Position numbers and translations under genes: made by a program | IMG/VR virus record: IMGVR_UViG_3300008448_000001 | Location: 140,795 to 204,794 of that record | Direction: 5' to 3' (one strand) | Length of the DNA: 64,000 nt | In this document: one piece after another, positions 1-64,000 of the stretch | Layout: each line of letters starts with the position of its first letter | Numbering within the stretch: position 1 is the stretch's first letter | Notes under the pieces: model-generated | The model's database searches: none | Told to the model about the DNA's origin: nothing | What the model saw: the letters and a program-made list of their open reading frames with translations, nothing else

Positions 1-1
1 C

Positions 2-976
2 ATTAATCTTCTCGACAACAATCAACCGACATACGTTAAGGACTACCCTTTCGAGGTTGATTTGAACGCTAAGCAAGCCCTTTCAAAGAGTATTGGGAAT
101 CGCTTAAACGCCTCATTTGCCGGGACAAGCATGTGGCACACGCTGATAGGCTCCCTGCTGCCAGACATCGGGCTTTCGGTCGTGCCGCTCGCAGACTCCG
201 CCATCATTGCACCCGCCTTCGAAATGGCTCGGGAAGCTGGCGCCGTAATCTGGACGTCCGACGTAGCCGACATGCACTTATCCGTGCGATCGCAGCGTCC
301 GCTCTTCGGAGTAGGCGTGATGCACGAGCAGCACATGGGAAGCCTACCTGCACAATCTAAACAGTGCGTTGGCGGGTCCTACACCGCAAGCCTGGACGGC
401 GTGGTGGACGGGATGTGGCTTTTCGTGCCCGCTCCGGACTGGCTTTCGGCCTGGGACAGCCTCGACGACAATGCGGTCAACGGCAACGGAAGCGTAAACA
501 ACTTGTTGACGCAAGTTGTGAACACTGCTGTGGGAAGCGACAACTCAGCGGTGCAAGAGCAAGCCGAGACAACGGTTGTCGACTGGAATGACGTGTCCAA
601 CAAGTACGCTCAAATGATTTACGCTGCGAACGCTTTGCAAGGCCGCGAAGGAACGTTAACGGGAAAGTTGCGTTTCGACATAGCGCCCGGCAGCACAGTC
701 GTAATCCGTGCGGACGCCGCAACCAAAAGTGCAGGTATTGACGACCTTGCGACAGATATTTACGGTTTCGTGAACCGTGTTACCGTTACTATCAACGCCC
801 AGGATGCCAGTGCGACAACGTCTTTCAACCTAGCGAATTTGCGAACGGCGGAGGAGAATGACTTGTCGCGGTTCTCAATGGATTCGCACCCGTTTTACGG
901 GGTAAAGTATTTCAACTACGCGCCATTGATCCCGGGCTTCGAAAAGCTGACGGAAGCCGAACGCAAAGCAATTTAG
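2..976 (+). CDS. baseplate hub / late-control-D-like tail protein (5'-truncated by window)
   Basis: Frame open from position 2; C-terminus (GTLTGKLRFDIAPGSTVVI...GFVNRVTVTI...TTSFNL) resembles the end of hub proteins; lies upstream of gp25- and J-like genes. Confidence 0.5.
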   Translation: MNLLDNNQPTYVKDYPFEVDLNAKQALSKSIGNRLNASFAGTSMWHTLIGSLLPDIGLSVVPLADSAIIAPAFEMAREAGAVIWTSDVADMHLSVRSQRPLFGVGVMHEQHMGSLPAQSKQCVGGSYTASLDGVVDGMWLFVPAPDWLSAWDSLDDNAVNGNGSVNNLLTQVVNTAVGSDNSAVQEQAETTVVDWNDVSNKYAQMIYAANALQGREGTLTGKLRFDIAPGSTVVIRADAATKSAGIDDLATDIYGFVNRVTVTINAQDASATTSFNLANLRTAEENDLSRFSMDSHPFYGVKYFNYAPLIPGFEKLTEAERKAI

Positions 977-992
977 ACCGGAGACCTTTCGC

Positions 993-1727
993 ATGATGAA
1001 CGATTATTTAGAAGACGAATTTCGCCCGGCCTTTCAGACGTGGCAGGCCGATAAGACGCCAACCGGTAATGCCGCCTTTTTGAAAGCGATCGACCCTGTC
1101 ATTAACCAGGGCCTTCAAGCTTACGGTGACGACAGCCCTTTGCTGCGAAGCCGCGCAAGGTTATTGGCCTTAGACGCTGCGAACAAGTACGATCCTAAAA
1201 GGTCTAGGCTGCGGTCGCACATTGTTACAAATATGCAGGGACTCAGGCGGATATCTCGTCAACAAAACCAGATTGTCAACGCTCCCGAGCGTATTGTGCT
1301 TGAAAACCACAAGCTTCGGTCGGCTACGCAAGAGCTTGCCGATGAGCTGGGGCGAGAACCAACGGATGCAGAGCTTTCCGATTTCATGCGGGTTTCGATT
1401 CCGCGTATCGCCAAGATAAGGAAGTACCAGCCGGGATTCAGCACGGGTCAAGCCGAAAGTCCGGAATCAAATTTTGAAAGCATGGCCAGCAGGCTTCCTG
1501 GCGACACCGGTGCCTCGGATCTCTGGTTACAGGTGGTGCATCAAGATTTAGATCCGATTGACCAGCAAATTTTAGAAATGACTCTCGGTATGAATAACAG
1601 GCGTAAGTTTTCCAACCTAGAGATCGCAAAAGCGCTGAACCGAACGCCAGCGGCTATTACGCAGCGGAAAGAAAAAATCCAACGTCTTTTAGACCAAGAA
1701 CAAGCTCTTTCACCTTTTATCTCGTAA
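993..1727 (+). CDS. sigma-70 family RNA polymerase sigma factor
   Basis: Region 2 (ALDAANKYDPKRSRLRSHI), region 3 (LADELGREPTDAELS), region 4 HTH (LDPIDQQILEMTLG...SNLEIAKALNRTPAAITQRKEKI). Confidence 0.85.
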   Translation: MMNDYLEDEFRPAFQTWQADKTPTGNAAFLKAIDPVINQGLQAYGDDSPLLRSRARLLALDAANKYDPKRSRLRSHIVTNMQGLRRISRQQNQIVNAPERIVLENHKLRSATQELADELGREPTDAELSDFMRVSIPRIAKIRKYQPGFSTGQAESPESNFESMASRLPGDTGASDLWLQVVHQDLDPIDQQILEMTLGMNNRRKFSNLEIAKALNRTPAAITQRKEKIQRLLDQEQALSPFIS

Positions 1728-1731
1728 CAGC

Positions 1732-2196
1732 ATGGCACAACAAAGTCTTATAGACCCGAATTTGAGCAAAGTCCTGGTTCAGCTTGCGAAGCTTAAAAAG
1801 AAAGCCGCGCAAGCTCGGCGACAAAACAAGCCCGTGGGTTGGTTACGCCCTGCTGTGGACATAGCGAACATTGACATCACTACGCTGAACGGCTTAAAAG
1901 GCCTTAGAGCCGTCTTCAACACGGACAAAGCGGAAGAAGCGTTGATAAAGGCTGCTACGCCCGGCAGTATTGGAAATTCATCGGACATGATCGTTTTACC
2001 TTCCCAAATAGACTACATGCAGCAGTTGGAACGAGCATACCGGGCCCGGTATCAGACCTTTCCTCGAGCGGTTGCGCACTTGGCGGGAAGAGAGCTCGGT
2101 CACGGTAGTGACAACGGGGTCATCGCCGGTTTACCTATCCGTTACTTCACTGATTTGATTTCCCAAGGTGCGACAGGCGACGGAGGTGCCGTATAA
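1732..2196 (+). CDS. hypothetical protein (structural operon)
   Basis: 154 aa ORF, TAATG-coupled to the next gene. Confidence 0.65.
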   Translation: MAQQSLIDPNLSKVLVQLAKLKKKAAQARRQNKPVGWLRPAVDIANIDITTLNGLKGLRAVFNTDKAEEALIKAATPGSIGNSSDMIVLPSQIDYMQQLERAYRARYQTFPRAVAHLAGRELGHGSDNGVIAGLPIRYFTDLISQGATGDGGAV

Positions 2197-2684
2197 TGTA
2201 TTTTTCTGGAAGTGTTCAGCAATACAAAGGGAAAACAGTCGATTTTCTCATGTACGATGGGGCGAAACCCTCCGGTGACACGCAAGTCTTGCCTGCACTC
2301 GTACAGGAAGGTCAAAGCGGAGCGTTGATAACTGGCCCGGCTAAGCTGGCTCAACGATTTTTGCTCGAGCTGCTTACCGATAAGGGTTCGCTGCAGTACG
2401 ACATTAATCGCGGCACTTTTTTCATGACGCAGATCCGGAGCGGGTTAGCCCGGACGTCCGCCGACCTGTTTCAAATTTTCGCAGCTAGCGAACTGGACTT
2501 GCGAAACAATTTACGCTTAGAAGATGACACCTCTTTTCCAGACGACGAGCGGTATGCTTCTTCGGAGCTTTTGGATGCCTCTTTCATAGGGGATGCGATT
2601 TACCTTAGAATACAGCTCAACAGCGTGGCTGGTGAGTCGCGAGAAGTTCTGTTTCCACTACGAATCCCGGCGGTTCAGCTATGA
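2196..2684 (+). CDS. gp25/gpW-like baseplate wedge protein
   Basis: LAQRFLLELLTDKGSLQYDINRGT motif typical of gp25/gp46-like proteins; immediately upstream of baseplate J-like gene. Confidence 0.65.
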   Translation: MYFSGSVQQYKGKTVDFLMYDGAKPSGDTQVLPALVQEGQSGALITGPAKLAQRFLLELLTDKGSLQYDINRGTFFMTQIRSGLARTSADLFQIFAASELDLRNNLRLEDDTSFPDDERYASSELLDASFIGDAIYLRIQLNSVAGESREVLFPLRIPAVQL

Positions 2685-4348
2685 CTCTAACCTATTCCGA
2701 CTTTGAAATCTCCGATCTTTCGCAATTGGATGCAGCCGATGTGCAACAGACGCTGCTGCGGACTATTGCGCAGCTGCAAGCGTTGAATCCGACGTTGGAT
2801 TTACGCCGAGGAGCTTTCCGCGACACCATTGCTTACTTGCAGTCAGTTTTGGGTACTGCCGCTCGCGTAAACTTGGAGCGGTACCAGTCTGCAAGAAGTC
2901 TACAACGCATTCAAGAGGATCCGACGCTCGCTGACGAAACTGTGGTCAGCGAAGTGCTTTCCAACTGGGGTATTGTGCGAAAGACCGGCACCAAGGCAAG
3001 CGGGCCGGTCACGATCGAACTTTCAGCACTTCGACCGTTAACGATACCGCAAAACAGCGTGTTTGAAGCTAACGGCTTCCAATACTTGGCCACGGCGACT
3101 TTTATCGGAAGAATATCGGCTGCCCAAATACTGGGGAGCAACGACCGGCTGCTGGTTCCACTTAGCAACGGCAACTACGCTTTCACGATCGAGGTAGAAG
3201 CCGTGGATATCGGTGCCGACAGGAAGCTGAATGCAGGCGACCTAATAGTCCCCAACCGCGCGGTCGTTAACTACGTCACAAGCTATGCCACGTCTTCTTT
3301 CGAGGACGGAACCAACACCGAGACAAACGAAGAGCTTATTAACGAGTTGCAGCTGGGTGTCGCGGCAAAAACGCTCTCGAACCGCACGAACATGCGCGCC
3401 TACTTGCGAAGTCTGCCGCAGTTCGAGTCGGTCACAAATCAATCCATCGTCGGTTGTGGCGATCCCGAAATGCTGCGGGACAAACACACCATCTTCCCGA
3501 CGCTTACCGGCGGTAGGGTAGACTGGTACATACGCGGGCAATCTGCGTTGCAACGAAAAACGGTTGCAGTCGTGGCCACCTGCATGTCGGTATCAACGCT
3601 TACAGGAACAAGTGAGTGGCAGTTTGCTGTTCCGGCGACAACTCTTCCCGGGTTTTACGAGGTGGACAAGATACGCAAGGCAACCGACTCTGCTGTCGTG
3701 TCAGGCTTCGGTATCGTATCGGACACGCGTTACACCGCGTTACCTGCAAGCGGTTTCTCCCCGGACATTGCAACAGCAGAGGAGAGCGCATATTCCGCTT
3801 TCCAGTCCGCAATTATCCTTTTCACAGATACGGTCACATCGGTTGCAGATTTAGCCGTCGGTCAGACCGCAGAGTATGTTTACGAGATAACGGGCACGCC
3901 ACATGTCCGTGAACTGCAGGATCTTGTTTCCAGCCGAGATATCCGGCACTACGGCGCCGATGCCTTGATCAAAGCCCCTGTCCCGTGCTTTGTCAGCGTG
4001 ACTCTTACGATAAACAAGGCTGCTGACGATGTTTCTCCGTCGCTAGAGCCTATTCGGTCCGCCATTGTGACGGCGATTAACTCCGTCGACTTCCAAGGCG
4101 TGTTACCTGGTTCTTTGATCGTGGATACCGTGCACAACTACCTGCAAGGTCGATTGAACGTCACGGAACTGGATCTTTTGGGTCGGATTCGCATGCCGGA
4201 CGGCACCATCAAGTATTTACGCAGCGATGACGCCTTGATAATACCAGAACTTCCTGGAAAAATGGTAACCTCCAAGACAGTTCAGTTTTTTGCCGAAGCG
4301 ATAGACGTAAACTTGAACGTAATCTCCTCAATACCGGTTGCAACCTAA
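2681..4348 (+). CDS. baseplate J-like protein
   Basis: WGIVRKTGTKASGPVTI, IPQNSVF, VEAVDIG, FEDGTNTETNEELI, GGRVDWYI: hallmark motifs of baseplate J/gp47. Confidence 0.8.
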   Translation: MTLTYSDFEISDLSQLDAADVQQTLLRTIAQLQALNPTLDLRRGAFRDTIAYLQSVLGTAARVNLERYQSARSLQRIQEDPTLADETVVSEVLSNWGIVRKTGTKASGPVTIELSALRPLTIPQNSVFEANGFQYLATATFIGRISAAQILGSNDRLLVPLSNGNYAFTIEVEAVDIGADRKLNAGDLIVPNRAVVNYVTSYATSSFEDGTNTETNEELINELQLGVAAKTLSNRTNMRAYLRSLPQFESVTNQSIVGCGDPEMLRDKHTIFPTLTGGRVDWYIRGQSALQRKTVAVVATCMSVSTLTGTSEWQFAVPATTLPGFYEVDKIRKATDSAVVSGFGIVSDTRYTALPASGFSPDIATAEESAYSAFQSAIILFTDTVTSVADLAVGQTAEYVYEITGTPHVRELQDLVSSRDIRHYGADALIKAPVPCFVSVTLTINKAADDVSPSLEPIRSAIVTAINSVDFQGVLPGSLIVDTVHNYLQGRLNVTELDLLGRIRMPDGTIKYLRSDDALIIPELPGKMVTSKTVQFFAEAIDVNLNVISSIPVAT

Positions 4349-4349
4349 A

Positions 4350-5273
4350 ATGCCAAAGAAAGTCAGTGGTAAGTCGGAAGTCGTCAGAATTTTAACGAAA
4401 TCCGACATGGCGACGTCAAAAACGCGCCAAAACAAGCAAGCTATCACGTTTGCCACCGATTACTTGGTTTTTTTCGGCTATTTGACCGTCGAACTGCTGA
4501 AAAGCGTGAGTATGGACGATATTCACGCTGGAATTAAGGTTTTTCAACGATATTTTGGCATAAAAGCAGACGGAATGCTCACCGAGGAGACACTTCGCGC
4601 CATGCAGGTTCCTCGCTGCGGTTGCCCGGACAAGTTGGACAAATCCAACGGAAAGCACGTAGAATTCTTGCGTGCTGCCGAAGTTGCAGCTGAAAGACGT
4701 GATCGATGGAACAAAACAGGTTTGACTTACTTTGTTGCAGACTACGTCGGAGGCAAAATACCTAAATCCGAGCAACGCCGCATTTTCCAGGAAGCCTTCA
4801 AGGCTTGGGACGACGTGTGCGGTTTGGACATTTCCGAAAGTAAGGACGTCGAAACCACGGACATCGTCATCACCACAGGGAAAGGCCTTCAACATCAGTT
4901 TGATGGAAAAGGTGGGACGCTCGCTTGGGCTTACATGCCAAGAGGCGACAACGAAAAGCTACTGATGCGTTTCGACTTGGAAGAAACCTGGGTGGCAAAC
5001 AAAGGCGAGCGGGGTATACTGTTATCTAACGTTGCATGCCACGAGTTCGGCCATCTGCTTGGGCTACTCCATTCGGATAGGAACCAGGCCTTGATGGCAC
5101 CGTACTACAACCCGTTCGTCGGAACACCACAATCGGTCGATGACATCTCTCGAATACAGAAGCTTTACGGGCCCAACCAAAACCCAGAGAAGCTCAAGTC
5201 GAACATTGTTCAAACCAAAAATACCATCGAGGTAAAGTTACAACCGGGTCAGAAGTTAATCGTTACCAATTGA
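4350..5273 (+). CDS. matrixin-family (M10) zinc metalloprotease with propeptide and cysteine switch
   Basis: IKVFQRYFGIKADG propeptide helix, PRCGCPD switch, FDGKGGTLAWAY, HEFGHLLGLLHS zinc motif, ALMAPYY Met-turn. Confidence 0.9.
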   Translation: MPKKVSGKSEVVRILTKSDMATSKTRQNKQAITFATDYLVFFGYLTVELLKSVSMDDIHAGIKVFQRYFGIKADGMLTEETLRAMQVPRCGCPDKLDKSNGKHVEFLRAAEVAAERRDRWNKTGLTYFVADYVGGKIPKSEQRRIFQEAFKAWDDVCGLDISESKDVETTDIVITTGKGLQHQFDGKGGTLAWAYMPRGDNEKLLMRFDLEETWVANKGERGILLSNVACHEFGHLLGLLHSDRNQALMAPYYNPFVGTPQSVDDISRIQKLYGPNQNPEKLKSNIVQTKNTIEVKLQPGQKLIVTN

Positions 5274-5283
5274 AAGGAAGTTT

Positions 5284-5625
5284 ATGCTTGCTGAACTTAC
5301 GCTGGATTTAGAGACGCTGGTCAACGCTGTAAAGGCTGCCGCAGCTGTCGGTCTTTTGGGTGCCGCAGCTTTTTTCAGTTACCGGCATTTCGCCCCGAGA
5401 CGCAAAGTGAATGCGAACGCGTTCCGTGAAGAATACAAACGAAAGGACTCCGGTCGCAGCAGCGATGCGCCGCCTCCGGTAGGTTTTGCGGAACACTTGC
5501 AGATCATAGAAAACACGGCTCCAAACGCGGGACCGGAAGTTTGGTGGAGCTACGCAAAGGGCGAGCTCACCGAGGCAGAAGTCGCGATAGCCGAGGCCAA
5601 GCTGGCCACGCACAACAAACAATAA
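5284..5625 (+). CDS. membrane protein (single N-terminal TM)
   Basis: RBS GAAAGGAAG; hydrophobic AAAAVGLLGAAAFF followed by basic residues. Confidence 0.7.
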   Translation: MLAELTLDLETLVNAVKAAAAVGLLGAAAFFSYRHFAPRRKVNANAFREEYKRKDSGRSSDAPPPVGFAEHLQIIENTAPNAGPEVWWSYAKGELTEAEVAIAEAKLATHNKQ

Positions 5626-5636
5626 GGGCAATCTTG

Positions 5637-6023
5637 ATGAATACTGCACGGATCGCAGGCGAAGAAAATACACCCAGCTTCCCGTGGGCCATTTTGGTTT
5701 GCGGTTTGCTGGGTGTTTTGTTATTGGTTCCGACCAGCTGGTTTTCGCCAAACCGAAAAACGCTAAATGCGGATTTAGCGAATGAAGCTTTTGAAACCTA
5801 CGAAAGTCTTTGGCGAATCCACCAAGGAAAAGCTGCCGACAGGTTAAGCACAGGCGAACTGCAAACTGAACAAGAAGTCTGGGAGTTTCAAGCCGCCGGG
5901 CAAGAACCTGCTCGCAAGCTTGCTTTCGAAAAACTGGCCCGAGCCGAGGCCGACTACTTCAAAAACAAAGGCGGCTGGTCCAAAGAGTCGCACGAGTCCC
6001 TGTTACGGAGCTATGCAAAATAA
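5637..6023 (+). CDS. membrane-anchored helical protein
   Basis: TM FPWAILVCGLLGVLLLVP; start moved to ATG 5637; TAATG-coupled to next gene. Confidence 0.7.
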   Translation: MNTARIAGEENTPSFPWAILVCGLLGVLLLVPTSWFSPNRKTLNADLANEAFETYESLWRIHQGKAADRLSTGELQTEQEVWEFQAAGQEPARKLAFEKLARAEADYFKNKGGWSKESHESLLRSYAK

Positions 6024-6979
6024 TGATTTTTACGAGTTACAATTTCGAGCGAGAAGATCGCAAGTACTTGAAGTCGCTGCCTGTTTTACCGATGCAAAGT
6101 AGTGTGTGGCGGTCTTTCCGGCGGCCCTCCGAAGTGGCTATCGACTGGCACCGCGAGGAAAATCAGTTTCAGATCGGAAGTTGCCAAGGCAACTCGCTTT
6201 CCTCGGTACTAGAACGCTGCGCTTTCGTGGCCGGCAAGAAGGTGCAGCTCTCCAGAATCTTTGCGTACCTGGCAACACAGAAGATCGACGGGCTTCTCGG
6301 GTCTGACAACGGGTCAACGGTTTCCGGCGGCGCGAAGCTGGCGATAGAGACCGGGTGTCCGCTGGAGAAGTTGACAGGGTACCCTCGGGCATACCCTGGC
6401 CGAGCCGAACGCAACGAGATTTTGAGTGAAGCTAATTACAAGGCGGGTGCTGAGTACAAGGCAAAATCTGCGTGGCAGGTTTCTCCCGATCACGACGAAT
6501 TACTTGACTTCATTGGTGGCGGGGGTGCCATCAACTTCGGTATTCGTTACGGGGGTTCGACAATACCCTCCGACCGAGTGATCCGTCGTTTCGTTCCAGG
6601 TCGCGGCGGTCACGCCATGTGCATCCTAGGCTACACCCGTGACGGCGACCTTCGTGCAATGAATTCGCACGGGGATGGGCAGTACTTGATCACGCCGAGC
6701 GCTTGGAAGGCCATGCTTGCTGACAGTTGGACTACTGCGATCGGCCTTATGGGATCCAAAGAGCCTGTGCCTGTAGATTGGTACAGTAATTCGCCATACT
6801 TCAAGATAACGGAAAAGTCCGCCGAAGTCGAAGCGGAAGAAGAGCGAGAGCATCTGGCGGAAGAAGAGCGAGAGCATCTGCTCGAGTTACTCCACATGCA
6901 TGAGGCGGACAGTCACGAAGAACCGACGAATGAGGCAGATGACTACGAGGAGTTTGACGATGAAGAAATTGGTAGCTAG
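6023..6979 (+). CDS. papain-like (C1) cysteine peptidase with acidic tail
   Basis: ENQFQIGSC (oxyanion Q plus catalytic C), GGHAMCILGY (His), RAMNSHG (Asn); Glu-rich tail with a 24-nt tandem duplication at 6833-6880. Confidence 0.85.
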   Translation: MIFTSYNFEREDRKYLKSLPVLPMQSSVWRSFRRPSEVAIDWHREENQFQIGSCQGNSLSSVLERCAFVAGKKVQLSRIFAYLATQKIDGLLGSDNGSTVSGGAKLAIETGCPLEKLTGYPRAYPGRAERNEILSEANYKAGAEYKAKSAWQVSPDHDELLDFIGGGGAINFGIRYGGSTIPSDRVIRRFVPGRGGHAMCILGYTRDGDLRAMNSHGDGQYLITPSAWKAMLADSWTTAIGLMGSKEPVPVDWYSNSPYFKITEKSAEVEAEEEREHLAEEEREHLLELLHMHEADSHEEPTNEADDYEEFDDEEIGS

Positions 6980-7565
6980 TTTTTTTACCGCCGCTTTACT
7001 GTTCTTGCTAGGGTGCTCACCTTCACCGCAACCGTTGAAAGACGATCTCGTTGAACGCTTCAACGCTGCGGTCACGGAATCCATCCAACAGTCCCACAGC
7101 GAGACAATGTCGGAGTTGCAAAGTTACCGTTCGACACTGGAACGTATCGAACAAGCCGTCAACGATCTTCAAGCGAAGGCGAAAGAGCCGCAAGCGAATA
7201 CAGTGCTTGCAAAGCCTGTGCAAGCGGCTAACGTACGCGTTGACGCTCCGACATTTTCAAACGGGAGCGTAACACGCATGCCGGGCTCAAACTGGAACGT
7301 AGAAGGTGACTGGAACTACACACTCGTTGAGCTTGCGGATCACCTTCGGCAAGTTCACGGTTTGAACGTAGACGGAAAAACCATGACCGAACTGCAAGCC
7401 ATGCACGATAATTTGCATAACGGCTACTCGGCTTATGGCTCGCAGATTCGATCCGTGAACGCTGCCCCTGTGACTCAATACTACGCAACAAACCGAGCCC
7501 CGACAGTTTTTCGCAGAAATCGTACCTACAGCACATGCCCGCAAGGGCAACCGTGTCCCCAATAA
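6960..7565 (+). CDS. lipoprotein with coiled coil and His/Cys-rich C-terminus
   Basis: MKKLVASFFTAALLFLLGC lipobox; heptad region; HL..VHG...MHDNLH; ends TCPQGQPCPQ. Confidence 0.75.
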   Translation: MKKLVASFFTAALLFLLGCSPSPQPLKDDLVERFNAAVTESIQQSHSETMSELQSYRSTLERIEQAVNDLQAKAKEPQANTVLAKPVQAANVRVDAPTFSNGSVTRMPGSNWNVEGDWNYTLVELADHLRQVHGLNVDGKTMTELQAMHDNLHNGYSAYGSQIRSVNAAPVTQYYATNRAPTVFRRNRTYSTCPQGQPCPQ

Positions 7566-7852
7566 TGTTAAACTACCCGGTCGGCATACCCGAGAAGTTG
7601 CATTCCACCCTGTCGCAATTGTTGCAAACAGGGTGCGTAGATTTCAACGGCGGTACGGCGGACTTTTCCAACTTGCAGGAAGTAACTTTGCAGGCAGGTG
7701 TCCTTCGCTTCAATCCTCCCGTGAAGGTGCGAGTGAAAGTCGGCCCGATAATGGTAAAGACGACGATATCTGGTGTAAAAAACGTCGGCGGCGGCCTTAA
7801 GGTCGAAATCGATAACTCGCCCATCGACGTGCTTTTGAAAGCAGAGGATTAG
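7565..7852 (+). CDS. hypothetical protein
   Basis: TAATG coupling at 7563-7567. Confidence 0.65.
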   Translation: MLNYPVGIPEKLHSTLSQLLQTGCVDFNGGTADFSNLQEVTLQAGVLRFNPPVKVRVKVGPIMVKTTISGVKNVGGGLKVEIDNSPIDVLLKAED

Positions 7853-7853
7853 T

Positions 7854-8207
7854 ATGGATTGGGAAAAGACGGCGACGGCATTCTGCGCTTCGCGCAACCT
7901 GGACGATTTAACCTACATGCAAGCCGTAGGCAAAAATCGTAGCCGGGAAATATTTCGCATTGAAAAGGAGCGGGCAGACGTTCGCAGGGCAATGGACGCG
8001 GTCAAACAAGCTTGGGAGGAAAACCCAAACGCTAATCGCGCTCAACTTGAAAAGAAGGCCTACAAGTTCATCACGGGCGGCGTCATTCTAACGCTATTAC
8101 TGCAAGTTCTGCTGTCGGCTACAATGAAGCTTGCTATCGATTACTTTCTAGACAAGCTATTCCAAGAAAAAGCCGATGCCGCAACTTTACAAGTATCCTC
8201 AGAATGA
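7854..8207 (+). CDS. hypothetical membrane protein
   Basis: Hydrophobic FITGGVILTLLLQVLLSA segment. Confidence 0.65.
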   Translation: MDWEKTATAFCASRNLDDLTYMQAVGKNRSREIFRIEKERADVRRAMDAVKQAWEENPNANRAQLEKKAYKFITGGVILTLLLQVLLSATMKLAIDYFLDKLFQEKADAATLQVSSE

Positions 8208-9735
8208 CTTCGATAGACCTGACTCGCTGCTGAGCGTACTGGGTAGCTTTTGGGCTTCGCTTTACCAGGGTAACGGCCTGGTTTCGGATATCAGTAACGT
8301 TGTCGGGCAGCTATACCAGCAAGTCAACACGCAGTTCCTTGAGCTAGTAAACAGCGTTTCACGAAAAAACGTGCCTGTCTATCATCAAGACGACTGGTAC
8401 GCAGTGCAGGTAAGACGTTCAGCTCTTAACACCGACATAAGTTTGCTTGCGCGTTATCTCACGGGAACAGCCTACAAGTACAAAAGCCAAGCTGAACTTT
8501 TCTACGGACAAATACCGACTTCTCGTTATTACGCGATCAGTAAGCCTCGCGAGCTTGTAGAGTGCTCCGTCGTATTTGAACAGGTCACGCAGCCTACGGT
8601 GCAGATGCTTAACGGCATCGACTTCTGGCTGGAAGAAAACACAGTTGTTTTTGTCGCTAACCCGTTCGACAACCCGGACATTCCGAAGAAGGAAATATTG
8701 AACGCGGTTGGGGAGATCGTTGACACTGAAATTACCTTGTGGTTTTATCGATCTAAGTGGGACTGGAATTACATTTACGACCAGTTCGGTTACGCTCTGA
8801 ATTTGCCTATGCGATCCAGCGCAGGCTACAAGACGCTGGTGAACGCTGTACTCGAAAGCTTTAACGAGGGGACCAGCGCTCGTTCGCAGCAACAAGCTTT
8901 GGCCGCTGTCTTTGGCATACCTCTAGTGATCGATGCAACGGAAGTTGTCGAAGCCATTGCCACCGACGCAACAGGTTTGAAAGTGATAACGAACTCAAAC
9001 GTGTATGCATATCCTTCCACGGCAACGCCTGTCGTTTCCGTCGGGCAGACGGTTTACGCAGGCCAGTCGCTCACTGACACGTTCGAAATCATTGAGCTTA
9101 ACCGGGGATTCGACGTTAATTGCGGCGTCGACAGTTTAACGATGGACACCGGTATGCTGACGAAGGGGTATCACGACGGCCTCGTTTTTTCGAACGCAAA
9201 CGTCCCGGTACAAACAGAACTTGATGTCGACGGCTATACCAAGGTCACCTGGGATTTGGGCGGCTTTCCGCGAGACGTTTCGAAGTTTTGGGAGGATGTC
9301 CACGCAAACGGCATAGCTAAGAACGAAACATTAGCGATGCTGCTAGACGTGCGGGAGAACCCTGTCGGCCAGCCGACGGCTGACTCTTTGCCTGCGGAGA
9401 TCAACCCGTTGAAGTTTCTGGTAGACAACCTGCTCCGGTTCAACGTTTTCATCGTGAAAGTTAAACCTGGAAGCAAACTGCAGAATAGGCTAGAATTTGT
9501 GCCTGTGTCGCAGCTTCGAAAGGTGATGCCACCGCACACGTTGATGATCTTGCTGGTGGACTTAGCGTATGCCGACAACCCTATCATCATGGAAGGTTAC
9601 GGTACGCCGGAGTCGCCAGGGTACACTGAAAGCTTTGAAAACTTCCAGTGTTTAACCGTTTCCGAGTCGCTTGGATACGAAGCATACGTAACTGAAGAGT
9701 CAAAAATAAAATCAATCAGTGGAAGGTGCGTTTAA
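8176..9735 (+). CDS. baseplate wedge protein (P2 gpI-like, putative)
   Basis: LLSVLGSFW N-terminus, FGYALNL, LRKVMPPHT near the C-terminus; position after J-like gene. Confidence 0.55.
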   Translation: MPQLYKYPQNDFDRPDSLLSVLGSFWASLYQGNGLVSDISNVVGQLYQQVNTQFLELVNSVSRKNVPVYHQDDWYAVQVRRSALNTDISLLARYLTGTAYKYKSQAELFYGQIPTSRYYAISKPRELVECSVVFEQVTQPTVQMLNGIDFWLEENTVVFVANPFDNPDIPKKEILNAVGEIVDTEITLWFYRSKWDWNYIYDQFGYALNLPMRSSAGYKTLVNAVLESFNEGTSARSQQQALAAVFGIPLVIDATEVVEAIATDATGLKVITNSNVYAYPSTATPVVSVGQTVYAGQSLTDTFEIIELNRGFDVNCGVDSLTMDTGMLTKGYHDGLVFSNANVPVQTELDVDGYTKVTWDLGGFPRDVSKFWEDVHANGIAKNETLAMLLDVRENPVGQPTADSLPAEINPLKFLVDNLLRFNVFIVKVKPGSKLQNRLEFVPVSQLRKVMPPHTLMILLVDLAYADNPIIMEGYGTPESPGYTESFENFQCLTVSESLGYEAYVTEESKIKSISGRCV

Positions 9736-10328
9736 TGACTGCCAAGTTTTGTACGGGCGTGGCTGGACGAGTTCGAGCTTACAAGGTTGAAGATTTAACG
9801 CTGCCTCCGTTTAAGTGGGCTCCGACAACGGACTTTAAGCCTAACTTGATTCTTTACCAGTGGGCAACTATCGCAGCAAAGCTGTTGACGAGCGGAGATA
9901 GCCGGTACCGGATTAGCGGCATGTACTTGGAGTTTGAAAACACGGACAATCCTGGCGACCCGGTAAGTCCGCCTACCTTCGATCGCACGCGAGATGTCAG
10001 CTACTACAACGGTCTCTCGCTTAGCTCGAACCGCGACTATCTGCGTATTCCGGTCATCTCGGCGGAGCTCAGCTCGGACGGCGAAGGTCTTACGGATAAC
10101 CGGATGTCCTATTTCGCAAGAAGCAGCGGCTCGGTCGGCGTGCACGGGAAACCTTTTTCTGCCGCAGCGAACTCGGTCGTGTTCGGTGGTAGCCTTGTGG
10201 CACTTGTTGACGCCACGGATTTTACGCAAGACTTGCTTTATAGCAGCTGGTATTACACCACGGCGGATCAGCAACAAAAATTGCCTTCCAGCCAGATCGG
10301 AATTGAATGGCAAACCACTTTGAGCTAG
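9735..10328 (+). CDS. tail fibre base / tail-collar-like structural protein
   Basis: KPNLILYQW, ISGMYLEF, ends QKLPSSQIGIEWQTTLS like tail-fibre base domains. Confidence 0.5.
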   Translation: MTAKFCTGVAGRVRAYKVEDLTLPPFKWAPTTDFKPNLILYQWATIAAKLLTSGDSRYRISGMYLEFENTDNPGDPVSPPTFDRTRDVSYYNGLSLSSNRDYLRIPVISAELSSDGEGLTDNRMSYFARSSGSVGVHGKPFSAAANSVVFGGSLVALVDATDFTQDLLYSSWYYTTADQQQKLPSSQIGIEWQTTLS

Positions 10329-10338
10329 GGAGCAGCAA

Positions 10339-12156
10339 ATGGGATTAAATCGTTTCATTCAGTACATAAAAGAGAACGAGCCCGTCGCACCGGGAACTGC
10401 CAACCGGCCCATGAGCCAGCTGGACCAAAATCTCAAGTACATGATAGGCCTGCTCGAGGCCGCCAACATCGGATCAACCGTTTACGCTAGATCGCAAACC
10501 GTTGTTTCCACGATCCAAGTCGGACAGCCTGTGTTCTTTAACCCTGCAACGTCAAGGTTCGAGCCCGCTTTCGCTACAAGCGAGTCCGATTCCGCCACAG
10601 GGTACCTTGTCGTACCGAACCAATCCCAAGTGTGGGGCGTGGTCGCAGAGAAGCTTAACTCGACGCTGGCCGACATCTTGCTTTTCGGCTACGCGAAAAT
10701 CGACATAACGGCTGCGGTCGGAACTGACTTGGACAACGACGGGAATGTCCCGCCTGGATTATGGTATCTTTCTGGCGTTAGCGCCGGGAAGCTAACCCGG
10801 CAGTCGCCGCCTTTGTCGATACCGGTCTGCAAGACAGATAACGCCGGTAACGTGTACGTTAATCCTTCTTTCGTCGATTTTCTGGAAAACCACAGGCATT
10901 ACGTCTTCGACTTGACCGCGATGCCTGCCGGGCAGGTTACGCCTCCCGACGCTGGCGATCCGCACGTGATCACTTCTGCAGACGCGGACTTGCCCGGGTG
11001 GTTACCGGCTGACGATGTCGTGTTTGAAGGGAAAGCACCGACCGGAGCCAAGTTCGGCTATAACTTGGCCGCCGATGCGTCGCTGCAGAGCGTGTTCCCG
11101 CCTGTTCCCCTGCAGTCTGCTTCGGTAATCATGCAGCGACCCAGCATCTACGACACGCTTGCGGAGCGTAAGTGGTACGGGCAGCAGCTGCTCTCAGATC
11201 TTGTTGTCGTTAACCGCGACGGTATCTGGTGGATGAGCGATTGTTATGACGAAGTTCCATGGGCAACGGATCTCGACACTACTGTCTCGATGAGCAGTGT
11301 TTACACCGAGTGCGACCCTGCCTCCAAGCCTATAAGCATCAAACTTTATTTTACTCGAGTAGGCTTTGCCACTGACAACAGCTCGGTAACAAGTCTGCGA
11401 TCGCTGGATCCTAGGCTGAAAGTTCTTTGCGCAGGCAAAACAGACGTTGCTTTCTCCGGCGATCTCGACATCGACTTGGACTTGTCGCTGATGAACGGCC
11501 CTGCGAACGTGGCCGGTTACTCGGTATTGAAAACGTTTGACCCTGTCACCAACGAGTTCAGCAGCGGAAAAGTTGTTGAAGGCGTGTATGCCACGTCTGC
11601 GAACGTCTTGCTCAGTGGCGACACTAGCTTTATCGCTGGCGGCAACACGTATTACCAGGGGAAGATTGGGGTTGGGGTGCTCAGCCAGCCTTCTCGCGAG
11701 TTGTCGAGTCAGCTGGTTCGGTTGGAGGGCGTTACGGAAGAAAGTTATCCGGTTTTGTATCTCGGGATGCCGAACGATACGGCGACAAGCTACGTCGTCA
11801 AGTTCGAGGTACCCGGAGACGCACCGGCTAACTCTCAGTTCCGTTTTCGGCCTCGGATACTGGGCAAGGCAGCGGGCACACTGCCGCAGCTTGCGGTCAG
11901 CTACTTTAAGACAGGCAGACCCGTGGACGGCTTAAACATACCGATCACGGTGAGCCAATCTTATGTCGCGCTAACCATTGTTACCGTGGCCACGGTAACG
12001 GCAAACCAAGCCGTTGAAGCACTAAGCAGCGCCGTCGAGGTGGATCCGGGAGACATCGTGTACCTTCGCGTGACACGCAACCCGGGCGACCCGAGCGACA
12101 ACTACACTGGCGAAGTCGGCATCATGCAGCAGATCGGAGTCTTAACGTCTTCCTAA
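10339..12156 (+). CDS. tail fibre / virion structural protein
   Basis: GTANRPMSQLDQNLKY is the typical tail-fibre attachment motif (NRPL.QL..RT.YL-like); 605 aa, beta-rich. Confidence 0.6.
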   Translation: MGLNRFIQYIKENEPVAPGTANRPMSQLDQNLKYMIGLLEAANIGSTVYARSQTVVSTIQVGQPVFFNPATSRFEPAFATSESDSATGYLVVPNQSQVWGVVAEKLNSTLADILLFGYAKIDITAAVGTDLDNDGNVPPGLWYLSGVSAGKLTRQSPPLSIPVCKTDNAGNVYVNPSFVDFLENHRHYVFDLTAMPAGQVTPPDAGDPHVITSADADLPGWLPADDVVFEGKAPTGAKFGYNLAADASLQSVFPPVPLQSASVIMQRPSIYDTLAERKWYGQQLLSDLVVVNRDGIWWMSDCYDEVPWATDLDTTVSMSSVYTECDPASKPISIKLYFTRVGFATDNSSVTSLRSLDPRLKVLCAGKTDVAFSGDLDIDLDLSLMNGPANVAGYSVLKTFDPVTNEFSSGKVVEGVYATSANVLLSGDTSFIAGGNTYYQGKIGVGVLSQPSRELSSQLVRLEGVTEESYPVLYLGMPNDTATSYVVKFEVPGDAPANSQFRFRPRILGKAAGTLPQLAVSYFKTGRPVDGLNIPITVSQSYVALTIVTVATVTANQAVEALSSAVEVDPGDIVYLRVTRNPGDPSDNYTGEVGIMQQIGVLTSS

Positions 12157-12168
12157 GAGGTTTACAGG

Positions 12169-13125
12169 ATGCCTATAGCCAATTGGAACTTGGAGTTCCT
12201 GAATCACAATTCGCAAAGAAGCTATCCGTTAGTCGCCGAGGCGACTAAGACGGATACTAGCGGTGCGTTTATTCTACCCGACGATTTCTTGGTAGGGCTT
12301 GATCTACCGGTCTCGCCTGCAATGGACATGTCCACCGGGACTTTCTTTATCCGGCAGGTAGGTTTGTTTGCATCCGGAGTTCAACTCATTCTTGCGTACG
12401 ATTCTGGCGTCGGCATAGTCGACGTGGCTTCGACGCTGATCCCGGCTTATCAGTTCACTCGGAACAAGGTTTTCACGCTCGGTGGAATTGATCCGTTCGA
12501 CGACGTGACGGGCAAGGTCGTGATCGGAAAGCTGGAATCCATTCAACTACAACCCACAGGTCTTTTCAATTTCGAGCTGGCAGCCACAAGGATAGAGCCA
12601 CAAGCAATCCGGCCCATGATACGCGGCATATCGGCGATCCGCGTCGCCAGCTCCAACGGTGTACTAGGCGATCGGTTGTACGGGGATATCGAGCTTGTCG
12701 CAGGTCGAAACATACAGTTGACAACTGTCAACACGCTCACTGACACCAAAGTCGTTATCAGTGCAATTAGCGGTGAAGGAACCATCTCGGATTGTACGTG
12801 CACGGGAGAAGCGTCCAGTGCCCCTTGTATCAAGACAATCAACGGAATAGCTCCTACGCCCGATGGCAATTTCAACCTGATCGGTGACGACTGTCTGACT
12901 TTTGAAGAAATCGCCAGCGGATTAAAACTTACGGACTCCTGCTGTGCACCGTGCTGCGGATGCGCGGAGCTTGAGTCGATAACACAGAACTTGGAGTTGT
13001 TCAACGCACAACGCGCCGCATTGGATCAATTCGTAAACAGGCTCGCTGCAGAAAACGCGGCCTTCTCGGCTACCGTGTTGGGTGCCCGGCTGGGCGACAA
13101 ACGTTGCATCAATTGCGAGGAATAG
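12169..13125 (+). CDS. Cys-rich tail structural protein (paralog family 1/5)
   Basis: N-terminal NSQRSYPL; IKTINGIAPTPDGNF; CCAPCCGC then coiled coil. Confidence 0.65.
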   Translation: MPIANWNLEFLNHNSQRSYPLVAEATKTDTSGAFILPDDFLVGLDLPVSPAMDMSTGTFFIRQVGLFASGVQLILAYDSGVGIVDVASTLIPAYQFTRNKVFTLGGIDPFDDVTGKVVIGKLESIQLQPTGLFNFELAATRIEPQAIRPMIRGISAIRVASSNGVLGDRLYGDIELVAGRNIQLTTVNTLTDTKVVISAISGEGTISDCTCTGEASSAPCIKTINGIAPTPDGNFNLIGDDCLTFEEIASGLKLTDSCCAPCCGCAELESITQNLELFNAQRAALDQFVNRLAAENAAFSATVLGARLGDKRCINCEE

Positions 13126-13126
13126 C

Positions 13127-14773
13127 ATGACTCACCCACGCGGCAGGCAGGCCATAGGCTTAAATCAGCCGCCAAACAGCGGTAACCTATATCCTTTCGT
13201 TAATCCTTCGTCGGACATACAGCAGCTTTTTTCCGACTTCTTTGTGTCTTTCGAAAACAGCTCGGGATCTGTCAAGTACCCGCTCAAGGTAGCCTGGCTT
13301 TACGGCTTCGGTTCCAACAGTGTTTCGCCTTTCCCTGGAAGACCTACGCCGTCGCACGCTTACGACCTGATCGTGGAAGATGCGAACGGGGAGATTGTCT
13401 TTGACTCGACCGAGGCTTCCGTTTACAAAGTAGTCGACTGGGATTCTCGTCTGCGGGTCATCGAGTGGGAAAGCAACATGGCTGTTTGTCGTTGCGTGAT
13501 TCACACGCAGTGGACGCAGGAAGATGTCACAGACGGCTTAGCAATCACGTACGACGACAACATAGAACCGGAAAACGGGGAGCTTTACGCCGAGTGTGGC
13601 TATGAATTGCCGCGTCGCGTGAAATCCATCCAAATCGGAAACGAGATAGTCACAGCAAAAGCCTTGACCCTGCAAAGCGGCTACAACTTCGCCATGGAAA
13701 CCGTCTTGCCGATTGAAGTCGAGTCACCGGCTATCGATCTTTTCGGAGAGGTCGGACTTATTGAAGGGAGTCGCAGGGCTACAAAGATCCAGCTCAGCGC
13801 GGAGCCGGGATCGGGGCTTGGAGTTTTCCCTGGCTGCGTGGACACTGCGACTGTCCTGCGTACCTTGAACAAAGTAAGGTCGGACAGCCACAACAACTTT
13901 ACGTTGGACAGCGAAGGTTGCATTCGGCAGCATCGACCATTGTCCCTATCGTCTACAACCCCTAGGGTTTTCAGCTACTCGGCAAGTGCGATGTCGACCT
14001 CGCAGGCTGCGGCCACTATAAAGCTCAGCAACGACTGTCGCAACTGCTGCGACTGCGAGTACTACGCAAGAACCTACCAAGGTTTGAAGCGGCAATGGTC
14101 GCTGTACAAAGACATAGCGCACACCGCCGAAGAGGCAAGAGATTTTTACCGCGACAACAAAGACCGGTGGCTTGTCGAAAAAGCTATGCGGGAAAAGGAC
14201 TTCATTCGCGTCAGCGTGGCAACCGATGCGGATTGCAAGGTGCGGTGGGGCGTGGCGGTATGTAATCCGACAAACTGCTGTCTGATCAATTTGAAAATAC
14301 AAGTATTTTTTCTGCCTTACGTCTTTGGCGGCTTGTCTTATGGCGTCAACGCTTTTCACTGCCCTGACACCTACCTGGAAGGCTCTTCGACGTGCCAAGT
14401 GCCTGTGGCAGTGTCGCCAGAGATATTGGACTCCGAGAATCACGTGCACTTGTACACTGTAGATTACGCCGACCCTCAGTCCATGACGCTTCTCTATGGA
14501 AAACAATGCTTACCGAGCTGTTACGACGAACCGGGAAACACCAGTGTGGCAATAGCCGTGGTAGCTTACTGGGAAAACCAAGCGCCGGTCGGCAGCCAAT
14601 GCAAACCGGTGACTAATATTGCAACGGACCTCGTGGGTGATATAGTTTCATTCTGCGGTCTTGCTTCAATTCCGGTTCCCACGGAAGTTTACGGGCAGGC
14701 TTTGTCGCAGAAGCGAGAAATGCTCGGAAGCACCAGTAGCTGCTTGTCCTGTAACTGTCAGCCAGAGATATAG
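13127..14773 (+). CDS. Cys-rich tail structural protein (paralog family 2/5)
   Basis: NSGNLYPF; LRTLNKVRSDSHNNF; CRNCCDC; start moved to ATG 13127. Confidence 0.65.
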   Translation: MTHPRGRQAIGLNQPPNSGNLYPFVNPSSDIQQLFSDFFVSFENSSGSVKYPLKVAWLYGFGSNSVSPFPGRPTPSHAYDLIVEDANGEIVFDSTEASVYKVVDWDSRLRVIEWESNMAVCRCVIHTQWTQEDVTDGLAITYDDNIEPENGELYAECGYELPRRVKSIQIGNEIVTAKALTLQSGYNFAMETVLPIEVESPAIDLFGEVGLIEGSRRATKIQLSAEPGSGLGVFPGCVDTATVLRTLNKVRSDSHNNFTLDSEGCIRQHRPLSLSSTTPRVFSYSASAMSTSQAAATIKLSNDCRNCCDCEYYARTYQGLKRQWSLYKDIAHTAEEARDFYRDNKDRWLVEKAMREKDFIRVSVATDADCKVRWGVAVCNPTNCCLINLKIQVFFLPYVFGGLSYGVNAFHCPDTYLEGSSTCQVPVAVSPEILDSENHVHLYTVDYADPQSMTLLYGKQCLPSCYDEPGNTSVAIAVVAYWENQAPVGSQCKPVTNIATDLVGDIVSFCGLASIPVPTEVYGQALSQKREMLGSTSSCLSCNCQPEI

Positions 14774-14775
14774 GC

Positions 14776-16464
14776 GTGATACGAAACAACCATTGGTACA
14801 ACCTCAACGAGCAAAACGCCTACCCTGTCGACGACACGGCTTCGTGCCTGTCGAACGCCGGTTTAAGACTGCCCTCGGCTATCGTTGCAGACTTGCAGCT
14901 ACGTTGGCCACGTGAGCTCGGTAAATACGCTTTTATAAGTGCTGTCACGTGCGGCGAAGAGATAGTCACGCTGCTGATTGAAACCGCGGAGCAGCTTGAC
15001 AACTCCGGCGGGCAAAGCAGGTTAATTGCCGGGATATCGCTTGGACGATCCGAGCTCACGGCTTACCGCACCTACAAACTGGATGCATTCGAGAAAGGTG
15101 TTGCAGGTTTTATTGCTTTCGGTGCTGGCACTTCGGAGCTTTTCCGTGGCGTCTTCAGCTCTCCGTTGCAGTCCCTGCTGACCGCAAGAGCCGCTCGTCC
15201 GATCCGCAAGCCACCTGTCGAAACGCTTGGAATAGCAAACGTTGAAAGCGTTTTGGCCGGTGTTGTCCGTCTGGCCACCGAGCAGCCGCTGGAAATCGTA
15301 CGCGAACCTCGAATAATCAACGGCGTTGCATACGATAACGTTATTGTTTTTCGGCTGCGAGAACCTCCGTCCGACACAACCGTCCAAAACGTACAGTCTG
15401 TTTTTTCGCAGTTCGCCGGACCTTGTGGACGCCGTGTCGGCTCAAGGTCTTGCGTCGACCCGCAACCTATCGAAACGATAAATGGGCTTGCTCCGGATTG
15501 CGATGGAATTTTCACCTTGGATTTCCAAGGATGTGCCGTCGTGGGTAAGAACACTGCGGACTGCGGCGTAGTCGTAGATTGTCAACGCGGTTTGTCCGAT
15601 ACGTGTGCGCCTCCATTTTTGCCTGACCTGGCAACAGGTAAGCTGCCGTCTGAAGTGCCACCGGTTATTATTCCTCCACCGCAGCCTCCCGAGCCGCCGG
15701 TACCTCCGGATACTAGCATTAGCGACTCCATGAGCACCTTGCTGTCGCTGCCTTACTGCGATACGTTTGATGACGGTTTCGCTTACAGCTTCTCGCCTAT
15801 GGATTCGTCCACTTGGGGCATGAGCAACGATGACAGCCCGGGCGAGGCCTACTGCTGCGTTGGACCGCCGCCCAACTTCACCGCTTACGGCTGCGACTCG
15901 TCGTTAAGCGCGAGTCAGTCTTTCTCGGTCGGCCTTTCGTCTTACAGCTACGGCACAGCCAATCTTCCAAGCCTGTCGAAAACGAATCTGTCGCTTTTCA
16001 CGTTAGACGTGCAGTCGCTGTATCGGCGTTACACGACGGACTTCAAAGTGATTGCTTTGAACCCGACAGGTCAGCTCAATGCAGGTATTGTCGTCAATTA
16101 CAGGATAAACAGCGCGGACTTGCACACATACGTCTTCGCAGCCTTGGACGTGACTAACAAAACGTTCGGAGTGTACTTCTTCAACGGAATCAACGCCGTT
16201 CCGCTGTCGACCGTTGCCGTTCCTTTGGCTTCCGTCGACGAATGGTACCGCTTGGAATTTACAGTCGTCCCGAATGAATTAACGCGTACGAGCGTCAACC
16301 TGCAAGCCGTACTCAAAGGGGTTGTAAACCCGGCAATTGACGTTGCTATTGCTACCAGTTTGTCCGGTACGCTCTGGGAACAAGACGCCGGAAATGCAGG
16401 GTTTTACACGCGACGTTCCGCAAGCTATTTCTCCTACTGGCGAGTTGACGAGGCTATTCCGTGA
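14776..16464 (+). CDS. tail structural protein with Pro-rich linker and C-terminal beta-sandwich (paralog 3/5)
   Basis: NEQNAYPV; IETINGLAPDCDGIF; PPPQPPEPPVPP linker; ConA/LamG-like tail. Confidence 0.65.
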   Translation: MIRNNHWYNLNEQNAYPVDDTASCLSNAGLRLPSAIVADLQLRWPRELGKYAFISAVTCGEEIVTLLIETAEQLDNSGGQSRLIAGISLGRSELTAYRTYKLDAFEKGVAGFIAFGAGTSELFRGVFSSPLQSLLTARAARPIRKPPVETLGIANVESVLAGVVRLATEQPLEIVREPRIINGVAYDNVIVFRLREPPSDTTVQNVQSVFSQFAGPCGRRVGSRSCVDPQPIETINGLAPDCDGIFTLDFQGCAVVGKNTADCGVVVDCQRGLSDTCAPPFLPDLATGKLPSEVPPVIIPPPQPPEPPVPPDTSISDSMSTLLSLPYCDTFDDGFAYSFSPMDSSTWGMSNDDSPGEAYCCVGPPPNFTAYGCDSSLSASQSFSVGLSSYSYGTANLPSLSKTNLSLFTLDVQSLYRRYTTDFKVIALNPTGQLNAGIVVNYRINSADLHTYVFAALDVTNKTFGVYFFNGINAVPLSTVAVPLASVDEWYRLEFTVVPNELTRTSVNLQAVLKGVVNPAIDVAIATSLSGTLWEQDAGNAGFYTRRSASYFSYWRVDEAIP

Positions 16465-17264
16465 CAGACATTCGGCACGCAGAACTAATTCGTTCGCTGA
16501 GAGAAACCAAGTACCCGTTTGTACCGACCGCGAGTTTGAGCAACGGGAGTGTGTTTTTCGTCGAAGATACCTTCTTGGACGCCCACATTTACGCCGTCGA
16601 GGGGTCGGGGCGTTATTACGTTTCGCAAGTTATCGTGCAGTCGGATAAGTTCGTGCTGTACGTTGGCGACACAGCTTTTCCGTTGCGTTTGAAGGGTGAG
16701 GTTAATCTCCCCATTTCAACGGGTTCTATCCGCCTCACGGACGAGCACGGGAGACCGGCGGGTTTGCTAGTCTCAACTCCCGACAGACTGGCTTTGATCT
16801 CCGCCTGGGGGATTCGAACGCACGTCTTTGAGCAGGGTCAAACGGAGTTTTGTGTTACGTGTCAGGTTCCAGCGGCTTACCCGGGCGTCACGGGCATGCA
16901 AACGCCTGACGGGCAGCTTTCAACGGGCAAAGTTTGGCTTGTGGGTGAAGACGGTGTGGTTCTCCGCACGGATAGCTACATCAACAAACAAGGTGAAGAC
17001 GTTCCGGTGGTTCGCGTCGACGTCGTAGGTGATCCTTTGAACTTGCAGAGGTTGTGCAACCCGGCAGACTTGTTCGTTCCAGTTAACCCGATACGTGTCA
17101 TACGTGTCGTTAACGGCGATTACACCTACGATTGCTACCCGGACGAACAAGGCAACTTCAACATTCAGATGAACGATGATTTGGCCCCGGATCCTGCGTT
17201 AAGAATCCGCACTACTGCCGCAGGCATAGTCTTTTCCGTAGAAGGCTCGGTGATCAACAAATAA
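16461..17264 (+). CDS. tail structural protein (paralog 4/5)
   Basis: LRETKYPF; YPDEQGNFNI. Confidence 0.65.
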   Translation: MTDIRHAELIRSLRETKYPFVPTASLSNGSVFFVEDTFLDAHIYAVEGSGRYYVSQVIVQSDKFVLYVGDTAFPLRLKGEVNLPISTGSIRLTDEHGRPAGLLVSTPDRLALISAWGIRTHVFEQGQTEFCVTCQVPAAYPGVTGMQTPDGQLSTGKVWLVGEDGVVLRTDSYINKQGEDVPVVRVDVVGDPLNLQRLCNPADLFVPVNPIRVIRVVNGDYTYDCYPDEQGNFNIQMNDDLAPDPALRIRTTAAGIVFSVEGSVINK

Positions 17265-17265
17265 A

Positions 17266-18300
17266 ATGCCACGTCCTAACTTTTTCAACGACAACCTGAA
17301 CCGCGTCTATCCTTTCAAAGAAGGAAGCTCGGGCGTTAATACGCCTGACTCCGGGCTTTTCGATTTTTACGCTTTGCCGGACAACGTGATAGTTGATTTT
17401 GGCGTTATCATGGGCCCCGAGTCCGGCTTTGACGCCGAGATCGACGAAGTCTTCTTGTATCGCATCACGCGAGTAAACGCATCGGTATTCGAGTTTGAAT
17501 TCCGCTGCACTGCTAGCAATTTGATGCATGCACCACTTATCTTTACCCGTTCGACCACCGCGGAACTATTCGAGACGGAGTTTGTCGAAAGCTTCACGCT
17601 TGACGAGGCGGCAATAAGCCTTTCAATGTCCGGCCAATTACCTGTGTCGACTTCCGACTCCGGTGTCGCGGAAGAATGCGGAGAGCCCCTTTGGTCCGGA
17701 TTCATGGTCTCGGGCGACATGCAAAGCCTAGCTGCCCGAATACCAGCAGGCACAAGCCTTACCCGCGAAGACGTCTACTCGGCAATCATTGAACCGTGCC
17801 TGATACAGAACTTGTACCTAAACCAAGTCGTGTCCGTTAACATCGCGAATTCAGACAGGACGCGAGCTCTTCGCCCGGAGACTTGCCCGCAGAACCAGTG
17901 GGACTTTGACGTCGGTCAGACTTACGTGTACGAAACGTGCTTGACCGGCAATATCAAGTTTAAAGCCGGTTTCAACATGTCTATAAGCCAAGACGTTGCC
18001 AGCTCTACACTGGTTTTTGCGCCTACGCTCGGTGCGGGAGACGGTCAGCCTTGCGAGGAGATCGCAATCTTCCCTGGAGAAACTCCACCCGTTGGGTCCG
18101 ATAACGGCTTGCTTGCAGGTGACTTTTATTGCAATGAAGCCTTGCGTTCGATTAACGGTTTGCAGGGACCGACTTTGACGTTCTTCGGGGAGTCGGGTGT
18201 TTCTATAATAACGGACGTTGTAAACAAAAAATTAGTCATAGACATCAACTTAGCGGATTTGGCTGTCTGCGATTTTTCATTCAACTCCGTATCACTATAA
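17266..18300 (+). CDS. tail structural protein (paralog 5/5)
   Basis: NLNRVYPF; LRSINGLQG. Confidence 0.65.
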   Translation: MPRPNFFNDNLNRVYPFKEGSSGVNTPDSGLFDFYALPDNVIVDFGVIMGPESGFDAEIDEVFLYRITRVNASVFEFEFRCTASNLMHAPLIFTRSTTAELFETEFVESFTLDEAAISLSMSGQLPVSTSDSGVAEECGEPLWSGFMVSGDMQSLAARIPAGTSLTREDVYSAIIEPCLIQNLYLNQVVSVNIANSDRTRALRPETCPQNQWDFDVGQTYVYETCLTGNIKFKAGFNMSISQDVASSTLVFAPTLGAGDGQPCEEIAIFPGETPPVGSDNGLLAGDFYCNEALRSINGLQGPTLTFFGESGVSIITDVVNKKLVIDINLADLAVCDFSFNSVSL

Positions 18301-18310
18301 GGCATAGGAC

Positions 18311-21088
18311 ATGGCGCCTACGACGCAGTGCCCACAGGGACCGCAGTCACCCGTGTTTGACATCGTCAAATGCGACGTGCCTTGCATTTTCCCTATTCCA
18401 GGTGGAAACTGGCTGATAAACCCACAGGTTCCGCAAGCCCCAGCGGATATCTTTGATTGTCCGTCGCTGCCTGTTCCGTTGCTCGACCCGGATCCAATTT
18501 GCCCAATTCTTTCCGCCCAAGACGACATCACCACCAACGTGGTACCGATCGGAAGCGAAAGAGTTATTTTTACAGTGACAAAGGGTCAATGCTGCGATTA
18601 CGTGTTGAACTTGCAGGTAGACTTTCCCTGTCCGGAAATAACGGGAGAGGCGAACGTCACTACCGTAGGACCTGGCGGAGCACCCTTTGCCAATTTAAAC
18701 GTCAACAAGTCTGGCGATTGCTCCTTTGACATTCAGCTGAACATCGGCTTGCCCAGCCCGCAGCTTGGACCGCAAGGACCGCAAGGACCGCAAGGCCCAC
18801 AGGGTGCAGAAGGCCCACAAGGTGCAGAAGGGCCGCAGGGTGCAGAAGGCCCACAAGGACCGCAGGGGCCGGCTGGCCCACAGGGCCCACAAGGCCCGCA
18901 AGGTTTAATCGGACCACAAGGTTTAATCGGACCACAAGGTTTAATCGGACCGCAAGGAGCGGAGGGACCTCAAGGTACGGCAGGCCCGCAAGGTACACCC
19001 GGCCCTCAAGGCCCAATAGGCCCTGACGGTAATCCCGGGCCCGACGGCAATCCTGGGCCTGACGGTAACCCTGGACCGGACGGCAACCCCGGTCCTGACG
19101 GCAATCCCGGAGACCAAGGACCCCAAGGCGACCGCGGACCCCAAGGTCACCGTGGCCCGCAAGGTTACCCTGGCTACACGGGGGCCACCGGCTATCGTGG
19201 ACCACAAGGGTATCGAGGTCCGCAAGGTTATCGCGGCCCTCAAGGATATCGCGGAGCGCAAGGCTACAGAGGTCCGCAAGGCTACAGAGGTCCGCAAGGT
19301 TACGAGGGTCCGCAAGGGCCACAGGGTCCCCAAGGAAAACGCGGCCCACAAGGCTATCGCGGACCACAGGGCCACCGTGGGCCACAGGGTTACCGTGGTG
19401 CGGAAGGCCCGCAAGGCCCTTGTTGCGAGGGATCGACAGGTACCACTGGGCCAACTGGTCCAACCGGTCCTACAGGTCCAACCGGGCCTACGGGTCCAAC
19501 CGGGCCGACCACGCCTACTTACGAGTTACTCATCAGTTGGGAATTCAACGATCAACTGACGCCCGAGGTTGACCCGCCAGCCCCGTTAAAGTACGCCGGA
19601 GACAGCGAACTTTTCTACGCGGACCCCGACGCGGAATCGGCAAGGCAACAAGCTTTCTCGTTGCACGGTCAGATTTACTTCAACAACGCTTCGCTGGCTG
19701 CGGTCACGCACATCTATGTCGAGAAATCAAACTACAACAGCGTAGACATATCCGCGTTGCTCGCCACAGCTAAACCCACCGACACGTTAAAAACTCGCGT
19801 GATGTCCGACGTCAACAAGTTCGGCATTTATCGAGTCTTGGCCGTCACGGAAGAAACAACGCTTTTCGACTACACAGTTGAAGCGATAACAACTAACGGC
19901 GCTTACACGTTGCTGGATCAGGTCGTTCTCGAAATTCAACCCACAGGTGCCCAGGGTGCAACGGGTGCGACCGGCCCAACGGGTAGCGGTGTGCCGGCGG
20001 GCGGATTGACCGGGCAGGTGCTGGCGAAAAACACTGACACAAATTACGACACGGTTTGGATAGACAACTACGCCAAGGAACTACGCGTCACCGTCAAGAA
20101 CATGTCCGGCGGTGTCATCAACAAAGGCCAAGCCGTTATGGCCACCGGGGCGACAGGGGATACGATCGAAGTTACTCTGGCAAACGCGGACGGTACTGTT
20201 CTTCCACGTTACATGCTCGGCATAGCATCTGAAAACATAGCCAGTGAAGCCTCGGGTTACGTTACCCTGATTGGCGACATGCAACACCTGAATACCCTCA
20301 GCTACACTGTGGGTACGGTGCTGTGGTTGAATCCGAGCACGCCTGGCGGGTTAACGGCGACAGAACCGGCGGCGAGCACTATACGCATGCCGGTGGCCAT
20401 CGTTACGCGGCAGCATGTCGAGAGTGGTCGAATTTATGTCCGCATGTATTTGCAGCAGACGGCTTTGCATGAGCTTTTTGACGTTAAGTTCAGCAGCCTG
20501 CAAAACGGTAATTACCTTCGCTACGATAGCACGCTTTCGGCTTGGAAGAACGATGCAACCAGTCCCACGGGGGCAACCGGAACACAGGGCGCTACAGGGG
20601 CCACGGGCCCAGGCACAACAGTAAATGCGACTGCGACAAACACCGACGCCACGTTCTATCCCGTGTTCGTCGCAGCCGCTGGGAGTAACCAGACACCGAG
20701 TGTCGACACAACGGCACCGTCGCTGAGCTACAACCCGAGCACCGATTTGCTCAACGTTGGCGGTTTGACCGCGAACAAGTACGCAACAGGTACCGGCATA
20801 GTTTCGGTGGTAACGGGTACAACTCGATCGCTGAGCAGTGCGGACAACGGTATTGTCTTAGAGTGCAGCAGCAGTTCGGCAGTGACAGTCACGGTTCCCA
20901 CCGGGCTTCCAGTGGGTTTCACACTTACAATAATTCAAACTGGAACAGGTCAAATATCGTTTAGCGCGTCTGGGACCACGATAAACAACCGTCAAAGCCA
21001 CACCAAGACCGCCGGGCGATGGGCCGTGGTATCGCTGATTCAACGTAGTACTAACAACTTCATTTTGGCTGGGGACACTGCCGCATAA
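18311..21088 (+). CDS. collagen-like tail fibre protein
   Basis: 73 uninterrupted Gly-X-Y triplets plus 9 more; [14 protein letters not shown] and [11 protein letters not shown]...IIQTGTGQI tail-fibre motifs. Confidence 0.85.
18767..19510 (+). repeat. Gly-X-Y collagen coding repeat
   Basis: 9/18-nt periodic blocks [24 protein letters not shown]. Confidence 0.95.
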
Positions 21089-21507
21089 TGATTCCCTTTT
21101 CTGGTTTCTTTAACTCGCATCCACCGGCGACTACGGGGCCTACGGGCACGGACTGGGCCAATTTGACCTACAGCTACGGAACAGCTAGCAGCAACATAAC
21201 CAGTCGGCAGCTGGCTTCGGCGATCACGCTTAAGGTTGTCAATCTGACGAACCCGTCGGCCATCCAACTTTTCTACAGCATCTCCGCGACCGAAGTCACC
21301 GGCAGTCAGTTCGGTTTACCGTTCTCTCCCCCGTGGGATCCAGTTGCGGCCAGCCCCGGAAGCACTTTCTCCGTTTCGGCAGGGCAGTGGGTCAGCTTCA
21401 CTTGTTACAGCGATTCTCTCGCAACAGTGGCACCGCAAACCATCGAAGTCCGAAACAATGCAGACAACACGCTTATCGACACTTTCACTATCCAAGTGAC
21501 AGCTTAA
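21088..21507 (+). CDS. small tail-fibre-associated protein
   Basis: TAATG-coupled to the collagen gene; Thr/Ser-rich beta protein. Confidence 0.6.
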   Translation: MIPFSGFFNSHPPATTGPTGTDWANLTYSYGTASSNITSRQLASAITLKVVNLTNPSAIQLFYSISATEVTGSQFGLPFSPPWDPVAASPGSTFSVSAGQWVSFTCYSDSLATVAPQTIEVRNNADNTLIDTFTIQVTA

Positions 21508-21568
21508 AACCAGTCACTTGCAACGGCGACTGCGTCTGCTAAAGTGAATCTTTTCACGGGAGTTCTAC

Positions 21569-21907
21569 ATGCTAGATCTAGTGTTAGAAGTGGATCTTCG
21601 CGATCCAACAGAAGTTGATACCGTTAAAGCGTATTGCGTGCTTACGGAAATCAGCCTTAAACTGGATACGAAAGACGTTTGTTGCGTCTTCACCTGCTGG
21701 AAAAGCCTGGAAGCGAGAACGCACGGCTGTAAACCTTTTGCGGTTTTACCTGTTGTAGTCGAGCAAGATGCGGTTCTCCGCGCAGTATTCGACCGCCACT
21801 TTGAAGGCCTAACCGCGATGTGCGATGAACTGGTGCAGTCCTTAAGACAACCGGAAAAGAAAGCAAGGATAGAACAGAATGCCAGAAAAAATACCGTTGG
21901 TGCTTAA
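21569..21907 (+). CDS. hypothetical protein (possible fibre chaperone)
   Basis: RBS GGGAG; 112 aa. Confidence 0.6.
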   Translation: MLDLVLEVDLRDPTEVDTVKAYCVLTEISLKLDTKDVCCVFTCWKSLEARTHGCKPFAVLPVVVEQDAVLRAVFDRHFEGLTAMCDELVQSLRQPEKKARIEQNARKNTVGA

Positions 21908-23861
21908 ACACGGTCACCCGCACGCCATGGGTGATACGATTCTTTTTACTTCCATTGTGCGGGATCTGCACGCGGCCTACCCTGGAAAATACGAGACCGA
22001 GGTTGTTACAAATTTTACGAACGTGTGGTGGAACAATCCGCACGTTGTGAAGCTTTCCGCCTCGCAACGATCCTTAGCACGAATTGTCACGATGGACTGG
22101 GGAAAAGCAATCAAGCAGCACGCGATCGACGAAAAGGGAAACAAGCGGCACATACTCTCCTGGTACCACCATAACTTCGAAGAGAAGACCGGAATAAGGG
22201 TTCCCGTCACGAAGCCTAAAGCAGACTTGTATCTGTCGGACGACGAAAAGACACGTCGTTTGGCCGGAAGGTACTGGGTGGTCGTATCGGGCGGTAAACT
22301 CGACGCCACAGTAAAACACTGGCACGCTCACCGCATGCAAGAAGTCATCGACAAACTTAAAGCTGAAGGAATAAGCTGTGTGCAAGTGGGTGCAACACAA
22401 ACCAATCACGTTCACCCGCCACTGGAGCGAACGCTCAACCTCATCGGGCAGACGGATAATGTCCGGGACTTGTGGAACATCATATTGCATGCGGACGGCG
22501 TGATATGCGGCATCACGGGTGCAATGCACATAGCCGCCGCGTTCGACAAGCCTTGCGTGGTGTACGCGGGAGGGAGGGAGGACCCTTGGTTCGAAGCCTA
22601 CACGAATGAGTACAAAGCCTTCGGGCCGGAAGCTTCGGCAGTCAATGTGCCGCATCGTTACCTGCACACCGTGGGCAAGCTACCGTGCTGCGAAACGTAC
22701 GGGTGCTGGAGAAACAGGGTAGTTCCACTGGATCCTTCCGACAGGAACCGGAAGGTACATTTGCTTTGTCAAAATCCCGTGAAACCGGTTGAAACCCATC
22801 CCGTGGCCGGCTGCCAGGACTTGATACTACCCGCTGACGTGGTTTCGGCTGTGATGTCTTACTATTCCGATGGCACGATTCCGGCGGTCGATAAGTCTTC
22901 CGTTGTAAGCCAGAGTCTTCAAGTACCGGTTGTTGAGCTGGTGGAGTACAAGGAATCCCCTGTGCAGCTTATACGTGAACCGTCACGGCCCGAGGTACCG
23001 CAGAAGCAGCACCAGATGTCGCACCCCTTGGAGCTCAAGGCGAATCATACGGGACGAATCGCAAAGACAATTCAAGGCATAGATGATCCGGCAATTGGCG
23101 GAAAGGTCACGATCTTCGTTCTGTGCTACGGTCCGTACACGTCTCTTGCGACGCGTTGCATCGACGGCATACTTCGAACGGTGCCTGCCGACAAGCTGGA
23201 CCTTCGCGTTGCGACTAATCAAGTGCCCAAGTCCACCTTGAATTACTTGAAAACAACACCTGCTACGAAAATCTACGAGCACAGTGCTAACGACTTCAAG
23301 TACCCGGTAATGCGGCAAATGTTTTACGACGAAGAGCACCCGATTAAGACCGAGTACATGGTCTGGTTCGATGACGACACGTGGATTTCTAACCCTGCTT
23401 GGCTCAGCGACCTGTGCACGACCATTGCTGCAAATCATAAAAACGGCTTTAGACTTTACGGCAACATGATGTTCCACGATCTCGGCATTTACGCGAACGC
23501 CGGCTACCGTCCAGACAGCTGGTTCAAAGGAGCGACCTGGCATAAAGGCAAACCACTTAGATCGAAAACTGGCGGCGAGGATGTTTCGAACGGATCCGTA
23601 ATTGATTTCGCGGTCGGATGGTGTTGGGCGCTGCACACGCAGACGATGCGACAGGCGGACATTCCCGACTGCCGGCTGCTTCACAACGGCGGCGACATTA
23701 CAATCGGCGAGCAGTTGCACCAGACCGGCTACGGTATAAAGCAATGGAACAAAAACAAAAGTCTTGTTGCCTGTCCGTCTCGCGAGCAAGGCGGAAGACG
23801 AGGGGCAAGTCAGCGTTTTCCGTGGGACCCTAAATTCGAGATGTCACAAATTAGGCGATAA
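21879..23861 (+). CDS. bifunctional glycosyltransferase (GT9 heptosyltransferase-like + GT2/GT-A domain)
   Basis: AMGDTILFT, VKHW, CVQVG, LNLIGQTD, ITGAMHIAAAFDKPCVVY (GT9); second domain VTIFVLCY...YMVWFDDD. Confidence 0.8.
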   Translation: MPEKIPLVLKHGHPHAMGDTILFTSIVRDLHAAYPGKYETEVVTNFTNVWWNNPHVVKLSASQRSLARIVTMDWGKAIKQHAIDEKGNKRHILSWYHHNFEEKTGIRVPVTKPKADLYLSDDEKTRRLAGRYWVVVSGGKLDATVKHWHAHRMQEVIDKLKAEGISCVQVGATQTNHVHPPLERTLNLIGQTDNVRDLWNIILHADGVICGITGAMHIAAAFDKPCVVYAGGREDPWFEAYTNEYKAFGPEASAVNVPHRYLHTVGKLPCCETYGCWRNRVVPLDPSDRNRKVHLLCQNPVKPVETHPVAGCQDLILPADVVSAVMSYYSDGTIPAVDKSSVVSQSLQVPVVELVEYKESPVQLIREPSRPEVPQKQHQMSHPLELKANHTGRIAKTIQGIDDPAIGGKVTIFVLCYGPYTSLATRCIDGILRTVPADKLDLRVATNQVPKSTLNYLKTTPATKIYEHSANDFKYPVMRQMFYDEEHPIKTEYMVWFDDDTWISNPAWLSDLCTTIAANHKNGFRLYGNMMFHDLGIYANAGYRPDSWFKGATWHKGKPLRSKTGGEDVSNGSVIDFAVGWCWALHTQTMRQADIPDCRLLHNGGDITIGEQLHQTGYGIKQWNKNKSLVACPSREQGGRRGASQRFPWDPKFEMSQIRR

Positions 23862-23863
23862 AC

Positions 23864-24478
23864 ATGAAAAAAGTTTTTACGTATTATGAACCCGTTAGTC
23901 AGCTTGAACGTCAACTTGAACAGATTGATGTCTGCCGCCAATCCTGGGAAAGAAACGGTTGGAAGTTGGAAGTGATCGGAGAATCTGTTGCAAGCAGATC
24001 CGCTTTTTACGCCCAATACGTTGAAGCCATAACCAAGCTTCCGACCGTAAATCCCGGCAAATACAACTATCACTGTTACATGCGTTGGTTGGCCATGGCC
24101 GAGATCGGCGGCGGCATCATGATAGATTACGACGTCGTGAATATCTCTTTGATGCAGCCAGATGTCTTCGAACCTTCAGCGATCGCGGTTCACTGCGGCC
24201 ACGTACCTTGTACTGTGTCCGGCTCTGCCGAAAATTATCTGCGGGTTTGTCGGGAATTTTGCGACCTGGCGAAACGACCTTGGCATTTTATTGAAATTTT
24301 CGGCAAACCCCACACTTCTGACATGGTTATGCTGGCCACCGGGCTTATCCAGTTCGACGAAAAATACACCGTAACGGAATACCCGGTGCCGGGGCAACTT
24401 ATACACTGCAAGACGGACGCCTGCAATCTTGCAAAAAAACCAAAATTAGAGATAATGAAATCGTTGCTTGGCACATAA
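23864..24478 (+). CDS. putative GT-A glycosyltransferase
   Basis: CRQSWERNGW, CYMRWLAM, GGIMIDYDV (DxD). Confidence 0.6.
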   Translation: MKKVFTYYEPVSQLERQLEQIDVCRQSWERNGWKLEVIGESVASRSAFYAQYVEAITKLPTVNPGKYNYHCYMRWLAMAEIGGGIMIDYDVVNISLMQPDVFEPSAIAVHCGHVPCTVSGSAENYLRVCREFCDLAKRPWHFIEIFGKPHTSDMVMLATGLIQFDEKYTVTEYPVPGQLIHCKTDACNLAKKPKLEIMKSLLGT

Positions 24479-24490
24479 TTTGAGGCGAAA

Positions 24491-24931
24491 TTGATGGCTA
24501 GACGGATCCAGCTTACAAAGTCAGAAACCGGAACTGTCGTATTCCCTAACTACGGTGCTTACCGCTTGCGTGTCGACGTGACGGACTTCGAGGGAAACGA
24601 CATAGACGGTAACGTGTTCATTTATCGTCGAAACCCGCCTAGCCCGCACACGGATCTTAGCACGGATATATTTGAAGCGGTTGCAGGACCACCGCAACTT
24701 GCAGACATACCTGCAGGTGCACCGGATCCGGATCAAAGCTGGCCCTACTATCGCTTGAGCTACGTGGAGCTCGACGTCGCCTCGACGGCTCAAGCGACGG
24801 CCATTTGGGATGAGATACAGCACGAAGTCGGGGTGTTGGTCGCGGCGATGAACCGATTGGACACACTGCAGCCAACGCAAGTCGTCTGGATACCCGATGC
24901 ACCTGAAACCTCCACATCAAGTTCTATCTAA
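24491..24931 (+). CDS. hypothetical protein
   Basis: RBS GAGG; 146 aa. Confidence 0.65.
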   Translation: MMARRIQLTKSETGTVVFPNYGAYRLRVDVTDFEGNDIDGNVFIYRRNPPSPHTDLSTDIFEAVAGPPQLADIPAGAPDPDQSWPYYRLSYVELDVASTAQATAIWDEIQHEVGVLVAAMNRLDTLQPTQVVWIPDAPETSTSSSI

Positions 24932-24932
24932 C

Positions 24933-25229
24933 ATGGCAACACACAAACTGCTGGTACTCGAGGACACAGTTCTCCTTACACTTGCGACAAACCCGAATTT
25001 TGTACGGGAATTTCCGTTCCTTGCGAGCGGTGCCGTGCCCACAGCAAAGAAAAGCTGCAAGCCCTGCAATCGGGCGGCGTCCAAACGCGTGCAGGCGATG
25101 CAAACCATAAAGCAGTCTATTGTCAACATGGGTGTTGAGAAGAAGAAACGGCTGAAAGAGATGCTTAGCGCGGAGAAGCTTCGCCTTCGTGTTGCTCAAA
25201 ACGGTAAGGTCGTAGAGTACACTTTTTAG
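24933..25229 (+). CDS. small basic CxxC protein
   Basis: ATG 24933; CKPC; last gene of the late operon. Confidence 0.65.
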   Translation: MATHKLLVLEDTVLLTLATNPNFVREFPFLASGAVPTAKKSCKPCNRAASKRVQAMQTIKQSIVNMGVEKKKRLKEMLSAEKLRLRVAQNGKVVEYTF

Positions 25230-25261
25230 ACCTTAATTTAGGGTAAAAACGTGTCAGAATA

Positions 25262-26062
25262 ATATGCAGACGACTTATCGTTTGCAGGTCGGTCGAAGTA
25301 CAAAGGCAAACGTACTTTCACTGGCTGAAGTCGAGTATCGCAAAGACCGCACTCACTTGATGTAAAAATCAAGCCGAGGGTAACAGCGTCTTTTGTCTTT
25401 GCGATATTTGCGGGCGGCTAGCACTTGTGTCGTCCTCACCGAGATCTTCTCTATATGGGTCTTGTGAAGCATTACTGTGTGGCGTGTAAAAGTACACGTG
25501 GCACGGTTTCGGGGTTGAACTAAAAGTCTGAAAAGACATCCCCCAGTTAGTGAAAAACTGTTCTGATGAAAAGTCCTAAATTTCTGTGGGCTTCTTCGTT
25601 GGCGTCTTGTTGTATCTTTTTACGCAAGGCGAAGCCAAAAAGCAGTGAACGTTCCGAGAACATACCTTCTCGTTAAAACATAGGTAACGTGGTTACTAGC
25701 TCCACTAAAAAAAGGCTAGCAGATGTTTTGATCAAAAACGATTAAAGCACCCAGTGCGAGTCTGGCGTTTTGTCCAACGTAAAACGATACGCAAAGCTAC
25801 CGCGAAGGAGCCATTAATAATCCGGGGAAGTTCTGGATCGCTTAGCAAGCGGCAACAGCTCGTACCCTTAGGCTAACAACCTAAGCTAGCCTGGGCATAC
25901 AGGTAAAAATGCAGAGCTCACTCTTTTAGGGGTCCTAGTTACAGGATTCGATTACCGCAAGCATAAAGACTGGTGAGAGTCTTTACTGAGTAAGCGGTAT
26001 ACGGCACCATGAATCAGCCTCTACGTGGCGGTGCTAGATAACCAACCGATGATTCATTCCGC
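25262..26062 (+). ncRNA. candidate large structured non-coding RNA
   Basis: ~800 nt with no credible ORF, dense hairpins with GNRA/T-loop-like loops, ends at a terminator; boundaries approximate. Confidence 0.55.
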
Positions 26063-26076
26063 GTGTTTTACCACGC

Positions 26077-26121
26077 AAGCTCTACCGCATTCAGTGGATG
26101 CGGCGGTGGGGCTTTTTACTT
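26077..26121 (+). terminator. rho-independent terminator
   Basis: AAGCTCTACCGC...GCGGTGGGGCTT followed by T-rich tract. Confidence 0.6.
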
Positions 26122-26143
26122 TTGCATTCACAAGGATAAAATT

Positions 26144-26620
26144 ATGTTTTCTTTTTTGTTCAAAAAGCAAACCCCGGCAGCGACTCCCGTCAAGCGGAAA
26201 ACCAAGTTTGAGCAAGCTGTGGCGTTTGCAAGATCCGCATGGCCGTTGCCGTCCGACTACTCCGATTGGTTTGCTCATAACCATTTCGACGTGCTAGTAA
26301 TGCGCGGTTTGGATGAGCCAAGGGACTCGCAATCTCCGTTACATCGTGTAATGGAGGCATGGCACGCTAGCGTGCCAAAGGAGCTGCGTGACGAGCTGCT
26401 CGCTTCGGAAGAGTACCGCCAAGCGGTACTGCATGTGTTCTCGAGGCAGACGGAAGAAAGCCTTTCCAAGTTGCTTTCAAAAATGGGCGATCACGGCTAC
26501 TGGGCGCCGATGGCGGCTTGTGTCCGGGATGTCCTGGCTCGCAAATGGTACGGGGCGATGCGAATTGTCCGTCTCAACGATGACGGGAAAATTCATTACA
26601 ACTACACCGTACGCGACTAG
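26144..26620 (+). CDS. hypothetical protein
   Basis: RBS AAGGA before ATG 26144 (the upstream part of the called ORF overlaps the terminator). Confidence 0.65.
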   Translation: MFSFLFKKQTPAATPVKRKTKFEQAVAFARSAWPLPSDYSDWFAHNHFDVLVMRGLDEPRDSQSPLHRVMEAWHASVPKELRDELLASEEYRQAVLHVFSRQTEESLSKLLSKMGDHGYWAPMAACVRDVLARKWYGAMRIVRLNDDGKIHYNYTVRD

Positions 26621-26772
26621 GCTCGAGTCCTGGGCAGGACGTTAAAAGGCTCAAAAGAAATCAAATCAAAATTCGCGAGTTGCTTACGCGAACACCTTCT
26701 GATTTGATTTTTATTTGCAACTCCAGGAGGAGTACCGTCAAAGCAATAAACTTTGATGGTACTCCTCCTTTT

Positions 26773-26811
26773 GCGTAAACGATCTAACAAGATCGCTTAC
26801 GCTTTTTTTTT
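26773..26811 (+). terminator. rho-independent terminator
   Basis: GCGTAAACGATCT-AACA-AGATCGCTTACGC + T9. Confidence 0.75.
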
Positions 26812-26841
26812 AACTGTTGACAACCAAAATTGGATTTAAAA

Positions 26842-27210
26842 ATGCGCACAATTGCTTTGATCGTTTTCACTTTTTCGATGTTGTTTTCCCTTTCGGTCAT
26901 GCAAGGGGAGGAAGGCAAGCTTCCCGCCAAAAATCGGGAGAAGGTGGAAGCACAAGTTACACGGGAGTTTCAGAATTCCTTTTGGATGGCGTTCGTCATC
27001 CAACGCGGAGAACCGGGCCCGGTTTTCAGACGTTCAATGGACAAGGTTCTCGCGAAAAAAATTCGCGAGTTGACGGACGACGAGCTTGTCATCCTTAACA
27101 AGAGGATGGCGGATCTGACCGAAGAAGAGACGGAGGTTGTTCGAGCTTTTACAGCTCGAACAACGTGGAATGTGCTGTTTACCATTGTCTTCATGGACGC
27201 AAATAAATAA
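26842..27210 (+). CDS. exported/membrane hypothetical protein
   Basis: Signal-like MRTIALIVFTFSMLFSLS. Confidence 0.6.
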   Translation: MRTIALIVFTFSMLFSLSVMQGEEGKLPAKNREKVEAQVTREFQNSFWMAFVIQRGEPGPVFRRSMDKVLAKKIRELTDDELVILNKRMADLTEEETEVVRAFTARTTWNVLFTIVFMDANK

Positions 27211-27222
27211 GGCTGGGGACAC

Positions 27223-28017
27223 ATGAAACCTGAAGAACTAGCAACGATTTTAACTGAGCACGCGAAGTGGTTAAAGGATGAAGGTGGCAAAAGGGCCAAC
27301 CTGCACAGGGCCGAACTTCGCGGGGCCAACCTTGGTGGGGCCGAACTTGCCATGGTCAAACTTGCCGGGGCCGACCTTCGCGATGCCAACCTTCGCGGGG
27401 CCAACCTTGGTGGGGCCGAACTTGCCATGGTCAAACTTGCCGGGGCCGACCTTCGCGATGCCAACCTTGCCGGGGCCAACCTTCGCGGGGCCAACCTTCG
27501 CAGGGCCTTCCTTTTAGGAGCCAGCCTTATCGGGGCCGACCTGGAAGGGGCCAACCTTTACAAGGCCAACCTTATCGGAGCCAACCTTGCCGGGGCCAAC
27601 CTTCGCGGGGCCAACCTTTACAAGGCCAACCTTATCGGAGCCAACCTTGACGGGGCCGACCTTCGCGGGGTCAACCTTCGCGGGGCCAACCTTCGCCGGG
27701 CCAATCTTGAAGGGGCCGACCTTCGCGGGGCCAACCTTAACGGCGCTGACCTTGACGATGCTAATCTTACTGGGGCAAGAATCGACACCCTGGTTTGTCG
27801 CATGGATATCGATCGTTGGTCGATCTGCGTTTACGCGGACCGAACATCCATCGGTTGCAAAACACAACCTAATGAAAACTGGTTGGCTTGGACATCGGAA
27901 AGCGAAGAGATCAAGAAGATGCACTCCGATGCGGCTTCTTGGTGGGCAACGCACGGCGAGTTTATCAAAGCAGCAATCCGCCACGTGATAAAAAATTCGA
28001 AAGGCAATAACACATGA
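27223..28017 (+). CDS. pentapeptide repeat protein (copy A)
   Basis: A(N/D)LxG repeats; 75-nt perfect tandem duplication 27316-27465; conserved C-terminal IGC domain. Confidence 0.9.
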   Translation: MKPEELATILTEHAKWLKDEGGKRANLHRAELRGANLGGAELAMVKLAGADLRDANLRGANLGGAELAMVKLAGADLRDANLAGANLRGANLRRAFLLGASLIGADLEGANLYKANLIGANLAGANLRGANLYKANLIGANLDGADLRGVNLRGANLRRANLEGADLRGANLNGADLDDANLTGARIDTLVCRMDIDRWSICVYADRTSIGCKTQPNENWLAWTSESEEIKKMHSDAASWWATHGEFIKAAIRHVIKNSKGNNT

Positions 28018-28673
28018 AACCTGAAGAACTAGCAACGATTTTAACTGAGCACGCGAAGTGGTTGCGTGGCGAGGGCGGAAAGAAAGCCAACTTTTACAGT
28101 GCCAACCTGGTTAGTGCCAACCTTTGCGGTGTTTATATGCGACATTGCGACTTTCGCCTGGCTGAGCTTGTACGGGCCAACCTGGTCTATGCCAACCTTG
28201 GCGAGGCCAACCTGCGAGGTGCCAACCTGTTAGACGCTAAACTGTTCGAGGCTAACCTGGAAGGTGCCGACTTGCGGCATGCCAACCTAAGCGAGGCCAA
28301 CCTTCGAGGTGCCGACCTGCGGCATGCCAACCTGGAAGGCGCCAATCTGTACCGTGCAAACCTGGAAGGCGCCAATCTGTACCGTGCAAACCTGAAAGGT
28401 GCAAACCTGAGCCGCACCGTCGTGATCGGCGCTTGCATCAACGCCGCAATTTGTAGGATGGATTTTGGAGGTTGGTCGGTCTGCGTTTACGCGGACCGAA
28501 CAGCTATCGGCTGCCAGCAGCGCATTAACGAGGACTGGTTAGCGTGGACGCCTGAAAGCGAAGAGATCAAGCAGATGCACGAAGATGCGTCTGCTTGGTG
28601 GAAGTCGCACGGCGAAATGATTAAAGGCGTGATACGGGGTGTGATGGCAAAAGCGAAAGGCGGTGACACGTGA
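28014..28673 (+). CDS. pentapeptide repeat protein (copy B)
   Basis: Same N-terminus MKPEELATILTEHAKWL; ANL repeats. Confidence 0.9.
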   Translation: MKPEELATILTEHAKWLRGEGGKKANFYSANLVSANLCGVYMRHCDFRLAELVRANLVYANLGEANLRGANLLDAKLFEANLEGADLRHANLSEANLRGADLRHANLEGANLYRANLEGANLYRANLKGANLSRTVVIGACINAAICRMDFGGWSVCVYADRTAIGCQQRINEDWLAWTPESEEIKQMHEDASAWWKSHGEMIKGVIRGVMAKAKGGDT

Positions 28674-29182
28674 GAACGGAAGATTTGATGGCCGGGTTGA
28701 AGCCTGGCACGTGCCTTTGGCGGGATTTTTCCGTCAACAAGAACCACGAAGTTAAATTGGCTAACGTCCCGTTCACGCAAACCGACAAAGGTAATTTTAC
28801 CGCCCGTTTGCTGTTCTACGGATCCTGGCTTTTCGAGCCTACGGTGTGGAACCGGGCGGCTAAACCGCACGGGTTTGTGATCTTTGTGGACGAGCTTCCA
28901 CCCGACGACTGGACGCACCTAACGGTGCAAAGGGTCGCCGGTAATCGAAAATCGCTCACAGCAAAGTACGGAGGATTGCTACCAAGTTTGGAAGAGTACT
29001 TAGTATTCTGCCAGCAGTCCTTCAAGTTGAAACAAGAAATCGTGAATGAAACGCCAAAAAGGAAAATTCAAGCCGGTCTTTCGCTGAAGGTTTCACTTCC
29101 GAAGGAACAGCACCGCATGGTTGTCGTTCATCACTTCGATGAATCGGATTTAGTCCCGACTTTTCAATATGTCGAAAGGTAA
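28670..29182 (+). CDS. hypothetical protein
   Basis: GTGA-coupled start with strong SD. Confidence 0.65.
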   Translation: MRTEDLMAGLKPGTCLWRDFSVNKNHEVKLANVPFTQTDKGNFTARLLFYGSWLFEPTVWNRAAKPHGFVIFVDELPPDDWTHLTVQRVAGNRKSLTAKYGGLLPSLEEYLVFCQQSFKLKQEIVNETPKRKIQAGLSLKVSLPKEQHRMVVVHHFDESDLVPTFQYVER

Positions 29183-29185
29183 GAA

Positions 29186-29431
29186 ATGGCAGAAATTGAC
29201 GCGATCGCACTCGACGCAGTAATGAACAGTTTAAAACGCGCAGGTCTTTCCTGGCCGCACGGCGACCGAGAAATGCTTAAAGGTTTGATCCGAATTTACT
29301 TCGGGGATATTTCAACTCGGCTCATTGCCGAGCTGGAAAAAATCGACAAGCAATGCGCAGCGGCACAACGTGCTGTTGACAGCCTCCAGGTTGCTTGGAA
29401 AAAAGATAAGAATCGAAAGCGAGCCTTTTGA
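29186..29431 (+). CDS. hypothetical protein
   Basis: RBS AAGG; 81 aa. Confidence 0.6.
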   Translation: MAEIDAIALDAVMNSLKRAGLSWPHGDREMLKGLIRIYFGDISTRLIAELEKIDKQCAAAQRAVDSLQVAWKKDKNRKRAF

Positions 29432-29440
29432 TTTAGTGTG

Positions 29441-29514
29441 GTGACCGTAGCTCAATAGGTTAGAGCAGGAGACTCATAATCTCTCGGTTCCCGGTTCAAG
29501 TCCGGGCGGTCACA
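29441..29514 (+). tRNA. tRNA with CAT anticodon (Ile2/lysidine-type more likely than Met)
   Basis: Cloverleaf GTGACCG/CGGTCAC, D arm GCTC/GAGC, anticodon arm GGAGA-CTCATAA-TCTCT, T arm CCCGG-TTCAAGT-CCGGG; CCA not encoded. Confidence 0.92.
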
Positions 29515-29577
29515 CTGCTGACAACTGCTACGTAGCAGCTGTTACCTTGTTTGTTAGACCCTTTCACAGGAGTTGAT

Positions 29578-29829
29578 ATGATAGGTTTAATGAAGAAGAA
29601 GAACCGCAAGGAGTGGTTCGATAAAATTGCGAGAGAGTCGCGACGTCTCGGAAGCTACATGGTGAGCTACAATCCGCAGAAAAAAAACGGAGCCTCGGAA
29701 GAGGAAATCGTTTGGGAGTTGAAGAAACGAGGAGTGCAGTCAGTGCAGTTTTACTCCGCCTTTTTCGACGTGTTTACCCCGTTTAAACCCGCGGAAAACG
29801 AGCAACCGCTGACGGAAGCGTGTTCCTAA
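29578..29829 (+). CDS. hypothetical protein
   Basis: RBS CAGGAG before ATG 29578. Confidence 0.55.
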   Translation: MIGLMKKKNRKEWFDKIARESRRLGSYMVSYNPQKKNGASEEEIVWELKKRGVQSVQFYSAFFDVFTPFKPAENEQPLTEACS

Positions 29830-29851
29830 CGCAAGACTTCAGGGAGGAAGT

Positions 29852-30013
29852 ATGCTCCGATTGATTTTGATTTTTACGTTTCTGGCGGGCGGTTGCGCCG
29901 CCCCCAGACAACAAACATTAAGGGTGGACGTCTACGCACGTAATGTAGATGTCCTTGCTGATAAGTTTTCAGGGAACGGCGATGTTGCGGTTTCCTATTC
30001 ATCCGTTTGGTAA
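29852..30013 (+). CDS. small lipoprotein (53 aa, not in ORF track)
   Basis: RBS GGGAGG; MLRLILIFTFLAGGC lipobox; ends VAVSYSSVW. Confidence 0.65.
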   Translation: MLRLILIFTFLAGGCAAPRQQTLRVDVYARNVDVLADKFSGNGDVAVSYSSVW

Positions 30014-30026
30014 GAAAGACAGAATC

Positions 30027-30260
30027 ATGATCTCCACAGTTGAAAAGTCCCGTGACACCTTCGTGGCGGCGAGAAGCGTAATCGTCGTGCGACGAAAAAC
30101 CTTGAAGGCGTTCCAGGCCGAACCGCAAGATCCGTGGAAGGTCGGTTTAGAAAGTACGACAGACCAACTGTCGCCAGAAGAGCTGGTTTCCTGGTTTCGC
30201 CAGGGTTACTCGCCCGCTGATATCAACAAGACGAAACCTTCACGTCTTACCTTCGAGTAA
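30027..30260 (+). CDS. hypothetical protein
   Basis: ATG 30027 follows the lipoprotein gene. Confidence 0.55.
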   Translation: MISTVEKSRDTFVAARSVIVVRRKTLKAFQAEPQDPWKVGLESTTDQLSPEELVSWFRQGYSPADINKTKPSRLTFE

Positions 30261-30282
30261 CAAAAGAACCTGAGAAAGGATT

Positions 30283-30672
30283 TTGATTTTGCCTATGTCA
30301 GATACAAAGCTATCGAAGTTATCGATTACCCGTCGCGTTTGCATGGGGTCGAAACCCCCAGATGAAAGCTGCTTTTTGTTGGGTGAGACGGAGTTTCAGG
30401 TGCGAGCTTCGTCGCAAAATACCGCGCAAATTTGTGTCGTACCTCCGGGCGGTAAGCCGAGTTACCTGCGGTTTCTCGCTAAAGACAAGCCGTTGAAGCA
30501 CGGGCAGTGCTTGATCGAACTTGTCGAAGGAGGATCGAATATCAGGCTCCGGTTCACCGCGACTCAGTCGGTGGCGATCGACCGCAAGGAAGTTCGGCGA
30601 GCAAAGTTGGCGTCAGCTAACCGTCAACGGGCTACCGCGAAAACCGTAGACACGGTTGTCGCAAGCAAGTAA
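30283..30672 (+). CDS. CsrA-like RNA-binding protein (possible tandem domain)
   Basis: KLSITRR...ESCFLLG resembles the CsrA N-terminus; NIRLRFTATQSVAIDRKEV resembles CsrA VRLGIxAPxxVxIxRxEI. Confidence 0.55.
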   Translation: MILPMSDTKLSKLSITRRVCMGSKPPDESCFLLGETEFQVRASSQNTAQICVVPPGGKPSYLRFLAKDKPLKHGQCLIELVEGGSNIRLRFTATQSVAIDRKEVRRAKLASANRQRATAKTVDTVVASK

Positions 30673-30714
30673 AATCCCCGAAAGTTCAACCCTTTACTCG
30701 AGAGGTATACACAG

Positions 30715-31041
30715 ATGATTGAAGTAGTGCAGTGCCAACTAGCTAGTGACGGCACGCGGGCCATCGTTTCGGTGCGGTCCGACAAAAAGTCGTTTACCGA
30801 GCAGATCGAAGAGCTTGGATCGGCTGCGGCCCGTAACGAGGCCCTAAGAGCCGCGAGTTCCGCTGGCATTAAGGGGTCTCCCGGCATTTCGGGAGCCGCC
30901 CAGGCGATTCACCCGCGAAACAAAGAAGGCAAGTCGTTAGACGACCTTCGCGATAGCGAAGGGAAACCGCTTGACTTTTCGAGCCCGGAAATGCAACCAG
31001 CCTATTACCAGGCTGCCTTTGAGATCACCGCCAAGGTGTAA
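30715..31041 (+). CDS. hypothetical protein
   Basis: RBS GAGAGG; 108 aa. Confidence 0.7.
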   Translation: MIEVVQCQLASDGTRAIVSVRSDKKSFTEQIEELGSAAARNEALRAASSAGIKGSPGISGAAQAIHPRNKEGKSLDDLRDSEGKPLDFSSPEMQPAYYQAAFEITAKV

Positions 31042-31100
31042 TCGCAGGTAATGCCAATTTCGACAGCAATCAGCTAGCCATTTCGGTGGCTAGCTAACGC

Positions 31101-31123
31101 AAGGCGGCAACAGCCTAAGTTGC
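31101..31123 (+). repeat. 23-nt mini-pseudoknot repeat, copy 1 (copy 2 at 31309-31331)
   Basis: AAGGCGGCAACAGCCT(A/G)AGTTGC, 22/23 identical. Confidence 0.85.
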
Positions 31124-31333
31124 ACTAACAAATAAGCCGACCGGGTACGCGAACAAGTTCCGACAGACGGTCAGGTCTAGGTCTCAAAGAATAGCCCTGA
31201 CGCCCGTTAGGCCACCACAGGCAAGCGATTCGGATAGCAAAACATGAGGAGAACAGTCATGAAGCGATGATGATTACAAGACGAGCCGAACTCGGAGGCA
31301 AAACCGATAAGGCGGCAACAGCCTGAGTTGCGA

Positions 31334-31458
31334 GGATCGGCGGCGTGGACAACGACACGCGGAAAGCTGTGCAACGCCTAAACGCATAGACGCAACGGAT
31401 TCGGAACAGATCGAATACCGCCAAGTATGAAAAGCAGGTGTAATTCCTGCCCGATCCT
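31334..31458 (+). ncRNA. tRNA-like RNA 1 (no anticodon arm; structured insert)
   Basis: GGATCGG/CCGATCC acceptor, GCGTG-GACAACGA-CACGC D-like arm, GCAGG-TGTAATT-CCTGC T arm. Confidence 0.7.
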
Positions 31459-31619
31459 TTGCATATGCGAAACCTGCTACTGGTAGCCTACGGGCATGCA
31501 GAGTCCAGTGAAATGGTTAATTTTGTGCCGCAAGGATCTGCTTCCGGAGATAATTCGAAAGGAGCAGGGAGCGGGTAATCGGGTCGTGCCGAGCAAAGAC
31601 ACAGCCGGAGAGACGGCGA

Positions 31620-31714
31620 GGATCGGCGGCGTGGACAGTGACACGCTCACCAACACTCCTGCAAGTATCCAATTGAGTGCAGGCGACAGCAGGTGCTAAT
31701 TCCTGCCCGATCCT
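31620..31714 (+). ncRNA. tRNA-like RNA 2
   Basis: Same acceptor, D-like and T-like arms as copy 1 around a different insert (CCTGCA/TGCAGG stem). Confidence 0.7.
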
Positions 31715-31794
31715 TTTCGGAGCGGTACGAAAGAAAGATAGTAAAAGGTGCGAAATGACACCAGATAAGCAACCGCTTGTGAGGCTGGTAAATT

Positions 31795-31878
31795 GGATCG
31801 GCGGCGCGGGACCACTGAAAAGTAATCCGCGATGGTGCTCAAAGAGCGGTCTAACATGTTCGAATCATGGCCGGTCCG
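31795..31878 (+). ncRNA. tRNA-like RNA 3
   Basis: GGATCGG/CCGGTCC acceptor, same GGATCGGCGGCG 5' end, canonical CATG-TTCGAAT-CATG T loop. Confidence 0.6.
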
Positions 31879-31941
31879 CTGAGTTATTAAGGCGTTCTTA
31901 ATAACTGGATGTTTGTTGGTTTGTTTTGAAAGGGTTTGGTT

Positions 31942-32607
31942 ATGCGTTTTGTTTGTTTTTTGGTTTTAGCATTGGCGAGTTCGCTGGTCTCGGCGCAGAC
32001 ACCGCTACCGGTTCGATTTGTTGAGGCCGGTCAAACTGTGACGGTTCCCAAGGGCAATTACCTGCAGACGCAAGAAGTCATCGTCCGCAAGGGAGGTGCT
32101 CTCATTCTTGAGGCCGGTGTAACTATCCAGGTGAAAGGCCTTGGATTGCCCATGCAGGTCTATGGTTCGCTTTCAGTTAACGGTACCGAGGCTGAACCTG
32201 TGGTGGTCGGCCCCGATGCCGCCGGTGTTTGTGGCACACTGGCAGCGTACCCATCTGCTGACGGCACTAGGCCGCAAGTAACAATTGATTACCTCGAATG
32301 GGCCACTACCCAAAACTCAAACTGCCTGTTTTTCTCAAGGTGCGACTTCGCTGTCGCCAATAGCGTATTTTTGAGCAATGGTGCTAGCAGCACCAACAGG
32401 GTTTGCGTCCAAGCAACAAACGACTCCGCCGGGAGCGTCAACGATTGCTTATTGGAATGCGTTAAGGCGACCGGAGTGACGACGAACGGGATCGTTGTGA
32501 ACGGAAGCGGTGCAGCGGTTGACCTGTGGAACATAACCACAGTTAATTGCGACAATCCGCTAAGGATCAACAAGTTTGTTGCTAAGGTTACAGGAAGCGT
32601 TCGCTAG
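31942..32607 (+). CDS. secreted right-handed beta-helix (pectin-lyase-like) protein
   Basis: Signal MRFVCFLVLALASSLVSAQ; GGALILEAGVTI...VYGSLSVNGTEAEPVV motif. Confidence 0.65.
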   Translation: MRFVCFLVLALASSLVSAQTPLPVRFVEAGQTVTVPKGNYLQTQEVIVRKGGALILEAGVTIQVKGLGLPMQVYGSLSVNGTEAEPVVVGPDAAGVCGTLAAYPSADGTRPQVTIDYLEWATTQNSNCLFFSRCDFAVANSVFLSNGASSTNRVCVQATNDSAGSVNDCLLECVKATGVTTNGIVVNGSGAAVDLWNITTVNCDNPLRINKFVAKVTGSVR

Positions 32608-32697
32608 TTGCGGATCGCAGGTAATAATTGTCGCAGGAGCGACTTGTTTATCTAAAACATAAACAAGTTTCTCCTGCGGCTTCTTTCTCTTTCCCAC

Positions 32698-32722
32698 GTC
32701 GCGGTTCACGCGACTTTTTTTT
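32698..32722 (+). terminator. rho-independent terminator
   Basis: GTCGCG-GTTCA-CGCGAC + T8. Confidence 0.7.
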
Positions 32723-32733
32723 AGCTATTGACC

Positions 32734-33138
32734 ATGGACCCGAACAAAATCAGACGTTTAGACCGGGCAACGGGCTCGTGCCACGACCACGTGGTTTGGT
32801 TCATGCTGTGGCTTGAACACTTGAATATGTTCTCTGAGGCACAAGTTTACGATATAATCAAATTCGTAGGTACGGAAGCCTTGGTCGCACGCGAAGCACC
32901 CCAGCTTCCGTCGCATGCAGTTTGCGTTTTCAACGTTGTCGTTTGCGATAGTCGCTGGGTCACTTTCTCCGGCGGCGTTTCCTTCTGGGACACGGCGACC
33001 GCCGAAGAAATTAAAACACTGCCTCAGCCTGCAATCACGCATGTTACTTGTGACTTCACGGCCTTACTGCAGCGAAGAAAAAATGGATCAAAAAGCAACG
33101 TCGATGCTACTTCAGACACTAATCAAGCAAGCCAATAG
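32734..33138 (+). CDS. hypothetical protein
   Basis: 134 aa ORF after terminator. Confidence 0.55.
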   Translation: MDPNKIRRLDRATGSCHDHVVWFMLWLEHLNMFSEAQVYDIIKFVGTEALVAREAPQLPSHAVCVFNVVVCDSRWVTFSGGVSFWDTATAEEIKTLPQPAITHVTCDFTALLQRRKNGSKSNVDATSDTNQASQ

Positions 33139-33853
33139 TTCGACAAGCCAGCCGCAAGTCGCCAAGCTGGCCCAGCGAACTTTGCTTGCCGCGGAGGAAG
33201 CTTACGCTACGCCTTTGATCCTGCTTGTACTAGACAAGTACGGCACGGACGCCCTTTCCTGGTCCCCTGCGACCATAAGAATGGAGTTAGAGCAGGACTT
33301 TCAGCTGAAGTTGCCGAAGATCACGCTAGATAAAATCATGGCGGCGGTGACAATTTTGACTACGAATTACTTCTACAAAGACGTAACGCGATTTGTCGAA
33401 ATCTGCAATATATTGTCCGGTGACGATTTTCAACCGAACGAGTTTGAACCGGCGGACGCCGGTGAGATGTTGGTCGGAATTACGGAAGCTCTGCTGCTGT
33501 ATCCCCCCAACGACGATCCCGAAGACACCGAGTTTTCGGCTGAAATTCAGGAGTACATCAAACAGGTACTCCGTGAAGAGGGTATTTTAAAACCCTTTGA
33601 CGTCCTGAAATTTGCAATGAGTGACGACAGTGCAAGCAAAGTAGATGCGGATTACGCCGACGACCCGGAGATGTACTCGGCTATCTACAAAATGCAACAA
33701 AGCAAGACAGGAGATCTGCGTACGATTTACCTGGAAAATATGCAGGGCTTGATGGATCAACTGCGTATGTTACCATTGAGCAACGGTTCGACAGAAGTTG
33801 TAGTACGTCAGCTGCAACAAATAGTATCCTTATCGGGAGCAGAAGAAGAATGA
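33083..33853 (+). CDS. conserved-looking acidic hypothetical phage protein
   Basis: Start at ATG 33083; DKYGTDALSWSPATIRMEL, helical and acidic. Confidence 0.7.
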   Translation: MDQKATSMLLQTLIKQANSSTSQPQVAKLAQRTLLAAEEAYATPLILLVLDKYGTDALSWSPATIRMELEQDFQLKLPKITLDKIMAAVTILTTNYFYKDVTRFVEICNILSGDDFQPNEFEPADAGEMLVGITEALLLYPPNDDPEDTEFSAEIQEYIKQVLREEGILKPFDVLKFAMSDDSASKVDADYADDPEMYSAIYKMQQSKTGDLRTIYLENMQGLMDQLRMLPLSNGSTEVVVRQLQQIVSLSGAEEE

Positions 33854-34134
33854 AGATTACCCCCTGGAAGTACTTGCTTTTAGTTGTTGCCAGTTCCAGT
33901 TTTGCGTCGGCGCAAGACTGCGGCAGCGGTACCTGCCGTAAGCCTGTACGAAACACGGTTACCGCAGTAGCAACGCCGGTATTCGAGGCAACCGAGACCG
34001 CTGTACACGCTGTCGAGCACGTTGTACAGTCCACGGTGCAGTCCGCAACCTGCGCCACGCAAAAGGCGGTTGCAGTTGCAACTCGTCCCGTGAAACGAGT
34101 ATTTACGACACGGCGAGCTCGTTGCTGCCGTTAG
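33850..34134 (+). CDS. small exported Cys-containing protein
   Basis: Signal peptide ending ASA; QDCGSGTCRKPVR...RARCCR. Confidence 0.7.
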   Translation: MKITPWKYLLLVVASSSFASAQDCGSGTCRKPVRNTVTAVATPVFEATETAVHAVEHVVQSTVQSATCATQKAVAVATRPVKRVFTTRRARCCR

Positions 34135-34156
34135 TCTAGCACCCTTCAACGCGTGA

Positions 34157-34191
34157 CCACCCGGCTAGGTTTCTGGCCGGGTGGTTTTTTT
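34157..34191 (+). terminator. rho-independent terminator
   Basis: CCACCCGGCTAG-GTTT-CTGGCCGGGTGG + T-run. Confidence 0.8.
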
Positions 34192-34202
34192 ATGGAGTCA
34201 AC

Positions 34203-34901
34203 ATGAGCCATTTAGTGAACGGTTTTTGTGTTAAGGACATCACTGCTCTCTCGCAGGTGGTAAAAGAGCAGTGTCCGCAGCTTGAGTTGGTCGAAGGTAC
34301 GCAGTACCGCACGTGGATAACCGACCACGGCAGGCTGGCCGGAGATTATCCTATTCCTGGGTTTTACCAGGCCATCTTGGCAAACGAACTTAGCCTGGAA
34401 GGGTTCGACCTTGCCGTTATTGCAAAAGAGATGGGCGTAACGCTTCCAGCTAAGCTTTCCGACCTGGAAAGCCAACCTTGGAATCTGGCTACGCAGAAAA
34501 GACTTTTGCAGAACGAGAAAGTGCACGCTGCGTACACGAGAATTGTCAAGGAACGCATGAGCAAAGATTGTCAGTACGTCATTCGTTACAAGGCGGGCGA
34601 AGGCAACAAGGGGGCCTACGAGATTGGTGTTATTCCGCACCCGTTCCGCAACGGCGAATTCGTGCTGATGATGGACTTTTTCAGCCAGGGTAACGGGTTG
34701 CTGAACGCCAAAGGTCTCGGCAAGCACGAGTCGAAGGCAGGCGTAGACAATTGGGCTAACCAGCTCAAGCAAGGTTACGCCGCGAGGGCCACTGAGCGAG
34801 TCATTCAACAACAAATGGCTATGGGCAACCCTGCCTACGGTCAAGTCACACGTGTCGCAATGCCTGACGGCAGATTAGTTTATCAAGTGAAAGGTCGCTA
34901 A
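34203..34901 (+). CDS. DUF1257 (Ycf35)-like protein with insertion
   Basis: MSH...VKDITAL N-terminus, YEIGV, NQLKQGYA, MPDGRLVYQV C-terminus. Confidence 0.65.
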   Translation: MSHLVNGFCVKDITALSQVVKEQCPQLELVEGTQYRTWITDHGRLAGDYPIPGFYQAILANELSLEGFDLAVIAKEMGVTLPAKLSDLESQPWNLATQKRLLQNEKVHAAYTRIVKERMSKDCQYVIRYKAGEGNKGAYEIGVIPHPFRNGEFVLMMDFFSQGNGLLNAKGLGKHESKAGVDNWANQLKQGYAARATERVIQQQMAMGNPAYGQVTRVAMPDGRLVYQVKGR

Positions 34902-34903
34902 GC

Positions 34904-35101
34904 GTGGAAAAAACAATCACAGTCACCATTCAACCGGACGGTCAAACAAGCATCGAGGCGAGCGGGTTTACCGGCGGAAGTTGCGTGAAGGCCACGCAGC
35001 CGCTTAAGGAAACGCTCATCGGAGAAGCTCCGGCGGCTCAAGTTTTGAAACCGGAGTACCACATACCTCAACCGCCTATCGCCGAAAGGATGAGGCAGTG
35101 A
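34904..35101 (+). CDS. DUF2997-family protein
   Basis: KTITVTIQPDGQTSIEASGFTGGSCVKAT...KPEY. Confidence 0.8.
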   Translation: MEKTITVTIQPDGQTSIEASGFTGGSCVKATQPLKETLIGEAPAAQVLKPEYHIPQPPIAERMRQ

Positions 35102-35520
35102 TGTCGGACTGGTTTAAAAAGCTGCAAGAAAGCATGAAAAAAGATAACAAAGATGGGGCAGTCGATAAACAACAGTTTGTCGACTGCCCCATTCGTCAAA
35201 AAATGCTCATCGGATTGCCCGCAATACGAAAAAGGCTTATGGAGGACAAACGATTTCGGTTGGTGGCCGAGGTCAATCACGTAGACAACTTCGTGCTAGT
35301 CGCTCGCGCCAGGTTAATCGACGATTTAATGTCGCTGATATGCGACGACTTATGCGGATCGTCTTCAGAAAAAGACAAGGATTGGTGGCACTCAGGTTTT
35401 TCGGACAGCGAGGTAACCTCATCCAGAACGCCTGATCACCGCGAAATCTACGCAATAGCCGGAGATACTGCGACCTCTGTTTACTACGAATTAAATGGAA
35501 GACGACAAAGTGGAAGCTGA
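35098..35520 (+). CDS. hypothetical protein
   Basis: Overlaps stop of previous gene. Confidence 0.55.
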   Translation: MMSDWFKKLQESMKKDNKDGAVDKQQFVDCPIRQKMLIGLPAIRKRLMEDKRFRLVAEVNHVDNFVLVARARLIDDLMSLICDDLCGSSSEKDKDWWHSGFSDSEVTSSRTPDHREIYAIAGDTATSVYYELNGRRQSGS

Positions 35521-35842
35521 AAAAGTGGAAGACGAAAAGATAGAGAGCTGTAAGCCGCAGCATCCATCGTGCGAAAGCTGCGTGTTTGCTGCGGAGTTCA
35601 AACATCCCGGGGAGCAGCCTGCGGTAACCCCAGCGACCGTTACCCGCAGGTTCCTTTGGTTCAAGTGGCAGGCCCCTGTTGATTCGGATATTGCGTTTAT
35701 CGACGAATATCGGCTTGACCTGTGGAAAAAACAACTGGAAAAGCACGAAAAACGCGTGCTTTGCTGTCGTTACCCTTTAGTGGTTGAAAAACTTAAAAAA
35801 TCTCTTTGTGGTGAATACATACGGGAAGAAGAACATGCTTAA
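35495..35842 (+). CDS. hypothetical Cys-motif protein
   Basis: CESCVF...CCRYP...CGEY. Confidence 0.6.
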   Translation: MEDDKVEAEKVEDEKIESCKPQHPSCESCVFAAEFKHPGEQPAVTPATVTRRFLWFKWQAPVDSDIAFIDEYRLDLWKKQLEKHEKRVLCCRYPLVVEKLKKSLCGEYIREEEHA

Positions 35843-37634
35843 AACGATTTTGAAGTACTTGGCGTCCGGTCAGGCAGGCATTTGCGTAACCTCTGTTGAA
35901 CCGGAGGACGTGCACAACGAACTACTGGGCTACGCCCTTGAACACGCTCGAACACCCGGTCCGGAAGGCATTATCTTGATTAGCTGGGATGCTGTCGACG
36001 GTCTGACGGATATTCAAGGCCGCGCGGTAAAGCTCGACGAAGGCCTTGCCCTTGGAAAGACGTCGCTATACAGCTCGCTTGAATACGCGATAAGCAACGC
36101 CCGCAACCGTATCGCACTGGAGCAGGAAGGCATCGCCCCGGAAAACATGGCTGACGATATGGTGAAGAAGCTTGTCCTCATCGTACGCAACTACGACCGG
36201 CACCTGTTTCCGAACGGGATGGCTAGCGGTCAAGTCGACCCACTCATTCTAGCGCAAACGCAAAAGCTGATCGCCGAAGGGCAAAACGCTCGAGTTTTCT
36301 TGATCGCTCAAACGTCGCCGGACTTCGAGTTGCCTTACGAGTTGGTAGAACATTTCGAGGTTTTGCAGCACAACTTGCCGGACGAAGACGAGCGGAAAGA
36401 ACTGCTGCACGCACTGGACGAAGAATCAGATGTGGAAGCAACGACGATCGAAGCCATTGCAGGTTTGTCACGAGCCAAGATCCAGCAGTACGGCGCCGAG
36501 TCGCTTGCCGAAAAGGGTGTCTTTGATCCGCCTTTCCTTTTTCACAAAAAGGCGATGCACTTGAGTCGCAGCTCGAAGCTGGACGTGTGGTCTCCGGCGT
36601 TTCAACAGGCCATCAAGCTGTGGCCCGAGGAAACTGTTGAGGAACTCCGCGACGCTGTGGACGTCACGCTGTTGTCTGAAGAGTATCCCTCACAGCAAGA
36701 GTTGCGTGCGCGTATCAGTTTCACGCAAGGGGGTAAGAAAGTCGATCGTTGGCTAGACCCAATGCCGGCGGAAGACTTCAACAAGCTTTACCGTCCCGAG
36801 CGGAACTTCTACACCTTTGACTCGATTATCGGGCTGACGAGCTTGAAGTCGTACCTTAAAAACGGCTTTAGTCCAGCGGTGCCGGATCGCTCCAAGCTGC
36901 GACACGTTTTCATGCTCGGTGTTCCAGGTACCGGAAAGTCGATGACCCCGAAGTGCTGCTCCGGGGAGTTTCGACTGCCGTTGTCCTCGATGCAGGCTAG
37001 CAACCTGTATTCGAAGTGGGTTGGCGACACCGACAAAATCCTGGCGAACATGCTTCGCACGGTGGAAGAGATCGGTGGGATCTTGGCTATCGACGAGTTT
37101 CAAAGATTTCTCCCGCAAGGCGGAAGCTCGGGGGAAGCCGGAGGTTTGGAAAACCGTATGTTAGGAACGCTGCTGACCTGGTTTAACGATCAGAACAGCA
37201 CAGTTATCCTCTCGGCGGCAAACAACATTGCGAATCTCCCTGACGAGATCACGCGGTCCGGTCGCGTCGATGCTTTGTTTTTCGTCGGCTTCCCCGGAAG
37301 CGAAGCGAAGAACCACGCATGGGAGATGTACATGGCAAGGCACGATCTTCAACCGCAAGAGCTTCCGAAGGATCAATTTTGGACTCCTGCAGACATCGCA
37401 GCGTGCTGTCGGCTAGCTGAAATGCAACGTGTACCTGTTGCAACCGCCGCTAAGTGGGTAACACCCTCTTACGAGAAGAACAAAGAACAAATGGATAACT
37501 TGTTGGGATGGGCCGAGGCCGCCGGCTGCATCTGCGCTGAGACAGGTGAACGCTTCCAGAAAAAGGCAGCGATGGATGCAGTAAACTCCGTGAAGCCACG
37601 CGTCGTTCGAAAACTAACACGAGCAAAGGAATAA
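35835..37634 (+). CDS. AAA+ ATPase (Ycf46-like)
   Basis: Walker A GVPGTGKS, LYSKWVGDTD, Walker B ILAIDE, SAANN, TRSGRVD; N-terminal WDAVDGL. Confidence 0.9.
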   Translation: MLKTILKYLASGQAGICVTSVEPEDVHNELLGYALEHARTPGPEGIILISWDAVDGLTDIQGRAVKLDEGLALGKTSLYSSLEYAISNARNRIALEQEGIAPENMADDMVKKLVLIVRNYDRHLFPNGMASGQVDPLILAQTQKLIAEGQNARVFLIAQTSPDFELPYELVEHFEVLQHNLPDEDERKELLHALDEESDVEATTIEAIAGLSRAKIQQYGAESLAEKGVFDPPFLFHKKAMHLSRSSKLDVWSPAFQQAIKLWPEETVEELRDAVDVTLLSEEYPSQQELRARISFTQGGKKVDRWLDPMPAEDFNKLYRPERNFYTFDSIIGLTSLKSYLKNGFSPAVPDRSKLRHVFMLGVPGTGKSMTPKCCSGEFRLPLSSMQASNLYSKWVGDTDKILANMLRTVEEIGGILAIDEFQRFLPQGGSSGEAGGLENRMLGTLLTWFNDQNSTVILSAANNIANLPDEITRSGRVDALFFVGFPGSEAKNHAWEMYMARHDLQPQELPKDQFWTPADIAACCRLAEMQRVPVATAAKWVTPSYEKNKEQMDNLLGWAEAAGCICAETGERFQKKAAMDAVNSVKPRVVRKLTRAKE

Positions 37635-37638
37635 TTCA

Positions 37639-38865
37639 ATGGAAAACCAAGTCACATACCTTACCATCAAGTACACGGTCGGTTGGTTGCCTTCGTCACT
37701 CGGCCTGACTGAGCAGGCGAAAGCCGTACTTGCCCGCGAACAGAACGTCGACGCCAAGGTGCTGCGAGGATCTTACGCGATCCTCGGTGCGTCTAACGAC
37801 GATCTCATCAAAGAAGGAGCGGGGCTGCGGCGACTCCTCAACATCATCCGGGACGAATACACCATTCCGGAGTACACCTTGGTCGGAACTGCCGCAGACA
37901 CGGAAAACCTGAAACCAGAAAAGGTTCCAGGCTCTTACCTGATCGAGGCGGCGAGGCTGGACGATTTTCTTTCACGGTTCAACGCCATGCGGGACCAGTA
38001 CCTTGCGTGGGGTAAGCGTGTTGCTTCACCCGAGAATTACGAAAAGATTCGCGAAAGCGACCGCATAAAACTCGGCAAGGACTGGGCAGTTGTCGAACGC
38101 AAATACCCGACTGCCGAGGAAATCGCGGACGCGATCACTTGCGACGTGCCGCGAATTGAGCAGTACAATGCGACAATCACCGTGGACAGTCTGGCTCCTG
38201 CAACAAGCGAAAAGCTTCGCGTACAGGCCGAGCAAAGATTGCAAGCGTCGGTCAACGGTGCGGTCGGAGAGCTCGTCTTTGAGCTCAAAGAAATGGTTGC
38301 AACCGTTGCTCGCAACTGCGGGAAACGCATTCGACTGTCGCCCCCTATCGACGGTCAGTACGCTAGTCTGCGTGACGCCGAGGTTCGCGAGATCCTGCGG
38401 AACAGCGATAACCCAGAGATACCGACAGGCTACGTGCAAGTTGTTGTGCAACAATGCGTGCAGAACGGCAAAGGCGGTTTCAAGCAGACGGGCAAAGAAC
38501 AAAGTGTTTTGCTTACCGAGCAAGAATACTTGGCGTTAAGGCCTTACGAGACCGACGAGCACCGGACCCTGACGCAAAGCGGTTTCAGCAACTTGCAATG
38601 GCTTGCGGATAAAATCTCTTCCGTCCAGAACATGCTGGGCGAGGAAGGCAAACCCGTTATCGATCTCGCCAAAGAGATCCAAGACACACTGTCCGGTATG
38701 GGTAGCTCCGCAGACAGCGTCACCCGAAACATTCGGGACAACGGCTATGCTCGAGCTACGGCGAAACAAACCTTCACCTCGCTTCTTAATCGAATTTCCG
38801 AAAAGGAAATCGAGATAAGGAAAGTGCAAAGGGTCGGACGAAAGATTGACCGGGCATGCGCATAA
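37639..38865 (+). CDS. DUF3150-like helical protein
   Basis: YTIPEY, GSYLI..ARLDDF, YPTAEEI; follows the AAA gene. Confidence 0.55.
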   Translation: MENQVTYLTIKYTVGWLPSSLGLTEQAKAVLAREQNVDAKVLRGSYAILGASNDDLIKEGAGLRRLLNIIRDEYTIPEYTLVGTAADTENLKPEKVPGSYLIEAARLDDFLSRFNAMRDQYLAWGKRVASPENYEKIRESDRIKLGKDWAVVERKYPTAEEIADAITCDVPRIEQYNATITVDSLAPATSEKLRVQAEQRLQASVNGAVGELVFELKEMVATVARNCGKRIRLSPPIDGQYASLRDAEVREILRNSDNPEIPTGYVQVVVQQCVQNGKGGFKQTGKEQSVLLTEQEYLALRPYETDEHRTLTQSGFSNLQWLADKISSVQNMLGEEGKPVIDLAKEIQDTLSGMGSSADSVTRNIRDNGYARATAKQTFTSLLNRISEKEIEIRKVQRVGRKIDRACA

Positions 38866-39254
38866 TCATCCATCCTGACGGAAAAATCGAGAGCCTGGAG
38901 AACGAAGTAACGCGGGCTCTCGGTTTGACGGATCGAAAGCGAGTCAGCCACGTCGAACCTGCAAACCGGTTTCTACGCTTTGTCTTCCGAACGATACGAA
39001 ACCGCGTCCGCGACGATTCGAAAATAGCTTGTTGGACCAGAACTTGGCGATGCCGCTGGCAAGCCAACATTTTTGACGGCCCCACGCTAGGGCCGTACGC
39101 TCGGCGGCAGGATGCAATTGCCGCTGAAATCGAATTCATTGAAGAACGACTACTTGGAGAAACACATGAGTTTAACGCCGTCGAATGCAACCATAACGCT
39201 AGAGGATCTGGTTGCCACAATCAAACTGCTGGAAAAGCTGAAGGAGGATTTTGA
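38856..39254 (+). CDS. conserved small protein of the DUF1257/DUF2997/AAA operon
   Basis: MRIIIHPDG...RVSHVEP...W.A...GPTLGPYARRQDAIAAE. Confidence 0.7.
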   Translation: MRIIIHPDGKIESLENEVTRALGLTDRKRVSHVEPANRFLRFVFRTIRNRVRDDSKIACWTRTWRCRWQANIFDGPTLGPYARRQDAIAAEIEFIEERLLGETHEFNAVECNHNARGSGCHNQTAGKAEGGF

Positions 39255-39660
39255 AAAGAAGAAGAAATTGAAGTTGCCTCCGCAAGCCGTAAGCGGCAAG
39301 ATCGTCCTCGGTGTCGACTATCATCTCGTCAAGGCCGAGCCCAGTTCCGCGTGCCCGCCATTCAAACTTGACCAACACCTCGCCCCGACAATTTTGCTTT
39401 ACGCGCAGTCGCTGGACAGCGGTAGTGCGCCTCGCGAGAGTCTCGCGTGGCTAAGTAATCTATTCGGTGACAGCGGTGTCATGGGTACACTGATAAAGGC
39501 AAGCCGGCCAGTACCCGTCAACCCGCTGATCGAAGCGCACTTCAAGGCGGAGGTCGAGAAGTGCAAGGTAAGCTTCCAGTCGAAAAGCGGCAAGCAACCG
39601 AAAGAAGGTAACACCACGGTGAGCGGAACCGTAGAGCTCCTTAGCGGTATTTGGAAATGA
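39166..39660 (+). CDS. hypothetical protein
   Basis: RBS GGAG before ATG 39166. Confidence 0.65.
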   Translation: MSLTPSNATITLEDLVATIKLLEKLKEDFEKKKKLKLPPQAVSGKIVLGVDYHLVKAEPSSACPPFKLDQHLAPTILLYAQSLDSGSAPRESLAWLSNLFGDSGVMGTLIKASRPVPVNPLIEAHFKAEVEKCKVSFQSKSGKQPKEGNTTVSGTVELLSGIWK

Positions 39661-39701
39661 CAGATCCAGCTAACGCTGGCACCAAAAAGAGGTAAGTAAA
39701 G

Positions 39702-39914
39702 ATGGAAGGTAGCGAATTGTGTTCCGGTATTAATTGTGGTTTTAGAGAACATTGCAAACGGTACCAGCCGAAAGCAAAAGGCCAAAAAGGATTAAAACCG
39801 CCGGGGTCGCTGCCTGCGTCTTGTTCGAACTTTGTACCAAGGACAAGTTACGGTAGCTGCTCACCTGGTGCTGGTGAGCAGCTCTTTTGTGAAAAGAAAA
39901 ATGGAAAATCTTAG
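39702..39914 (+). CDS. small Cys-rich protein
   Basis: RBS GAGGT; CSGINC...HCKRY...CSNF. Confidence 0.55.
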   Translation: MEGSELCSGINCGFREHCKRYQPKAKGQKGLKPPGSLPASCSNFVPRTSYGSCSPGAGEQLFCEKKNGKS

Positions 39915-40203
39915 TTTTGAGGCGTTTGCCACTCGGTACTGCGAGACACAGCAATCGACTCCGGAAAGCCTGGCAACAGTTCTCGAATCCCAGGTCAATA
40001 AGTTTCAGCCGGCAGGGTGGTTTTTGAGTCAATGCGAAGACATGTGCTCGTCTAAGCTTGGAAACCAGGTAATCCTTCCGTACGGCCCGGCCAACACTTT
40101 CAAGGAGATACCCGCGAGTAGGTTAGTTCGACCGCACGCTGGATCCGCCTGCACGTATTCCGTCGTGGCCAATTTATCCTTAGGAGAATTCAATGCAAGG
40201 TAA
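39901..40203 (+). CDS. hypothetical protein
   Basis: ATG 39901. Confidence 0.55.
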   Translation: MENLSFEAFATRYCETQQSTPESLATVLESQVNKFQPAGWFLSQCEDMCSSKLGNQVILPYGPANTFKEIPASRLVRPHAGSACTYSVVANLSLGEFNAR

Positions 40204-40417
40204 AGAACCTGTGCGACTGGAAGGCACGGTAAAGCGAATGACGCACAAAGCCATACTTGTGGCCTTGACGTCGCCAAAGGTCAAAGAGATCTGGATACCG
40301 TCGAGTCAGTTGAAAGACACGGACTGTCTGGCGGAAGGGGACGAGGGTTACTTCGTCATTCCAGGTTGGCTGGCTGAAAAGAACGACCTTTTGGAAGACG
40401 AGGAAGATGACGAGTGA
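40193..40417 (+). CDS. small acidic-tailed protein
   Basis: THKAILV...EIWIPSSQL...IPGWLAEK, a common phage small-protein motif. Confidence 0.7.
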   Translation: MQGKEPVRLEGTVKRMTHKAILVALTSPKVKEIWIPSSQLKDTDCLAEGDEGYFVIPGWLAEKNDLLEDEEDDE

Positions 40418-41316
40418 AACAGGGAAACACGAAACTTGGTAAATTGATTTGGCAATGGAGCTTAATCGCCGGCCTGGCGGCTATCTGTATTGGTGCTACG
40501 TCCGCCTGCCTGGAAGTTTGCTACGCTATGCGAAGCCACTACAGGTACAAAACGGTTCAAGACAGCCTCTACAAAAATTATGAGCTGTCGCTAACCGACT
40601 TTTTTGTCGGTTTCATACTAGGTTGTTTGTTTCTCTTCAAAATTCGGATCGCCCGCATACACGCCTCCGGAGATTTCTATAGTCCGGAGTATGTTGGAAA
40701 GTGGACGGAAATTGCGCAGCGTAGGCCTGACGTTACATTTTACGCCTACACTCGCAGCTGGCGAAACCGGGACGGCAGTTTAAACGAGCCGATGTTGCAA
40801 GCGTTCACCACTTTGGCTGCGTTACCAAACGTACGCCTGTGGTACTCTTGCGACAAGAACACCGGAGAACCGCCATTGACTTCGCATGTTATGCGATGCT
40901 ACCTGCAGGGCAACGACGAAGACATACCGAACTACGATGTCGATCTCTTTTTCCGAAATTCGCGAAAGAGTATCGTCAAACGGGTTAAGGGTAAGATAGT
41001 CTGCCCCGTGGAAAACGGTGCTACGTCGACAACATGTAGTGCTTGTAAGTTGTGTTACACTCCGGTCTTGTTACACCGGATAAACGCAAAAGTTGTCAAA
41101 AGTAACTCGGATATCGGTTCAAGCGGTTTAACCGATTCCGTCTTTTCAAGCGACCGCAAATATAAACAGAAATTTAAACAGGAAGAAACTGAGAATGAAA
41201 ACTGCATATCTGACAAACAACTATCGCGCAAATCGCCCAAGCCGAAAAGCCGTCGGAAATACGGAAAACCAAAGTCCGCGAAATCCAGGCGTCCGCGTCT
41301 ATTCGCTGGACGGTAA
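40414..41316 (+). CDS. phage gp88-like protein
   Basis: GNTKLG, CIGATSACLEVCYA, RIHASGDFYS, FYAYTRSW, C-terminal CSACKLC. Confidence 0.75.
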   Translation: MKQGNTKLGKLIWQWSLIAGLAAICIGATSACLEVCYAMRSHYRYKTVQDSLYKNYELSLTDFFVGFILGCLFLFKIRIARIHASGDFYSPEYVGKWTEIAQRRPDVTFYAYTRSWRNRDGSLNEPMLQAFTTLAALPNVRLWYSCDKNTGEPPLTSHVMRCYLQGNDEDIPNYDVDLFFRNSRKSIVKRVKGKIVCPVENGATSTTCSACKLCYTPVLLHRINAKVVKSNSDIGSSGLTDSVFSSDRKYKQKFKQEETENENCISDKQLSRKSPKPKSRRKYGKPKSAKSRRPRLFAGR

Positions 41317-41722
41317 GCTGATTGCCGTTTACGGCCAGGCTAACCACTGGTGGGCGGAAGAGGTTCGCGCAAAGTACTACGACGAGAACGGTAGACTCGG
41401 CACAATGGCCGAGGCTGAGCTCGCACGCTGGAAGTACATGGCAGAACTTGTTGACCTACCTCGTCGTACGCCTTTAAACGAGGCCGAGCCGCAAGATTCG
41501 CAAATACCCTACGCTATTCGACTACTCTGGGGCATCCGCAACTCCGACGATTTGAAAGTAGCCCTCTCGAGTCATCGTTGCGGACAGTGCGAAGATTGCC
41601 GAAAATTCGGCGACACGGGTAGCAACTGCGAAGACCGTAAACTTCTACGGGCGGTAGCGATCGAGCACGGCTTCAAGCCCGCAGGTGTCCGTGCTCGACC
41701 CAAGTCGCTCATTCGACGCTAG
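41195..41722 (+). CDS. hypothetical protein with Cys cluster
   Basis: HRCGQCEDC; stop overlaps the convergent gene (CTAG). Confidence 0.6.
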   Translation: MKTAYLTNNYRANRPSRKAVGNTENQSPRNPGVRVYSLDGKLIAVYGQANHWWAEEVRAKYYDENGRLGTMAEAELARWKYMAELVDLPRRTPLNEAEPQDSQIPYAIRLLWGIRNSDDLKVALSSHRCGQCEDCRKFGDTGSNCEDRKLLRAVAIEHGFKPAGVRARPKSLIRR

Positions 41723-42882
41723 TAAGCGGCGGCTGCTTTCTCTAAATCCACATCCGCCAAAGGGCTGCTTGCGACTTTCGACCGGGCGGGAAACTGCCCG
41801 GCGGATTTCAAAAGCTTTTCAAGCAGTTCTGCGTCTGGTTTGGGTAACGTGTGAGCGATAGCCGCCAGTTTTTCTGGATCAACTTCCAAGCCGACACATG
41901 ACTCTTTTGCGAATTCATCGCCCATGAATTCCACGAGGTCTTGCCTTGCCAGTTTTGCAAGTTGATCCTTCCCGTAAACGTTTCCTGTCTGCAGTTCGCA
42001 CATTTCGTCGCAAGCTGCAGCCGCTTTGGAGAATGAAACCGCGAAAACGATATCCTCTGGCCGAGGTATTGATTCCGTGTACTTTCCTTTTAACCCGATG
42101 GCGTAATCCATCTCGTCGATAGTTGCCGCGAGCTTTAACGCTGTGTCTCGGTCGAGAAACAACTCGGGCCGCTCGTTGATTACCTCGGCTAACTTCTCAA
42201 TGCGGTCACGGTGCGTTCCGTTCTTGGCGAGCATCGCGCGTGCGTACAAGGCGCTCTGCACTTTCGGCAGATCCGGAAGACCGTAACCGGCTTGCTTTTC
42301 AAGTCGGTCCGCTATGGCATTCCCAAGAGCGACTCCGCAAGCCGCAGCTTTAGTCAGAATCTTTCCCGCCACGATGCAACGATCTTCAAAAATAAAATTG
42401 TCCTTATTTTCATCGAGCCAGGCTGCTGCGGCTTTGATCTCGTCCGCATCGGTCAGCGGGTAATGTCTTTCAACAATGAAGTCCTTCCCCTGCTTTGTTT
42501 TGTAAACGTATGCGTAGTCGCTGTCGTCCAGCGACGGCAACGCAACTTCTTTGCTGAGAACTTTGTCGCAATCGGCTTTAACTCCGTGGTAAGCAGCCGC
42601 CTTTTTCAGGTTTTCTTCGATCCTTTTCTGCTCCTTGGAACTGAACGAAGCACGCTTAAACTGAAAATAAGCCGAGGAAAGCCAAGTTGCAGCCGCCGTA
42701 TGACAAGGGTACCTTAAACTATGTGGGTAATCCGCATACGCAGTTTTCGCTATGTATGCAGTGTTCGCCACCGTGTCCATTTCTGCTGCCTTGACGAAGT
42801 CCGGAAGTTCGAAAGTCTCTGCGACCTTGATCAAGCCAGATTTGTTTTTATCGTTGGTCGGGTCAAGTACAGGGTAAGTCAT
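41719..42882 (-). CDS. KxA-motif-rich protein, probable head/morphogenesis protein
   Basis: RBS GAGGAG 9 nt before ATG 42882; about 16 K-x-A motifs. Confidence 0.7.
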   Translation of the reverse strand: MTYPVLDPTNDKNKSGLIKVAETFELPDFVKAAEMDTVANTAYIAKTAYADYPHSLRYPCHTAAATWLSSAYFQFKRASFSSKEQKRIEENLKKAAAYHGVKADCDKVLSKEVALPSLDDSDYAYVYKTKQGKDFIVERHYPLTDADEIKAAAAWLDENKDNFIFEDRCIVAGKILTKAAACGVALGNAIADRLEKQAGYGLPDLPKVQSALYARAMLAKNGTHRDRIEKLAEVINERPELFLDRDTALKLAATIDEMDYAIGLKGKYTESIPRPEDIVFAVSFSKAAAACDEMCELQTGNVYGKDQLAKLARQDLVEFMGDEFAKESCVGLEVDPEKLAAIAHTLPKPDAELLEKLLKSAGQFPARSKVASSPLADVDLEKAAAAY

Positions 42883-42883
42883 C

Positions 42884-45118
42884 GTGTCTAGTCTCCTCGA
42901 CATTCACTCCAGTTTAACGTATTCCGTGATAGCCCCCTACATAGGGCTAGAGCCTTTTGACATATACACGGCTGCGGGAAAGTGCCCGTATTGCGGTGAA
43001 AACGCTTGGAACATATACCAAGATAGCAGATATCTGGAAGAATCGCACTACTGTTCTGACTGCAAAAAAGCCGGGACCGTGCTGAGTCTTGCGGCTTCTC
43101 GGCTTAAAATGTCTCAAGTTGAGACGATCAAGTATTTGTACACCAAGCTTGAGTACCGGGTACCCGAAAAGTTTGTAGTGGATTTTGATCGGGTGCAGAA
43201 CCGGCAAGAACGCGTTAACCACATCTGGCACACCGCGCAAAACGAGATGATGAAGCCGACTGCACCAGGGATGGAGCTCCTGCATTATTACGGTTTGCGA
43301 CCAGATCGCATGAGCCGTGAACGCTTTTTAGCCGGTCCCGGTTCGCTTTTCGGAACGATAACCGGTAGCGAGATCCGGAAACTTTTCCTCGAGCCGCAAT
43401 TTAGAACACACAAACGCGCAATACTTGTCGTCCCTTGCTACAGGAACCCGAAAGACATCGGCTACGTGACGCTCACCACGCAAGACGGCGAGATCGCACC
43501 GGGCGTCAAACTGTGCATCAGCGACATTGCCTTCTCGGGGCTTCAGCTTCTGCACCGTTTCCAGGCTCCTTTCGTAATCGTCACGTCGATGATGACGAAT
43601 TATTTGCAGCTGCAAAACATGAATTTTACGACAAGCGACGTGCCTTTACCGCTTTTTGGCTGGACAAAACCGGCAAGGTCTTTTTGTAAGTCACAATGGT
43701 GCATCGCTGAAGGTAAGTTACCTATCTTTTGGGAAAAGTACCCTACTCCCATAATTCTGCACCAGGCGATGATGCTCGGCGCCAAATTGTCTTTTGTGGG
43801 ACCGGAACAGCTTCGGAGGCAGAACGGGCAAGCGTCACGCGAGAATTGGAACAGTTGGCTTCGGCACGACCCGCCAGCGGAGATAGTTCGACGAATCGCC
43901 AGCAACGCCAAGCCCTATGAAAAAGCCTTGTCGGATTGGCTGAAAACCGCATCGCACGACAAAAAAGCCCAGCTGATGGCCGACTGTGACAACTACGGCG
44001 AAAGCGTTTCGAAGTTAGTCCGGTCGCACCTGGATCCAAACTTCAAATCCTCTTTCTCTCGTCGTGTGAATGTTCCAACGCGACACGGTGCCGGTAACCG
44101 GTTTACGCACGGACACACTGTCGTCATCGAGCGAGACGGTAAGTGGTTCAACCTGCAGAATGTCGTCAAGTTTCCAGGGACGCTTCGCGTAAGTCACGTG
44201 GTGGTGCGACCTGACGGCGAAAAAGAACACGTTGGCGTTTTTAGAATAAACGGGAGTGAAATACCTTTTCGCGTCGAGGAAAGGAAGGGCTCGCTTCGCT
44301 ATTTTGTTGAGCTGGCGCTTTCCAACGAGATACCCGTTTTTTTACCGCACGAAGCCCCGTTATGGACAACTAAAGCTTGCGAAAGCTTCGAACCGTTGGC
44401 GGTGGCTTGCCGCATCGAAGAACCGCAAATCGTGAAAGGACTGGAACGCATCGGGTGGGATCCGGAGGGCTTTCAGTTGTACGGAACAAAGGTCGTTAAG
44501 GGCGTCTTCAAGACAACGGCACCTTACACCTTCTCCGATGCAGTACCCGGTCCGCGACAGAGTTACTGCAAGCTGACAGAGGACGTGCAGGAATCACTGC
44601 AGAAGTCGGGCCCTGAGATGGAAATAGTCTGGGCGACAGCCATGGCTGTTTGTGCACAGATAACGGCCAGCGTTGGCAAGAAAACTCCGCACGGCGTAGC
44701 AATTACGCGAACGGAATACGACTCGTTTCTGCACCAGCTATTCGTCCGCTTTGACCTGCGAGAAGGGCCCGCGGGTCTGTGGAAACACCATTGGCCGCGT
44801 AAAGTGGAGAAGTTGAGCGTAGCTGTTAAAAAGTGTGCCGACAACTATTTTGTGGCTTTTAACGACAAGCCCGGGGCGTCGGAAGTTGTCGAGGTGGCTG
44901 CAGAAGACGAGAACCTTGAGGCTCGCCTGTTGTCGCACAGTGCGGACAAGATAGCGATGAATTACTTGAAGCACTTTACCCGGCAAGAACCGCCTAAGGG
45001 GGTTCGACTGTACAAAGGGTGGTTGGAACTTACTCGCAAGCTTTTCGGCGAATTGTTTGACTTTGTACCTGCTGAGATGCTAGACAGAGCCTATCGTAGG
45101 CTAAAAGTGAACTCCTAG
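42884..45118 (+). CDS. primase-like protein with N-terminal zinc finger
   Basis: CPYC...YCSDCKKAGTVLSLA...ETIKYL resembles the CHC2 zinc-binding domain; rest divergent. Confidence 0.55.
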   Translation: MSSLLDIHSSLTYSVIAPYIGLEPFDIYTAAGKCPYCGENAWNIYQDSRYLEESHYCSDCKKAGTVLSLAASRLKMSQVETIKYLYTKLEYRVPEKFVVDFDRVQNRQERVNHIWHTAQNEMMKPTAPGMELLHYYGLRPDRMSRERFLAGPGSLFGTITGSEIRKLFLEPQFRTHKRAILVVPCYRNPKDIGYVTLTTQDGEIAPGVKLCISDIAFSGLQLLHRFQAPFVIVTSMMTNYLQLQNMNFTTSDVPLPLFGWTKPARSFCKSQWCIAEGKLPIFWEKYPTPIILHQAMMLGAKLSFVGPEQLRRQNGQASRENWNSWLRHDPPAEIVRRIASNAKPYEKALSDWLKTASHDKKAQLMADCDNYGESVSKLVRSHLDPNFKSSFSRRVNVPTRHGAGNRFTHGHTVVIERDGKWFNLQNVVKFPGTLRVSHVVVRPDGEKEHVGVFRINGSEIPFRVEERKGSLRYFVELALSNEIPVFLPHEAPLWTTKACESFEPLAVACRIEEPQIVKGLERIGWDPEGFQLYGTKVVKGVFKTTAPYTFSDAVPGPRQSYCKLTEDVQESLQKSGPEMEIVWATAMAVCAQITASVGKKTPHGVAITRTEYDSFLHQLFVRFDLREGPAGLWKHHWPRKVEKLSVAVKKCADNYFVAFNDKPGASEVVEVAAEDENLEARLLSHSADKIAMNYLKHFTRQEPPKGVRLYKGWLELTRKLFGELFDFVPAEMLDRAYRRLKVNS

Positions 45119-45156
45119 TCGCGTGAAAATTCGATAAGCCGCAAGCGAGGATATCG

Positions 45157-47124
45157 CTAGTACCAGTCCATGTCGCGAACACCCTGTGTCGAAGCTACCA
45201 CGTCCTCGCTTAGTGTTATGTCCTTGTAGGCAGAAAGGTCCGGAAATCTTCCGGCCATTTGGAACAGCATCATGGAACCCATCGTGACGGCTTGCGCGAA
45301 ATCGTCGGGACCGGCAGGGTCTCGCAGAATCTTATAAGTGTCACGACCGGAAGCCGACTCGCTTTTGTCTTCTATGAGGTTCAAAAAGTCGTGAAGCAAT
45401 CCGACGTCGTCCGAACCACGGTAATCGTATTCAAAGAACCGCAACACCCCGCTTTTCACGAACTGGCAGCAGTAGTTTAACGCTCTGTTACGGTCCATCG
45501 CATAATGCGCACGCGGATGCTTTCCGGTTGCAGGCTTGAAAATGATCAAACCACCCTTAGCCGGGCCAGTGTATGCCACGGGCAAAATACGATCACGGGG
45601 TAACCCTTCTTGGACAAGCAGTGTCTCGCGGACGGTACCTGCCCCAGTGTAATCGTGCACGACGTGCGAGCAGCGGAAGGCCGACATGATGTTCAGGATC
45701 AAGCGAGCCTCCCTCTCGTGTTCGTGCGGATGCAAGCTGCGGTAACCGTAGATAATGTCAACCCGCCCGTCCGGGCAAAGTCCGCACACGGCTATCGAGG
45801 TGTAAGACTGCAGAGCAAGGTCGCTCTTACCGTTGCTTACGCCGCCTCCGCCCCAGTCGACCGAAACAAAACGATACAGGTAGCTGTCGATGTTCGTCTT
45901 CGCCGTTTCAAGTGAGTTTCTCCAAGGTAAGCAGGCGGCACGCTTGAGGTCTGTGATGGTGACAAGTTTACTGCCACTGTCCCACGACTCGCCGCACACC
46001 TCGTTGTAAAAAACGTGAATCGGCGTGTTTCCTTTACCGTCCCGCTTGTCGACCAGCGTTTGCCACTTTTCGCGGTTCGCGTAGTGCATAGGCATGATGA
46101 TCTGCGGCACGTGGTAGCCTGCAAAACTCCAGCGTTTGTCACCGTAGCGATGCAACCATCGACCCGTTCCACCTTGATAGGCAGGCCTAGGATTTATAGG
46201 TTTTGTGCACTTAGCACAGCTGACTCCCGGAGCCGTTTCGCTGATATCATCCCGGACGGGCCCTATCATTTTGAGTAAGTCATACTCGAGCGAAGGTATG
46301 TTCCAGTGGCCGCAACCTCCGTGCGGACACTTTATAATCCACTCGGCCATGGAGCTATCGATCCAAAGTCTTTCGATCGTGTTGTCAAGCGTCTTTGGAG
46401 TTCCCGCGTACTGCTTGATACCCCAGCTACGCGAAGCCGAAATGGTTTCGTGGATGATCGGTAAAAACGAAATATCCATGTCCTGGATTTCATCGATACA
46501 ATTCTTGTCGGCGGAGATACCACGTGTTCTTTCCGCGTCGAGGTACGCGAAAGAGAAAAGCATTTGCGACCGGTTTTTAAACGATCGTTGCAGCACGTTG
46601 TTCACCGTTTTCTCATCGGTGAACAACTTGCCGACGGGGCTGGTTTCAATGAAAGGGGCGACGTAGTTCTGCGAAAAACGCCGAATCATTTCGAACAACG
46701 GCGTAAGGAAAAGCGTGCTAAAATACGGAATACAGTTTGAGAAGAGGACGCCTTGTGCTGCCAGCGACGTGCTTTTAGACACTTGTCGCCCGGTCTTCAG
46801 CAGCGTTGTCCTTGCCATTCTAGTCCTAAAGAAAGGAGCGAAAGGAAAGTGATCGTGTAAATGATAAGGCTTGCCACGGATGGAAAGCAGCAGCGGCAGC
46901 AACGGCTGAAGCGTCGGATAACCTGACGACCTGAGCATAAAAGCTGCCAAGTGAAGTCTACGATCCAGCTGGTTTTTTAACGCTGGCGATTTGTAGCCCA
47001 TTTCCTGGGCGACAGCGGTCAGCCTGTTTTCGCTGATTATGTACGGGTCGTGTGCCTGTTCTTCCGCCAAAACCTGGCTGGAAGTTTTTCTGGCGTTTTT
47101 GATTTGATCGTAGGAGGATGTCAT
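45157..47124 (-). CDS. terL: terminase large subunit (gpA-like)
   Basis: LKTGRQVSKST Walker A, NCIDEIQD Walker B, AGTPKT, CPHGGC/CAKC zinc finger, VSVDWG nuclease Asp, GPDDFAQA; start uncertain (frame open to 47352). Confidence 0.9.
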   Translation of the reverse strand: MTSSYDQIKNARKTSSQVLAEEQAHDPYIISENRLTAVAQEMGYKSPALKNQLDRRLHLAAFMLRSSGYPTLQPLLPLLLSIRGKPYHLHDHFPFAPFFRTRMARTTLLKTGRQVSKSTSLAAQGVLFSNCIPYFSTLFLTPLFEMIRRFSQNYVAPFIETSPVGKLFTDEKTVNNVLQRSFKNRSQMLFSFAYLDAERTRGISADKNCIDEIQDMDISFLPIIHETISASRSWGIKQYAGTPKTLDNTIERLWIDSSMAEWIIKCPHGGCGHWNIPSLEYDLLKMIGPVRDDISETAPGVSCAKCTKPINPRPAYQGGTGRWLHRYGDKRWSFAGYHVPQIIMPMHYANREKWQTLVDKRDGKGNTPIHVFYNEVCGESWDSGSKLVTITDLKRAACLPWRNSLETAKTNIDSYLYRFVSVDWGGGGVSNGKSDLALQSYTSIAVCGLCPDGRVDIIYGYRSLHPHEHEREARLILNIMSAFRCSHVVHDYTGAGTVRETLLVQEGLPRDRILPVAYTGPAKGGLIIFKPATGKHPRAHYAMDRNRALNYCCQFVKSGVLRFFEYDYRGSDDVGLLHDFLNLIEDKSESASGRDTYKILRDPAGPDDFAQAVTMGSMMLFQMAGRFPDLSAYKDITLSEDVVASTQGVRDMDWY

Positions 47125-47125
47125 C

Positions 47126-47290
47126 TTGAAGTTAAGCGATACTGTGTTTGACTTACTGTCTCTCACAGCCAAGAGTATAATCGGAGTAGCGGCCCTAACC
47201 GCCAAGTTGGTGATTCTCATTGGCGGCGGCTTATTAGCTGTCGTGATGGGAATCAATGATATGGTTTTCAGTTCGACGGACAAAGAGTAA
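47126..47290 (+). CDS. small membrane protein (54 aa, not in ORF track)
   Basis: AGGAGG RBS before TTG; hydrophobic IIGVAALTAKLVILIGGGLLAVVMGI. Confidence 0.5.
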   Translation: MKLSDTVFDLLSLTAKSIIGVAALTAKLVILIGGGLLAVVMGINDMVFSSTDKE

Positions 47291-47530
47291 CTAGCAGCGG
47301 GGGAGGCCACATGCCTACCAGAAGTTCTTTCGCCTACAGCCGGAGAAAACAATTGCGACCGCTAAATTGGCCGTCGTCTAGATTGGCTCCAAAACAGTTG
47401 CTGATCAATCAAACCGAGGTCCCGAGCGGTAAACCCTTGGAGGAATTGATAGCAGGCGAAGGGGCGCCCCCCTCTGATCGAGTTAGCCTAAACAGTTGGT
47501 CTCCTCCGATCCCTTCGGAGGAAGATGGTA

Positions 47531-47665
47531 ATGGATAAAACGATAGCGGTTTGGTTTCTCGGTTTACTGTGCACCGGTTGCTACCTGTGTGCTACGGGTG
47601 ACATCGGTCTAGGCATCATGGCCTTTTTGATGCTTTTCGGTTCGTTAAAAATAGTAAACGGGTAA
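47531..47665 (+). CDS. small two-TM membrane protein (44 aa)
   Basis: MDKTIAVWFLGLLCTGCYLCATGDIGLGIMAFLMLFG. Confidence 0.5.
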   Translation: MDKTIAVWFLGLLCTGCYLCATGDIGLGIMAFLMLFGSLKIVNG

Positions 47666-47669
47666 ACCC

Positions 47670-48017
47670 ATGGAATTGATTGTTGCAGCCTTGGCTACGT
47701 GGCAAATAATAGAGATATGGCATCACTCCTTGCTGTTCGCCGGAAGGCGGGCCGTCGTGGAGACTTGGACAGGCAAACTGGGGGAACTCCTAGTTTGTTG
47801 TTTTTGCTTATCTCCCTGGGTCGCACTTTTGTGCGTCCTTATCTTGCAAAGTCAAGGCACCGGGTTGGTCGTTTGGTTCGCTAAAGCCGTAATTATGGCT
47901 TTAGCTGCAGCCAGACTGGCCAACCTGGGCAACGATTATTTCTACACCGTCTGTCGTACTCCCAAATTTAGTCTCGACGACTTGAACCTCGAAGAAGAAA
48001 GTGAAAAGGATGAGTGA
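47670..48017 (+). CDS. DUF1360-like membrane protein
   Basis: ALATWQI...LGELLVCCFCLSPWVA motif plus TM segments. Confidence 0.65.
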   Translation: MELIVAALATWQIIEIWHHSLLFAGRRAVVETWTGKLGELLVCCFCLSPWVALLCVLILQSQGTGLVVWFAKAVIMALAAARLANLGNDYFYTVCRTPKFSLDDLNLEEESEKDE

Positions 48018-48351
48018 AAACAAAGAAACGGAAGCGCAGTCACATCATAAGGCCACGCTAACAAGAAATTTTCAAATGCAATCGGCAATGGCTGCCGCGG
48101 CGATGCTTGGTTACGGCGGCGGACTTATGCACAGCGTTGGATCGCCTAGCGAACCGGAAACGCCTGCTCGTCCGTGCGTAAACTGCGGCAAAGAAAAGCG
48201 GCACAACAACGCATACTGCAGCAGTGATTGCTGTCGCGAGCACAAGGCCAAGAAGAATCTCAGGTTTGCGTTGGCTTACGGCGGCGGTAAAACCGACTTT
48301 TACGTTGCCGACGCGGACCGAACCGACCTGTACGATAGCCCGAGAAAGTAG
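48010..48351 (+). CDS. zinc-ribbon protein
   Basis: CVNCG...YCSSDC. Confidence 0.6.
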   Translation: MSENKETEAQSHHKATLTRNFQMQSAMAAAAMLGYGGGLMHSVGSPSEPETPARPCVNCGKEKRHNNAYCSSDCCREHKAKKNLRFALAYGGGKTDFYVADADRTDLYDSPRK

Positions 48352-48360
48352 CGTGGCGAA

Positions 48361-48669
48361 ATGGCTGCTGAAAACAACTACTACGTTCATCCGCAAGAAA
48401 CATGGGGCAAAGCAGAGTGCGAAAAACGGGCTAAACACTACGCCCGCGATGGTCTCGGGACTAAATACCCGTTTCCAGGTTATTTGGGTTCCTCTGCTTC
48501 CGTTTGCTCGCAATTTGGACGCACACGTTACAACGGCGGTTGCGTCATAGACGGGGAATGGTATGTGGGCAAGGAAATACCTTTTCCAGCGATTCACGAG
48601 GATTACGAGATAGTCGTTGTCCGCACGTGGGGTTGGCGGATTAGAAAGAAAGAAAAAAACAATGCCTAG
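48361..48669 (+). CDS. hypothetical protein
   Basis: 102 aa, in operon. Confidence 0.55.
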   Translation: MAAENNYYVHPQETWGKAECEKRAKHYARDGLGTKYPFPGYLGSSASVCSQFGRTRYNGGCVIDGEWYVGKEIPFPAIHEDYEIVVVRTWGWRIRKKEKNNA

Positions 48670-48835
48670 CCCGTACAAACTGTGCAAAGAACGCTGGAGC
48701 AAGTGCATTCAGCATTTACCGAGCGTCAAGGCAAAAACCAAGCAAGCCAAACGCAAGTTTAGAAGGCTTGAAAAGGATGCTTTGAGAAAAGAGAAAGAGC
48801 CTCCGATTAGTATTTCAGCAGGGGATCGCTACTAA
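48662..48835 (+). CDS. small basic protein
   Basis: ATG 48662; K/R-rich. Confidence 0.5.
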   Translation: MPSPYKLCKERWSKCIQHLPSVKAKTKQAKRKFRRLEKDALRKEKEPPISISAGDRY

Positions 48836-48887
48836 AAAACGCAAAGTCTAGCGTATTAATTTCTCGAACAGTAACACGAGTTGAAAC

Positions 48888-49121
48888 ATGCGAATACCTG
48901 ATGAAACGAAACGAAACATTTTGCAGCGACTAGGCTACAAGCGAGAGAAAAGCAGTGCCGACACAAACCGTGAGCTGGTAGAGCGTTGGCGACATCGGGA
49001 CTGCCCTCGGAACACCAAAGGCTTGTCGCTTCTGTCTGTTTGGCGGCACATCGTTCGGCACCGATTTGTAAGAGTCGACCGACGATCCCGCAGTATCCGG
49101 TTTTGGTGGGATGAAGATTAA
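48888..49121 (+). CDS. small basic protein
   Basis: 77 aa ORF. Confidence 0.5.
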   Translation: MRIPDETKRNILQRLGYKREKSSADTNRELVERWRHRDCPRNTKGLSLLSVWRHIVRHRFVRVDRRSRSIRFWWDED

Positions 49122-49135
49122 AAGAAAGAAGTTAA

Positions 49136-49396
49136 ATGTTGCTTCACATTGCAGCGAAAGACATACGTGTTGGCGACGAGGTCTACAATAAACACGCTAC
49201 ACACCCTGCTTTCCAGTGGATAAGGGTGAGGAAGATTACGCCGAAGCAAATAACCGTGACACTCGAAGGCGGAAGTACTAAAGAAGTGAAAGGATTTGAG
49301 TTCGACTGCGGAGCTTACACTTTCACGCTGATTGCCCGGCAAGGTTTTTCTGTCCGAAGACTCCCGGCTGACCCCGCATCTGTTTGTAATTATTGA
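49136..49396 (+). CDS. hypothetical protein
   Basis: AAKDIRVGDEV, SH3/KOW-like start. Confidence 0.55.
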   Translation: MLLHIAAKDIRVGDEVYNKHATHPAFQWIRVRKITPKQITVTLEGGSTKEVKGFEFDCGAYTFTLIARQGFSVRRLPADPASVCNY

Positions 49397-49407
49397 AAGG
49401 TAAAACT

Positions 49408-49794
49408 ATGGGTTTGAGCATGATGTTCGCAATCGCACCGATGTGCGAGATGACGGACGAAAGAAAAAACGCCGTGAAAGCGATCATTAAGACGCTTGTC
49501 GCTGAAGACTTCGAAGATTGCGCCGCTTTTCTTTACGACGCTAACGTCGACGAAAAACGCGAACAACTTTTTGAGTACGTTGTTGAGGTCTGCGGAAACT
49601 ACGAACAGCCGGCGAAAGACGTGGGTTGGCTTCGCATAGACCCCGTGAATTACCTTTTGGGTATCACAGGTGCCCCGTCGCACGGCGACTCGCCCACCGA
49701 CTCGTATGACGCTTTTAACGCGGTCAGCTGTATTGAGCAGGTTTTCGATCAGCTTACAACGTGGGCGATCGAAGATTCCAAGAAGGCTAGCTAA
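49408..49794 (+). CDS. hypothetical protein
   Basis: RBS AAGG; ITGAPSHGDSPTD motif. Confidence 0.65.
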   Translation: MGLSMMFAIAPMCEMTDERKNAVKAIIKTLVAEDFEDCAAFLYDANVDEKREQLFEYVVEVCGNYEQPAKDVGWLRIDPVNYLLGITGAPSHGDSPTDSYDAFNAVSCIEQVFDQLTTWAIEDSKKAS

Positions 49795-49813
49795 CGGGAA
49801 AAAGAATTACACG

Positions 49814-50332
49814 ATGTCAAAGTTCAAAGACTTATCAGAGCTCCTGGCTCATTTTCAAATCGAAAAGTGGGACATTTTGCTCATTGGAGACGGTTCGGGA
49901 TCGGCGACCGGACCTTGCGGTTGGGGGTGTCTTTCGATCGAGAAAGAAGGCCTGAAACGTACGGCATGGAGCGGAAGCTTGAGCGAGGGCACCGTAAATG
50001 TTGCCGAGTACATGGCTTACCTTCAACCGCTCATTCACTTCTCGCGACAGCAAACAAAAACTGCCAGCTGCAAGCACGTTCACATCTTCACCGATAGCCA
50101 GGTGGTTACAACCGCCAGTCCCAGCTTTATTTGCGGCAAGTTCTTGGCCGACTTCCTGGCGTTCGGTCTTATTGTTAAAACGCATTGGTTGCCACGCGAA
50201 ACGCTGCAAGGAAACAGGCTGGTCGACAAGATCAGTAAGTACGCTCGCGCCGACGCTAAAGATGCCCAGTACGTTGAAAACGCCCTTTCGATAATGGGCA
50301 AGAAAGACATTTATGAAATCGAGCCTTCATGA
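49814..50332 (+). CDS. ribonuclease HI-like protein
   Basis: GDGSG...CGWG, TVNVAEYMA, IFTDSQVV, HWLPRE...GNRLVD (D-E-D-D catalytic set). Confidence 0.8.
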   Translation: MSKFKDLSELLAHFQIEKWDILLIGDGSGSATGPCGWGCLSIEKEGLKRTAWSGSLSEGTVNVAEYMAYLQPLIHFSRQQTKTASCKHVHIFTDSQVVTTASPSFICGKFLADFLAFGLIVKTHWLPRETLQGNRLVDKISKYARADAKDAQYVENALSIMGKKDIYEIEPS

Positions 50333-50571
50333 ACATTGAAGATCTTCTCGCGGAGTTGACAAACCCCGGGAGCAAAAAAGCAGTTCAAGCCGTCACCAAG
50401 CAAGAAGCAGTACCTGAGGCATTCGGCCCAGTTTTAAAGACGCTACCGTTGCGATCCAAAGACACAGTCTGCGGTATATGTCGCAGAAAGCTGACACCCG
50501 GAGATAAAAACTGGTGCCAAACAACTGAAACAACCAACTACTGGTGGTGCTGTTCTTGCGTTAAATCTTAG
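50329..50571 (+). CDS. zinc-finger protein
   Basis: CGIC...CCSC. Confidence 0.55.
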   Translation: MNIEDLLAELTNPGSKKAVQAVTKQEAVPEAFGPVLKTLPLRSKDTVCGICRRKLTPGDKNWCQTTETTNYWWCCSCVKS

Positions 50572-50582
50572 ATAGGAGCAAC

Positions 50583-50798
50583 ATGCTACCCAAATTCGGC
50601 GTCACGTCCGAAGGTAATGACGTAACTACCTCCGTACGCATAACAAAAATTCAAAACGGCTTTATCCTTCGCACTGGCGGAAAGCCGATACACTATCCTG
50701 AAATTGGTGCCTTGGCGGACGCGGTTCGCGAAGGCATAATGGCCATTGATTGGGAGGAGGCAAAAGATGAACGAAGCGATCGAAAACCTAAGAAATAG
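50583..50798 (+). CDS. hypothetical protein
   Basis: RBS AGGAG; ITKIQNGFI. Confidence 0.65.
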   Translation: MLPKFGVTSEGNDVTTSVRITKIQNGFILRTGGKPIHYPEIGALADAVREGIMAIDWEEAKDERSDRKPKK

Positions 50799-50882
50799 TC
50801 CGCACGCGTTAATAGCTTTCGCTTTTTTCGTTGCCGCAATATCGGCTCAGGCACTGGCCGCAGCGGAAAGAAAGGCAGACTA

Positions 50883-51434
50883 ATGCTGACGATCAAAGAA
50901 TTTTGCACTGCGAGACATGCTTGCCACGCAGGCCGCGAATGGGCCTTAGCGAATTGCACAGACATGCAGGATGTTTGGAACAAGCTACAGCCCGAATGGT
51001 TAATTTGGGTTGCTTTGCGACACGGTGTTTTAAGCGAAAAGGAGCTGCGGCTTTTTGCAGTCCATTGCGTAAGATCACTTGAACAGTTCTTAACCGATCC
51101 TCGGATCAACGAGTGCGTCAACGTTGCTGAAAAATTCGCCAACGGCGAAGCTTCGGTAACTGACCTAGAGCTAGTCAGGGAGGCAGCCGCGACAATGTTT
51201 AAAACGTTTGACGTTTACTCGACTTTTACCGCCAACTGGGGAAGGGCGGCGAACAAATTGGCCTACCTTTTGACTGGAAAACTTTTAATGCCGTTTAGCC
51301 TTGCGTCTCACGCGGCATATGCGTCTTTGGCTATCGCACGCACTTGGTATCTCGATCCGGAGAAGCCAGCCGCAATGCAGCTGGCCCAGGCTAAGTGGCT
51401 CCGCGAAAACACAAAACCTAACTTTGAGGCGTGA
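50883..51434 (+). CDS. helical protein, paralog family LRLFAV.CA (copy 1)
   Basis: ACHAGREWA, KELRLFAVHC, QAKWLRENTKPNFE. Confidence 0.75.
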   Translation: MLTIKEFCTARHACHAGREWALANCTDMQDVWNKLQPEWLIWVALRHGVLSEKELRLFAVHCVRSLEQFLTDPRINECVNVAEKFANGEASVTDLELVREAAATMFKTFDVYSTFTANWGRAANKLAYLLTGKLLMPFSLASHAAYASLAIARTWYLDPEKPAAMQLAQAKWLRENTKPNFEA

Positions 51435-51436
51435 TC

Positions 51437-52000
51437 ATGATTTTAACCGGAAGTGCGATTCAAAACGCGATTGAAAACGGCGATATCGATATAACACCGT
51501 ACCGCAAGGAGCAGCTTGGACCGAACTCGTACGATCTTCGGTTGAGCAAATTCATTGCTACAAGCATTAGCCCCTCGCTTGACGCGAAGAAGAAACCTGT
51601 TTTCGAAACCGAAATAATCCCGGTAGAGGGTTACCTGCTTCTACCGGGCCAGCTTTACCTCATGGCTACGCAGGAAGTAACACAAACTTCCAAGTACGTT
51701 CCATGTATCGAAGGTCGCTCTTCGATAGGTCGTCTCGGAATTAATGTGCACGCCACCGCGGGTTTCGGCGACATTGGCTTTCATGGCACGTGGACGTTGG
51801 AGGTCTCTTGCGTGATCCCTGTCCGAATTTACTCCGGAATGCGAATATGTCAAATTTACTTTTTTGAACCGCGTTTTCACGGTACAGCGCCAAGCCTTTA
51901 CAATGGAAAATACTTTGCGCAAGGCCTACCCCGCACAAGCGATGTATACCTTGAACAAGACGAGTGGCACACCGGCGGATCCGCGAATACTGGAGGTTAA
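51437..52000 (+). CDS. dcd: dCTP deaminase
   Basis: GPNSYDLRL, IEGRSSIGRLGI, TAGFGDIGFHGTWTLE, RICQIYF, YNGKY. Confidence 0.92.
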   Translation: MILTGSAIQNAIENGDIDITPYRKEQLGPNSYDLRLSKFIATSISPSLDAKKKPVFETEIIPVEGYLLLPGQLYLMATQEVTQTSKYVPCIEGRSSIGRLGINVHATAGFGDIGFHGTWTLEVSCVIPVRIYSGMRICQIYFFEPRFHGTAPSLYNGKYFAQGLPRTSDVYLEQDEWHTGGSANTGG

Positions 52001-52001
52001 A

Positions 52002-52220
52002 GTGGCACACAAATGGCAACCCGGCGACAGGATAACGCGAAACGTTTACATGGATGACGGGACTTTTAGTCGTGAAGGCGACAAGTGTTTACCGTTCAGC
52101 CCGAAATACCACGGCAAAGTGGTAAGACGCGCGACGCACCGAGACGACGAGGTAGTGGTTGTTTTTGACGGAACAACGCGTGAGAAGTGGTTTCTAGACC
52201 ACGGCTTACAGGCCGAATAA
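52002..52220 (+). CDS. small SH3-like protein
   Basis: GGAGG RBS before GTG 52002; WQPGDRI. Confidence 0.55.
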   Translation: MAHKWQPGDRITRNVYMDDGTFSREGDKCLPFSPKYHGKVVRRATHRDDEVVVVFDGTTREKWFLDHGLQAE

Positions 52221-52235
52221 ACCTTAGCTACACCG

Positions 52236-52260
52236 AACCCGCCGCGAGGCGGGTTTTTTT
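52236..52260 (+). terminator. rho-independent terminator
   Basis: AACCCGCC-GCGA-GGCGGGTT + T-run. Confidence 0.85.
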
Positions 52261-52271
52261 ATGGAGTTCTT

Positions 52272-52871
52272 ATGATTTCGATTGCAAAGTTTTGTGCCCG
52301 CAATTGTGCATGCCCGGAAGGCCGCGAATGGGCCTTAGCGAATTGCACAGACATGCAGGATGTTTGGAACAAGTTGGACGACGCCGAGTGGTTCCTTTGG
52401 GTTGCTTGTCAGCCCGGGGTTCTAACAGACAAAGAGCTGCAGCTGTTTGCGGTTTACTGCGCTCGCTCCGTTGAGCGATTCTTAACCGATTCGCGACTTA
52501 AGAAGGGCGTTAAAACTGCTGAAAGAATCCTGAACGGCAAGGCTGCGGTGGATGATTTGTTTAGCGACGAGAATTTCTTATTGAACACCTCTTTGGCAAT
52601 TGATTCGCCTGAGTTACACGCGAATAGAGCCGCGTGGGGGGTTATGCGGATCATGCTTCCGAAGAATTGTTACAAGGCTGCGGACGCTGACGAGATTGCC
52701 TGGGCATCAGCTTGGGCTGTTGCACGCGACGCCGAGAACAGCGAAGCCGAAAGCCAAGATTTGCTAAAAGGAGGAAACCCTTTGCGGGCCCGAGAAAGAG
52801 CCATGCAAGCCAATTTACAAGAAAAGGTCAAATGGCTTCGCGAAAACACAAAACCGAACTTTGAGGAATAG
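52272..52871 (+). CDS. helical protein, paralog family (copy 2)
   Basis: 55 nt identical to copy 1; ends KWLRENTKPNFEE. Confidence 0.75.
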   Translation: MISIAKFCARNCACPEGREWALANCTDMQDVWNKLDDAEWFLWVACQPGVLTDKELQLFAVYCARSVERFLTDSRLKKGVKTAERILNGKAAVDDLFSDENFLLNTSLAIDSPELHANRAAWGVMRIMLPKNCYKAADADEIAWASAWAVARDAENSEAESQDLLKGGNPLRARERAMQANLQEKVKWLRENTKPNFEE

Positions 52872-52873
52872 AC

Positions 52874-53614
52874 ATGTTAACGAAAGAAACAGTCGATATA
52901 ACGCTCGATTTCAAGCTGAGCCAGGATTACACCGTGTTCAACGCAGAAAGCTTTAAGGCTTTATGCGAAGAACATTTGCCGTGGACAAAAGGTCTGCCTG
53001 AGGGCTCGCCGCACCGGCCACCTGAAAACGCCATCAATCTCGGCGGTTTTCGCTTTTTCAATGCTGTTTATCCGTTTGAATCGGCTATCAGCGGAATCCT
53101 GAGAGAGCGACCGACGATGCGTAGAAACTGGCTTGAAGTCGAGCCAAAAAGCAGAAAAAGAATCGGGTTTTCCGCGAACGTCTTAATACCGCTTTTACAG
53201 AGTCCGCAAGGCATGCCCTGGATGAGTTTTACTCCCATGGAAATACGCACCCAGCGATCGCAAATTGCAAAAACAAAAGGCAAGACGGTGATCGCCGGAA
53301 TGGGTCTAGGCTGGTTTGCGTACCAGGTTTTACGGCGTTCTAAAGTAACCGAAGTAGTTATTATTGACCGGAACCAAGACGTCTTGAACTACTTCGGCGA
53401 AAAGCTGAAAGCCGTGTCCGACAAGCCGATAACCCTCGTGCACGAAAACGCGTACGACTTCGACTGGAAGAACGCCAATCTTGACGCTGCGGTTTGGGAC
53501 ATCTGGTCTACGTACACGTGTGCTGGATGTGACAGGAAGTATCTTGAAATCCGCGAAGAGCTATTGGCTGCGGGTAAAACCTGTACTCAATGGGGGACAT
53601 TGTCTCGTGCATAA
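52874..53614 (+). CDS. class I SAM-dependent methyltransferase (spermidine-synthase-like)
   Basis: WMSFTPME, VIAGMGLG, VVIIDRNQDV, DAAVWDIW. Confidence 0.75.
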   Translation: MLTKETVDITLDFKLSQDYTVFNAESFKALCEEHLPWTKGLPEGSPHRPPENAINLGGFRFFNAVYPFESAISGILRERPTMRRNWLEVEPKSRKRIGFSANVLIPLLQSPQGMPWMSFTPMEIRTQRSQIAKTKGKTVIAGMGLGWFAYQVLRRSKVTEVVIIDRNQDVLNYFGEKLKAVSDKPITLVHENAYDFDWKNANLDAAVWDIWSTYTCAGCDRKYLEIREELLAAGKTCTQWGTLSRA

Positions 53615-53741
53615 AGAATCGGGAGTCATTGTTTTTTTGTTCATTTTCGCTTTCGTGTTAATGCAAGTCGAAGCTTGTAGCGACAAAAACCGAAGAATTG
53701 AACGTGTCATACAACAGCAAAAATCAAGATAGGGTGATTCA

Positions 53742-54458
53742 ATGGTGCGAAATGTTGTTTTTGTTGAAGACGCTGCAGGATGGGTCGGCGTGTACATCGA
53801 CGGGCTAATCGAGGACGTAGCTTTAGAGTGGGACCCGCAAGATATTGCCGATCTATTGAACGGTGAAACGTGTACGATTTCTTTTACCCAAGACGATTCA
53901 GAATACGGAAGTCTCTTGTCGGACTGGCCAAGCCATCATGCGTGGCCGGTGACTGTCAGAACGTTTTTCGAGCGGCACGCTAGCCTTGGTGACGTATACC
54001 GGTGGGCGGAAGAAAATTGTACGGAGATGCAAGATGCTTGGGACAAACTGAAACCCTCGTGGCTAATCCGGGTTGCCCTTCAGCCAGGTGTTTTAAGCGA
54101 CAAGGAACTACGTCTTTTCGCGGTTCACTGCGCAAGATCGGCTGAGCATCTTTTAAAGGACGAAAGAACAACAAAAGCTATCGACGTTGCCGAGCTGTTT
54201 GCCAACGATAGCGCCACGGAGAACGAGTTAACCGAAGCCAGGGAGGGAGCTCGGCTTGTGCACTCTGAGACACGTCGCCCGGCACTTTTTGACGCTGCCT
54301 GGGCTTCGTGTGCGATGGAGGCTCGTGCCGCAGCAAAACACGCCTCGACCGCGGCTGCGTATGCCGCTGAAAACGGCAGCGACAACATGACATCGCAGGC
54401 CAAGTGGCTTCGCGAGAACACAAAACCTAACTTTGAAAGGACGAACACTTACGAATGA
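53742..54458 (+). CDS. fusion: acidic N-domain + paralog family (copy 3)
   Basis: GWVGVYIDG N-domain; KELRLFAVHCARS...QAKWLRENTKPNFE. Confidence 0.7.
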   Translation: MVRNVVFVEDAAGWVGVYIDGLIEDVALEWDPQDIADLLNGETCTISFTQDDSEYGSLLSDWPSHHAWPVTVRTFFERHASLGDVYRWAEENCTEMQDAWDKLKPSWLIRVALQPGVLSDKELRLFAVHCARSAEHLLKDERTTKAIDVAELFANDSATENELTEAREGARLVHSETRRPALFDAAWASCAMEARAAAKHASTAAAYAAENGSDNMTSQAKWLRENTKPNFERTNTYE

Positions 54459-54805
54459 TATCCAGAAAAGACTATATCGCAGGTAAGGCAACCCACCAAG
54501 CCTATTACGGGCAGTTCGTAAACAATACATACAAGACGCGTGTTTTGGGTCGCATCGGACTTAGTCAGCTGGTGGCGTCACGAGATCCGAGCTTCAACGA
54601 TATCCCCTTGGCCAAGTGGGAAGGAATAACTTCCCACGGCGGTTTAGCCGAGACAACGTCAAAAATGGAGGAGTGCGGCGATTATTTGACCCTCAACGGC
54701 CACATTTGCATTCTAAAAGAGGCCGCAAGGCAACTTGTCGAAGCTGATAAGGCCAATCGCTCGACAGCTGAAACGACCGAAACAAGCAACAATTTAGAAG
54801 GATAA
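54455..54805 (+). CDS. hypothetical protein
   Basis: HQAYYGQFV...FNDIPLAKW...CILKEAAR. Confidence 0.65.
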   Translation: MISRKDYIAGKATHQAYYGQFVNNTYKTRVLGRIGLSQLVASRDPSFNDIPLAKWEGITSHGGLAETTSKMEECGDYLTLNGHICILKEAARQLVEADKANRSTAETTETSNNLEG

Positions 54806-54809
54806 AACA

Positions 54810-56249
54810 ATGGCTGAAGCAAAATCCGTAAAAATTGGACCGGAGTTCTTTGCAAAAGAACTTCGAGAATACGCAAATTGGCGATGGGCTTTTGTTCGTG
54901 AGGCATTGCAAAACTGCATCGACGCACCGAGATGCAAAAACAGCTGGTTCAATGTCACCGAAGAAGACGGTTACACGATCGTTACCTGGGGTAACGACGG
55001 TAAGCACATGGATTTGGAAACAATTGAAAACAAGCTTTTTGCTTTAGGTGGCACCGGAAAAGGCTTCGAGGGAACAGTTGGCGGTTTTGGTAAGGCCAAA
55101 ACGCTGCTGTACTTCGCCCAAGAAAGCTACGAAATTATCACCGGTAACTTGCACGTTAAAGGCAGGGGCGGTGACTACACCGTAACGACAACTTCTGATG
55201 TCGCGAACACCATGTCAAAGGTCAAGATTAAAGGCCTTTTTGCGGATTCCTTGAGGGCACATGCGGAACGCTTTGTAAGCCTCGCACAGTGGTCCGGCAA
55301 CATCCGACTTGAAGGCGATTTAAGGTCTCCAGATTTACGCAAGGGGAAACACCGCAGAAGCTTAACTTTCGGCGAGGTCTATACGAACAACCACGAGAAG
55401 CAACTGCTGGTGGTTCGCATAAACGGCATTCCAATGTTTACTCGAAGTACGCAGCTGGACCGTTGCGTCGTTCTCGAGCTCAGCGGATCAAGCGTAGATC
55501 GCCTGACAAGCAATCGCGACGGTTTACTCGGTAAGTTCTCAGCGGAGCTTGATTCCTTTCTGACGGAGCTCGCCGTAGACCGGCGAAGTGCTTTGTCGCC
55601 GACCAGGCAAACGCGTGAGTTTTTCGGGGACACTCGAGTTGCTTGTCTGTTTGAAACGCAGCCTGCAAAAGAGGAAAGTGTTACCGAAGCAAGCGATAGC
55701 GCTGAGACGCTGCAAGAGTCTTCAGCACCCTTACGACATGTCCTGTTCGGTAGCTCTGCGAACTTGGCCGCCTCGCCGACTTGTTCCAACGCAAGGCGAG
55801 GCGTCGGAGAAATGCGGTTTGTTGTTTACAACAAGATGAGCCGACGAATCCCGAAGCGATTTCTTCCAGGTGAAAGCATGCAGCCGCACGCCAGGAAGCT
55901 TGCAGACACTTGGCGTAAAATCATGATTGAACTGCACCGTATCGCAAAAGTATCGGCAAGCTTCTCGATCGGTTTTGTTTTCGACGATGCTACTGAAGAC
56001 GCGACCTTGGCACAGCACGAGCTTCACGAAAACGAGAGCATCTATTACATCAACCCGGTGTTGCCGAATTTCAAGAAACGGTTTTCGGCAAAAGACAAGG
56101 ATTTACTGATCCTCGTGGCCGCGCACGAATTTGTGCACGGACAATACGGTCTTCGTTTTCACGATGAAGACTTTGCTTCGCGTTTAACTTTTTTTGCGGC
56201 GGAAGTGATGCAGAACCGAAGACAGTTTAATCATTGCTTTCGAACTTAA
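54810..56249 (+). CDS. GHKL (HATPase_c) ATPase with C-terminal HExxH domain
   Basis: REALQNCIDA, NDGKHMD, GGTGK, GGFGKAK; AAHEFVH...HDEDF. Confidence 0.8.
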   Translation: MAEAKSVKIGPEFFAKELREYANWRWAFVREALQNCIDAPRCKNSWFNVTEEDGYTIVTWGNDGKHMDLETIENKLFALGGTGKGFEGTVGGFGKAKTLLYFAQESYEIITGNLHVKGRGGDYTVTTTSDVANTMSKVKIKGLFADSLRAHAERFVSLAQWSGNIRLEGDLRSPDLRKGKHRRSLTFGEVYTNNHEKQLLVVRINGIPMFTRSTQLDRCVVLELSGSSVDRLTSNRDGLLGKFSAELDSFLTELAVDRRSALSPTRQTREFFGDTRVACLFETQPAKEESVTEASDSAETLQESSAPLRHVLFGSSANLAASPTCSNARRGVGEMRFVVYNKMSRRIPKRFLPGESMQPHARKLADTWRKIMIELHRIAKVSASFSIGFVFDDATEDATLAQHELHENESIYYINPVLPNFKKRFSAKDKDLLILVAAHEFVHGQYGLRFHDEDFASRLTFFAAEVMQNRRQFNHCFRT

Positions 56250-56278
56250 ACAGCAATTAAAGAAGGCTTAACCGCACA

Positions 56279-56503
56279 GTGACGAAACCGAAACCTGAAG
56301 AAATGTTAAAGCTGCTGCTAGTGCAGCAGCTTTCGGCGACCGAGTCGCAGGCCGAATTGATTTGGCTTGCTTTTGAAAGTTTTTGCCAGCGTCGGCTTCG
56401 CGAGGACTATCCGGACAGCGGCTATGCTGCAATCGTTCTGGACGGCGAAGGCGGAGAGATAATTGGCGTAGACCTGTATGACGACAGAGAAGGTGCCGAT
56501 TGA
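56279..56503 (+). CDS. hypothetical protein
   Basis: 74 aa in operon. Confidence 0.5.
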   Translation: MTKPKPEEMLKLLLVQQLSATESQAELIWLAFESFCQRRLREDYPDSGYAAIVLDGEGGEIIGVDLYDDREGAD

Positions 56504-56718
56504 AAAAAATAAAACAAGGAGACGAATTTACGCTAAAACGGTCAGACGGCTCTGTGCTCGAGTTTCGACGCGAAAAAGACGAACCGGAACCCGTGTTTCA
56601 GTGCGAGCGAATACGTGTTACGCATTTAAGTCATAACATGGGTCCAAACTTTAAACCGTACACTTTTGGCACGGAGCAGGAATGGTTTAAACAAAGAGGC
56701 TTAGTTGCCGAAGAGTAA
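56500..56718 (+). CDS. hypothetical protein
   Basis: Overlaps previous stop. Confidence 0.5.
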   Translation: MKKIKQGDEFTLKRSDGSVLEFRREKDEPEPVFQCERIRVTHLSHNMGPNFKPYTFGTEQEWFKQRGLVAEE

Positions 56719-56780
56719 GCAAGCTTTCAGAGGCAGACTTTGAAAAACAAAAAATAACTTCCAACGAAAGGCAATAACGC

Positions 56781-57335
56781 ATGAAACCTGAAGAACTAAA
56801 AGCAATCCTGGACGATCACGATAAGTGGTTGCGTAACGAGGGCGGCAAAAGGGCCTGCCTTGCCGGGGCCAACCTAAGCCGGGCCAACCTTGTCGGGGCC
56901 GACCTTCGCAGGGCCAACCTTGAATGGGCCAACCTTAGCGGGGCCGACCTTCGCGGGGCCAACCTTAGCCGGGCCAACCTTGAAGGGGCCAACCTTAGCG
57001 GGGCCAACCTTTGCGGGGCCAACCTTGAAGAGGCCAACCTTAGCGGGGCCAACCTTGGCGGCGCTGACCTTGACGAGGCTAATCTTATTGAGGCCGAAAT
57101 CGACGCTTCGATTTGCCGTATGGATTTTGGCGGATGGTCGATTTGCGTTTACGCAGACCGAACAGCTATCGGCTGCCAGCAGCGCATTAACGAGGACTGG
57201 TTAGCGTGGACGCCTGAAAGCGAAGAGATCAAGAAGATGCACGGCGATGCGTCTTCTTGGTGGGCTACGCACGGCGAAGCGGTTAAAGCGGTCATTAAGT
57301 GCGTGATGGCAAAAGCGAAAGGCGGTGACGCGTGA
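56781..57335 (+). CDS. pentapeptide repeat protein (copy C)
   Basis: [17 protein letters not shown]; ANL repeats; 78 nt identical to copy B. Confidence 0.9.
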
Positions 57336-57592
57336 GCGAACAACTGTATTCCGTTGGGACATGGGATACGGACGCCCAAGCGTATACACCACAATTAGGT
57401 TTATCAGTACCTAGTTTTAATGTAAATCGTGAGCAACTACGAAAGGCAATGAAGGAATTGCGGAAAATGGGTTACAGCGTCCATCGCTACAGAGATAGCG
57501 ATGGTAGCTACGATGACAACGATTTTTTTGTTTTGATCGAACGAACAGACGGGGAAAGCGTTGCAAAAATTCTTGACAGTTGGAAACGATGA
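57332..57592 (+). CDS. hypothetical protein
   Basis: GTGA-coupled start. Confidence 0.6.
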   Translation: MSEQLYSVGTWDTDAQAYTPQLGLSVPSFNVNREQLRKAMKELRKMGYSVHRYRDSDGSYDDNDFFVLIERTDGESVAKILDSWKR

Positions 57593-57642
57593 AGCATGAG
57601 CAATTTGACTGATTCTACACAAGCAGCGAAAGGCGGTGACAC

Positions 57643-57858
57643 GTGAGCGCACCAACATTAGAGGAGCTTTTTGAGAAGTTCCGAAAGTTAAATCATCTTG
57701 CCCATGTCGCTCAAAGCGATGCGTTTGAGCAATACTTCCGTTTGGTTGCGAGCGGACAAGCAAAACCCGAACTTCGCGGCGAAAATGCAGTATTCGCTGC
57801 TCAATGCGTGGTTATTCTGTTTGAACACGTCAAGGCGATGGAAGCCAGTGACGCCTAG
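57643..57858 (+). CDS. hypothetical protein
   Basis: GTG start behind the repeated SD junction motif. Confidence 0.55.
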   Translation: MSAPTLEELFEKFRKLNHLAHVAQSDAFEQYFRLVASGQAKPELRGENAVFAAQCVVILFEHVKAMEASDA

Positions 57859-57905
57859 CTTTTACATTCACGATTAAAACTTCAAAGTCGAAAGGAAATG
57901 AAGCA

Positions 57906-58265
57906 ATGCTCACAGTAGGCATGTACAAAACACGGGACGGACGCGACGTCAAGATCGTTGCAGTCGAGGATAGGATTGCGATTGGGTACAGCGTCAAAGA
58001 AGGTATCAACAGTCTTACTACATGGAACGCGAACAACGGGCGATATTTCATCGATGGCGATTACCATCACAAAAACGACCTAATCGACACAAAGCCGCGA
58101 ATCAAGATGGAGGCCTGGGCGACGATCTACGAGGAATCGCATGCTGTCGTTTTCGCTGGCGGGGTGTACTCAACGAAAGAACAGGCACTGGAGAACATGC
58201 AGGAAGCGTGCATCGCCATCGCTCGTGTGCCTATCGATTGCGTGAGGGGAGAGAACCTTACGTAA
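57906..58265 (+). CDS. hypothetical phage protein
   Basis: YKTRDGRDVKIV...WNANNGRY...NDLI motif common in phage early proteins. Confidence 0.7.
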   Translation: MLTVGMYKTRDGRDVKIVAVEDRIAIGYSVKEGINSLTTWNANNGRYFIDGDYHHKNDLIDTKPRIKMEAWATIYEESHAVVFAGGVYSTKEQALENMQEACIAIARVPIDCVRGENLT

Positions 58266-58339
58266 CTCGGCGATGAAGAGTTAAACCCAACGGTTAAGCA
58301 GATGGTAATTACGGTGTTCGAAATTTATTTTACTGGGAG

Positions 58340-58855
58340 ATGATTATGAGATTTAAGAAATCGTTGATTGAGATCACGCACGATGAGGGATATGCAGATG
58401 ATTTGATAGGTCACATCAACAACGCCCTCAAAGGTAAAGACATGCGAGCCGAGCGTATTGTCGGCAAAACACAAGCTTTCAGTCTGGAAGGAATCCCAGA
58501 CGGTTGGGATCCGGTGAGGGTTGGAAGACCTGTCGCCGGCGAATTTTTTATCAACGGAGCCGGCAAGGTGGTGCCGGCTGGCCCTGGCACTTACCTTGAC
58601 GGCACTGTCATCGTCCGAAAGATCGAGAAGCCAAAGCAGTACCGGCACTTTGCGAATGCGGCGGAAGCGGACCCCATGCGGAATGTGCTTCTAAGATTCA
58701 AGACTCCGGCTATTGGAGAAGAGGATTCGAAGTTTCGAGTTGTTTTTTTAATGTCAAAACAAGTAGGTATCGGGCCTCAAGTCTACAGCTACGAAGAGGC
58801 ATTCAATCTTTTCCAGTCCGAGCACGGCGACCCCTTCGGCGTCAAGCTGTTTTAG
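58340..58855 (+). CDS. hypothetical phage protein
   Basis: YRHFANAAEA...DPFGV. Confidence 0.65.
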   Translation: MIMRFKKSLIEITHDEGYADDLIGHINNALKGKDMRAERIVGKTQAFSLEGIPDGWDPVRVGRPVAGEFFINGAGKVVPAGPGTYLDGTVIVRKIEKPKQYRHFANAAEADPMRNVLLRFKTPAIGEEDSKFRVVFLMSKQVGIGPQVYSYEEAFNLFQSEHGDPFGVKLF

Positions 58856-58985
58856 TGGTTTTTTTTATTCAGGAGATTGATTATGAGCGACACAGGAATC
58901 CCGTTTGGTGTCGAAATAACGGAGCTTGAGTCGTAAATCCACGTGGCAACCGCAATTTCTTTGAACTTAACTGGAGTAACAAAAC

Positions 58986-59378
58986 ATGGGAATGGGATAC
59001 GCCGCTTGCAGCGCAAAAGCTTTTGAATACGAAACCGTGAAAGCGCTTTGCCCGCAAGAAATAGCTGCGATTGAAAACCACGCCGAGTTTGAAAGCTGGG
59101 GCAATCTCGCTGAAAGCTTGCTAGCCGAAACTACCGAAGAGCAAACAAACGTGCTTGTCGGAAACCTGCTCGCAGCTTTTAACAAAGCTACCGAGGTCGA
59201 CGGTAAAGGCCTTACACTGTCTTTTACCTACTACAACAAAGATAACGGCGGGAGTTACGATGAAACCCGCGCGCACGACGACTGCATTTTCGAAGTCCAC
59301 GGCACACTGCAGCTGACACCTGCCGGTGAAAAGTTCAAGGACAAAACGCAAGACGTCTCTTACGCTGCATTCATGTAA
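58986..59378 (+). CDS. hypothetical protein
   Basis: RBS GGAG; MGMGY start. Confidence 0.65.
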   Translation: MGMGYAACSAKAFEYETVKALCPQEIAAIENHAEFESWGNLAESLLAETTEEQTNVLVGNLLAAFNKATEVDGKGLTLSFTYYNKDNGGSYDETRAHDDCIFEVHGTLQLTPAGEKFKDKTQDVSYAAFM

Positions 59379-59397
59379 TTTTGCTTTAGGAACAAAG

Positions 59398-59694
59398 ATG
59401 AAACACGAAAAAATTATACGACGCGACGACGGAAGTCGCGTCAAGATAGAAGTGCTCTTAAGTTTAGGTGTTTATTCCGACGCAGTGGAATGGCGTTTTG
59501 CAACTTACAAGTGCGAAAAGGGCAAGAGAACGTGGCAAACTGCCATTGATCCGTTTGCGTACGAGCTACGCGGTCTCGCGGATAGGGACAAAAAGGCTCG
59601 CGAACGTCACTTGAAATTACAGCTGGCAACCGAAGAAGAAGTTGAAGCTGTGATGCTCGAGCTTTTAGCCAAAATCAAACCAGTAGTAAGTTAG
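59398..59694 (+). CDS. hypothetical protein
   Basis: RBS AGGA before ATG 59398. Confidence 0.65.
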   Translation: MKHEKIIRRDDGSRVKIEVLLSLGVYSDAVEWRFATYKCEKGKRTWQTAIDPFAYELRGLADRDKKARERHLKLQLATEEEVEAVMLELLAKIKPVVS

Positions 59695-59702
59695 GAGCAA
59701 AA

Positions 59703-59966
59703 ATGCGTAGGTCTTCCAAAGAAATGTCTGTTGAAGCTTCCACGGCGTTGTTTTTCATCATAGGCGTTGGGCTCATGATAACAGGGTTTAGCCTAGCGGC
59801 TTGGAGTTCTTTTACAAGTTCCAACAAAAAGTGGACAGTCCACGCTGACGGCCAAAGCTTCGAATCGCTCAAGCAAGTCACGCTAACCGGCAATTACGTC
59901 GAATACGCTACACCGGACGGGAAGCGTATCGTTTTCCACGGATCATTTACCGCGGTAGAGCAGTGA
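59703..59966 (+). CDS. membrane protein
   Basis: RBS AGGAG; TM ALFFIIGVGLMITGFSLAAW. Confidence 0.65.
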   Translation: MRRSSKEMSVEASTALFFIIGVGLMITGFSLAAWSSFTSSNKKWTVHADGQSFESLKQVTLTGNYVEYATPDGKRIVFHGSFTAVEQ

Positions 59967-59997
59967 TTGAGTTTCAAAAGGACAACAAGGGACACAC

Positions 59998-60345
59998 ATG
60001 AAAGTAAAAGGCGGGCCTGCTTCCCGTAAAAAGCAATACCAGCAAGTTCAAATCCCGGATGTGCTCGACGAATCTCTGGCCAACACCCAGCTGACGCTGC
60101 GAACGCAGAACACACTGGAGAAGCACGGGATATGTACTATCCGAGATCTGACCGCAAAAACGGTCGCGGACCTGATGAGCATTCCCAACCTGGGGCAAAT
60201 CACGATTCAGACCTTGCGAGCGTTTTTAGACAGCCTCTGCGTTGCGCACAGGTTGAACGAAAGCGACGAGGTTCAAATACAGACCGCCAAGAAGCGATTA
60301 GACGCACAGAAGCGGAAAACCGCCCCTGTGCAGCCCAAGCAGTGA
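59998..60345 (+). CDS. RNA polymerase alpha subunit C-terminal-domain-like protein
   Basis: LTLRTQNTLEKHGICTIRDL...DLMSIPNLGQITIQ matches the alpha-CTD consensus LSVRSxNCLKxxGIxTIGDL...LLKxxNLGxKS. Confidence 0.85.
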   Translation: MKVKGGPASRKKQYQQVQIPDVLDESLANTQLTLRTQNTLEKHGICTIRDLTAKTVADLMSIPNLGQITIQTLRAFLDSLCVAHRLNESDEVQIQTAKKRLDAQKRKTAPVQPKQ

Positions 60346-60388
60346 AAAACACTTCCAGCGGGCTCCCAGGGGCCTAGAAAGGGATGTT

Positions 60389-60688
60389 ATGAAGGTCAAC
60401 GACGAGGTAAAGCGGATGGTGATTCAATCCCGTAAAAAGGGACGCCAGCCGTCGATGTTCAGACCGGACTACTACGTCAACGATTTAGAGTTCAAGTTTG
60501 AGCGGTGGCTATACAGCCAAGGGTTCCGCCCTGGTGACGAGCACATGCTCGGAAGAACCGTAAAAGTGCCTTCGCTATCGCCGCAGTTGGTAAATCAATA
60601 CGTAGGAAACGTCAGCAACGAGGACTGGCCGCAGATCTGCGTGTTCGCCAGTCGATTAGTAAATCTTCAAAAGCTAGAGCAGAATTAA
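60389..60688 (+). CDS. hypothetical protein
   Basis: RBS AAGGGA; 99 aa. Confidence 0.6.
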   Translation: MKVNDEVKRMVIQSRKKGRQPSMFRPDYYVNDLEFKFERWLYSQGFRPGDEHMLGRTVKVPSLSPQLVNQYVGNVSNEDWPQICVFASRLVNLQKLEQN

Positions 60689-60699
60689 CGCAGCTTTTT

Positions 60700-60999
60700 C
60701 TGCAATGTGCGCTTATCCATATTTTCATTATCCTAACGGATAAATGAAAACGCGATTGTACTCGTATAGGCGTTCTGCTGTGTCGTTCTGTCGTCTAAGC
60801 AGCAGCCGCAGCTTCTGCCATGGTCAATAAAGAACACTACCGCCTGTAAAGCTTATTTTGGGCTAAAGGCAGCTACCCAAAGACGTGTTTCTTACGCCAC
60901 AAGAAAGGATATAAATAATAATAATAATCGGAACTACTCGGTTTTTGGGTTTCTATTATCCGTTAGGATAATGGAAATATGGATAAAAGCACATGGCAG
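60700..60999. repeat. 44-bp inverted repeat flanking a 212-bp spacer (candidate origin or invertible element)
   Basis: 60700-60743 vs 60956-60999, 40/44 complementary; TTATCC motifs; AT-rich (AAT)n tract inside. Confidence 0.85.
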
Positions 61000-61050
61000 G
61001 ATTCGTCCTGCTAATTCTGGGAGGAGGTCAGCATTAAAGCTACTGGAAAG

Positions 61051-61953
61051 TTGCCCGGTTATTGCAAAACAATCAAATACCAACCGTCTAGGTTTTGTTT
61101 ACCTTACAAGCTGCTTTCTTCTTGTGTGCTGCACTTGAATCGAAAGCGAAAAGCTTTTCACCGTGTTCTAATGTTTCAGTACCGTTATCGCTTGCAGCTT
61201 AAGTCTTACGTTGCTGCGTTAAACGTTCGCCGTAAGCGTGCGCAACGAGAAGCCGATGAACTGGGTGTTGAGCCGTCTTCGATTGACTCCACGGATTTCA
61301 AAGGTGAGTTTCTTAAACTGGTGCGGCAGTGCAATTGCCCTGCTCCTGGTTGCAGCTACACGCCTTCGCCGCTGTTTCACTGTGGAAACCCTAAAACTTG
61401 CCCGTTTTGTTTTGTTCGACTGCGATTAATCCCTGTTTATGAGGGTGTTATGTCGCTCGGCGAATCTGTTTTAGCTAATTCGATGCTGATCGGCTGGTCT
61501 CGTAAGTGTTCCTTCGAAGATGGTCTACCGTTCTTTTCCCGTAGAACGGGTCCGCACGGGTGGACGAAAGCCGCTTTTAGTGTGCAAGTTGCAGTGCCTT
61601 TTTACGAACGCAAACTGCTGGCGGAACCCGAGGAGATTCGCGGTCGGATTAAAAGGTTCGAGTACCTTCCGGTGATTTTCCACGTTGGACTGCACGTGGT
61701 TCCGGCGGATGGCAACGGGCTGGATGTCTTCCGTAAAAAGCGTGAGGCGTTAAAACTAACGTCGGTGCCTTACGCTTCGTTGGTTGGTTTGAGTCCGGAA
61801 GAGCGTGAGGCCCGTTTGCGCTCCGTTATGCAACAGCTTTTTGCGTTCCGCTGGGAACCGTTTTTCACTCCGGACGCGAAGCTTGTTTTTCGGACGGTTC
61901 ACGATTGTTTTCGGGATCAGAATTTAATTCGTTTTCAAAAGAGGAAAGACTGA
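61051..61953 (+). CDS. Cys-rich hypothetical protein (zinc-binding; start uncertain)
   Basis: CNCPAPGC, CGNPKTCPFC; TGATG-coupled to the next gene. Confidence 0.6.
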   Translation: MPGYCKTIKYQPSRFCLPYKLLSSCVLHLNRKRKAFHRVLMFQYRYRLQLKSYVAALNVRRKRAQREADELGVEPSSIDSTDFKGEFLKLVRQCNCPAPGCSYTPSPLFHCGNPKTCPFCFVRLRLIPVYEGVMSLGESVLANSMLIGWSRKCSFEDGLPFFSRRTGPHGWTKAAFSVQVAVPFYERKLLAEPEEIRGRIKRFEYLPVIFHVGLHVVPADGNGLDVFRKKREALKLTSVPYASLVGLSPEEREARLRSVMQQLFAFRWEPFFTPDAKLVFRTVHDCFRDQNLIRFQKRKD

Positions 61954-63689
61954 TGTCAGAAAGAAACCGTAAAATTGCTGAGTATTTAAAAGCTATTGCT
62001 CTGCTCATCGAAAGCGATTCCGTGTCGCAGACCTGCGAGCAACCGCTCGTAATACCTGAGGGGTGGCGGGAGTTGTCGCCGGATGAGGTGCCAAGATTGG
62101 GGGATATGGCGGAACAGCTGGGTGCTTGGCGTGCGCGGAAATCTGTTGGCAGTAAGGCCTACGAATTGTACGAAGTTCGCCATATTCGCAAAATCGAAAC
62201 CGCCAACCCTTCGGAAACTCCGAATAGTTTGATTCCCGATCCAGGGCCGGGCTATCGGTTGCTGAGCAAAGAGCCACCGGAACCTGTGCGGGAGGGCGAT
62301 GAATTCTGGCAGAAATTAAAGGGGGAGTGGGTTGAGATTGCAGAATTCGTGCACGAAACCCGTCAGCAAGCTCCGTCATACTACTATCGTCGCAAGATCG
62401 AAACCGCCGAAACCGCCAACCCTTCGGAAACTCCGAACAGCTCGACTTGGATTCCAAAGATCGGCGACAAGGTGTGGGTTTCCATACCGGGGCGGGCTGT
62501 GAGCGGGCTTGAGTGCCTTGTGGAAGGCAAATACAGCGAGGGGTATGTCGTCAGTAGCATTTGCGGTTTCTTTAGGTCGACAGGAATTGAAGCAAAAGAT
62601 CTCCAACTGATCGAGGCCGCGAACCCTTCGGAAACTCCGAACAGTTGGGCGCCAGATCCGGGCGAAGGCTATCGGTTGCTAAGCAAAGATCCTTCGGAGC
62701 AAACGATTAAGGGTGATGACATTTGGGTAACGCTTTCCCAGAAATGGATCGAATCCGATGGCTGGAAAACTGTTGGCGGTCCGCAGTCTGCCGGACGATA
62801 TTACCGGAGAAAGCTTGAGCCTGCCGTGCCTGCCGAGTGGGTTCCGAAGACCGGTGACTGGGTGAAGGTCAACAAGCATGTAGGCAATCCCGGTCGAAGG
62901 AAGTATTGGAACGAGCAGATGGACCTTTACAATCACAAGATTGGTTGTGTTTCCGCAGTCAACGTGGATCGCGGATTCGCGACCATTGCAGGTTTCACGC
63001 GAGAAGGCTACTACCATTGGCAGTTTGATTTCGATTGGCTTGAACCTGCAGAAGCCCCTGCCGACCATATTGCCGACGTCAACAAAATGGTCAATCCTTC
63101 GGAAATCCCGAACAGTTCGGCGCCTACCGAGTGGATTCCCAGGGTGGGCGATAAGGTGCGGGTGATAAAACCGGACAGGCGTGTTACCGGCTTAGCTGGA
63201 GTCATCGTTGAAGATACGAAAGGAGAGTACGCAGTGCGTGTTTTAAACGCAAAGCTTACGTCGTATGAACTTGAGGCAAAAGACCTCCAGCTCATCGAAC
63301 CATCTAACCTTCCGGAAACTCCGGATAGTTCGAAGCCCGATCCTGGCGAAGGCTATCGGTTGCTAAGCAAAGAGCCACCGGAGGATTTACAGCCGGGCGA
63401 CGATTTCCACAGCAAAGGAGAATGGCAGCCGTCAGTGAGAGCTAACGACGACATTGCGGAGCAGGATAAGTGCTACTACCGTCGCAAGATCGAGCCTGCC
63501 CAATGGATTCCCAGGGTGGGCGATAAGGTGCGGGTGGTTGGCGTAGCTGATGTTACTCCCGCAGTCGGGATTGTGCGTTCATTGAATCCAAACACTCGCT
63601 GGGCGTATTTTCATTCTGTTTCTAAGGATGGTGGCTATGCTGACTGGTTTCGATTTGAAGACCTTGAACTCGTCGAGGCCGCAAAATGA
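61953..63689 (+). CDS. modular repeat protein (GYRLL..YYRRK and W.PKVGDKV SH3-like domains joined by NPSETPNS linkers)
   Basis: Alternating repeated domains visible in the translation. Confidence 0.75.
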   Translation: MSERNRKIAEYLKAIALLIESDSVSQTCEQPLVIPEGWRELSPDEVPRLGDMAEQLGAWRARKSVGSKAYELYEVRHIRKIETANPSETPNSLIPDPGPGYRLLSKEPPEPVREGDEFWQKLKGEWVEIAEFVHETRQQAPSYYYRRKIETAETANPSETPNSSTWIPKIGDKVWVSIPGRAVSGLECLVEGKYSEGYVVSSICGFFRSTGIEAKDLQLIEAANPSETPNSWAPDPGEGYRLLSKDPSEQTIKGDDIWVTLSQKWIESDGWKTVGGPQSAGRYYRRKLEPAVPAEWVPKTGDWVKVNKHVGNPGRRKYWNEQMDLYNHKIGCVSAVNVDRGFATIAGFTREGYYHWQFDFDWLEPAEAPADHIADVNKMVNPSEIPNSSAPTEWIPRVGDKVRVIKPDRRVTGLAGVIVEDTKGEYAVRVLNAKLTSYELEAKDLQLIEPSNLPETPDSSKPDPGEGYRLLSKEPPEDLQPGDDFHSKGEWQPSVRANDDIAEQDKCYYRRKIEPAQWIPRVGDKVRVVGVADVTPAVGIVRSLNPNTRWAYFHSVSKDGGYADWFRFEDLELVEAAK

Positions 63690-63961
63690 TGGTTGAGCAA
63701 CAATTAACCGAGTTGATCCGCGAACTTTACGCGGTGCCGGAATGCGGAGTTGGCGGGCCGTTGCATATCGTTTTGGACGATGGCAACATCGACGACGAAA
63801 GCATCTATTTTTGCATGCGGTCAATGCGAGAGCACGAGACGGTTGTGCAAGGAATGAACGGCAACGCGATAATCAAAATTTGCGAGGAGATAGCAGATGC
63901 GTTGCTAGAATTTACGCAAGAGAAACGTGAAGAACTTTACGAAATGAACTGGGGGAGATAG
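63686..63961 (+). CDS. hypothetical phage protein
   Basis: GGPLHIVLDDGNIDD motif. Confidence 0.7.
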   Translation: MMVEQQLTELIRELYAVPECGVGGPLHIVLDDGNIDDESIYFCMRSMREHETVVQGMNGNAIIKICEEIADALLEFTQEKREELYEMNWGR

Positions 63962-64000
63962 TGAAACGAATTTACATTTCTGGGCCGATGAAGGGGATAG
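63961..64000 (+). CDS. DUF4406-like protein (3'-truncated)
   Basis: RBS GGGGAG; MKRIYISGPMKG N-terminus. Confidence 0.55.
   Translation, partial: MKRIYISGPMKGI

What the first reader, a model, noticed from the sequence alone, without database searches (positions are those of the whole stretch)
60700..60999. 44-bp inverted repeats rich in TTATCC motifs around an AT-rich core: origin or invertible switch
Seen: the arms are 40/44 complementary. Each arm holds TTATCCATA (8/9 match to the DnaA box TTATCCACA) and the internal palindrome TTATCC-TAAC-GGATAA. The spacer contains ATATAAATAATAATAATAAT. The next gene has a C-x5-CPFC cluster reminiscent of replication-initiator zinc fingers. Inference: a symmetric (bidirectional) replication origin with its initiator, or a recombinase-inverted promoter segment or MITE.
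Basis: partly seen in the sequence, partly recalled or inferred. Interest (0 to 1): 0.65.

Follow-up and report, generated by a model that had tools for sequence, protein, structure and literature searches.

The report
Probable origin beside Rep-like phage gene
The inverted repeat is real and is the only strong one in a 205-kb uncultivated phage genome; it is a conserved, fixed-orientation element at the head of the replication genes, next to a new zinc-ribbon protein shaped like a rolling-circle replication initiator, so it is most likely a replication origin or initiator operator, not a DnaA-box origin, invertible switch or MITE.

Summary
Arms 60700-60743 and 60956-60999 are 40/44 complementary. 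This is the only inverted repeat scoring 18 or more in the 204,794-bp circularly assembled phage genome.

Related phage contigs, with neighbouring-protein identity down to about 23%, keep the same layout:
- two inverted arms 190-250 bp apart;
- a palindrome inside each arm;
- an A+T-rich tract beside the gene-proximal arm.

The arms co-vary: 20 of 37 pairs changed on both sides, and no shuffle of 500 did as well. TTATCC itself is not conserved, so these are not DnaA boxes. Palindrome sequences differ between lineages and between arms. They fold better on the strand reading outward from the spacer in 15 of 16 arms (one tie), which suggests single-strand hairpins.

Spacer orientation is the same in every lineage and every metagenome contig. 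The genome has no serine or tyrosine recombinase, and the element is single-copy. This argues against a switch or a MITE.

The downstream gene probably starts at ATT 61033. It founds a family with no Pfam or PHROG match. Its confident model resembles Rep_1 (pC194-type) initiators, but the HUH motif and catalytic Tyr are not conserved.

Best reading: a replication origin and/or operator for this Rep-like protein. This is inferred, not shown.

The parts
59998..60345 (+). Phage gene for an RNA polymerase alpha C-terminal-domain-like protein (115 aa). It is a conserved member of the module.
   Evidence: Pfam PF03118, E 4.8e-11. The same family lies upstream of the element in L015, L017, L022, L024 and the distant L034.
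60389..60688 (+). Conserved 99-aa ORF of unknown function. It ends 11 nt before the left arm.
   Evidence: No Pfam or PHROG hit. Orthologues of 33-49% identity sit at the same position. AF2 model is only pLDDT 67.
60700..60743 (.). Left arm of the inverted repeat. It contains the outer box (about 60703-60726, with TTATCCATA at 60713-60721).
   Evidence: 40/44 complementary to 60956-60999. The box co-varies with the right box across lineages.
60722..60750 (-). Left local palindrome (TTTTCATTATCC-TAAC-GGATAAATGAAAA). Predicted to form the better hairpin on the minus, outward-reading strand.
   Evidence: The minus strand is more stable in all 7 left arms compared.
60751..60909 (.). Variable part of the spacer. 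No conserved helix, no iterons, no ORF of 20 aa or more that is conserved.
   Evidence: RNAalifold finds no shared helix here. No direct repeats. Rfam finds nothing.
60910..60928 (.). A+T-rich tract TATAAATAATAATAATAAT. Candidate DNA-unwinding element and/or -10 region.
   Evidence: (TAA)4 is unique in the genome. TAATAATAATA is kept at the same place in L015, L022 and L017, with an A+T-rich equivalent in L024 and L034.
60929..60949 (+). Conserved motif CGGAA-N6-GGTTTTTGGG between the AT tract and the right hairpin.
   Evidence: CGGAA/CGAAA ... GG(T/C)T(T/G)T is present in window, L013, L015, L016, L017, L022 and L024.
60949..60978 (+). Right local palindrome (GTTTCTATTATCC-GTTA-GGATAATGGAAAT). 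Forms a 13-bp hairpin with two G.T wobbles on the plus, outward-reading strand.
   Evidence: -16.7 kcal/mol on the plus strand against -9.4 on the minus. The plus strand is better in 8 of 9 right arms and tied in the ninth (L034).
60956..60999 (.). Right arm of the inverted repeat. It contains the outer box (about 60976-60999, with TATGGATAA at 60978).
61011..61027 (+). Conserved CTAAT (61011-61015) and Shine-Dalgarno GGAGGAGG (61020-61027) in the leader of the Rep-like gene.
   Evidence: TAAT is invariant in alignment A7. Sequence read.
61033..61953 (+). Gene for a 306-aa zinc-ribbon protein with a Rep_1-like fold and a probable ATT start. It is the presumed partner of the element.
   Evidence: Family of 46 representative clusters, with no Pfam, PHROG or PDB sequence hit. 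AF2 pLDDT 95. ESM Atlas best match is a Rep_1 cluster, TM 0.56/0.52 over 232 residues, and language-model features score 0.96. pN/pS 0.21 against L013.

Best explanation
The 350-bp non-coding stretch 60689-61032 is a conserved, single-copy cis-acting DNA element of a lineage of large uncultivated freshwater and marine phages. It is most likely their replication origin, and it may also be the operator and promoter region of the initiator-like gene that follows it.

Anatomy (shown):
- Two inverted modules, each an outer box plus an adjoining palindrome.
- A 190-250-bp spacer between them.
- A+T-rich DNA at the gene-proximal end of the spacer, followed by a conserved CGGAA..GGTTTT motif.

Proposed mechanism (inferred):
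1. The Rep_1-like zinc-ribbon protein encoded immediately downstream recognises the two boxes.
2. The A+T-rich tract melts.
3. The palindromes fold as hairpins on the strand that reads 5'->3' outward on each side. For forks leaving the spacer, these are the lagging-strand templates.
4. The hairpins then serve as loading, priming or recognition signals, much as the inverted hairpin signals ssiA and ssiB do in RSF1010 oriV.

The protein keeps the Rep_1 architecture and its C-x5-CPxC-x2-R zinc motif, but it lacks a conserved HUH pair and a conserved tyrosine. It probably acts as an origin-binding protein rather than a nicking enzyme. The right box sits 30-35 nt ahead of the ribosome-binding site, so binding there could also repress the gene.
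For: 1. The element is real and unique. It is the only strong IR in 204.8 kb, and its boxes occur nowhere else.
2. Its architecture is conserved in the window, L013, L015, L022, L017 and L024. The right halves are present in L016, L018 and L019.
3. An analogous element with unrelated sequence lies in L034/L035, whose Rep-like protein is only about 23% identical. It has 96-nt arms, a 211-nt spacer, two palindromes per arm and an AT-rich stretch by the right arm.
4. The arms co-vary. 88% of cells are paired, 20 of 37 pairs changed on both sides, 0 of 500 shuffles did as well, and slid controls give 35-46%. L015 and L022 differ by CCG>TTC on the left and the mirrored CGG>GAA on the right, which accounts for 6 of their 17 differences.
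5. The palindromes keep their symmetry but not their sequence. They differ between the two arms of L015 and of L017. They are more stable on the outward-reading strand in 15 of 16 arms, with one tie. This points to single-strand hairpins rather than dimer binding sites.
6. The neighbouring protein has a pLDDT-95 model. The only whole-length structural match is a Rep_1 cluster at TM 0.56/0.52; the next best is 0.31. Language-model neighbours are Rep_1 clusters at 0.96, and the Atlas's own model gives TM 0.54-0.55 to Rep_1. It shares the C-x(4-5)-CPxC-x2-R motif with pC194 RepA.
7. Position. The element is the lowest-GC (0.42) of the 25 largest non-coding gaps listed. It lies at the head of a co-oriented block that holds SbcD, SbcC, an SF2 helicase and PolA.
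8. Known analogues. RSF1010 oriV uses two 40-nt inverted hairpin signals on complementary strands (PMC8567376). Rolling-circle Reps act on hairpin-bearing origins next to their genes (PMC5714925).
Against: - There is no experimental or read-level evidence of initiation. Only assembled contigs were available, with no raw reads and no RNA runs.
- Cumulative GC skew shows no switch anywhere in the genome.
- Sequence methods do not link the protein to Rep_1. Pfam finds nothing at E<=1, and hhalign gives probability 2%.
- The HUH motif and the catalytic Tyr are not conserved.
- Three other family members show no such element. L025 and L066 have none within about 2.5 kb, and L033 has none in its 0.5 kb of upstream sequence. 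The 52-kb fragment that holds L025 has none at all.
- No iterons were found in the spacer.
- The element fills the intergenic space just ahead of an operon start, both here and in L034. A purely transcriptional role would explain that equally well.
Confidence: 0.45

Rival explanations
1. Transcriptional control region only. The A+T-rich tract and the conserved CTAAT are promoter elements for the operon that begins with, or contains, the Rep-like gene. The two boxes are operators bound by a phage regulator, either the Rep-like protein itself or the alpha-CTD-like protein. Looping between the boxes across the 200-250-bp spacer would control the operon.
For: - The element always ends 30-35 nt ahead of a gene start: the Rep-like gene here, and a roughly 95-aa ORF ahead of it in L034.
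- CTAAT before the Shine-Dalgarno sequence is conserved.
- Transcription-related proteins are conserved neighbours: alpha-CTD-like and Sigma70_r4 in L066.
- The rare ATT start hints at tight control of expression.
- Autoregulation at origin-linked inverted repeats is common among plasmid initiators (own knowledge).
Against: - No sigma-70-type promoter reaches the scan's threshold in 59900-61400.
- Palindromes that differ in sequence between the two arms of one genome, and that prefer the outward strand, are not what a dimeric repressor operator predicts.
- No gene points leftward, so nothing explains the symmetric left module.
- The box motif is absent from every other intergenic region, so it is not a regulon motif.
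Confidence: 0.25
2. RNA-level element. Read-through or spacer-initiated transcripts fold so that the two arms pair into a 22-45-bp duplex, for example an RNase III processing stem. Alternatively, each outward transcript starts with a hairpin plus box that a protein binds. Either way the RNA would control mRNA processing or translation of the Rep-like gene.
For: - The region folds far better than shuffles on either strand, z -7.2 and -6.8.
- The arms show compensatory changes.
- The hairpins tolerate G.U on the outward strands.
- The right hairpin and box lie in the probable 5' leader.
Against: - No Rfam family matches.
- RNAalifold finds no conserved helix inside the spacer.
- On a single plus-strand RNA, the left hairpins carry A.C mismatches where the minus strand has G.U. 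This holds in 7 of 7 left arms.
- The box sequence (ACACTTAT...) is conserved in both arms, which simple pairing does not require.
- No RNA data exist for this phage.
Confidence: 0.1
3. Invertible promoter segment. A recombinase flips the 212-bp spacer between the inverted arms, as in fimS or Bacteroides invertons.
For: Inverted repeats flank a segment of about 200 bp with an A+T-rich, promoter-like tract just upstream of a gene. In the window the two palindromes share the same asymmetric 4-nt centre.
Against: - The spacer has the same orientation in 6 lineages, in the partial locus L016, and in contigs from 4 runs of 4 studies. No strand-changing joints were seen.
- The whole genome has no Resolvase or Phage_integrase domain, while the control genomes match.
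- In L015 and L017 the inner palindromes of the two arms differ, which leaves no shared crossover core.
Confidence: 0.03
4. MITE or other decayed mobile element, or a packaging (cos/pac) site, or a DnaA-dependent origin built from TTATCC boxes.
For: - Terminal inverted repeats around a short non-coding core resemble a MITE.
- TTATCCATA matches the DnaA box at 8 of 9 positions.
- The phage has a GpA-type (lambda-like) large terminase.
Against: - The element is single-copy in the genome. It sits at the same syntenic site in diverged relatives, with co-varying arms.
- TTATCC is replaced in relatives.
- The terminase gene is 14 kb away on the other strand and has its own flanking gaps.
Confidence: 0.05

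Closest known systems
pC194/pUB110-type rolling-circle replicons (Rep_1, PF01446, with a double-strand origin next to rep)
   Same: - The rep-like gene has a Rep_1-like overall fold and the same C-x(4-5)-CPxC-x2-R zinc motif ahead of the central sheet.
- A hairpin-bearing non-coding element lies immediately upstream of the gene.
   Different: - No Pfam match, and no significant profile-profile match.
- The HUH pair is reduced to H-x-G-x-H/Q, and no tyrosine is conserved.
- The host replicon is a 205-kb dsDNA phage with its own PolA, helicase and SbcCD.
- The element is a symmetric pair of modules rather than a single nick hairpin.
RSF1010/IncQ oriV with the ssiA and ssiB priming signals
   Same: Two inverted signals of about 40 nt lie on complementary strands. 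Each has a hairpin flanked by conserved single-stranded sequence, next to an A+T-rich region (PMC8567376).
   Different: - No RepB'-type primase, RepC iterons or RepA helicase was identified.
- The spacer has no direct repeats.
- The neighbouring protein has no conserved acidic catalytic residues.
- The arms are 200-250 bp apart.
Origins with inverted initiator boxes around an unwinding element, next to the initiator gene (archaeal ORB/cdc6 origins; SV40 and papillomavirus origins, whose origin-binding domains have an HUH-like fold without nuclease activity). This comparison rests on own knowledge.
   Same: - Inverted recognition boxes flank A+T-rich DNA beside the initiator gene.
- The initiator-like protein has a Rep/HUH-type fold and apparently lacks the catalytic residues.
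   Different: - No AAA+ or helicase domain is present in the protein.
- The resemblance is architectural only and was not tested here.
Invertible promoter switches (fimS, Bacteroides invertons, Hin/Gin segments)
   Same: Inverted repeats bracket about 200 bp upstream of a gene.
   Different: - Orientation is fixed in all lineages and contigs.
- No recombinase is encoded in the genome.
- The arms are longer and contain their own palindromes.

Membership tests
Rep_1 (PF01446) HUH rolling-circle initiators (for the neighbouring protein) | Match to the family profile above its curated threshold | tested here: not met
   - No Pfam hit for the protein, or for any of 42 family members, at E<=1.
- PF01446 searched over the six frames of the genome finds nothing at E<=10.
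- hhalign against pC194 RepA and 12 relatives gives probability 2%.
Rep_1 (PF01446) HUH rolling-circle initiators (for the neighbouring protein) | Overall fold and domain order (N-terminal helices, zinc-binding segment, central RRM-like sheet) | tested here: met
   - The ESM Atlas best match is a Rep_1 cluster, TM 0.56/0.52 over 232 residues (15-305); the next match scores 0.31.
- The Atlas's own model gives TM 0.54-0.55 to two Rep_1 clusters. Language-model features score 0.96, and all ten best hits that carry a family fall in Rep_1 or its clan.
- The PDB gives only generic palm/RRM matches with Z below 8, among them SIRV1 ORF119 Rep at Z 6.2.
Rep_1 (PF01446) HUH rolling-circle initiators (for the neighbouring protein) | Motif II: His-hydrophobic-His metal site | tested here: not met
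   The equivalent strand reads H216-V-G-L-H220 here, and H-x-G-x-Q in most of the family. Only H216 is widely kept.
Rep_1 (PF01446) HUH rolling-circle initiators (for the neighbouring protein) | Motif III: catalytic Tyr (YxxK) on a helix | tested here: not met
   - No invariant or nearly invariant Tyr among 42 sequences.
- The C-terminal R-I-x-x-Y-K of many distant members reads R-F-Q-K-R-K here, and that position is F or H in others.
DnaA-box (oriC-type) origin | Clustered DnaA boxes (TTATCCACA-like) kept among relatives | tested here: not met
   The window has an 8/9 match once per arm. Relatives have TTATTTCTA (L022), TTATACATA (L017) and TTATGTATC (L024) at that place, changed in both arms together.
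Invertible DNA switch (inverton) | Both orientations of the segment occur | tested here: not met
   Only one orientation is seen in 6 lineages and in contigs from 4 runs, with no strand-change joints. Contigs can hide rare variants, so raw reads would be stronger.
Invertible DNA switch (inverton) | A site-specific recombinase is available in cis | tested here: not met
   PF00239 and PF00589 find nothing in the 204.8-kb genome. The control genomes match.
MITE / non-autonomous transposon | Multiple copies, or presence/absence polymorphism at orthologous sites | tested here: not met
   Single copy. The element is present at the same syntenic site in all five diverged lineages of the window's group.
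IncQ-type oriV (ssi signals plus iterons) | Two inverted hairpin signals on complementary strands | tested here: met
   Each arm has a hairpin. The outward-reading strand is the more stable one in 15 of 16 arms, with one tie.
IncQ-type oriV (ssi signals plus iterons) | Iterons for the initiator, and a dedicated RepB'-type primase | tested here: not met
   No direct repeats in the spacers. No primase-like catalytic residues are conserved in the neighbouring protein. A primase elsewhere in the genome was not searched for.
Known structured RNA (Rfam) | Match to a curated covariance model, or a conserved internal structure | tested here: not met
   No Rfam match at E<=1 in 59500-62500. RNAalifold finds only the arm pairing.

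The most novel reading that the evidence does not exclude
A previously undescribed type of phage replication origin. A catalytically degenerate descendant of Rep_1/HUH rolling-circle initiators, which keeps the zinc ribbon but has lost HUH and Tyr, has become the origin-binding protein of large dsDNA phages. It recognises a symmetric pair of box-plus-hairpin signals that act as single-strand hairpins on the two outward strands. The phage's RNA polymerase alpha-CTD-like protein may act on the adjoining A+T-rich tract. This would be a bacterial-virus parallel to the HUH-fold origin-binding domains of polyoma- and papillomaviruses.
Probability: 0.3. Interest if true: 0.7.

Novelty: new variant of a known kind. 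Interest (0 to 1): 0.55.

Why it matters
Replication origins and initiators of large uncultivated phages are almost entirely unknown and cannot be found by GC skew. If this reading is right, it would provide:
- a sequence-independent signature for locating origins in this phage group: paired inverted box-plus-hairpin modules around an A+T tract, next to a Rep-like zinc-ribbon gene;
- a new protein family of 46 representative clusters with no existing annotation;
- an example of a rolling-circle initiator fold reused without its nuclease residues.

The module is also compact, about 350 bp plus one 306-aa protein. That makes it easy to test on a plasmid.

Tried and rejected
- Cultured-phage databases: blastn of 60300-62000 and tblastn of the protein both found nothing.
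- Exact scan of IMG/VR for the 16-nt palindrome: only the two close relatives carried both copies. The seven single hits are in the range I estimate for chance, without a formal test.
- Rfam: nothing.
- Sigma-70 promoter scan: nothing. The three terminator-like hits are within the shuffle expectation.
- Foldseek against PDB and BFVD: no match at E<=0.001. Weak rows include microvirus and parvovirus Reps.
- A diverse Rep_1 profile for hhalign could not be built. The word search returned only 99-100% identical pC194 Reps, and the genome scan returned relatives of 78% identity or more, so the profile comparison stayed uninformative.
- Reads: only Logan contigs at 2-5x depth were available. They cross the left arm in 3 runs and the right arm in 1 run, all in the reference orientation. 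Holes after the right arm (60992-61075) in 3 runs prove nothing. No RNA run holds the phage.
- Substitution density between the window and L013 does not separate arms from spacer: 3.7-8.3% everywhere.
- Contigs L016, L018 and L019 all begin at or near the right arm. I read this as assembly breaks at an inverted repeat, not as genome ends.
- The AF2 model of the 99-aa neighbour was too weak (pLDDT 67) to search with.
- A second element was sought in the 52-kb record that holds L025. None was found, but that record is only 23% complete.
- The metagenome-contig scan added only a duplicate of L023.

Full report
**Context.** The window is the last 64 kb of a 204,794-bp virus record (G000:C1:140795-204794). 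The record's ends overlap by exactly 101 bp, so it is a circular assembly and the record's "end" is arbitrary. My crude ORF selection picked 263 ORFs, 223 of them on the plus strand. Cumulative GC skew rises monotonically all round the genome. There is no skew switch at the element or anywhere else, so skew neither supports nor refutes an origin here. The phage turns up in lake and other freshwater metagenomes, and in some labelled as fungus metagenomes. It has no relative among deposited phage genomes.

Arms 60700-60743 and 60956-60999 are 40/44 complementary. Each arm holds TTATCCATA or its complement, and each holds the palindrome TTATCC-N4-GGATAA; both are otherwise absent or nearly absent from the genome. 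The spacer holds TATAAATAATAATAATAAT, whose (TAA)4 run is unique in the genome. The IR scores 32, against at most 12 in 100 shuffles. It is the only IR scoring 18 or more in the whole genome. The 18-nt box occurs only at these two places, even with three mismatches allowed. The element fills a 362-bp non-coding gap. That gap is the fourth largest in the genome and has the lowest GC (0.42) of the 25 largest gaps listed.

**The neighbouring gene.** Homologues show that the downstream gene starts six codons before TTG 61051. The start is ATT 61033, 5 nt after GGAGGAGG. L013 also has ATT, while L015, L022, L017 and L024 have ATG or GTG at the aligned codon, followed by the same K-A residues.
- The 306-aa protein has no Pfam, PHROG or PDB-sequence match.
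- It belongs to a family of 46 representative clusters.
- It is under purifying selection, with pN/pS 0.21 against L013.
- AlphaFold2 with a 42-sequence alignment gives pLDDT 95 and pTM 0.92.
- Foldseek against PDB and BFVD gives nothing at E<=0.001. An exhaustive structural comparison gives only generic palm/RRM-like matches to residues 129-272: GGDEF at Z 7.9, and the Rep proteins SIRV1 ORF119 at Z 6.2 and a vientovirus Rep at Z 5.6.
- The ESM Atlas gives one whole-length match, a cluster that is 100% Rep_1 (PF01446), at TM 0.56/0.52 over 232 residues. The next match scores 0.31.
- The language-model search independently puts Rep_1 clusters first, at 0.96 with 187 shared features. The Atlas's own model matches two more Rep_1 clusters at TM 0.54-0.55.

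**How far the Rep_1 resemblance goes.** pC194 RepA has C-KNRF-CPVC-AW-R just before motif I. The new family has C-x5-CP(W/F)C-x2-R at the equivalent place, and this is the only stretch that hhalign aligns. Profile comparisons are not significant. The HUH position reads H-x-G-x-H/Q, and no tyrosine is conserved. The protein therefore has the architecture of a Rep_1 initiator but fails that family's catalytic criteria. I take it to be a Rep-derived DNA-binding protein. A nicking activity that uses other residues is not excluded.

**Comparative anatomy of the element.** The layout RNA-polymerase-alpha-CTD-like gene, 99-aa gene, element, Rep-like gene recurs in five lineages:
- L013 (Rep-like protein 95% identical);
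- L015 and L022 (about 51%);
- L017 (41%);
- L024 (about 30-35%).

This is shown. Every element has two inverted arms 190-253 bp apart, and each arm is an outer box followed on the inside by a palindrome. The gene-proximal end of the spacer carries an A+T-rich tract, then CGGAA..GGTTTT, and CTAAT lies before the ribosome-binding site. Short contigs L016, L018 and L019 hold the right half.

A far more distant family member, P0013 (about 23% identical, from marine samples), has an analogous element with unrelated sequence at L034:1791-2193. It has 96-nt arms that are 80% complementary, a 211-nt spacer, two palindromes per arm and an AT-rich stretch beside the right arm. An alpha-CTD-like gene again lies upstream, and a roughly 95-aa ORF lies between the element and the Rep-like gene.

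Three other members show no such element. L025 and L066 have none within about 2.5 kb, and L033 has none in the 0.5 kb of upstream sequence its contig holds. The association is therefore recurrent but not universal.

**What the variation says.**
1. The arms co-vary. On the six-sequence alignment, 88% of cells pair, against 35-46% when the partner is slid. 20 of 37 pairs changed on both sides, and no shuffle of 500 did as well. L015 and L022 are 94% identical across the element. Six of their 17 differences are CCG>TTC in the left box mirrored by CGG>GAA in the right box.
2. That same change destroys TTATCC. L017 and L024 have TTATAC and TTATGT there. The DnaA-box reading therefore fails, although a core (ACACTTAT..) is kept in both arms.
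3. The inner palindromes keep their symmetry but not their sequence. In L015 and L017 the left and right palindromes of one genome differ from each other. A dimeric protein site would not behave this way, but a hairpin would.
4. The hairpins have a strand preference. All 7 left arms are more stable on the minus strand. Of the 9 right arms, 8 are more stable on the plus strand and one (L034) is tied. The reason is that mismatches are G.T on the outward-reading strand and A.C on the other. Counting only clearly independent arms (about seven), this is unlikely by chance, at roughly 1 in 100.
5. The spacer has no conserved helix, no iterons and no Rfam match.

**Rejected readings.**
- *Invertible switch.* Spacer orientation is identical in all six lineages and in L016. 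Contigs from four runs of four studies cross the arms only in the reference orientation, without strand-changing joints. The genome encodes no Resolvase or Phage_integrase domain. In L015 and L017 the inner palindromes of the two arms share no crossover core.
- *MITE.* The element is single-copy, syntenic and co-varying.
- *Packaging site.* The GpA-type large terminase lies 14 kb away on the other strand.
- *A single structured plus-strand RNA.* The left hairpins are worse on the plus strand, and nothing in the spacer is structurally conserved.

**Preferred model, and what is inferred.**

*Shown:* a unique, conserved, symmetric box-plus-hairpin pair around an A+T-rich tract. It lies immediately upstream of a Rep_1-like gene and at the head of a co-oriented block. 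Across the arbitrary record junction, that block contains SbcD (genome 4151), SbcC (5346), an SF2 helicase (8815) and a PolA fused to a UDG-like domain (14043-17564). The same SbcD/SbcC neighbours follow in L017.

*Inferred:* the Rep-like protein binds the boxes and the AT tract opens. The palindromes then fold on the outward 5'->3' strands, which are the lagging-strand templates of diverging forks, and serve as loading or priming signals. The closest worked-out parallel is RSF1010 oriV. There, two 40-nt inverted hairpin signals on complementary strands are exposed by unwinding and used by RepB' (PMC8567376). Hairpin-bearing origins beside rep genes are also the rule for HUH initiators (PMC5714925).

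The right box sits just ahead of the gene's leader, and the start codon is ATT, so autoregulation at the same site is likely. The main rival, a purely transcriptional operator and promoter, is thus not exclusive of the origin model. I put the origin reading at about 0.45, operator-only at about 0.25, an RNA-level role at about 0.1, and the remainder together below 0.1.

**Limits.** No raw reads, RNA data or host are available. The Rep_1 link rests on predicted structures and language-model features, not on sequence statistics. The comparative set is small, with five to six independent lineages. No alternative genetic code was used; the ATT start was handled by translating from the second codon.

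Noticed in passing
window 61020-61053: The Rep-like gene appears to start at the rare codon ATT (61033), 5 nt after a strong GGAGGAGG. The close relative L013 also has ATT. More distant homologues have ATG or GTG at the aligned position. This may indicate translational control.
   Followed up: partly
window 59998-60345; L034:630-950; L066:1178-1807: A phage-encoded RNA polymerase alpha C-terminal-domain-like protein (PF03118) is a conserved neighbour of the Rep-like gene, even in the distant marine lineage. Another lineage has a Sigma70_r4 protein nearby instead. Its function is unknown. It might bind the A+T-rich tract.
   Followed up: partly
window 61905-63689: A 594-aa protein carries five or more internal repeats marked by N-P-S-E-T-P-N-S and weak SH3-like hits. 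Metagenome contigs break, diverge and pile up at 62160-62310, which suggests a repeat-driven variable region.
   Followed up: no
window 60875-60884 with 60941-60950: A 10-nt complementary pair could form a stem that encloses the AT-rich tract, just upstream of the right hairpin. Comparable pairs involving the GGTTTT motif occur in L017 and L024, but not clearly in L015 or L034. This may be chance.
   Followed up: partly
G000:C1:14043-17564 (L064): A family A DNA polymerase of 1173 aa has an N-terminal uracil-DNA-glycosylase-superfamily domain and a 3'-5' exonuclease domain. SbcD, SbcC and an SF2 helicase lie upstream of it.
   Followed up: no
window 56781-57335: A pentapeptide-repeat protein (ANLxGANLxx repeats) is encoded among small early-type ORFs.
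   Followed up: no
window 45157-47352 (minus strand); 51431-52000; 29441-29515: A GpA-type (lambda-like) large terminase lies on the minus strand in an otherwise plus-strand genome. A dCTP deaminase and a tRNA-Met are also present.
   Followed up: no
L016:1, L018:1, L019:1: Three independent short metagenome contigs start inside or just beside the right arm or hairpin. This is most simply explained by assembly breaks at an inverted repeat.
   Followed up: partly
G001:C1:51660-51696: The 52-kb viral contig that holds L025 ends in a 17-bp stem with a 3-nt loop, at the very end of the contig. This is most simply an assembly break at a palindrome.
   Followed up: no

Follow-up and report, generated by a model that had tools for sequence, protein, structure and literature searches.

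The gene for a 578-residue mosaic protein in the 64,000-nucleotide stretch of viral DNA analyzed here (the window) raises the question why the same short palindrome should be translated, in frame, at one domain border after another: is it the linker peptide that is kept there, or the nucleic acid that encodes it? We call this palindrome E1 and a second one, adjacent to one of its copies, E2. The features of the gene are given below; the bit scores of the E1 copies are those of a covariance model, R1, which was built from 30 sites in RhuM genes alone.

61953 to 63689, plus strand: gene for the 578-aa mosaic protein P0001, from the ORF list
62049 to 62204, plus strand: W domain (IPEGWREL...RHIRKIETA), from comparison with homologs
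62205 to 62229, plus strand: E1 copy 1, AACCCTTCGGAAACTCCGAATAGTT (N-P-S-E-T-P-N-S), W/A1 border; 20.7 bits, E 0.031
62235 to 62402, plus strand: A domain, copy 1 (PDPGPGYRLLSK...YYYRRKIE)
62399 to 62416, plus strand: 9-nt tandem duplication GAAACCGCC/GAAACCGCC (ETA/ETA), directly 5′ of E1 copy 2
62418 to 62442, plus strand: E1 copy 2, ending in AGCT, not AGTT, A1/B1 border; 24.2 bits
62448 to 62621, plus strand: B domain, copy 1 (WIPKIGDKVWV...DLQLIEAA), from the repeat families
62622 to 62646, plus strand: E1 copy 3, B1/A2 border; 22.6 bits on the plus and 24.8 bits on the minus strand
62652 to 62819 and 63336 to 63494: further A domain copies
about 62838 to 63050: larger variant of the B domain, with a weak SH3_15 match
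63063 to 63092, plus strand: E2 palindrome, GACCATATTGCCGAC/GTCAACAAAATGGTC (D-H-I-A-D-V-N-K-M-V), with the core ACCATATT-N12-AAAATGGT
63093 to 63117, plus strand: E1 copy 4, AATCCTTCGGAAATCCCGAACAGTT (N-P-S-E-I-P-N-S), degenerate, adjoining E2; 19.5 bits
63108 to 63120, plus strand: palindrome CCGAAC-a-GTTCGG (P-N-S-S), overlapping the 3′ half of E1 copy 4
63129 to 63305 and 63501 to 63686: further B domain copies
63306 to 63330, plus strand: E1 copy 5, AACCTTCCGGAAACTCCGGATAGTT (N-L-P-E-T-P-D-S), with the C-G allele at pair 7-19; 25.4 bits, E 0.003

The protein runs from an N-terminal segment through W, E1, A, E1, B, E1, A, the larger B variant (B2), E2 together with E1, B, E1, A and B, such that each E1 copy stands before an A or a B domain. 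The original prediction had placed five copies at 62205, 62418, 62622, 63093 and 63306 and had located them at domain boundaries; all five are present on the plus strand, and they separate the repeated units W, A and B. The protein has no Pfam or PHROG match above the cut-off. For the A domain, AlphaFold confidently predicts a small beta domain with four strands (pLDDT 92.8); this model had no PDB match at E ≤ 0.001, and the Atlas feature search came back blank. Homologs carry the W, A and B domains in shuffled order with the same linkers between them, and in some of them DUF3310, or DUF4406 together with DUF6378, is fused to W/A/B cassettes. Among the relatives, only L168 has a resolvase close to the gene.

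The genome is circular (204,794 bp), and E1 occurs in it only in the P0001 gene and in a paralog directly downstream (genome positions 649 to 2565), which contains four more E1 copies and a second copy of E2. All nine E1 copies lie on the plus strand, in direct orientation and in a single frame; the five in the window share the frame of the ORF at 61953 to 63689 and encode the peptide N-x-S/P-E-T/I-P-N/D-S. The linker codons are nearly fixed in this family, though not clearly above the level of conserved domain peptides such as RKIE, and the protein-degenerate pattern RKIE-xx-N-xx-ETP was found at only 9 loci in IMG/VR.

Within the window, the pattern of E1 is AAC-NN-TTCGGA-AAC-TCCGAA-NA-GTT, and a search with its 17-nt core at up to three mismatches found the five copies and one unrelated site, where shuffles predict 0.22. 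Every copy had been described as the inverted repeat AAC..TTCGGA-AAC-TCCGAA..GTT. This is true of copies 1 to 3 (apart from the AGCT end of copy 2), which have a 6-bp inner stem (TTCGGA/TCCGAA) around a 3-nt centre, with the outer AAC/GTT set off by a non-complementary 2x2 stretch, but not of copy 4 (AAT..TTCGG-AAATC-CCGAA), where only five inner pairs are left. Copy 5 reads TCCGGA-AAC-TCCGGA, i.e., a T-A pair has become C-G. The window copies are mismatched at positions 4, 5, 21 and 22. As RNA they are weak hairpins (−5 to −10.9 kcal/mol, z −0.3 to −2.4), and that of copy 4 is no better than shuffles (z −0.28). The second palindrome that had been noted beside copy 4 is real as well, with 12 of 15 positions complementary. 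The 9-nt duplication in front of copy 2 has the appearance of two "RKIETA-E1" junctions that were joined out of register.

A widespread element with complementary arms

The window sites are copies of a widespread 25-nt palindromic nucleic-acid element. E1 was found at a minimum of 114 IMG/VR loci (reversed-pattern control, 0), and carriers among the phages include P1, P7 and D6 as well as Stx, lambdoid, P22-like, Morganella and Vibrio phages. Among E. coli genomes, 2416 of 5426 carry it, with a median of one copy per genome. Across species, at least 120 genomes contain it; they represent most bacterial phyla and include some archaea, and the majority of genomic copies lie at the start of the RhuM domain. 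The consensus is C-AAC(T)-variable arm-A(A/T)(A/T)T-complementary arm-(A)GTT-C, with about 11 complementary pairs around an A/T-rich centre that reads AAATT in 80 of 92 copies. Both their R1 scores and their position at the 5′ edge of modules assign the window sites to this family. Exact 15-mer matches in IMG/VR were considered as E1 candidates and discarded: they were mostly chance hits or members of other families (a conserved gene on the opposite strand, apical hairpins of 2.4-4.2-kb contigs, tandem operator-like palindromes) and became informative only once the pattern was extended.

E1 is mostly intragenic, and strict ORF criteria distribute its copies over phases 0, 1 and 2 as 10, 9 and 5. 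According to annotation and Pfam, phase 0 comprises DUF551, dATP-dGTP_PPHyd, Prim-Pol|PriCT_2 and portal|MuF genes, phase 1 an SNF2 helicase with domains on either side of the element, and phase 2 RhuM genes, where E1 encodes TIRKFRIV, the first residues of the conserved domain. In coliphages, E1 is closely linked to DUF551. Intergenic copies form mini-ORFs, and some are situated in operons, either in the interval from yfdQ to ssb or downstream of N. The search in other frames and between genes that the original prediction had proposed thus found the motif in all three frames as well as in intergenic positions. Confinement to one frame, with synonymous changes that break the symmetry, had been named as the outcome that would speak against the prediction; the nine copies in their own genome do share one frame, but E1 elsewhere does not keep to it.

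Covariation of the arms was evaluated in 31 RhuM genes that were retrieved by Pfam profile, i.e., by protein similarity, alone, and it is strong in this sample. Each gene has 9 to 12 of the 12 E1 pairs complementary; 94.1% of the cells are paired, as compared to 76.1 ± 1.2% after shuffling and at most 44.6% in slid registers, and the covariation score is 0.529 versus 0.170 for shuffles. At some pairs all four Watson-Crick types occur, and both DNA and peptide vary while the arms stay complementary, with positions 12-14 still at 77%. Pair 7-19 is C-G in 73, T-A in 16 and mixed in 3 of 92 copies, which was reached by none of 2000 shuffles. The arms of E1 are held complementary by paired substitutions whatever peptide results. 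In the phage copies, positions 4, 5, 21 and 22 are without covariation. The exchange in copy 5, which converts S to P and N to D and had been taken for a compensatory mutation, is real but not private to this copy: both forms of pair 7-19 are common across the family, and the change therefore is an allele switch.

Model R1, despite its origin in RhuM genes only, returns the five window sites as the five best in the 64 kb (19.5-25.4 bits, E 0.003-0.06), the next unrelated match being at 13.1 bits; phage E1 copies score 27-37 bits. Two signs of strand specificity give a hint that E1 may act in the transcript. Bases −1 and +25, which flank the element, are the same base instead of a complementary pair and mostly read C...C on the coding strand, and the sense strand of the RhuM copies has more G.T than A.C mismatches (8 to 2, a small count). 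In the phage copies, G.T and C.A mismatches are about equally frequent.

E2 likewise is a family (ACCATATT-N3-GAC|GTC-N3-AAAATGGT), with more than 105 IMG/VR loci and covarying inner triplets. Its pair 9-20 is G-C in 48 and C-G in 26 cases (Watson-Crick in 76 of 85, with 41 expected), and pair 10-19 is Watson-Crick in 51 cases versus 31 expected. Within long ORFs, E2 is read in one frame in 16 of 19 cases.

Selection on the nucleic acid had been postulated for the window sites. Such selection, or at least maintenance, is well supported by the occurrence of E1 in three frames and between genes and by the covariation of its arms.

Module borders and possible roles of E1 and E2

E1 coincides with Pfam domain boundaries and forms the 5′ edge of the RhuM domain, of DUF551, of PriCT-2, of the MuF region in portal fusions and of the W, A and B domains. 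In a megablast search with the 720R6 DUF551 gene, in which E1 occupies positions 634-658, approximately 25 of 60 sampled homology blocks begin at query positions 625-633. Furthermore, an A-domain block that the window shares with L173/L174 at 90% identity ends at window position 62404, beside E1 copy 2 and at the 9-nt duplication. The proposal that the palindromes act as shuffling joints is thus borne out in part, by the location at Pfam boundaries and by the many coliphage homology blocks that begin at the left edge of E1. Breakpoints at this place could, however, mean only that a mobile domain begins with the linker.

Our preferred explanation, which we hold tentatively and give somewhat less than an even chance, is that E1 and E2 are seams where modules are exchanged in frame. 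They would be hairpin-capable junction elements that move together with the module they lead, and the exchange would connect phage genes with genes of defence islands. Its mechanism would be recombination over short homology or else a template switch at the hairpin. Being self-complementary, such a joint could pair with every other copy, and E1 would be translated harmlessly in each frame, as a Pro-rich linker, a Gly/Ser loop or the segment Thr-Ile-Arg-Lys-Phe-Arg-Ile-Val. The nine E1 and two E2 copies in the P0001 gene and its paralog would then mark the joins along a string of assembled W, A and B cassettes, and the T-A and C-G forms would be family-wide alleles rather than the result of a local double mutation. 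That E1 serves as a mere patch of homology is disfavoured, because RhuM lineages retain the palindromy but change the sequence. It is rather doubtful whether E1 and E2 go so far as to be the recombination sites of an in-frame domain-cassette system, that is, hairpins recognized by their structure, with conserved AAC...GTT ends, which would follow the logic of integron attC sites but within reading frames, and for which the P0001 gene and its paralog would be cassette arrays. If they were, phages and defence islands (RhuM in type I R-M loci) in bacteria and archaea would be swapping modules while keeping the frame.

Instead of seams, E1 and E2 might be mRNA hairpins at module borders that act as a brake on the ribosome, shield the transcript or take part in its processing, or bind an RNA-binding factor, with the DNA palindrome as their template. 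We consider this unlikely, but a sizeable possibility nonetheless. The covariation in both elements is of the kind typical of base-paired RNA, the C...C flanks and the mismatch bias in RhuM genes point to the sense strand, the central four bases of E2 are often non-complementary, as in a loop, and intergenic E1 copies lie inside operons. Against this, a generic pause hairpin does not need identical 25-mers across unrelated genes and frames, positions 12-14 of E1 are complementary even though they are unable to pair in a hairpin, and in phage copies neither the free positions 4, 5, 21 and 22 nor the balance of G.T and C.A mismatches fits; moreover, the window copies fold weakly, and Rfam gave no match at or near E1 in six loci (E ≤ 1). 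That complementarity runs through the centre (AAATT in E1, the even GAC|GTC in E2) would suit a duplex site for a symmetric dimer, perhaps the adjacently encoded DUF551 or a W, A or B domain, so that site and binder travel together. The outer AAC/GTT and the inner arm, with two free, non-covarying bases between them, could represent two contact patches per half-site, and the close linkage of E1 to DUF551 in coliphages agrees with this. Yet such a site is improbable, given that a dimer reading the sequence has no need for the free swaps in the inner arms of RhuM copies (G-C to C-G, A-T to T-A), that the flanks of E1 are antisymmetric, that there is no conserved neighbour gene, and that E1 also occurs in genomes and genes without DUF551.

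The palindrome might also be without function and be renewed by intrastrand template switching during replication, which copies one arm onto the other while the peptide tolerates the changes. Templated mutation in quasi-palindromes, associated with the names of Ripley and Lovett, is reportedly an established mechanism, and it would account for the paired double amino-acid changes, a complementarity that extends through the centre and the existence of two perfect haplotypes, TATCCGG... and TGTTCGG.... We nevertheless give it little credence, as it explains neither the same 25-mer in unrelated genes, frames and phyla nor the module-edge position and the persistence of a palindrome, a structure that is usually lost. 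It is very improbable that E1 is a miniature mobile element which, on the model of RPEs, REPs or MITEs, inserts in frame, by transposition or otherwise. It is true that this short palindrome recurs in many unrelated genes and in all frames, also at gene ends and in intergenic positions, that E1 lacks stop codons in two frames, and that the identity of bases −1 and +25 could be read as a 1-nt target duplication. However, there is no direct repeat at E1 beyond these two bases, 25 nt plus 1 is not divisible by three, E. coli genomes have a median of one copy, and in RhuM genes E1 is the start of the conserved domain. The SNF2 helicase with E1 has the same length at the site as homologs without it, with no indel. 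When the ORFs within approximately 7 kb of 100 E1 loci were clustered, nothing was common to more than 14 of them, and no transposase or recombinase was shared; within the window, too, no recombinase is linked to E1. The mobile coding palindrome in the manner of the Rickettsia RPEs, which the original prediction had offered as one possibility, was thus not supported, for want of a target duplication, multiple copies per genome (there is usually one), a length difference in the helicase and a linked transposase. Finally, a conserved peptide linker (NPSETPNS) whose copies look alike as DNA only because the repeats were duplicated recently or underwent gene conversion is hardly credible any more. 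The nine copies of the genome in one frame and on one strand would fit it, as would the retained codons of the conserved domain peptides in the family and the single frame of E2 in 16 of 19 long-ORF cases. But identical E1 sequences occur in other frames and between genes, the model from RhuM genes, with their peptide TIRKFRIV, finds the window linkers, and the S/N and P/D residues covary as base pairs; for E1, the peptide-only explanation is already contradicted.

It is commonly assumed that synonymous sites are free and that the peptide is the sole constraint on a coding sequence. E1 departs from this assumption, since its arms change together even at the cost of two amino acids. Well-known genomes carry it (those of P1, of Stx and lambdoid phages and of about half of the E. 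coli genomes examined), and the literature that we searched, including that on DUF551, RhuM and coding palindromes, yielded no description of E1 or E2. If E1 is a joint for modules, it provides a concrete and testable mechanism for in-frame domain shuffling in phage accessory proteins and defence genes; if it is an mRNA or protein-binding signal, RhuM and DUF551-type genes harbour an unrecognized and very widespread regulatory element. Either way, E1 bears on annotation (P1 pmgT/pmgU, mini-ORFs), codon recoding and gene synthesis.

Comparison with known systems

The comparators that the literature search turned up were PARCELs, the coding palindromes of Nematomorpha, REPs and RPEs. RPEs resemble E1 in being palindromic DNA that is translated in frame in many unrelated genes. 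They are approximately 100-150 bp long, are present in multiple copies within one genus, and are insertions relative to orthologs. E1, in contrast, has 25 nt, is usually single-copy, extends over most prokaryote phyla and phages, and showed no length difference in the one case tested.

The attC sites of integrons have conserved ends (...AAC, GTT...) around a variable, self-complementary middle, are attached to cassettes and are recognized in a strand-specific manner. The likeness to E1 is restricted to the logic of the AAC...GTT ends and to the conservation of structure over sequence. attC sites measure 57-141 nt, possess R and L boxes and extrahelical bases, lie 3′ of the cassette ORF and are served by the IntI integrase, whereas E1 with its 25 nt is too short for a two-box architecture, stands in frame and has no conserved neighbour.

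The inversion sites gix and hix and the shufflon sites sfx are likewise imperfect palindromes, of approximately 26 bp, and they are placed in frame where a constant part of a protein meets a variable one. They come with a linked serine or tyrosine invertase, in inverted pairs and with a crossover centre of 2 bp; in E1 the centre has an odd length, the copies here are in direct orientation, and there is no linked invertase.

REP/BIME sequences are imperfect palindromes of 20-40 nt with a conserved tag at one end, covarying stems and a location at gene ends in operons (PMC3733652). In these traits they resemble E1. However, REPs are extragenic, high-copy, lineage-specific and tied to a gene for a RAYT (a Y1 transposase), while E1 lies mainly within genes, has few copies, is one and the same element in different phyla and has no linked gene. 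PARCELs, coding sequences with dyad symmetry that have spread horizontally and are tied to mobile DNA (PMC2996958), differ in that they are tandem repeats of 25 residues (75 nt) whose product is an amphipathic domain; E1 consists of just one 25-nt unit that occurs at module borders and in three frames.

The "linkers" which the modular theory proposed for the mosaic joints of lambdoid phages are comparable as short conserved DNA at the points where homology starts or stops. Those linkers were proposed to lie between genes and are non-palindromic, whereas E1 and E2 are palindromes, lie mostly within genes and are shared far beyond the lambdoid phages.

Palindromic linkers in a mosaic gene

The window takes up the final 64 kb of a 204,794-bp IMG/VR virus record, and a 101-bp terminal repeat makes this genome effectively circular. 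The five window copies of E1, a 25-nt palindromic element (at 62205, 62418, 62622, 63093 and 63306), lie in a single gene built of small repeated units:

61953-63689, + strand: mosaic gene P0001, a 578-aa ORF containing all five motifs
W unit of P0001: IPEGWREL...RHIRKIE, small repeated unit
A unit of P0001: PDPGxGYRLLSK...YYRRKIE, small repeated unit
B unit of P0001: WIPKxGDKVRV...DLxLIE, small repeated unit
Genome 649-2565: paralog of P0001, 638 aa, directly downstream across the circular junction

Domain boundaries had been proposed as the sites of the motifs, and the positions proved exact, each copy lying between two units. Allowing up to three mismatches, the E1 core was found in the window at the five copies and one unrelated site, versus 0.22 expected. 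Each copy translates as N-x-S/P-E-T/I-P-N/D-S and is a weak hairpin, and copy 4 is degenerate. The paralog carries four further copies and a second DHIADANKMV motif; the nine copies share one strand and one frame, and none was found outside the two genes in the whole genome.

Just past the window end, a DUF4406 gene (genome 62-385; L001:62-382) separates the two mosaic paralogs; small relatives (loci L167, L172-L175) again show DUF4406, then a mosaic gene (with DUF3310), then RusA. On the plus strand, 61051-61953 holds a 300-aa ORF with the Cys-rich motif CNCPAPGC...HCGNPKTCPFC, which has no match in Pfam and PHROG and whose stop overlaps the mosaic gene start codon; 59998-60345 encodes a phage protein of 115 aa that contains the C-terminal domain of the RNA polymerase alpha subunit (PF03118, E 5e-11). 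The mosaic gene also contains a 14-nt inverted repeat (61960-61973 / 62560-62573), whose two arms, separated by 586 nt, are 93% complementary.

A word-based protein search yielded 44 relatives from many metagenomes, with the same units in varying orders, some fused to DUF3310 and others to DUF4406 and DUF6378, and with common linker peptides separating the units (NPSETPNSS, NTSETPNSS, NCPETPDSS, NCPVIPDSS). In ten family genes, retrieved by exact protein look-up, the linker codons are nearly uniform (AAC NNT TCG/CCG GAA ACT CCG AAY/GAT AGT TCG), and S is paired with N or K, and P with D. Exceptions are NPPETPN and CCA codons (each a C.A mismatch), TCG replacing Pro (G.T) and NCRVIPD, while one copy has a different perfect stem, TTGGAG-GAAA-CTCCAA. 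Ser is encoded by TCG in 21/21 cases (gene background 20%) and Thr by ACT in 23/23 (21%), but this codon bias is only suggestive of constraint at the DNA level, because the conserved domain peptides RKIE and GYRLLSK likewise keep their codons. In SELLGS, another linker conserved in the family (L166, L168, L170), the codons TCCGAG-TTG-CTTGGA give a stem of 6 bp that includes one G.T, a hint that other linkers in these proteins may form palindromes too.

E1 across viruses and cellular genomes

E1 extends beyond the W/A/B protein family. The pattern AACNNTYCGGAAAYTCCGRANRGTT occurs at no fewer than 114 loci in IMG/VR, the reversed pattern, used as control, at none, and the commonest form, AACTATCCGGAAATTCCGGATAGTT, is a perfect palindrome about one central base. 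Carriers include P1, P7, D6, SJ46, RCS47, many Stx and lambdoid phages, a P22-like phage, and phages of Morganella, Providencia and Vibrio. Among E. coli RefSeq genomes, 2416/5426 contain E1 (median one copy), in genes annotated as DUF551, dATP/dGTP pyrophosphohydrolase, DUF550 or RhuM. With one genome scanned per prokaryote species, at least 120 loci were found, spanning most bacterial phyla, candidate phyla and methanogenic or alkane-oxidising archaea; among the matches listed, 97/121 copies are read in phase 2 where a RhuM-family gene begins.

Statistics were drawn from 92 dereplicated copies (loci L176-L283); because E1 copies share descent, the shuffle tests here and in RhuM genes overstate independence. 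At pair 7-19 (partner positions in the two arms), 73 copies have C-G, 16 have T-A and 3 are mixed, a distribution reached in 0/2000 shuffles; pairs 4-22 and 5-21 show no covariation in this set. The replacement of T-A by C-G in window copy 5 is therefore real, but what had been read as a compensatory mutation is the other common allele of the family. Since the rest of E1 is palindromic, its two orientation classes differ solely by a central A or T. Strict ORF criteria gave 10/9/5 cases in phases 0/1/2, frames in metagenomic loci being based on ORF length, and 28/92 copies are at gene ends or intergenic, so that the check proposed for the motif finds it in other frames and between genes. The flanking bases at -1 and +25 match each other instead of being complementary (GG 36, CC 27, CG 11, GC 10), mostly C...C on the coding strand and invariantly so in RhuM genes (L516-L595); this is predicted neither by a hairpin nor by a symmetric binding site.

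Position of E1 relative to genes and Pfam domains

DUF551: E1 = residues 212-220; domain starts at residue 219
dATP-dGTP_PPHyd: E1 = residues 74-83; domain ends at residue 78
Virulence_RhuM: E1 = residues 68-77, phase 2, read TIRKFRIV; domain starts at residue 70
Prim-Pol / PriCT_2: E1 between the two domains
Portal / MuF: E1 between portal domain and MuF domain
SNF2 helicase: E1 internal, phase 1, Pfam matches flanking both sides
L290:1201-1230 (Vibrio phage 24E30.2); L288, L289:1201-1225 (Stx phage phi296, mEp213): E1 mini-ORFs
NC_005856 85195-85219 (L284:1501-1525): E1 of P1, at the pmgT/pmgU overlap

In Vibrio phages E1 is flanked by yfdQ and ssb; Stx and lambdoid phages carry it behind the gene that follows N. 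Intergenic copies form mini-ORFs that are nearly all element with a start and a stop codon added (e.g., M-N-Y-L-E-F-P-D-S-S-L); the peptides at L288-L290 are M/L-N-Y-L-E-F-P-D-S-S-L* and M-N-Y-L-E-F-P-D-G-S-L-F-W-Q-Q-T-T-Y-L-R*. In P1, pmgT as annotated takes in E1 in phase 2 and continues for 64 codons over pmgU; for pmgU, which begins 3 nt past the element, E1 is in phase 0. PmgT homology to a Salmonella relative stops at E1. The arrangement may point either to an annotation extended too far or to a recoding site. Two copies may also lie close together in one reading frame in different phases (TIRNFRIV...NYSEIPNS; L472:3096-3163, and L074, 35 nt apart).

Self-complementarity of E1 and of a second palindrome

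RhuM genes were also fetched by Pfam profile (samples of three large groups), which removes the bias of a DNA search, and the 25 nt at the domain start were excised via a peptide anchor further downstream. In 31/31 genes, 9-12 of 12 pairs are complementary, while DNA and peptide both vary (TIRKFRIV, TVRKFRTV, TIKKFLIV, TVKKYLTV, TTEDFSVV, TVSKMETV, TCAKIAQV, THKEFLSV and others). Cells were paired in 94.1%, versus 76.1 +/- 1.2 in shuffles and at most 44.6% when the partner was slid. The arms covary (score 0.529, shuffled 0.170), with double-sided changes in six pairs and all four Watson-Crick types at some. A covariance model of RhuM sites only, whose E-values are rough given its shortness, had its top five window sites at the five linkers (19.5-25.4 bits; next unrelated site 13.1) and scored P1 at 36.9, the paralog at 32.7, a Vibrio phage at 30.1, 720R6 (carrier of a DUF551 gene) at 29.9 and the helicase at 29.7 bits. 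The linkers are therefore somewhat degenerate members of the E1 family. E1 is a nucleic-acid-level element, kept self-complementary independently of frame at the 5' edge of conserved modules, in line with the original proposal of selection on the nucleic acid. An explanation of E1 by the peptide only is excluded by the three phases, the RhuM reading TIRKFRIV, the covarying arms and the model's recovery of the linkers.

The second palindrome, noted beside copy 4, likewise belongs to a widespread covarying family, E2 (more than 105 IMG/VR loci), of which GACCATATTGCCGAC|GTCAACAAAATGGTC is the window member and ACCATATT-N3-GA.G.CA-N2-AAAATGGT the pattern. Its inner triplets covary (GCT..AGC, GTT..AAC, CCT..AGG, CGT..ACG), pair 9-20 being Watson-Crick in 76/85 copies (41 expected) and pair 10-19 in 51 (31 expected). 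Whereas E1 occurs in three frames, E2 inside long ORFs mostly keeps to one (16/19). About a quarter of E2 copies are at gene ends, and E2 stands before modules (KMV|PPTGYRLL, KMV|xPEGW) or before E1.

Elsewhere, TTCGGAAACTCCGAA, an exact 15-mer, caps a longer stem with covarying flanks (ggact/agtcc, ggttct/agaact) in viral contigs of 2.4-4.2 kb (L018, L019, L029, L033, L039, L040, L044, L088, L110, L115); they may represent small-RNA-phage hairpins, unrelated to the linker. Tandem palindromes GGAAATTCCGAAT-TTCGGAAACTCCGAA-TTTCC, operator-like, occur in apparently non-coding DNA (L025, L028, L084, L091).

Possible roles of E1 and relation to known elements

Judging from the layout of homologous sequence, we favor a role in which E1 would act as a junction for the exchange of protein modules. 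When the 720R6 DUF551 gene was compared with phages by megablast, about 25/60 of the homology blocks sampled began at query 625-633, directly left of E1 (634-658), and few ended there. A 90%-identical A-domain block between this phage and L173/L174 ends beside copy 2, next to a 9-nt duplication (ETA|ETA) that looks like the trace of an offset join. These observations and the varied cassette orders argue for a junction, as does the recurrence of one 25-mer, unchanged, in unrelated genes and in different frames, for which descent via recombination is the simplest explanation. Of the shuffling joint originally proposed, the placement at module 5' edges, where homology blocks start, thus stands, while the recombination itself is only favored. 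Against it, no enzyme is common to the neighborhoods of about 100 E1 loci, and RhuM lineages have kept palindromy while changing sequence, which points to structure, or to template switching that maintains the palindrome, rather than to homology.

Also against a junction, signs of sense-strand specificity in the E1 flanks and in RhuM mismatches hint at a role in mRNA. A duplex site for a binding dimer is possible, but would not predict free covariation of the arms. The idea of a mobile palindrome of the Rickettsia type found no support, simple insertion being unlikely given a median of one copy per E. coli genome and a SNF2 helicase that shows no length difference from homologs lacking E1.

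The literature searched treats RhuM solely as a putative toxin domain of R-M and defence loci and as a neighbor of inverting hsdS genes, and no description of E1 or E2 was found in it. RPEs, REPs, PARCELs and the coding palindromes of Nematomorpha each share some traits with E1 but differ from it in defining features, and the same holds for attC sites, invertase sites and lambdoid boundary sequences.
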